Shown here in pieces: positions 1 through 64,000 of a stretch of DNA of 64,000 bases (positions within the stretch are counted from its first letter, which is position 1; the number at the start of each line of letters is the position of its first letter). Source of the DNA: Escherichia coli (GTDB lineage Bacteria > Pseudomonadota > Gammaproteobacteria > Enterobacterales > Enterobacteriaceae); NCBI RefSeq assembly GCF_003334785.1, contig NZ_QOWV01000019.1. One strand, written 5' to 3'. Made by a program: the position numbers and the translations under genes. Under the pieces are notes generated by a model, which had not been told where the DNA came from, did no database searches, and saw only the letters and a program-made list of their open reading frames with translations.

Positions 1-32481: not shown

Positions 32482-32840
32482 TGCAGTCTCTCGATCCACT
32501 CTTCGCGCGTTTATCCCGTTCAAAATTTCGCTCTCGCTTTCGTCTGGGCATGAAAGAGCGTCAGTATTGCCTGGAGAAAGGCGCGCCAGTCATCGAACAA
32601 CATGCGGCGGATTTTGTCGCTAAACGTCTTGCTCCGGCATTACCGGCTAATGACGGTAAGCAAACCCCCATGCGCGGGCATCCGGTGTTTATCGCTCAGC
32701 ACGCCACCGCGACCTGCTGTCGCGGTTGTCTGGCTAAGTGGCATAACATTCCGCAGGGTGTTTCGTTAAGCGAAGAACAACAACGTTATATCGTGGCGGT
32801 AATCTATCACTGGCTGGTTGTACAGATGAATCAGCCATGA
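32481..32840 (+). CDS. yneG: Uncharacterized protein YneG, 119 aa
   Basis: ORF track; start overlaps glsB stop. Confidence 0.7.
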   Translation: MQSLDPLFARLSRSKFRSRFRLGMKERQYCLEKGAPVIEQHAADFVAKRLAPALPANDGKQTPMRGHPVFIAQHATATCCRGCLAKWHNIPQGVSLSEEQQRYIVAVIYHWLVVQMNQP

Positions 32841-32951
32841 GAATTGCGGAAAACGACAAAATAGCATTCCCAGGGTACCTTTATTTGCCGCCGCTGTCAG
32901 CGAACATGCTATCTTGGTTCGGTCAGTATTGATAGTCTGGATTTCTGGCCT

Positions 32952-33899
32952 TTGCTTGCGGACTGGTTCAGTGAGCAATTCTCAACGGGCGTGTTGATCG
33001 TGCCTTGTATGCTGACGTTGGCTATTCCTGGAGTGCTGCCGCGCTTTAAAGCAGAACAGATGATGCCCGCCATCGCGCTTATTGTGTCGGTTATTGCCTC
33101 GGTAGTCATTGGCGGAGCGGGGAGTCTGGCGTTCCCGCTGCCTGCATTAATCTGGTGTGCAGTGCGCTATACGCCGCAGGTAACATGTCTGTTGACCTTT
33201 GTCACCGGTGCGGTGGAAATCGTACTGGTGGCAAATTCGGTGATTGATATCTCGGTCGGTTCGCCGTTCTCCATTCCGCAAATGTTCTCCGCACGTCTCG
33301 GTATTGCCACGATGGCGATATGCCCAATTATGGTTTCTTTTAGCGTGGCAGCGATCAATTCGCTAATGAAGCAAGTTGCGCTGCGAGCCGACTTTGATTT
33401 TCTGACTCAGGTTTACTCACGGTCCGGTCTTTATGAGGCGCTGAAAAGTCCATCGCTGAAACAGACACAACATCTGACTGTCATGCTGCTTGATATCGAC
33501 TATTTCAAAAGCATTAACGATAACTATGGACATGAATGTGGCGATAAAGTGTTAAGCGTGTTTGCCCGGCATATTCAGAAGATTGTCGGTGATAAGGGGC
33601 TGGTGGCGCGAATGGGCGGCGAAGAATTTGCTGTTGCAGTGCCGTCGGTGAATCCTGTCGATGGTCTGCTAATGGCGGAAAAAATCCGTAAAGGCGTTGA
33701 ACTGCAACCATTCACCTGGCAACAAAAAACGCTTTATCTCACGGTAAGTATTGGCGTCGGTAGTGGTCGCGCATCGTACCTAACGCTGACCGATGACTTT
33801 AATAAATTGATGGTCGAAGCCGATACGTGTCTGTATCGCTCGAAGAAAGATGGGCGCAACCGTACCAGCACTATGCGTTACGGTGAGGAAGTTGTCTGA
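32952..33899 (+). CDS. dgcF: Membrane-anchored diguanylate cyclase DgcF (GGDEF), 315 aa
   Basis: ORF track; N-terminal TM helices; GGEEF motif (RMGGEEFAVAV). Confidence 0.8.
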   Translation: MLADWFSEQFSTGVLIVPCMLTLAIPGVLPRFKAEQMMPAIALIVSVIASVVIGGAGSLAFPLPALIWCAVRYTPQVTCLLTFVTGAVEIVLVANSVIDISVGSPFSIPQMFSARLGIATMAICPIMVSFSVAAINSLMKQVALRADFDFLTQVYSRSGLYEALKSPSLKQTQHLTVMLLDIDYFKSINDNYGHECGDKVLSVFARHIQKIVGDKGLVARMGGEEFAVAVPSVNPVDGLLMAEKIRKGVELQPFTWQQKTLYLTVSIGVGSGRASYLTLTDDFNKLMVEADTCLYRSKKDGRNRTSTMRYGEEVV

Positions 33900-34125
33900 C
33901 ATCTTTATTCATTACGCGCGATTTGAATGCAATGTGTTCTACCACTTTATGATCCAGGAAAAGGCGTTTTTCCTCGATTAAACCATGATCCGCGCCACAC
34001 TTTTCTCATAAAACTGCTCATTAATCATCAGGAGTTGATCAAAACAGGGGTTCGGCGTATTAAAGTTTGCTAACCTGTCGTACCAATTCAAACAGGTTGT
34101 ATGACTAATCAGAAGGGAACCCATT

Positions 34126-35577
34126 GTGAAAACACTAAATCGTCGCGATTTTCCCGGTGCACAGTATCCAGAACGTATCATTCAGTTTGGTGAAGGTAAC
34201 TTCCTGCGCGCCTTTGTTGACTGGCAAATCGATCTCCTGAATGAGCACACCGATCTGAATTCTGGCGTGGTCGTTGTTCGTCCGATTGAAACTTCATTCC
34301 CGCCGTCACTGAGCACGCAGGATGGTCTGTACACCACCATTATCCGTGGCCTGAATGAGAAGGGGGAAGCGGTCAGCGACGCGCGTCTGATTCGCTCGGT
34401 TAATCGTGAAATCAGCGTCTACAGTGAATACGATGAATTCCTGAAACTGGCGCACAACCCGGAAATGCGCTTTGTTTTCTCTAACACCACCGAAGCGGGT
34501 ATCAGCTACCATGCGGGCGATAAATTCGATGACGCGCCAGCGGTAAGCTATCCGGCAAAACTGACCCGTCTGCTGTTCGAACGCTTTAGCCATTTCAACG
34601 GTGCGCTGGATAAAGGTTGGATCATCATTCCGTGTGAGTTGATTGACTACAATGGCGACGCGTTGCGTGAACTGGTGCTGCGCTATGCGCAAGAGTGGGC
34701 ACTGCCAGAAGCATTTATTCAATGGCTGGATCAGGCTAACAGCTTCTGTTCTACGCTGGTGGACCGTATCGTTACCGGTTATCCGCGCGATGAAGTGGCT
34801 AAACTGGAAGAAGAACTGGGTTATCACGATGGTTTTCTCGACACCGCTGAACACTTTTACCTGTTTGTGATTCAGGGACCGAAATCCTTAGCGACTGAAC
34901 TGCGTCTGGACAAATATCCGCTCAACGTGCTGATTGTTGACGATATTAAACCGTACAAAGAACGCAAAGTGGCAATCCTCAACGGTGCGCACACCGCGCT
35001 GGTGCCGGTGGCGTTCCAGGCAGGGCTGGATACCGTAGGTGAAGCGATGAACGATGCTGAAATTTGCGCATTCGTTGAAAAAGCTATCTACGAAGAAATT
35101 ATTCCGGTACTGGATTTGCCTCGTGATGAACTGGAATCTTTCGCCAGTGCAGTCACCGGGCGTTTCCGTAACCCGTACATTAAGCATCAGCTGCTGTCTA
35201 TCGCGCTCAACGGTATGACCAAGTTCCGCACCCGCATCCTGCCACAGCTGCTGGCAGGGCAGAAGGCAAACGGCACACTTCCGGCGCGCCTTACTTTCGC
35301 ATTAGCGGCATTGATTGCGTTCTATCGTGGTGAGCGTAACGGCGAAACATATCCGGTACAGGACGATGCACACTGGCTGGAACGTTATCAGCAACTCTGG
35401 AGCCAGCATCGTGACCGTGTTATCGGCACCCAGGAACTGGTAGCGATTGTTTTGGCAGAAAAAGACCACTGGGAGCAGGACCTGACGCAAGTGCCTGGTC
35501 TGGTCGAGCAGGTTGCTAATGACCTGGATGCGATTCTCGAAAAAGGGATGCGCGAAGCTGTACGTCCGTTGTGCTAA
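34126..35577 (+). CDS. uxaB: Altronate oxidoreductase (tagaturonate reductase) UxaB, 483 aa, GTG start
   Basis: ORF track; [30 protein letters not shown]. Confidence 0.9.
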
Positions 35578-35783
35578 TAACACCGTTACTTCTGAACCCG
35601 GTTTCGACCGGGTTTCTTATTTCACCATATTAGTTACAACATCCTATATGCCTTTATCATTAACAGGTGCCACATGCAGCGCCTGCTAATGTTGTAAGCT
35701 TGTAGGTAATTTGTAAGTAGCGTCTTGAGAATGTGATCGTAATCACGTTTAATAGGGCGACTTTTCCACGCCTGAAGATAACC

Positions 35784-36698
35784 ATGATTGTTCGTCCACA
35801 ACAACACTGGCTGCGCCGTATTTTTGTCTGGCACGGCTCAGTATTATCCAAGATATCCTCGCGCTTACTACTCAATTTTCTCTTTTCTATCGCTGTTATT
35901 TTCATGCTGCCCTGGTACACGCATCTGGGCATCAAATTCACCCTCGCACCGTTCAGCATTCTCGGTGTCGCCATCGCCATTTTTCTTGGTTTTCGTAATA
36001 ATGCCGGGTACGCCCGTTACGTTGAAGCGCGAAAACTTTGGGGGCAGTTGATGATTGCCTCACGGTCGTTACTGCGCGAGGTAAAAACGACATTGCCGGA
36101 TTCGGCAAGTGTAAGGGAGTTTGCCCGGCTGCAAATCGCTTTCGCCCACTGTTTACGCATGACATTACGCAAACAGCCACAGGCGGAAGTGCTGGCTCAT
36201 TATCTCAAGACTGAAGATCTTCAGCGTGTACTGGCTTCGAACTCTCCAGCTAACCGTATCTTGTTAATAATGGGAGAATGGTTGGCGGTTCAGCGCCGCA
36301 ATGGACAGCTTTCAGATATCCTGTTTATTAGCCTCAACGATCGGCTTAATGATATTTCAGCGGTCCTGGCAGGATGCGAGCGCATTGCCTATACGCCAAT
36401 TCCCTTTGCCTACACCCTGATTTTGCATCGTACCGTTTATCTGTTTTGTATCATGCTGCCGTTCGCGCTGGTCGTGGACCTGCATTACATGACGCCTTTT
36501 ATCTCTGTGCTGATTTCCTACACTTTTATTTCGCTGGATTGTCTGGCGGAAGAACTGGAAGATCCGTTCGGTACTGAAAACAATGATTTACCACTGGATG
36601 CCATCTGCAACGCTATTGAAATTGACCTGTTACAGATGAACGATGAAGCCGAAATTCCAGCAAAAATTCTTCCCGATCGTCATTACCAGCTGACGTGA
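35784..36698 (+). CDS. yneE: Bestrophin-like membrane protein YneE, 304 aa
   Basis: ORF track frame 35733..36698; ATG at 35784. Confidence 0.75.
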   Translation: MIVRPQQHWLRRIFVWHGSVLSKISSRLLLNFLFSIAVIFMLPWYTHLGIKFTLAPFSILGVAIAIFLGFRNNAGYARYVEARKLWGQLMIASRSLLREVKTTLPDSASVREFARLQIAFAHCLRMTLRKQPQAEVLAHYLKTEDLQRVLASNSPANRILLIMGEWLAVQRRNGQLSDILFISLNDRLNDISAVLAGCERIAYTPIPFAYTLILHRTVYLFCIMLPFALVVDLHYMTPFISVLISYTFISLDCLAEELEDPFGTENNDLPLDAICNAIEIDLLQMNDEAEIPAKILPDRHYQLT

Positions 36699-36701
36699 TA
36701 T

Positions 36702-37460
36702 TTACTCCATACGCCGGGCAACAATAAACAGACGCGGAAATGCCAGCAGTATCTGTCCGTTCTCTTGCAGTGGATACTGCTCTTCCAGCATCTGATGGTA
36801 GCGCTTAAGAAAAAGCTGCTGTTCGCTCTCGGTCAGATCCTGTAACCACGGACGTAATCCAGTGGCAGTCACCCAATCGATAATCGCCTGGTGTGACGGC
36901 ATCTGGTGATAGTAGGTGGTTCGCCAGATATCGACCTCACATCCGGCTTCGCTCAAAATATCGTAGTAAGCATGAACGCCAGCCAACGGCTCACGCCCGC
37001 GATCCGGGTAGTTTTGTTCCCAGGCAACTTCGCGCATGAGCACATGGGTCGGCTCCAGCCAGTTATCTGGCATCTGTACTGCCAGCACGCCCTGCGGATT
37101 AAGTAAAGAAACCAGATGAGGAAACAATTCGTAGTGGTCGGGCAGCCATTGCAGTGAGGCATTAGCAAAAATCAGATCGAGTGCCTGTACCGGTTGCCAG
37201 TTGCGGATGTCTGCTTCCACGAACTGGCAGTCTGGCAAAGCACTGCGCGCTTCAGCAATCATCGCCGGAGACGAGTCGATGCCTGTTATCCTGGCCGCAG
37301 GCCAACGTTGTTGTAGAAGGGCGGTGCTGTTACCTGGGCCACAGCCAAGATCGGCAACATATTCGACATTTTCCAGCGGCACTCTGGCAAGCAGCTCCAC
37401 CGCCGGACGCGATCGTTCAGCGGAAAAGTGTAGATATAAAGAGGGGTTCCAGTCAGACAT
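36702..37460 (-). CDS. tam: Trans-aconitate 2-methyltransferase Tam, 252 aa
   Basis: ORF track; SAM-binding motif DLGCGPG. Confidence 0.85.
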
Positions 37461-37516
37461 TTTTTTACTCCCGTCAGCGCGTTACCCCAATTGTAGATAA
37501 AATTGATAAATTCGCC

Positions 37517-37807
37517 TCACGGCATCAAACCATTGAACAGACGTTTTTTACGCGGCCCGGTCATTAAAGATTCCAGTTTCGCGACACAGGTTTTGTAGTG
37601 GGGCGTGGTTTTATGGAACGCCACTGCGTCTTCATCTTTATAGGCTTCGTAGATATAAAAGCGCGAATTCACTTCCGGGTCCTGTAAGACATCGAAGCGC
37701 AAATTGCCTTCTTCCTGTACAGAGCCCAGGTGGTTCTGGCGAAAAACTTCGATAAACTCGTCAACCTTGTCTTCATGAACGTTAATTTCAACCAGTGTGA
37801 CGTGCAT
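37517..37807 (-). CDS. lsrG: (4S)-4-hydroxy-5-phosphonooxypentane-2,3-dione isomerase LsrG, 96 aa
   Basis: ORF track. Confidence 0.9.
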
Positions 37808-37830
37808 AATTCTTCTCCTTAGATCCGCAG

Positions 37831-38706
37831 TTACTGTTTTTCACTCAGATAGAGTTCATATGCCCGATCAGCCGTTTCGTTATGGTGAACCACCGCCTGT
37901 ACGGCTTTCATCATCGCCACCGGATGGTCAGACTGGAAAATATTACGCCCCATATCCACACCAGAAGCGCCCTGATCGATAGCCTGCCAGCACATTTCCA
38001 GCGCCTCGCGCTCCGGTAATTTTTTACCGCCAGCAATAACAATGGGTACCGGACATCCGGCAACAATCCGTTCAAAACCTTTTTCGACATAATAGGTTTT
38101 GATAATTTGCGCCCCCATTTCAGCGGCGATTCGAGTCGCGAGCGAGAAATAACGCTGATCGCGCACCATATCTTTGCCCACGCCAGTCACGGCCATGGTC
38201 GGCATTCCCACTTTCATTCCGGCATCAACCAGCTGAATAATATTTTTGATCGACTGATGTTCATATTCGCTGCCGATATAAACCTGCGCCGCCACCGCGC
38301 AACTGTTCAGGCGCACGGCGTCATCCATCGATAACGCCACGGCTTCATTACTTAATTCCGCCAGAATAGAGTTCGCACCTGACGCCCGCAGTACCACCGG
38401 CCTATTGGTCGCAGGGGGAACTACGCTGCGCAAAATGCCGCGCGTACACATTAATACATCGGCATGTTCAAACAGCGGGGCGATATTTATATCAATGCGT
38501 TCAAGTCCGGTAGTCGGTCCCTGAAAATAACCATGGTCAAAAGCCAGCATCACGGTTTTACCCGTTTTCGGATTAAATATCCGCGATAAGCGTGACTGCA
38601 TTCCCCAATCCAGCGCACCGCAACCTTTCAGGGTAAAAGGGATATTTTTTTGCGGTTGATCGGTACGAAAATCTTTACCATCTTTAATATCGTCTAAATC
38701 TGCCAT
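37831..38706 (-). CDS. lsrF: LsrF thiolase (class I aldolase fold), 291 aa
   Basis: ORF track. Confidence 0.9.
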
Positions 38707-38732
38707 AACTTACTCCGGTTAAGTAATGCACA

Positions 38733-39755
38733 TCAGAAATCGTATTTGCCGATATTCTCTTTGTTGAATATCACGCGCTCCGGTAACAGTACGATGCCAT
38801 TACCATCCGCTTCGTAGTCATAGCCCTGAACGCTGTTTGGCGAGACTTCAACCTGACCTACGCCCTTGATATCCAGCTTGTCGCCCGTTTTCATTGATCC
38901 TTTTTTCAATAATGCATCCGCGACATACACTGAAATTTTGCCTTGCTGAACCACATCCCACAGGCCAAATTCTTTCACCGTGCCGCGCTCTACATACGGG
39001 CGCATCACATTTGGCGTACTGAATCCGACAATCGCTACTTTGTCATTTTTCAAGTTTTCTGCGGCTTGTGCGGCAGCGGGCAGGGCGTTGGCATCGGGGG
39101 CGATAATGGCGTCGAGATCGCTATACGCTTTTAATATTCCTTCTGCGGTTTGTAACGATTTAGTGGCATCGTTATAGCCAAACTGCGTAGTGACAATTTC
39201 CCAGCCTGGATGCTCTTTGGCGATTTTCGCTTTCGCTTCTTTCACCCACTGGTTTTGGTCCGTAACGGTGGGGCTTGAGTAGAAAAACGCGACTTTGGCT
39301 TTGTCTTTATTCACCTGACGCGCCGCCATATCCACCAACATACCTCCTAACTGGGCGGGCGTTCCCTGATTAATGTAGTAAGAGCGGCACTCCGGTTTAG
39401 TATCAGAGTCCCAGGTCAGCACTCTCACACCACGTTGCATGGCGCGTTTCAGTGCCGGACACAAGCCATCAGGCGAAACCGCAGAAACGATAATGGCGTT
39501 ATAACCTTGATTGACGAAGTTATTAATCAACTGTACCTGACCAGAAACACTGGGTTCTGTCGGCCCGTCGTAGGTCACATCAACGCCCAGCTCTTTACCC
39601 GCTTGTTGTGCGCCGTTGCCACCGCTGGTAAAAAATCCCACGCCAACCAGTTTGGGAATAAATGCAATACGCTCTGCGGCCTGCACATTCATAGAGATTG
39701 CGGCAATGCCAAGAGCACTAAGTAAGGCGATTTTCTTAAAGCGATGAAGTGTCAT
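38733..39755 (-). CDS. lsrB: Autoinducer-2 periplasmic binding protein LsrB, 340 aa
   Basis: ORF track; signal peptide. Confidence 0.9.
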
Positions 39756-39766
39756 GAAGATATCCT

Positions 39767-40759
39767 TTATGGCAATGGGTTATTGGCCCGACGCGCCAGC
39801 CACTCTTTAATTTGCTGGCGATGCAGGCTAACGGAACGACCTACGACAACGACGATAAGTAGCGCACCGGAAAGGGCGCTGGACACCTGATTTGGCACTC
39901 CTGCCATTTGCAAACCTTGTTGCAAATATCCCACTAATAAAACCGCAATGGCGGTGCCGATAATGGAACCGGAACCACCATAAATATTGGCCCCGCCAAG
40001 CACCACGGCGGTGATGGCGGGCATCAGAAACGACGCACCGAGATCGGAACGTGCTGAACCAAAATACGATACCAGCAGCACAGCGGCGACCGCAGACGCC
40101 AGCCCCGTCATGGCATAGAGCGCACATAAGGTACGGTTAACTGGAATCGCGCTATAAAGCGCCACGCGCGGGCTTTGCCCAATCAAAAACACATTACGTC
40201 CGGCATGGGTTTTATGCAGCCAGAGCCAGAAAACGAGGAGACATATCAGGAAGATAATCAGCGGAACGGGGAGTCCCAGCACATCCAGGTTAGCGAAATC
40301 TGTAAACGCCATCGGGAATCCACCAATACCTTCGTACCCCGTCGCTCCGGCCATACCGGAAAGCAGCAGAGCGCTTCCGGCAAACAGATACAGCGTGCCA
40401 AGCGTAATCACCAGCGGGTTAACTTTGGTATAGATAATTAATCCGGCGTTGATCAGCCCGCACAATGCGCCGAGCAGTAAGGTCAGGAGTATCGCCAGCG
40501 GCATCGGCACACCACTTTGAAACAGTACGCCCAATGCAATGGCGCAGAGGCCGATGGTCGAACCAAACGAAATATCGATCCCGCCACTGACAATCACCAT
40601 CGTTAGCGGTAGGGCGACAATGCCAATGCAGATAAAGTCACTGGTGCTGAACAGCAACATATTGAGATCTAACATTCGCGGGTTAATTGCACCAAATGCG
40701 ACAATCTCAATAACGAGCAGTGCGGCAAGAGCCAGTTCCCAACCGTAGCGAATACGCAT
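39767..40759 (-). CDS. lsrD: AI-2 ABC transporter permease LsrD, 330 aa
   Basis: ORF track. Confidence 0.9.
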
Positions 40760-41787
40760 TATGCGGCCTCCCGTTTTTTACCTGACGAAGCGGGTTTAAC
40801 GGATGGCGGTGGCGTCATAAAGCGGGCATATTTTTGCCGCCGTAGATTACGTTCCAGCGCACAACGCAGGCGTCCATCAAACACCAGCACCGCCAGCAGA
40901 ACCAGACCCGCGATAAAATCATTCCACCATGCCGGAATGCGCAACAGCACCAGTACGCTATCGATCTGCGTCAGGAACCATGCGCCGAGTACCGCACCAA
41001 TGATCGCACCGGAACCACCGAGCAAACTAATGCCGCCCAGCACGCAGGCTGCAATTGCTTTCATCTCCAGCCCGGTACCGGTCTGGTTGGGGATAAAACC
41101 AATCTGCGAAGCAAACACAATTCCCGCCAGTGCCGCCATGCAGCCGTTCAACGAAAATGCCACAATGCGAATGGCTTCAGTACGAACGCCCAGTTGACGA
41201 GCGCCCTGTAAATTATCGCCCGTGGCATAAAAACTGCGTCCAAACGCCGTCTTTGCCAGCAGCCAGGCCATAAATGCCACCAGAATTATCGTCAACCAAC
41301 CAATTGCTGAAACGCCAAGCAGCAGCGGGGCGGAGAGCTGTTTCAGTTCGGCGGGTAACCCTTCAATCCATTTGCCGCCAGTCCACAGCAACATGATGCC
41401 TCTGTACAACCCTAACGTGCCAAGGGTGGCAACAATGGCAGGGATCTTTAGCCACGCGACCAGGACACCGTTGAAAAATCCCGCGAGCAAACCAAGCAGT
41501 AAAGTCGCGACACAAGCAACAGGTAGTGAATATCCTGCGTTCAGTAACATCCCCAACAGCACCGCGCACATTCCGGTAATCGAACCCACTGAAACATCAA
41601 TATTGCGCGTAAGCATTACCAGCGTCGCGCCCATTGCCAGCAGGATCAGGATTTGCGCGCTGCTATAAACCATGGTCAGCGTTTGCACACTTAAATACTG
41701 GAGGTCGAGAAAACCGGGTAATACAAACAGCAGCACCACCGCCAGCAGTGCCGTGATTTCACGGTTGTTCTGAATAAACTTCAGCAT
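40759..41787 (-). CDS. lsrC: AI-2 ABC transporter permease LsrC, 342 aa
   Basis: ORF track; stop overlaps lsrD start. Confidence 0.9.
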
Positions 41788-43316
41788 GACGCCTCCTGAC
41801 GCTGACTATCGCCGAAGGCAACGCGCATAATAGTCTCGACATTAATATCGCGCTCGGTCAGTGCAGAGTGGGTAATTTCGCCCTGATGCATCACATACAC
41901 ACGATCTGCCATCAGTTCGATCTCTTCCAGGTCGGAGGAGATAAGCAGCACAGCCACATTTTGTGCGGCGATGCTGCGCAACAGCTGGTAGATATCATTA
42001 CGGGCCGAGACATCCACGCCGCGCGTCGGCTCATCGACAATCAATACTTGCGGCGAAGCTTCCAGGCATTTGGCAATGAGGATTTTTTGCTGGTTGCCAC
42101 CGGATAATGTCCGTGCAGCTTGTTCCGGTTGGTTGAATTTAATATTCAGCGCCCGACGATAACGTTCCAGGGTGGCATTATCTTTCGCGGTTTTCGCCCA
42201 GAATCCACGAAGGTTATGAGTAAGGGCGCAGACGTTCCAGGCCAGCGAAGCATCGAGATTCAGTCCGGATGACTGGCGATCTTCCGGCAGATAAACCAGA
42301 CCGCGCAGTAAACGTTCTCCAGTGGATAATTTATTGATCTCTTTACCATTCAGCATAATGCGTCCGCCACGCAAAGTACGCAGACCATAGAGCGTCTCGG
42401 CCAGTTCTGTGCGTCCGGCCCCCACCAGCCCAGCCAGGCCCAGAATTTCTCCGGCATTGAGCGTCAGGCTGACATTCCTGAAACCTTCGCCGGTCAGATT
42501 TTCCAGTGTCAGCACCGGCGTTCCGGCGGCATGTTGTGGGCGGTTACCAGGTAACTCCAGCCATAATTTTTGGCTGGCAGAGAGCGATTTTTCCCGTACC
42601 GCTGGGGTGATGGCCTGAATAATGTCGTCGGTAGACAGTTCGCTGGTTTTGCCGCTTAAGGCGATGGTTCCGTCGCGCATCACGCTAATTCGATCGGCAA
42701 TCTGGCGAATTTCCGGCAGCTTATGCGAGATAAAAACAATACCCACGCCAGTAGCAAGCAGCTCTTGCAAGCGACTAAACAAGCGTTCGGTTTCCGCAGG
42801 GGTAAGCGAGGCGGTAGGTTCATCGAGGATCAGAATCCGCGAGTCGCGCATCAGCCCGCGGAGGATTTCCACCATTTGGCGATCGGCGACATCCAGCGAT
42901 CCTGCCAGACTATGCAGATCAAACTGGCAGCCCAGCGCCGCCAGCAAGTTCTTCATTTTCTGCATGGAGAGCTGTTTTTTTGCCAGCCCAAACAGGATGT
43001 TTTCTTTTATCGACAGGCTTGGGAAAAGCAGCGGTTCCTGGGGAACGAGATAAATACCCAGCTGATGAGCATGAACTGGCGTTAATCTGACGTAGTTGTT
43101 GCCCTCAATCTCCAGCGTACCGCTATCAGCAGGGGTAATACCGGCAATAATCTTCATTAACGTCGATTTACCGGCACCATTGCCGCCGAGCAGGGCGTGG
43201 ACCTCCCCCTGATGCAACGTAAAATCGATGCCTTTCAGGACATTGACCCCTGAATACTGTTTATAAACCGAGCGGGCGCAAAGTAGCGGTAACGCGCGGG
43301 TATCACTCGTTTGCAT
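41781..43316 (-). CDS. lsrA: AI-2 ABC transporter ATPase LsrA (two ABC domains), 511 aa
   Basis: ORF track; Walker [10 protein letters not shown]; 7-nt overlap with lsrC. Confidence 0.9.
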
Positions 43317-43480
43317 ATTTCCCCCGTTCAGTTTTGCAGGTGAGTTTTGAACAAATGTATTTCTGCTTTTAATTTGTTCATAACCTTAGGTGGACATTGC
43401 ACATATTTCCGACGAATAGATCACAATTTATGCTATTTTGATTTTCACGGTTGCGTTTGTTCATGCTCGTAGAGTCAAAC

Positions 43481-43496
43481 TGTGGTTGCCATCACA
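43481..43496. promoter_or_regulatory. CRP-site-like palindrome TGTGG-N6-TCACA in the lsrA-lsrR divergent promoter region
   Basis: Sequence TGTGGttgccaTCACA matches the TGTGA-N6-TCACA CRP consensus at 9 of 10 half-site positions. Confidence 0.6.
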
Positions 43497-43564
43497 GATA
43501 TAAATGAGCAAGAACTGAACAATTGCATTAAAGATTTAAATATGTTCAAAGTGAAGAATGAATT

Positions 43565-44518
43565 ATGACAATCAACGATTCGGCAATTTCAGAACAGGGA
43601 ATGTGTGAAGAAGAACAGGTCGCGCGGATCGCGTGGTTTTACTATCACGACGGGCTGACCCAGAGCGAGATCAGCGATCGTCTCGGCCTGACACGTTTGA
43701 AAGTGTCGCGATTGCTGGAGAAAGGGCATCAGTCCGGCATTATTCGCGTACAGATTAATTCTCGCTTTGAAGGCTGTCTGGAATATGAAACTCAATTACG
43801 TCGTCAGTTTTCGCTGCAACATGTCCGGGTGATCCCTGGGCTTGCGGATGCTGATGTCGGTGGGCGACTGGGGATAGGCGCGGCGCATATGTTGATGAGT
43901 TTACTTCAACCACAACAGATGCTGGCGATTGGTTTTGGCGAGGCAACCATGAATACGCTGCAACGCTTAAGTGGTTTTATTTCGTCACAGCAAATTCGCC
44001 TGGTCACGCTCTCCGGTGGCGTCGGTTCTTATATGACGGGAATCGGGCAGCTTAACGCGGCGTGCAGTGTGAATATTATTCCGGCTCCGTTGCGGGCATC
44101 CTCCGCTGACATTGCCCGTACGCTAAAAAATGAAAATTGCGTCAAAGATGTTCTGTTAGCCGCGCAAGCAGCGGATGTGGCGATTGTCGGCATTGGTGCT
44201 GTGAGTCAACAGGACGATGCGACAATCATTCGCTCCGGTTATATCAGCCAGGGCGAACAGTTAATGATTGGCCGAAAAGGGGCGGTTGGCGACATTTTAG
44301 GCTACTTTTTTGATGCAAAAGGTGACGTTGTCACGAATATCAAAATACATAACGAACTGATTGGCTTACCTTTAAGCGCGCTGAAGACCATACCCGTCCG
44401 GGTTGGCGTGGCAGGGGGAGAAAATAAAGCCGAAGCAATTGCCGCTGCAATGAAAGGCGGTTATATCAACGCACTGGTTACCGATCAGGACACAGCAGCG
44501 GCGATTTTACGTAGTTAA
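43565..44518 (+). CDS. lsrR: Repressor LsrR (SorC family), 317 aa
   Basis: ORF track. Confidence 0.9.
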
Positions 44519-44596
44519 ATTTGCATGACCTTATTACCGGGAATGATGGAGAACGTATAGAGGAACAGACAGAACGCATAAGCCGAGGATAATCTA

Positions 44597-64000: not shown

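What the first reader, a model, noticed from the sequence alone, without database searches (positions are those of the whole stretch)
34071..34098. Inverted repeat in the uxaB promoter region
AACCTGT-N13-ACAGGTT, with a central GTACCAATT, lies ~30 nt upstream of the uxaB GTG start. It is a candidate operator for the hexuronate repressor.
Basis: inference. Interest (0 to 1): 0.25.

Follow-up and report, generated by a model that had tools for sequence, protein, structure and literature searches.

The report
ExuR operator boxes at uxaB promoter
The 7-bp inverted repeat is real but no rarer than chance; it lies on the long-known promoter/operator region where the hexuronate repressor ExuR switches off E. 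coli uxaB, and the likely recognition units are two adjacent 18-bp boxes, not the repeat arms.

Summary
The window is E. coli K-12-like, and 34126-35577 is uxaB. AACCTGT (34072-78) / ACAGGTT (34092-98) with spacer CGTACCAATTCAA is present; the start coordinate is 1 nt off. Alone it is not unusual: 32% of shuffles of the intergenic region contain such a repeat, and the window holds 238.

The location does matter. An ExuR weight matrix was trained only on uxaC, exuT and exuR operators from nine genera. Five of its six best hits among 127,966 window positions (four distinct sites) fall upstream of uxaB:
- Box 1, 34072-34089 (minus strand), rank 3.
- Box 2, 34093-34110, rank 6.
- Two distal boxes, 33931-48 and 33888-906, ranks 1, 2 and 4.

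Box 1 covers the published -10 (CTAACCT) and the transcription start (about 34086). Boxes 1 and 2 are found 20-21 bp apart in 57 of 80 Enterobacteriaceae species.

The repeat itself is not conserved. It is perfect in only 4 of 81 sequences, with no compensatory changes. Its left arm is the outer half-site of box 1; its right arm straddles the start of box 2, two bases out of register.

It is already known biology and of low interest.

The parts
34072..34078 (.). Left arm of the reported inverted repeat (AACCTGT). It is the outer half-site of ExuR box 1 and overlaps 5 of the 6 bases of the -10 hexamer.
34092..34098 (.). Right arm of the reported inverted repeat (ACAGGTT). It covers one flanking base plus the first six bases of ExuR box 2. 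It matches the exuT-type half-site ACAAGTT in 6 of 7 positions, but sits 2 nt out of register with the box 2 half-site AGGTTGT.
34072..34089 (-). ExuR box 1 (proximal operator O1). It reads GAATTGGTACGACAGGTT on the minus strand and spans about -14 to +4 relative to the transcription start.
   Evidence: PWM rank 3 of 127,966 at 14.3 bits; rank 4 of 63,983 with the E. coli-only palindromic matrix; present in 67 of 80 species
34093..34110 (+). ExuR-like box 2 (candidate O2), CAGGTTGTATGACTAATC, about +8 to +25. It shares GTTGTATGAC with the exuT operator.
   Evidence: PWM rank 6 at 10.8 bits; near-invariant block; at least 8 bits in 65 of 80 species, 20-21 bp from box 1
34068..34076 (+). Extended -10-like element TGcTAACCT. 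CTAACCT (34070-34076) is the -10 given in the literature. The pattern TGnTAAnnT is conserved across species.
   Evidence: PMC4447067 Table S3; conservation
34083..34086 (+). uxaB transcription start. The published coordinate, 1608744 in U00096.2, converts to 34086. Canonical spacing from the -10 would predict 34083.
   Evidence: The conversion offset of 1976 rests on the lpp check, which uses the 38-nt lpp leader from memory.
34035..34055 (+). Near-invariant block TTGATCAAAACAGGGGTTC, centred about -41 to -44. It is a probable CRP/FNR-type activator site (TTGAT half-site).
   Evidence: conservation; FNR ChIP peak and an FNR site overlapping the CRP site at uxaB, PMC3688515. The assignment is inferred.
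33931..33948 (-). Distal ExuR-type box, AAAGTGGTAGAACACATT on the minus strand, about -155 to -138.
   Evidence: rank 1 in the window with both matrices; conserved in Escherichia and Citrobacter
33888..33906 (.). Second distal ExuR-type box, palindromic (GAAGTTGTCTGACATCTT). It overlaps the dgcF stop codon.
   Evidence: ranks 2 and 4; present only in Escherichia
34113..34118 (+). Shine-Dalgarno-like AAGGGA, 7 nt before the GTG.
   Evidence: read from the sequence; conserved
34126..35577 (+). uxaB coding sequence (tagaturonate reductase / altronate oxidoreductase), GTG start.

Best explanation
The repeat sits in the promoter-operator region of uxaB, a gene of the ExuR (exu) regulon. The working units are two adjacent 17/18-bp ExuR-type boxes of the form AAnT(G/T)GT-N3-ACAAnTT.

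Box 1 (34072-34089, read on the minus strand) covers the -10 element CTAACCT and the transcription start. Box 2 (34093-34110) lies at about +8 to +25, two helical turns downstream.

Inferred mechanism: without hexuronate inducer, dimers of ExuR, a GntR/FadR-family repressor, occupy these boxes and keep RNA polymerase from binding or opening the promoter. An inducer derived from galacturonate or glucuronate releases ExuR. A CRP/FNR-type activator at about -41 to -44 then drives transcription.

The 7-N13-7 repeat is a by-product. Both arms resemble the half-site ACAAGTT, in opposite orientations. The left arm is the true outer half of box 1. The right arm lies one helical turn beyond the true inner half of box 1 (ACCAATT) and overlaps the start of box 2.

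Shown here: the motif match, the position relative to the promoter, and conservation. Inferred: binding by ExuR, steric occlusion, and the role of box 2.
For: (1) De novo motif search on eight E. coli ExuR/UxuR-regulon intergenic regions, with uxaB excluded, converges on AAATTGGTTAACCAATTT.
(2) The uxaC, exuT and exuR operators are nearly invariant in nine genera. An oriented matrix built from them places four distinct sites of the dgcF-uxaB spacer among the six best of 127,966 window positions: box 1 at rank 3 and box 2 at rank 6. The Poisson probability of four such sites in 247 nt is about 1e-11.
(3) Box 1 scores at least 8 bits in 67 of 80 species and box 2 in 65 of 80. Both are present in 57, always 20-21 bp apart. 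In most genera box 1 is AAGTTATTACACCAATCT, almost the same as the E. coli uxaC operator AAGTTATCACACCAATTT.
(4) The published experimentally validated start, 1608744, with -10 CTAACCT (PMC4447067 Table 1 and Table S3), maps to 34086 and 34070-76. Box 1 therefore spans -14 to +4.
(5) ExuR is stated to repress uxaB (PMC8612250), and uxaB is induced together with the hexuronate genes (PMC10016265).
(6) The repeat is at chance level and is not conserved or compensated. An E. coli variant breaks it while raising the ExuR score of box 1 from 14.3 to 18.2 bits.
Against: No binding data for ExuR on this DNA could be read here; the primary papers (Blanco and Mata-Gilsinger 1986; Mata-Gilsinger et al. 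1983; Rodionov 2000; Suvorova 2011) are not held.

Box 2 scores poorly with the palindromic ExuR/UxuR matrix (rank 174-525). It is more invariant than transcription-factor sites usually are, so it may have another or an additional role in the 5' UTR.

The matrix has only three independent operator families behind it.

The published start lies 9 nt from the -10, which is unusually far, so positions carry an uncertainty of about 3 nt.

Several other lineages carry different perfect repeats flanking box 1. Some selection for flanking symmetry is therefore not excluded.
Confidence: 0.75

Rival explanations
1. The 7-N13-7 inverted repeat is itself the operator: one ExuR oligomer, or another symmetric regulator, contacts AACCTGT and ACAGGTT, which lie 20 bp apart centre to centre.
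For: The arms are perfectly complementary. The axis (34085) coincides with the mapped transcription start. Both arms resemble the ExuR half-site ACAAGTT. Other lineages show different repeats around the same box.
Against: The repeat is at chance frequency. Complementarity is 7/7 in only 4 of 81 sequences, the median is 3/7, and left-arm changes (CC to GT) are never compensated on the right. E. coli and Escherichia variants break it. The conserved ExuR operators elsewhere are 17/18-bp units with a 3-bp gap between half-sites, not 13 bp. The repeats in other lineages differ in position and spacing (N4, N13, N14, N20), which does not fit a single protein.
Confidence: 0.08
2. Box 1 is the only ExuR operator. 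The invariant block 34093-34110, including the right arm, is conserved for another reason, such as a 5'-UTR element affecting translation or stability, an sRNA target, or the site of another regulator.
For: Box 2 is more invariant than box 1 and persists in a degenerate form in Franconibacter and Siccibacter, which lack box 1. Its score with the palindromic matrix is weak. It lies inside the transcript at +8 to +25.
Against: Its core GTTGTATGAC is identical to the exuT operator core. It ranks 6 of 127,966 with the ExuR-specific matrix. It keeps a fixed 20-21 bp distance from box 1. There is no Rfam match.
Confidence: 0.25
3. The repeat forms an RNA or DNA hairpin, acting as an attenuator or terminator of read-through from dgcF, or as a cruciform.
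For: The predicted RNA stem-loop has a free energy of -8.3 kcal/mol and a z-score of -1.8.
Against: 10 of 200 shuffles fold at least as well. No U-tract follows, and the terminator scan finds nothing. The uxaB start lies between the arms, so the uxaB mRNA lacks the left arm. There is no covariation and no Rfam match.
Confidence: 0.03
4. The repeat is a pure coincidence in ordinary promoter DNA, and the region carries no repressor site.
For: The repeat is at chance level. The left arm overlaps the -10 element, which alone would constrain it.
Against: ExuR-type boxes cluster here with P of about 1e-11. The boxes are conserved in orthologous promoters. ExuR control of uxaB is documented.
Confidence: 0.03

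Closest known systems
ExuR operators of uxaC, exuT and exuR (exu regulon, Enterobacterales)
   Same: The 18-bp pattern is the same, AAAkTkGTATrAyAAnTT. Box 1 on the minus strand, GAATTGGTACGACAGGTT, agrees with it in 15 of 18 positions, and box 2 shares GTTGTATGAC with the exuT operator. Like the inferred exuT arrangement, the box overlaps the core promoter next to a CRP-type site. The cognate regulator gene next to exuT carries GntR + FCD domains.
   Different: In E. coli, box 1 is weaker (14 bits) than the training operators and than box 1 in most other genera (17-25 bits). uxaB has two tandem proximal boxes plus, in Escherichia and Citrobacter, distal boxes.
UxuR operators (gntP-uxuA, uxuR, uidA, uidR): AAATTGGTTAACCAATTT
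   Same: The repressor is a paralogue and the outer half-site AAnTTGGT is shared. PMC11806353 states that the two regulators share a conserved motif.
   Different: UxuR sites are even palindromes, TGGT-N2-ACCA. With the UxuR-only matrix, box 1 scores -1.0 (rank 298) and box 2 scores -15.
FadR-subfamily GntR operators in general (17-bp TGGT-N3-ACCA type)
   Same: The layout is a 7-3-7 half-site arrangement bound by a winged-helix dimer that overlaps a promoter (general knowledge of the family; not tested here).
   Different: The specificity bases differ. No FadR or other family matrix was run.

Membership tests
ExuR operator (exu regulon) | Sequence match to the ExuR binding motif, derived independently of the site | tested here: met
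   Box 1 ranks 3 and box 2 ranks 6 of 127,966 window positions with a matrix from uxaC, exuT and exuR operators of nine genera. Box 1 ranks 4 of 63,983 with the E. coli-only matrix.
ExuR operator (exu regulon) | Located in the control region of a gene repressed by ExuR, overlapping the core promoter | tested here: met
   It lies upstream of uxaB. ExuR represses uxaB (PMC8612250). Box 1 spans about -14 to +4 relative to the published start and -10.
ExuR operator (exu regulon) | Conservation of the site in orthologous promoters | tested here: met
   Box 1 is present in 67 of 80 species and box 2 in 65 of 80, with constant 20-21 bp spacing.
ExuR operator (exu regulon) | Direct binding by ExuR, released by hexuronate inducer; operator-constitutive mutations map to it | not testable with these tools
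   The primary papers are not held. The Genetics 1983 paper on exu operators appears only as a reference.
   7/7 in 4 of 81 sequences; 50 of 81 have 3 or fewer complementary positions; no compensatory changes. Variants within Escherichia break it.
UxuR operator | Match to the even palindrome TTGGT-N2-ACCAA | tested here: not met
   With the UxuR-only matrix, box 1 scores -0.97 (rank 298) and box 2 scores -15.4.
Intrinsic terminator / structured RNA | A stable GC-rich stem followed by a U-run, or a match to a known RNA family, within a transcript | tested here: not met
   No terminator-like site. Fold energy z-score -1.8. No Rfam hit at E up to 1. The transcription start lies between the arms.

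The most novel reading that the evidence does not exclude
In Escherichia, uxaB would be controlled by four ExuR boxes rather than one operator. The proximal pair is O1/O2. The distal pair (33888-33906 and 33931-33948) lies 43 bp apart at the dgcF stop codon. The distal pair appeared in the Escherichia/Citrobacter lineage, where O1 is weaker. It could strengthen repression by looping or by raising the local repressor concentration, or it could act as a roadblock to read-through from dgcF. I could not check whether RegulonDB or RegPrecise already list these distal boxes.
Probability: 0.3. Interest if true: 0.3.

Novelty: already known. Interest (0 to 1): 0.12.

Why it matters
It adds little. ExuR control of uxaB and the exu operators have been studied since the 1980s, and the ExuR/UxuR motifs have been described by comparative genomics. 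The useful outcome is a correction of the anatomy. The repressor site is an 18-bp box over the -10 and start site, with a second box two helical turns downstream. The 7-bp arms noticed by eye are not the site. This matters for anyone mutating the operator or building ExuR-based galacturonate/glucuronate biosensors. The distal boxes are a small lead on how operator strength and number trade off between lineages.

Tried and rejected
- LexA box: the arms contain CTGT...ACAG, but the spacing is 13, not 8. Rejected by inspection.
- CRP site inside the repeat: no TGTGA-N6-TCACA. Rejected by inspection.
- Sigma-70 consensus scan: no hit in 33850-34200. The promoter is non-canonical (extended -10, activator-dependent), so the published start was used instead.
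- KdgR-like reading of the 34035-34055 block: the halves are one base too far apart. Not pursued.
- Looping phase: the distal-to-proximal distance is 141 bp here but 18 bp longer in another E. coli lineage, so no conserved phasing.
- Literature: Suvorova 2011, Bates Utz 2004, Thomason 2015 and Mata-Gilsinger 1983 are not held. The supplements of PMC11806353, PMC4161252 and PMC2760140 held nothing on ExuR or uxaB.
- Variation within E. coli: the proximal 111 bp is at least 99% identical in 5054 of 5412 records, so it says little beyond a few variants.

Full report
WHAT IS THERE. The window around the finding is 100% identical to E. coli K-12 MG1655 and is present in 5410 of 5426 complete E. coli genomes. 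The ORF 34126-35577 is annotated as uxaB, tagaturonate reductase, with a GTG start. The upstream gene on the same strand is dgcF, which ends at 33899. The repeat is as described: AACCTGT at 34072-34078 and ACAGGTT at 34092-34098, with the spacer CGTACCAATTCAA. The stated start coordinate is one base too far left. The right arm ends 27 nt before the GTG.

IS THE REPEAT UNUSUAL? No. A perfect 7-nt inverted repeat with a spacer of 0-30 nt occurs on average 0.53 times per dinucleotide-preserving shuffle of the 226-nt spacer, and 32% of shuffles have at least one. The 64-kb window holds 238 such repeats. As RNA the stem-loop is weak: -8.3 kcal/mol, z-score -1.8, and 10 of 200 shuffles fold as well. 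No terminator-like site or Rfam family matches.

THE EXUR/UXUR MOTIF, DERIVED WITHOUT UXAB. I fetched the MG1655 control regions of uxaC-exuT, exuR, gntP-uxuA, uxuR, lgoR-lgoD, lgoT, uidA and uidR. A seed-free palindromic expectation-maximisation search, started from all 1096 18-mers, converged on AAATTGGTTAACCAATTT. With a matrix of the eight best E. coli sites, the best hit in the whole window is 33931-33948. The box 34072-34089 (AACCTGTCGTACCAATTC) ranks 4th of 63,983 positions. A matrix from the five UxuR-type sites alone scores that box at -1.0 (rank 298), whereas a matrix from the three ExuR-type sites ranks it 3rd.

To get an ExuR-specific matrix I took ExuT homologues and fetched their loci from Enterobacter, Dickeya, Yersinia, Pantoea, Citrobacter, Cedecea, Pectobacterium and Rahnella. 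In each locus exuT is followed by a GntR+FCD regulator gene. All eight genera plus E. coli carry the uxaC operator AAGTTATCACACCAATTT and the exuT operator AAAGTTGTATGACAAGTT, nearly unchanged. All but Rahnella, which has no hit above threshold upstream of exuR, also carry the exuR operator AAAGTGGTATAACAAATA. Put in one orientation, these give AAAkTkGTATrAyAAnTT (18.8 bits). This is a 7-3-7 arrangement of the half-site AAnT(G/T)GT.

SCANNING THE WINDOW WITH THAT MATRIX. Among 127,966 positions on both strands, the top hits were:
- Rank 1: 33931-33948 (minus strand), AAAGTGGTAGAACACATT, 16.4 bits.
- Ranks 2 and 4: 33888-33906, a palindromic site that overlaps the dgcF stop codon.
- Rank 3: 34072-34089 (minus strand), GAATTGGTACGACAGGTT, 14.3 bits. 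This is box 1.
- Rank 6: 34093-34110 (plus strand), CAGGTTGTATGACTAATC, 10.8 bits. This is box 2.
Only one hit of at least 10.7 bits lies anywhere else in the 64 kb. The Poisson probability of four distinct sites in 247 nt is about 1e-11.

COMPARATIVE EVIDENCE. One scan of species-representative genomes returned 80 Enterobacteriaceae uxaB loci with 84-99% protein identity. The alignment of the upstream regions shows these conserved blocks:
- 34035-34055, TTGATCAAAACAGGGtTTC.
- 34068-34076, TGnTAAnnT.
- 34082-34088, ACCAAT.
- 34093-34110, nearly invariant.
- The ribosome-binding region.
Box 1 scores at least 8 bits in 67 species and box 2 in 65. Both are present in 57 species, always 20 or 21 bp apart. 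In most genera box 1 reads AAGTTATTACACCAATCT, practically the same as the E. coli uxaC operator, and scores 17-25 bits. The Escherichia/Citrobacter clade has the weaker AACCT(G/A)T variant, and only this clade has the distal box of the 33931 type.

The repeat does not share this conservation. Arm complementarity is 7/7 in 4 of 81 sequences and 3 or fewer in 50. The left arm changes from CC to GT while the right arm keeps GG, so nothing is compensated. Within Escherichia, three variants break the repeat. One of them (strain OkiPb01679, AACCTATCATACCAATTC) raises the ExuR score of box 1 from 14.3 to 18.2 bits.

PROMOTER GEOMETRY. PMC4447067 lists an experimentally validated uxaB start at 1608744 (U00096.2 coordinates) and gives the -10 as CTAACCT within AAGTTTG-CTAACCT-GT.... 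The uxaB start codon is at 1610680 in NC_000913.3. The coordinate offset of 1976 was checked on lpp, using the 38-nt lpp leader, which I know from memory. The start therefore maps to 34086 and the -10 to 34070-34076. The canonical distance from the -10 would put the start at 34083, so I give 34083-34086.

With these coordinates:
- Box 1 spans about -14 to +4.
- Box 2 spans about +8 to +25.
- The invariant TTGATC block is centred near -41 to -44, the position of class II CRP/FNR sites.
PMC3688515 reports an FNR ChIP peak whose centre converts to about 34080, and an FNR site that overlaps the CRP site at uxaB. The axis of the repeat (34085) coincides with the start site, but the left arm is upstream of the transcript.

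HOW THE REPEAT ARISES. Both arms are copies of the exuT-type half-site ACAAGTT (6 of 7 matches) in opposite orientations. The left arm (34072-78) is the real outer half of box 1, and its partner is ACCAATT at 34082-88, three bases away. The right arm (34092-98) lies exactly 10 bp beyond that partner and overlaps the first half-site of box 2 (AGGTTGT, 34094-34100), two bases out of register. The segment AAnTT of the half-site is itself self-complementary, so partial complementarity between neighbouring half-sites is expected. This is inference from the sequences.

MECHANISM. I commit to the following, at 0.75. ExuR dimers bind box 1, and probably box 2 on the same face of the helix, and this excludes RNA polymerase from the -10 and start region. 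Hexuronate-derived inducers release ExuR, and a CRP-type activator at about -42 is then needed for expression. The accessible literature supports the regulatory link: ExuR represses exuT, uxaC, uxaB and uxaA (PMC8612250), and uxaB is induced with the other hexuronate genes (PMC10016265; PMC5934670). Binding and occlusion themselves are inferred.

Rival readings and my estimates:
- The repeat as the true operator: 0.08.
- Box 2 conserved for another reason: 0.25, which concerns only that part of the model.
- A hairpin: 0.03.
- No repressor site at all: 0.03.

COMPARISON AND NOVELTY. This is a member of the ExuR operator family on three tested criteria: motif, position and conservation. The fourth criterion, direct binding, cannot be tested here. 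It is not a UxuR-type site. ExuR control of uxaB and the exu operators are textbook-level knowledge; a 1983 Genetics paper on the exu operators is cited. Novelty is therefore 'already known' and interest is low. The one modest lead is the distal pair of boxes and the apparent trade-off between a weaker proximal box and added distal boxes in Escherichia and Citrobacter. I could not check whether curated databases already list those boxes.

Noticed in passing
window 33931-33948: The best ExuR-type hit of the entire 64-kb window with both matrices (minus strand AAAGTGGTAGAACACATT), about 155-138 nt upstream of the uxaB start. It is conserved in Escherichia and Citrobacter only.
   Followed up: partly
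window 33888-33906: A palindromic ExuR-type box, GAAGTTGTCTGACATCTT, that overlaps the dgcF stop codon (33897-33899), 43 bp from the previous box. Found only in Escherichia. The distance to the proximal boxes differs by 18 bp between E. coli lineages.
   Followed up: partly
window 34035-34055: A near-invariant block, TTGATCAAAACAGGGGTTC, containing a TTGAT half-site and a GATC, centred about -41 to -44 from the start. It is probably the CRP/FNR site mentioned in PMC3688515, but it has only one good half-site for either consensus.
   Followed up: partly
window 33984-33999: A CRP-like CATGA-N6-CCACA, moderately conserved across species, at about -92 to -95 from the start.
   Followed up: no
L018-L083, -65 to -30 relative to uxaB: Other lineages have different perfect inverted repeats flanking box 1: Enterobacter-type TGATAAG-N13-CTTATCA, Klebsiella AACCTGA-N20-TCAGGTT, K. 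indica with 10-nt arms, and Intestinirhabdus with 11-nt arms (AACCTGTTGGA-N4-TCCAACAGGTT). 58 of 81 sequences have none. Whether this recurrence is more than a by-product of quasi-palindromic half-sites is unexplained.
   Followed up: partly
L066, L074, L077, L079 (Franconibacter, Siccibacter): Box 1 is absent. The TTGATC block, the TGnTAnnnT element at the same spacing, and a degenerate box 2 (CAGGTTGTCTGATAATAATC) remain.
   Followed up: no
L090, L091, L092, L095, L096: In Dickeya, Yersinia, Pantoea, Pectobacterium and Rahnella, a uxaB-like mannitol-dehydrogenase-family gene directly follows uxaC. The stand-alone uxaB promoter therefore appears to be a feature of Enterobacteriaceae.
   Followed up: no
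window 33952-33978: An inverted repeat, ATCCAGGAAAA / TTTTCCTCGAT (91% complementary, 5-nt loop), about 55 nt after the dgcF stop. It is possibly a weak terminator and was not called by the terminator scan.
   Followed up: no
window 22860-22877: The only ExuR-matrix hit of at least 10.7 bits outside the uxaB upstream region (minus strand AAAGTTTTATTACAAGAT). Its gene context was not examined.
   Followed up: no

Follow-up and report, generated by a model that had tools for sequence, protein, structure and literature searches.

The analyzed window is a stretch of 64,000 nucleotides from Escherichia coli (contig NZ_QOWV01000019.1), which carries two divergent operons of the autoinducer-2 (AI-2) system. 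The lsrACDBFG operon (37517..43316, minus strand) encodes the AI-2 ABC importer and phospho-AI-2 processing enzymes and consists of lsrA (41781-43316), lsrC (40759-41787), lsrD (39767-40759), lsrB (38733-39755), lsrF (37831-38706) and lsrG (37517-37807). The lsrRK operon (43565..46189, plus strand) encodes the repressor LsrR (lsrR, 43565-44518) and the AI-2 kinase LsrK (lsrK, 44597-46189). The products of all eight lsr genes exceed the curated cut-offs of NCBIfam equivalogs and the RefSeq annotation agrees, which bears out the original prediction of a complete locus. Overlapping stop and start codons had also been proposed for two junctions of the importer operon. At the lsrD/lsrC junction one base is indeed common to both codons (TAATG). 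The frames of lsrC and lsrA have 7 nt in common (ATGCTGA), without a base shared between the start codon and the stop codon. The tam gene adjoins lsrG, just downstream. Downstream of lsrK, an open reading frame of 1,806 amino acids was found at 46720-52140. Its counterpart in K-12 is annotated as yneO, a frameshifted pseudogene of an autotransporter (ECSE_1600 family).

The two operons are separated by an intergenic region of 248 bp (43317-43564), with the ATG of lsrA at 43316 (minus strand) and the ATG of lsrR at 43565 (plus strand). Its G+C content is 34%, compared to 47% for the window, and it is 100% identical to the region of E. coli K-12 MG1655 (window position w corresponds to NC_000913.3 position 1644806 - w). 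The 248-bp region was found in 4,179 of 5,426 complete E. coli genomes. It is absent from the other 1,247, and three plasmid-borne copies were observed.

A CRP-like palindrome had been predicted between lsrA and lsrR, and TGTGGTTGCCATCACA was located exactly at 43481-43496. Its core, TGTGG-TTGCCA-TCACA, matches the CRP core TGTGA-N6-TCACA at nine of ten positions with the correct spacer of 6 bp, and lies within the 22-mer AACTGTGGTTGCCATCACAGAT at 43478..43499. This is the strong cAMP-CRP site of the region, with its core at 1601310-1601325 of NC_000913.3. The palindrome does not lie in the middle of the region as proposed: its centre at 43488.5 is on the lsrR side of the midpoint at a distance of 48 bp, with 76.5 bp to the lsrR ATG and 172.5 bp to the lsrA ATG. 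In the whole 64-kb window, six matches to the CRP core with at most one mismatch were observed, compared to 2.06 expected, and none of 100 shuffled sequences reached six.

For scoring, a CRP weight matrix was built from 15 classical sites (lac, araBAD, galE, malT, malE, malK, tnaA, two of deoP2, crp, cyaA, ompA, two of cdd, and mglB). Each site was checked against MG1655 (NC_000913.3), where all 15 were found with zero mismatches. The symmetrised matrix gives back the textbook consensus AAATGTGATCTAGATCACATTT. With this matrix the 22-mer at 43478-43499 scores 14.65 bits and ranks fourth among 63,979 window positions. In leave-one-out scoring, nine of the 15 classical sites fall below this value; the 15 scores span 4.8-18.8 bits, and their median is about 12.7. 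The probability that a shuffled 248-bp region reaches 14.65 bits is 0.0046 with mononucleotide shuffling and 0.0092 with a first-order Markov model. FIMO with the CollecTF CRP motif, in a published analysis, gave the strong site a score of 16.9 and p = 8.7e-7 (bioRxiv 10.64898/2026.06.09.730415, Table S4), so the site passed the matrix scan suggested by the original prediction twice. The reported match (...TCTGTGATGGCAACCACAGTT...) contains TGTGATGGCAACCACA, the strong site in reverse complement (10.64898/2026.06.09.730415). The E. coli genomes in that table show exactly two FIMO CRP matches in the lsrA-lsrR region, and a search of the table for Salmonella, Klebsiella and Yersinia gave nothing usable. 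A full-text literature search with the site sequence gave no relevant match.

Three matches in the window score higher than the lsr site. They are located upstream of ydeA (27851-27872, 18.5 bits), ydeN (61983-62004, 16.9 bits) and yneE (35729-35750, 16.0 bits). Two further matches are a second one upstream of ydeN (62197-62218, 12.6 bits) and one upstream of ydfZ (15675-15696, 12.0 bits). By genomic SELEX with purified CRP, ydeA, ydeN, yneE and ydfZ were reported as new CRP targets, and lsrA was recovered among the known ones (Shimada et al., 2011). The presence of all four new targets among the matches validates the matrix externally; a small, genome-verified matrix thus picks up five independently reported SELEX targets (ydeA, ydeN, yneE, lsrA and ydfZ).

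The second-best matrix match in the intergenic region reaches 4.8 bits. It is a weak CRP box on the minus strand (TGTGATCTATTCGTCG, 43407..43428, core 43425..43410, centre 43417.5) and most likely the box described as CRPI. Its core corresponds to 1601381-1601396 of NC_000913.3. Its FIMO match (...AATTGTGATCTATTCGTCGG...) has a score of 10.5 and p = 3.8e-5 (10.64898/2026.06.09.730415, Table S4). The published order of elements is p-lsrR box, CRPII, CRPI and p-lsrA box (NAR 2016, PMC5137460). Counted from the start codon of lsrA, the p-lsrR box was placed at -237 to -197, which maps to 43513-43553, and a TAATGCA stretch at -214 to -208 (PMC5137460). This stretch maps exactly to 43524-43530, so that the published coordinates and those of the window agree. 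CRPI was described as "very close" to TGTGCAAT (PMC5137460), which is located at 43403..43396 of the minus strand. The only CRP-like sequence between CRPI and the p-lsrR box is the strong site, which is therefore, judged from box order and the absence of another candidate, very probably the published CRPII box. Compared with the published E. coli boxes, organism, sequence and place between the p-lsrR box and CRPI are the same, and no difference was found as far as the published box order and FIMO match go. The CRPI and CRPII boxes reportedly trace to Wang et al. in 2005 and Xue et al. in 2009, and the former are said, by papers citing them, to have observed a gel shift for CRP at the lsr region. 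Further papers also place cAMP-CRP sites between the two lsr promoters.

Conservation was analyzed in a scan with one genome per species, which gave 26 lsrR loci. The upstream regions of 19 of these, from nine genera, were aligned (Escherichia, Citrobacter, Kluyvera, an Enterobacteriaceae MAG, Superficieibacter, Izhakiella, Serratia, Edwardsiella and Mangrovibacter). Over these 19 sequences, identity is 98% for the ten bases of the CRP half-sites, 46% for the 6-bp spacer and 68% for the remaining region. Among the 232 possible windows of 5+6+5 bases the CRP core is the most conserved one, also if only one sequence per lineage is used. In all aligned taxa, named here as Escherichia, Citrobacter, Kluyvera, Superficieibacter, Izhakiella, Serratia, Mangrovibacter and Edwardsiella, the best matrix match is centred 75.5-78.5 bp upstream of the lsrR ATG. 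The weak box is located 69-71 bp beyond the strong site across the aligned taxa, and the two boxes are conserved jointly with their spacing. In the weak box the TGTGATC half alone is conserved, with GATCAC at 43419-43424 invariant in the 19 sequences. The other conserved blocks of the region are the two LsrR operators, GTTCA at 43459-43463 and TGTGG-N6-TCACAG. The G at 43485, where the CRP consensus has TGTGA instead of TGTGG, is invariant in 19 of 19 sequences despite weakening the CRP match.

The lsrR loci of Buttiauxella (L019-L025) show 64% protein identity, and in them the site at about -76 is missing. The best CRP-like match there (TTTTGCCGTGCGCTTCACATTT, 9-11 bits) lies about 57 bp from the assumed lsrR start, which indicates that the control region is differently arranged.

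The two LsrR operators flank the CRP sites. The operator on the lsrA side (p-lsrA box, 43348..43380) is a near-palindrome, TGAACAAATGT...ATTTGTTCA, detected as a member of a 33-nt repeat family and as an inverted repeat, with both arms invariant across genera. The operator on the lsrR side (p-lsrR box, 43516..43548) has the sequence TGAACAATTGCATTAAAGATTTAAATATGTTCA, likewise with invariant arms, and includes the published motifs AACAAT and AAGATTTAA. Repeat analysis and conservation also point to an extra LsrR-like half-site, TTTGTTCA, at 43456..43463, which may serve as an operator element. Over 9 nt it repeats exactly an arm of the p-lsrA box, at a distance of 83 bp. Separated from the CRP core by 17 bp, it is located outside both published LsrR boxes and about eight helical turns from the TGTTCA arms of each box. 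Its GTTCA is invariant or nearly so over the 19 sequences and nine genera, and the half-site is conserved as strongly as the published operators. The CRP site is thereby flanked by inverted half-sites of the LsrR type, with TTTGTTCA at 17 bp on one side and TGAACAAT (43516-43523) at 19 bp on the other. A description of this third half-site was not found in the lsr promoter literature examined.

For lsrR, the only mapped transcription start found is located at 43558 (plus strand), is based on three reads and gives a leader of 7 nt. It corresponds to position 1599272 of NC_000913.2, with the upstream sequence GCAAGAACTG...GTGAAGAA (Kim et al., 2012, supplementary TSS table). The same supplement holds no Klebsiella lsr transcription start. 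Relative to this start, which rests on three reads, the centre of the strong site is at -69.5. Sequence and conservation suggest TTGCAT (43523-43528) as candidate -35 and CAAAGT (43547-43552) as candidate -10 element on the plus strand. This candidate core promoter (TTGCAT-18-CAAAGT) lies almost wholly beneath the LsrR operator at 43516-43548. CRP activates from centres such as -41.5, -61.5 and about -71.5. Class I CRP sites are centred at -61.5 in lac and at -70.5 in malT, and the position found here departs from the canonical class I positions by 1-2 bp. Like lac and malT, lsrR has a single strong 22-bp site upstream of a weak core promoter. It differs from them in that its start has three reads, and a class II geometry may apply as an alternative, with an lsrR start near 43530 and AACAAT as -10 element.

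On the lsrA side, an experimental transcription start was not found in the literature searched. The putative -10 element is TAAGGT (43388..43383, minus strand), whose T, A and final T do not vary among the 19 sequences. Judged from this element, transcription of lsrA would begin at about 43376, within the LsrR operator (43348-43380) and close to its edge. The weak box CRPI would then be centred at -41.5, a predicted class II position, and the strong site would lie at about -112. TGCAAT (43401..43396) was considered as native lsrA -10 element and rejected, being unconserved outside Escherichia, unlike TAnnnT at 43388..43383. A scan of 43250-43650 with the sigma-70 consensus detected no promoter, as is expected for promoters that depend on an activator.

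The palindrome is in all likelihood a high-affinity cAMP-CRP operator of the divergent lsrACDBFG/lsrRK control region of E. coli K-12. Motif, matrix score, conservation and fixed position are the basis of this reading. The dependence of lsr expression on CRP and the binding of CRP to the region have been shown in the literature. Deletion of crp abolishes both the activity of Plsr-gfp and its repression by sugars, complementation restores both, and for lsr expression this deletion is epistatic to that of lsrR (10.64898/2026.06.09.730415). In a CRP ChIP-exo supplement, which covers a subset of promoters, lsr is absent.

The original prediction also assigned the site to cAMP-CRP control of AI-2 uptake. 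Control by CRP holds, given the score, the conservation, the crp genetics and the SELEX data, but the strong site is located on the lsrR side. Since the box nearest to the uptake promoter is the much weaker one at 43410-43425, the strong site may act directly on lsrRK, and its effect on lsrACDBFG may be indirect or cooperative. The strong site would be at about -112 from the predicted lsrA start, and its spacing of 69-71 bp to CRPI corresponds to a non-integral number of helical turns, so that direct action on the uptake operon is putative.

Which promoter the strong site contacts, and with it the class I and class II geometry, we infer from these positions. In the most economical model the strong site would drive lsrRK, the weak site lsrACDBFG, and LsrR would block both. 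When preferred sugars are absent, cAMP would rise and a CRP dimer would occupy 43478-43499, bend the DNA and recruit RNA polymerase. At -69.5 the strong site would drive lsrRK, which fits class I activation as at malT. The weak half-site centred at 43417.5, 71 bp away, would drive lsrACDBFG in the class II mode, possibly with help from the strong site. LsrR on its two 33-bp operators would block both core promoters until phospho-AI-2 frees it. With the core promoters overlapped by the LsrR operators, either operon would be expressed only if CRP is active and LsrR is released by phospho-AI-2. The malK-malE and araC-araBAD systems likewise have divergent promoters with CRP sites between them and a local specific regulator, and LsrR (SorC/DeoR family), like their regulators, controls the response to an inducer derived from the substrate. 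The lsr region differs from both in that the inducer is a phosphorylated quorum-sensing signal and the operators flank the CRP sites symmetrically.

The alternative that deserves most weight accepts the strong site as real and lets it serve the lsrRK promoter only, with catabolite control of lsrACDBFG coming from weak CRPI alone. We regard this as possible, with a somewhat less than even chance. The strong site is much closer to the ATG of lsrR than to that of lsrA (76.5 versus 172.5 bp) and at -69.5 from the mapped lsrR start, CRPI has its TGTGATC half conserved at the inferred -41.5 of lsrA, and the inter-box spacing of 69-71 bp is off helical phase. However, CRPI reaches just 4.8 bits, yet lsrA expression is strongly CRP-dependent, weak class II sites often need the help of an upstream site, and boxes and spacing are conserved jointly. 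If the strong site does serve lsrRK only, its link to AI-2 uptake would be indirect. It appears unlikely that the CRP site is part of a conserved CRP-LsrR nucleoprotein complex instead of a stand-alone activator site. If so, the CRP bend could aid or hinder tetrameric LsrR in bridging half-sites, catabolite and quorum signals would be coupled through the DNA architecture, and the invariant TGTGG in place of TGTGA could tune the coupling of CRP and LsrR.

That the palindrome is bound by another regulator (FNR, another protein of the CRP/FNR family, or LsrR) or forms a DNA or RNA hairpin is very improbable. Its palindromic sequence would fit such a role, and the invariant non-consensus G at 43485 hints at an additional constraint. 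However, the GTG...CAC core is the signature of CRP and unlike the FNR consensus TTGAT-N4-ATCAA. The TGAACA...TGTTCA arms of an LsrR operator, about 21 bp apart, were searched for in the palindrome and are absent, which speaks against binding of LsrR. As to a hairpin, its stability is no better than that of shuffled sequences (z = -1.4 and -0.6), an Rfam search for an RNA element at the palindrome gave no match, the half-sites never vary and so offer no covariation in support, and the palindrome is located upstream of both inferred starts. A functionless match that arose by chance in an AT-rich intergenic region is barely credible. The low G+C content (34%, window 47%) favours matches to A/T-rich motifs and about two matches with at most one mismatch are expected per 64 kb, but P is 0.005-0.009 for the region and the literature backs a function. 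Above all, invariant half-sites, a freely varying spacer and a fixed position over nine genera are the signature of a protein-binding site, and this conservation effectively refutes chance.

The strong site is real, functional and already known. As CRP control of lsr was established by 2005 and taken up again in 2026, nothing new is added to it here. Biologically, the site is the entry point of catabolite repression into the AI-2 quorum-sensing circuit, by which E. coli imports and destroys the shared AI-2 signal only without good sugars. The value of the analysis is that of a positive control, in which a true regulatory site was recognised from raw sequence.

Two published promoter-up mutations are located next to the weak box, at 43396-43403 of the minus strand. 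The changes from TGTGCAAT to TGTACAAT and from TGTGCAAT to TGTGTAAT were credited to a putative CytR site (PMC5137460). In both, the hexamer TGCAAT comes closer to TATAAT, the -10 consensus, as TACAAT and TGTAAT, respectively. From these hexamers, a created or improved -10 element would be a simpler reading of the mutations than a putative CytR site.
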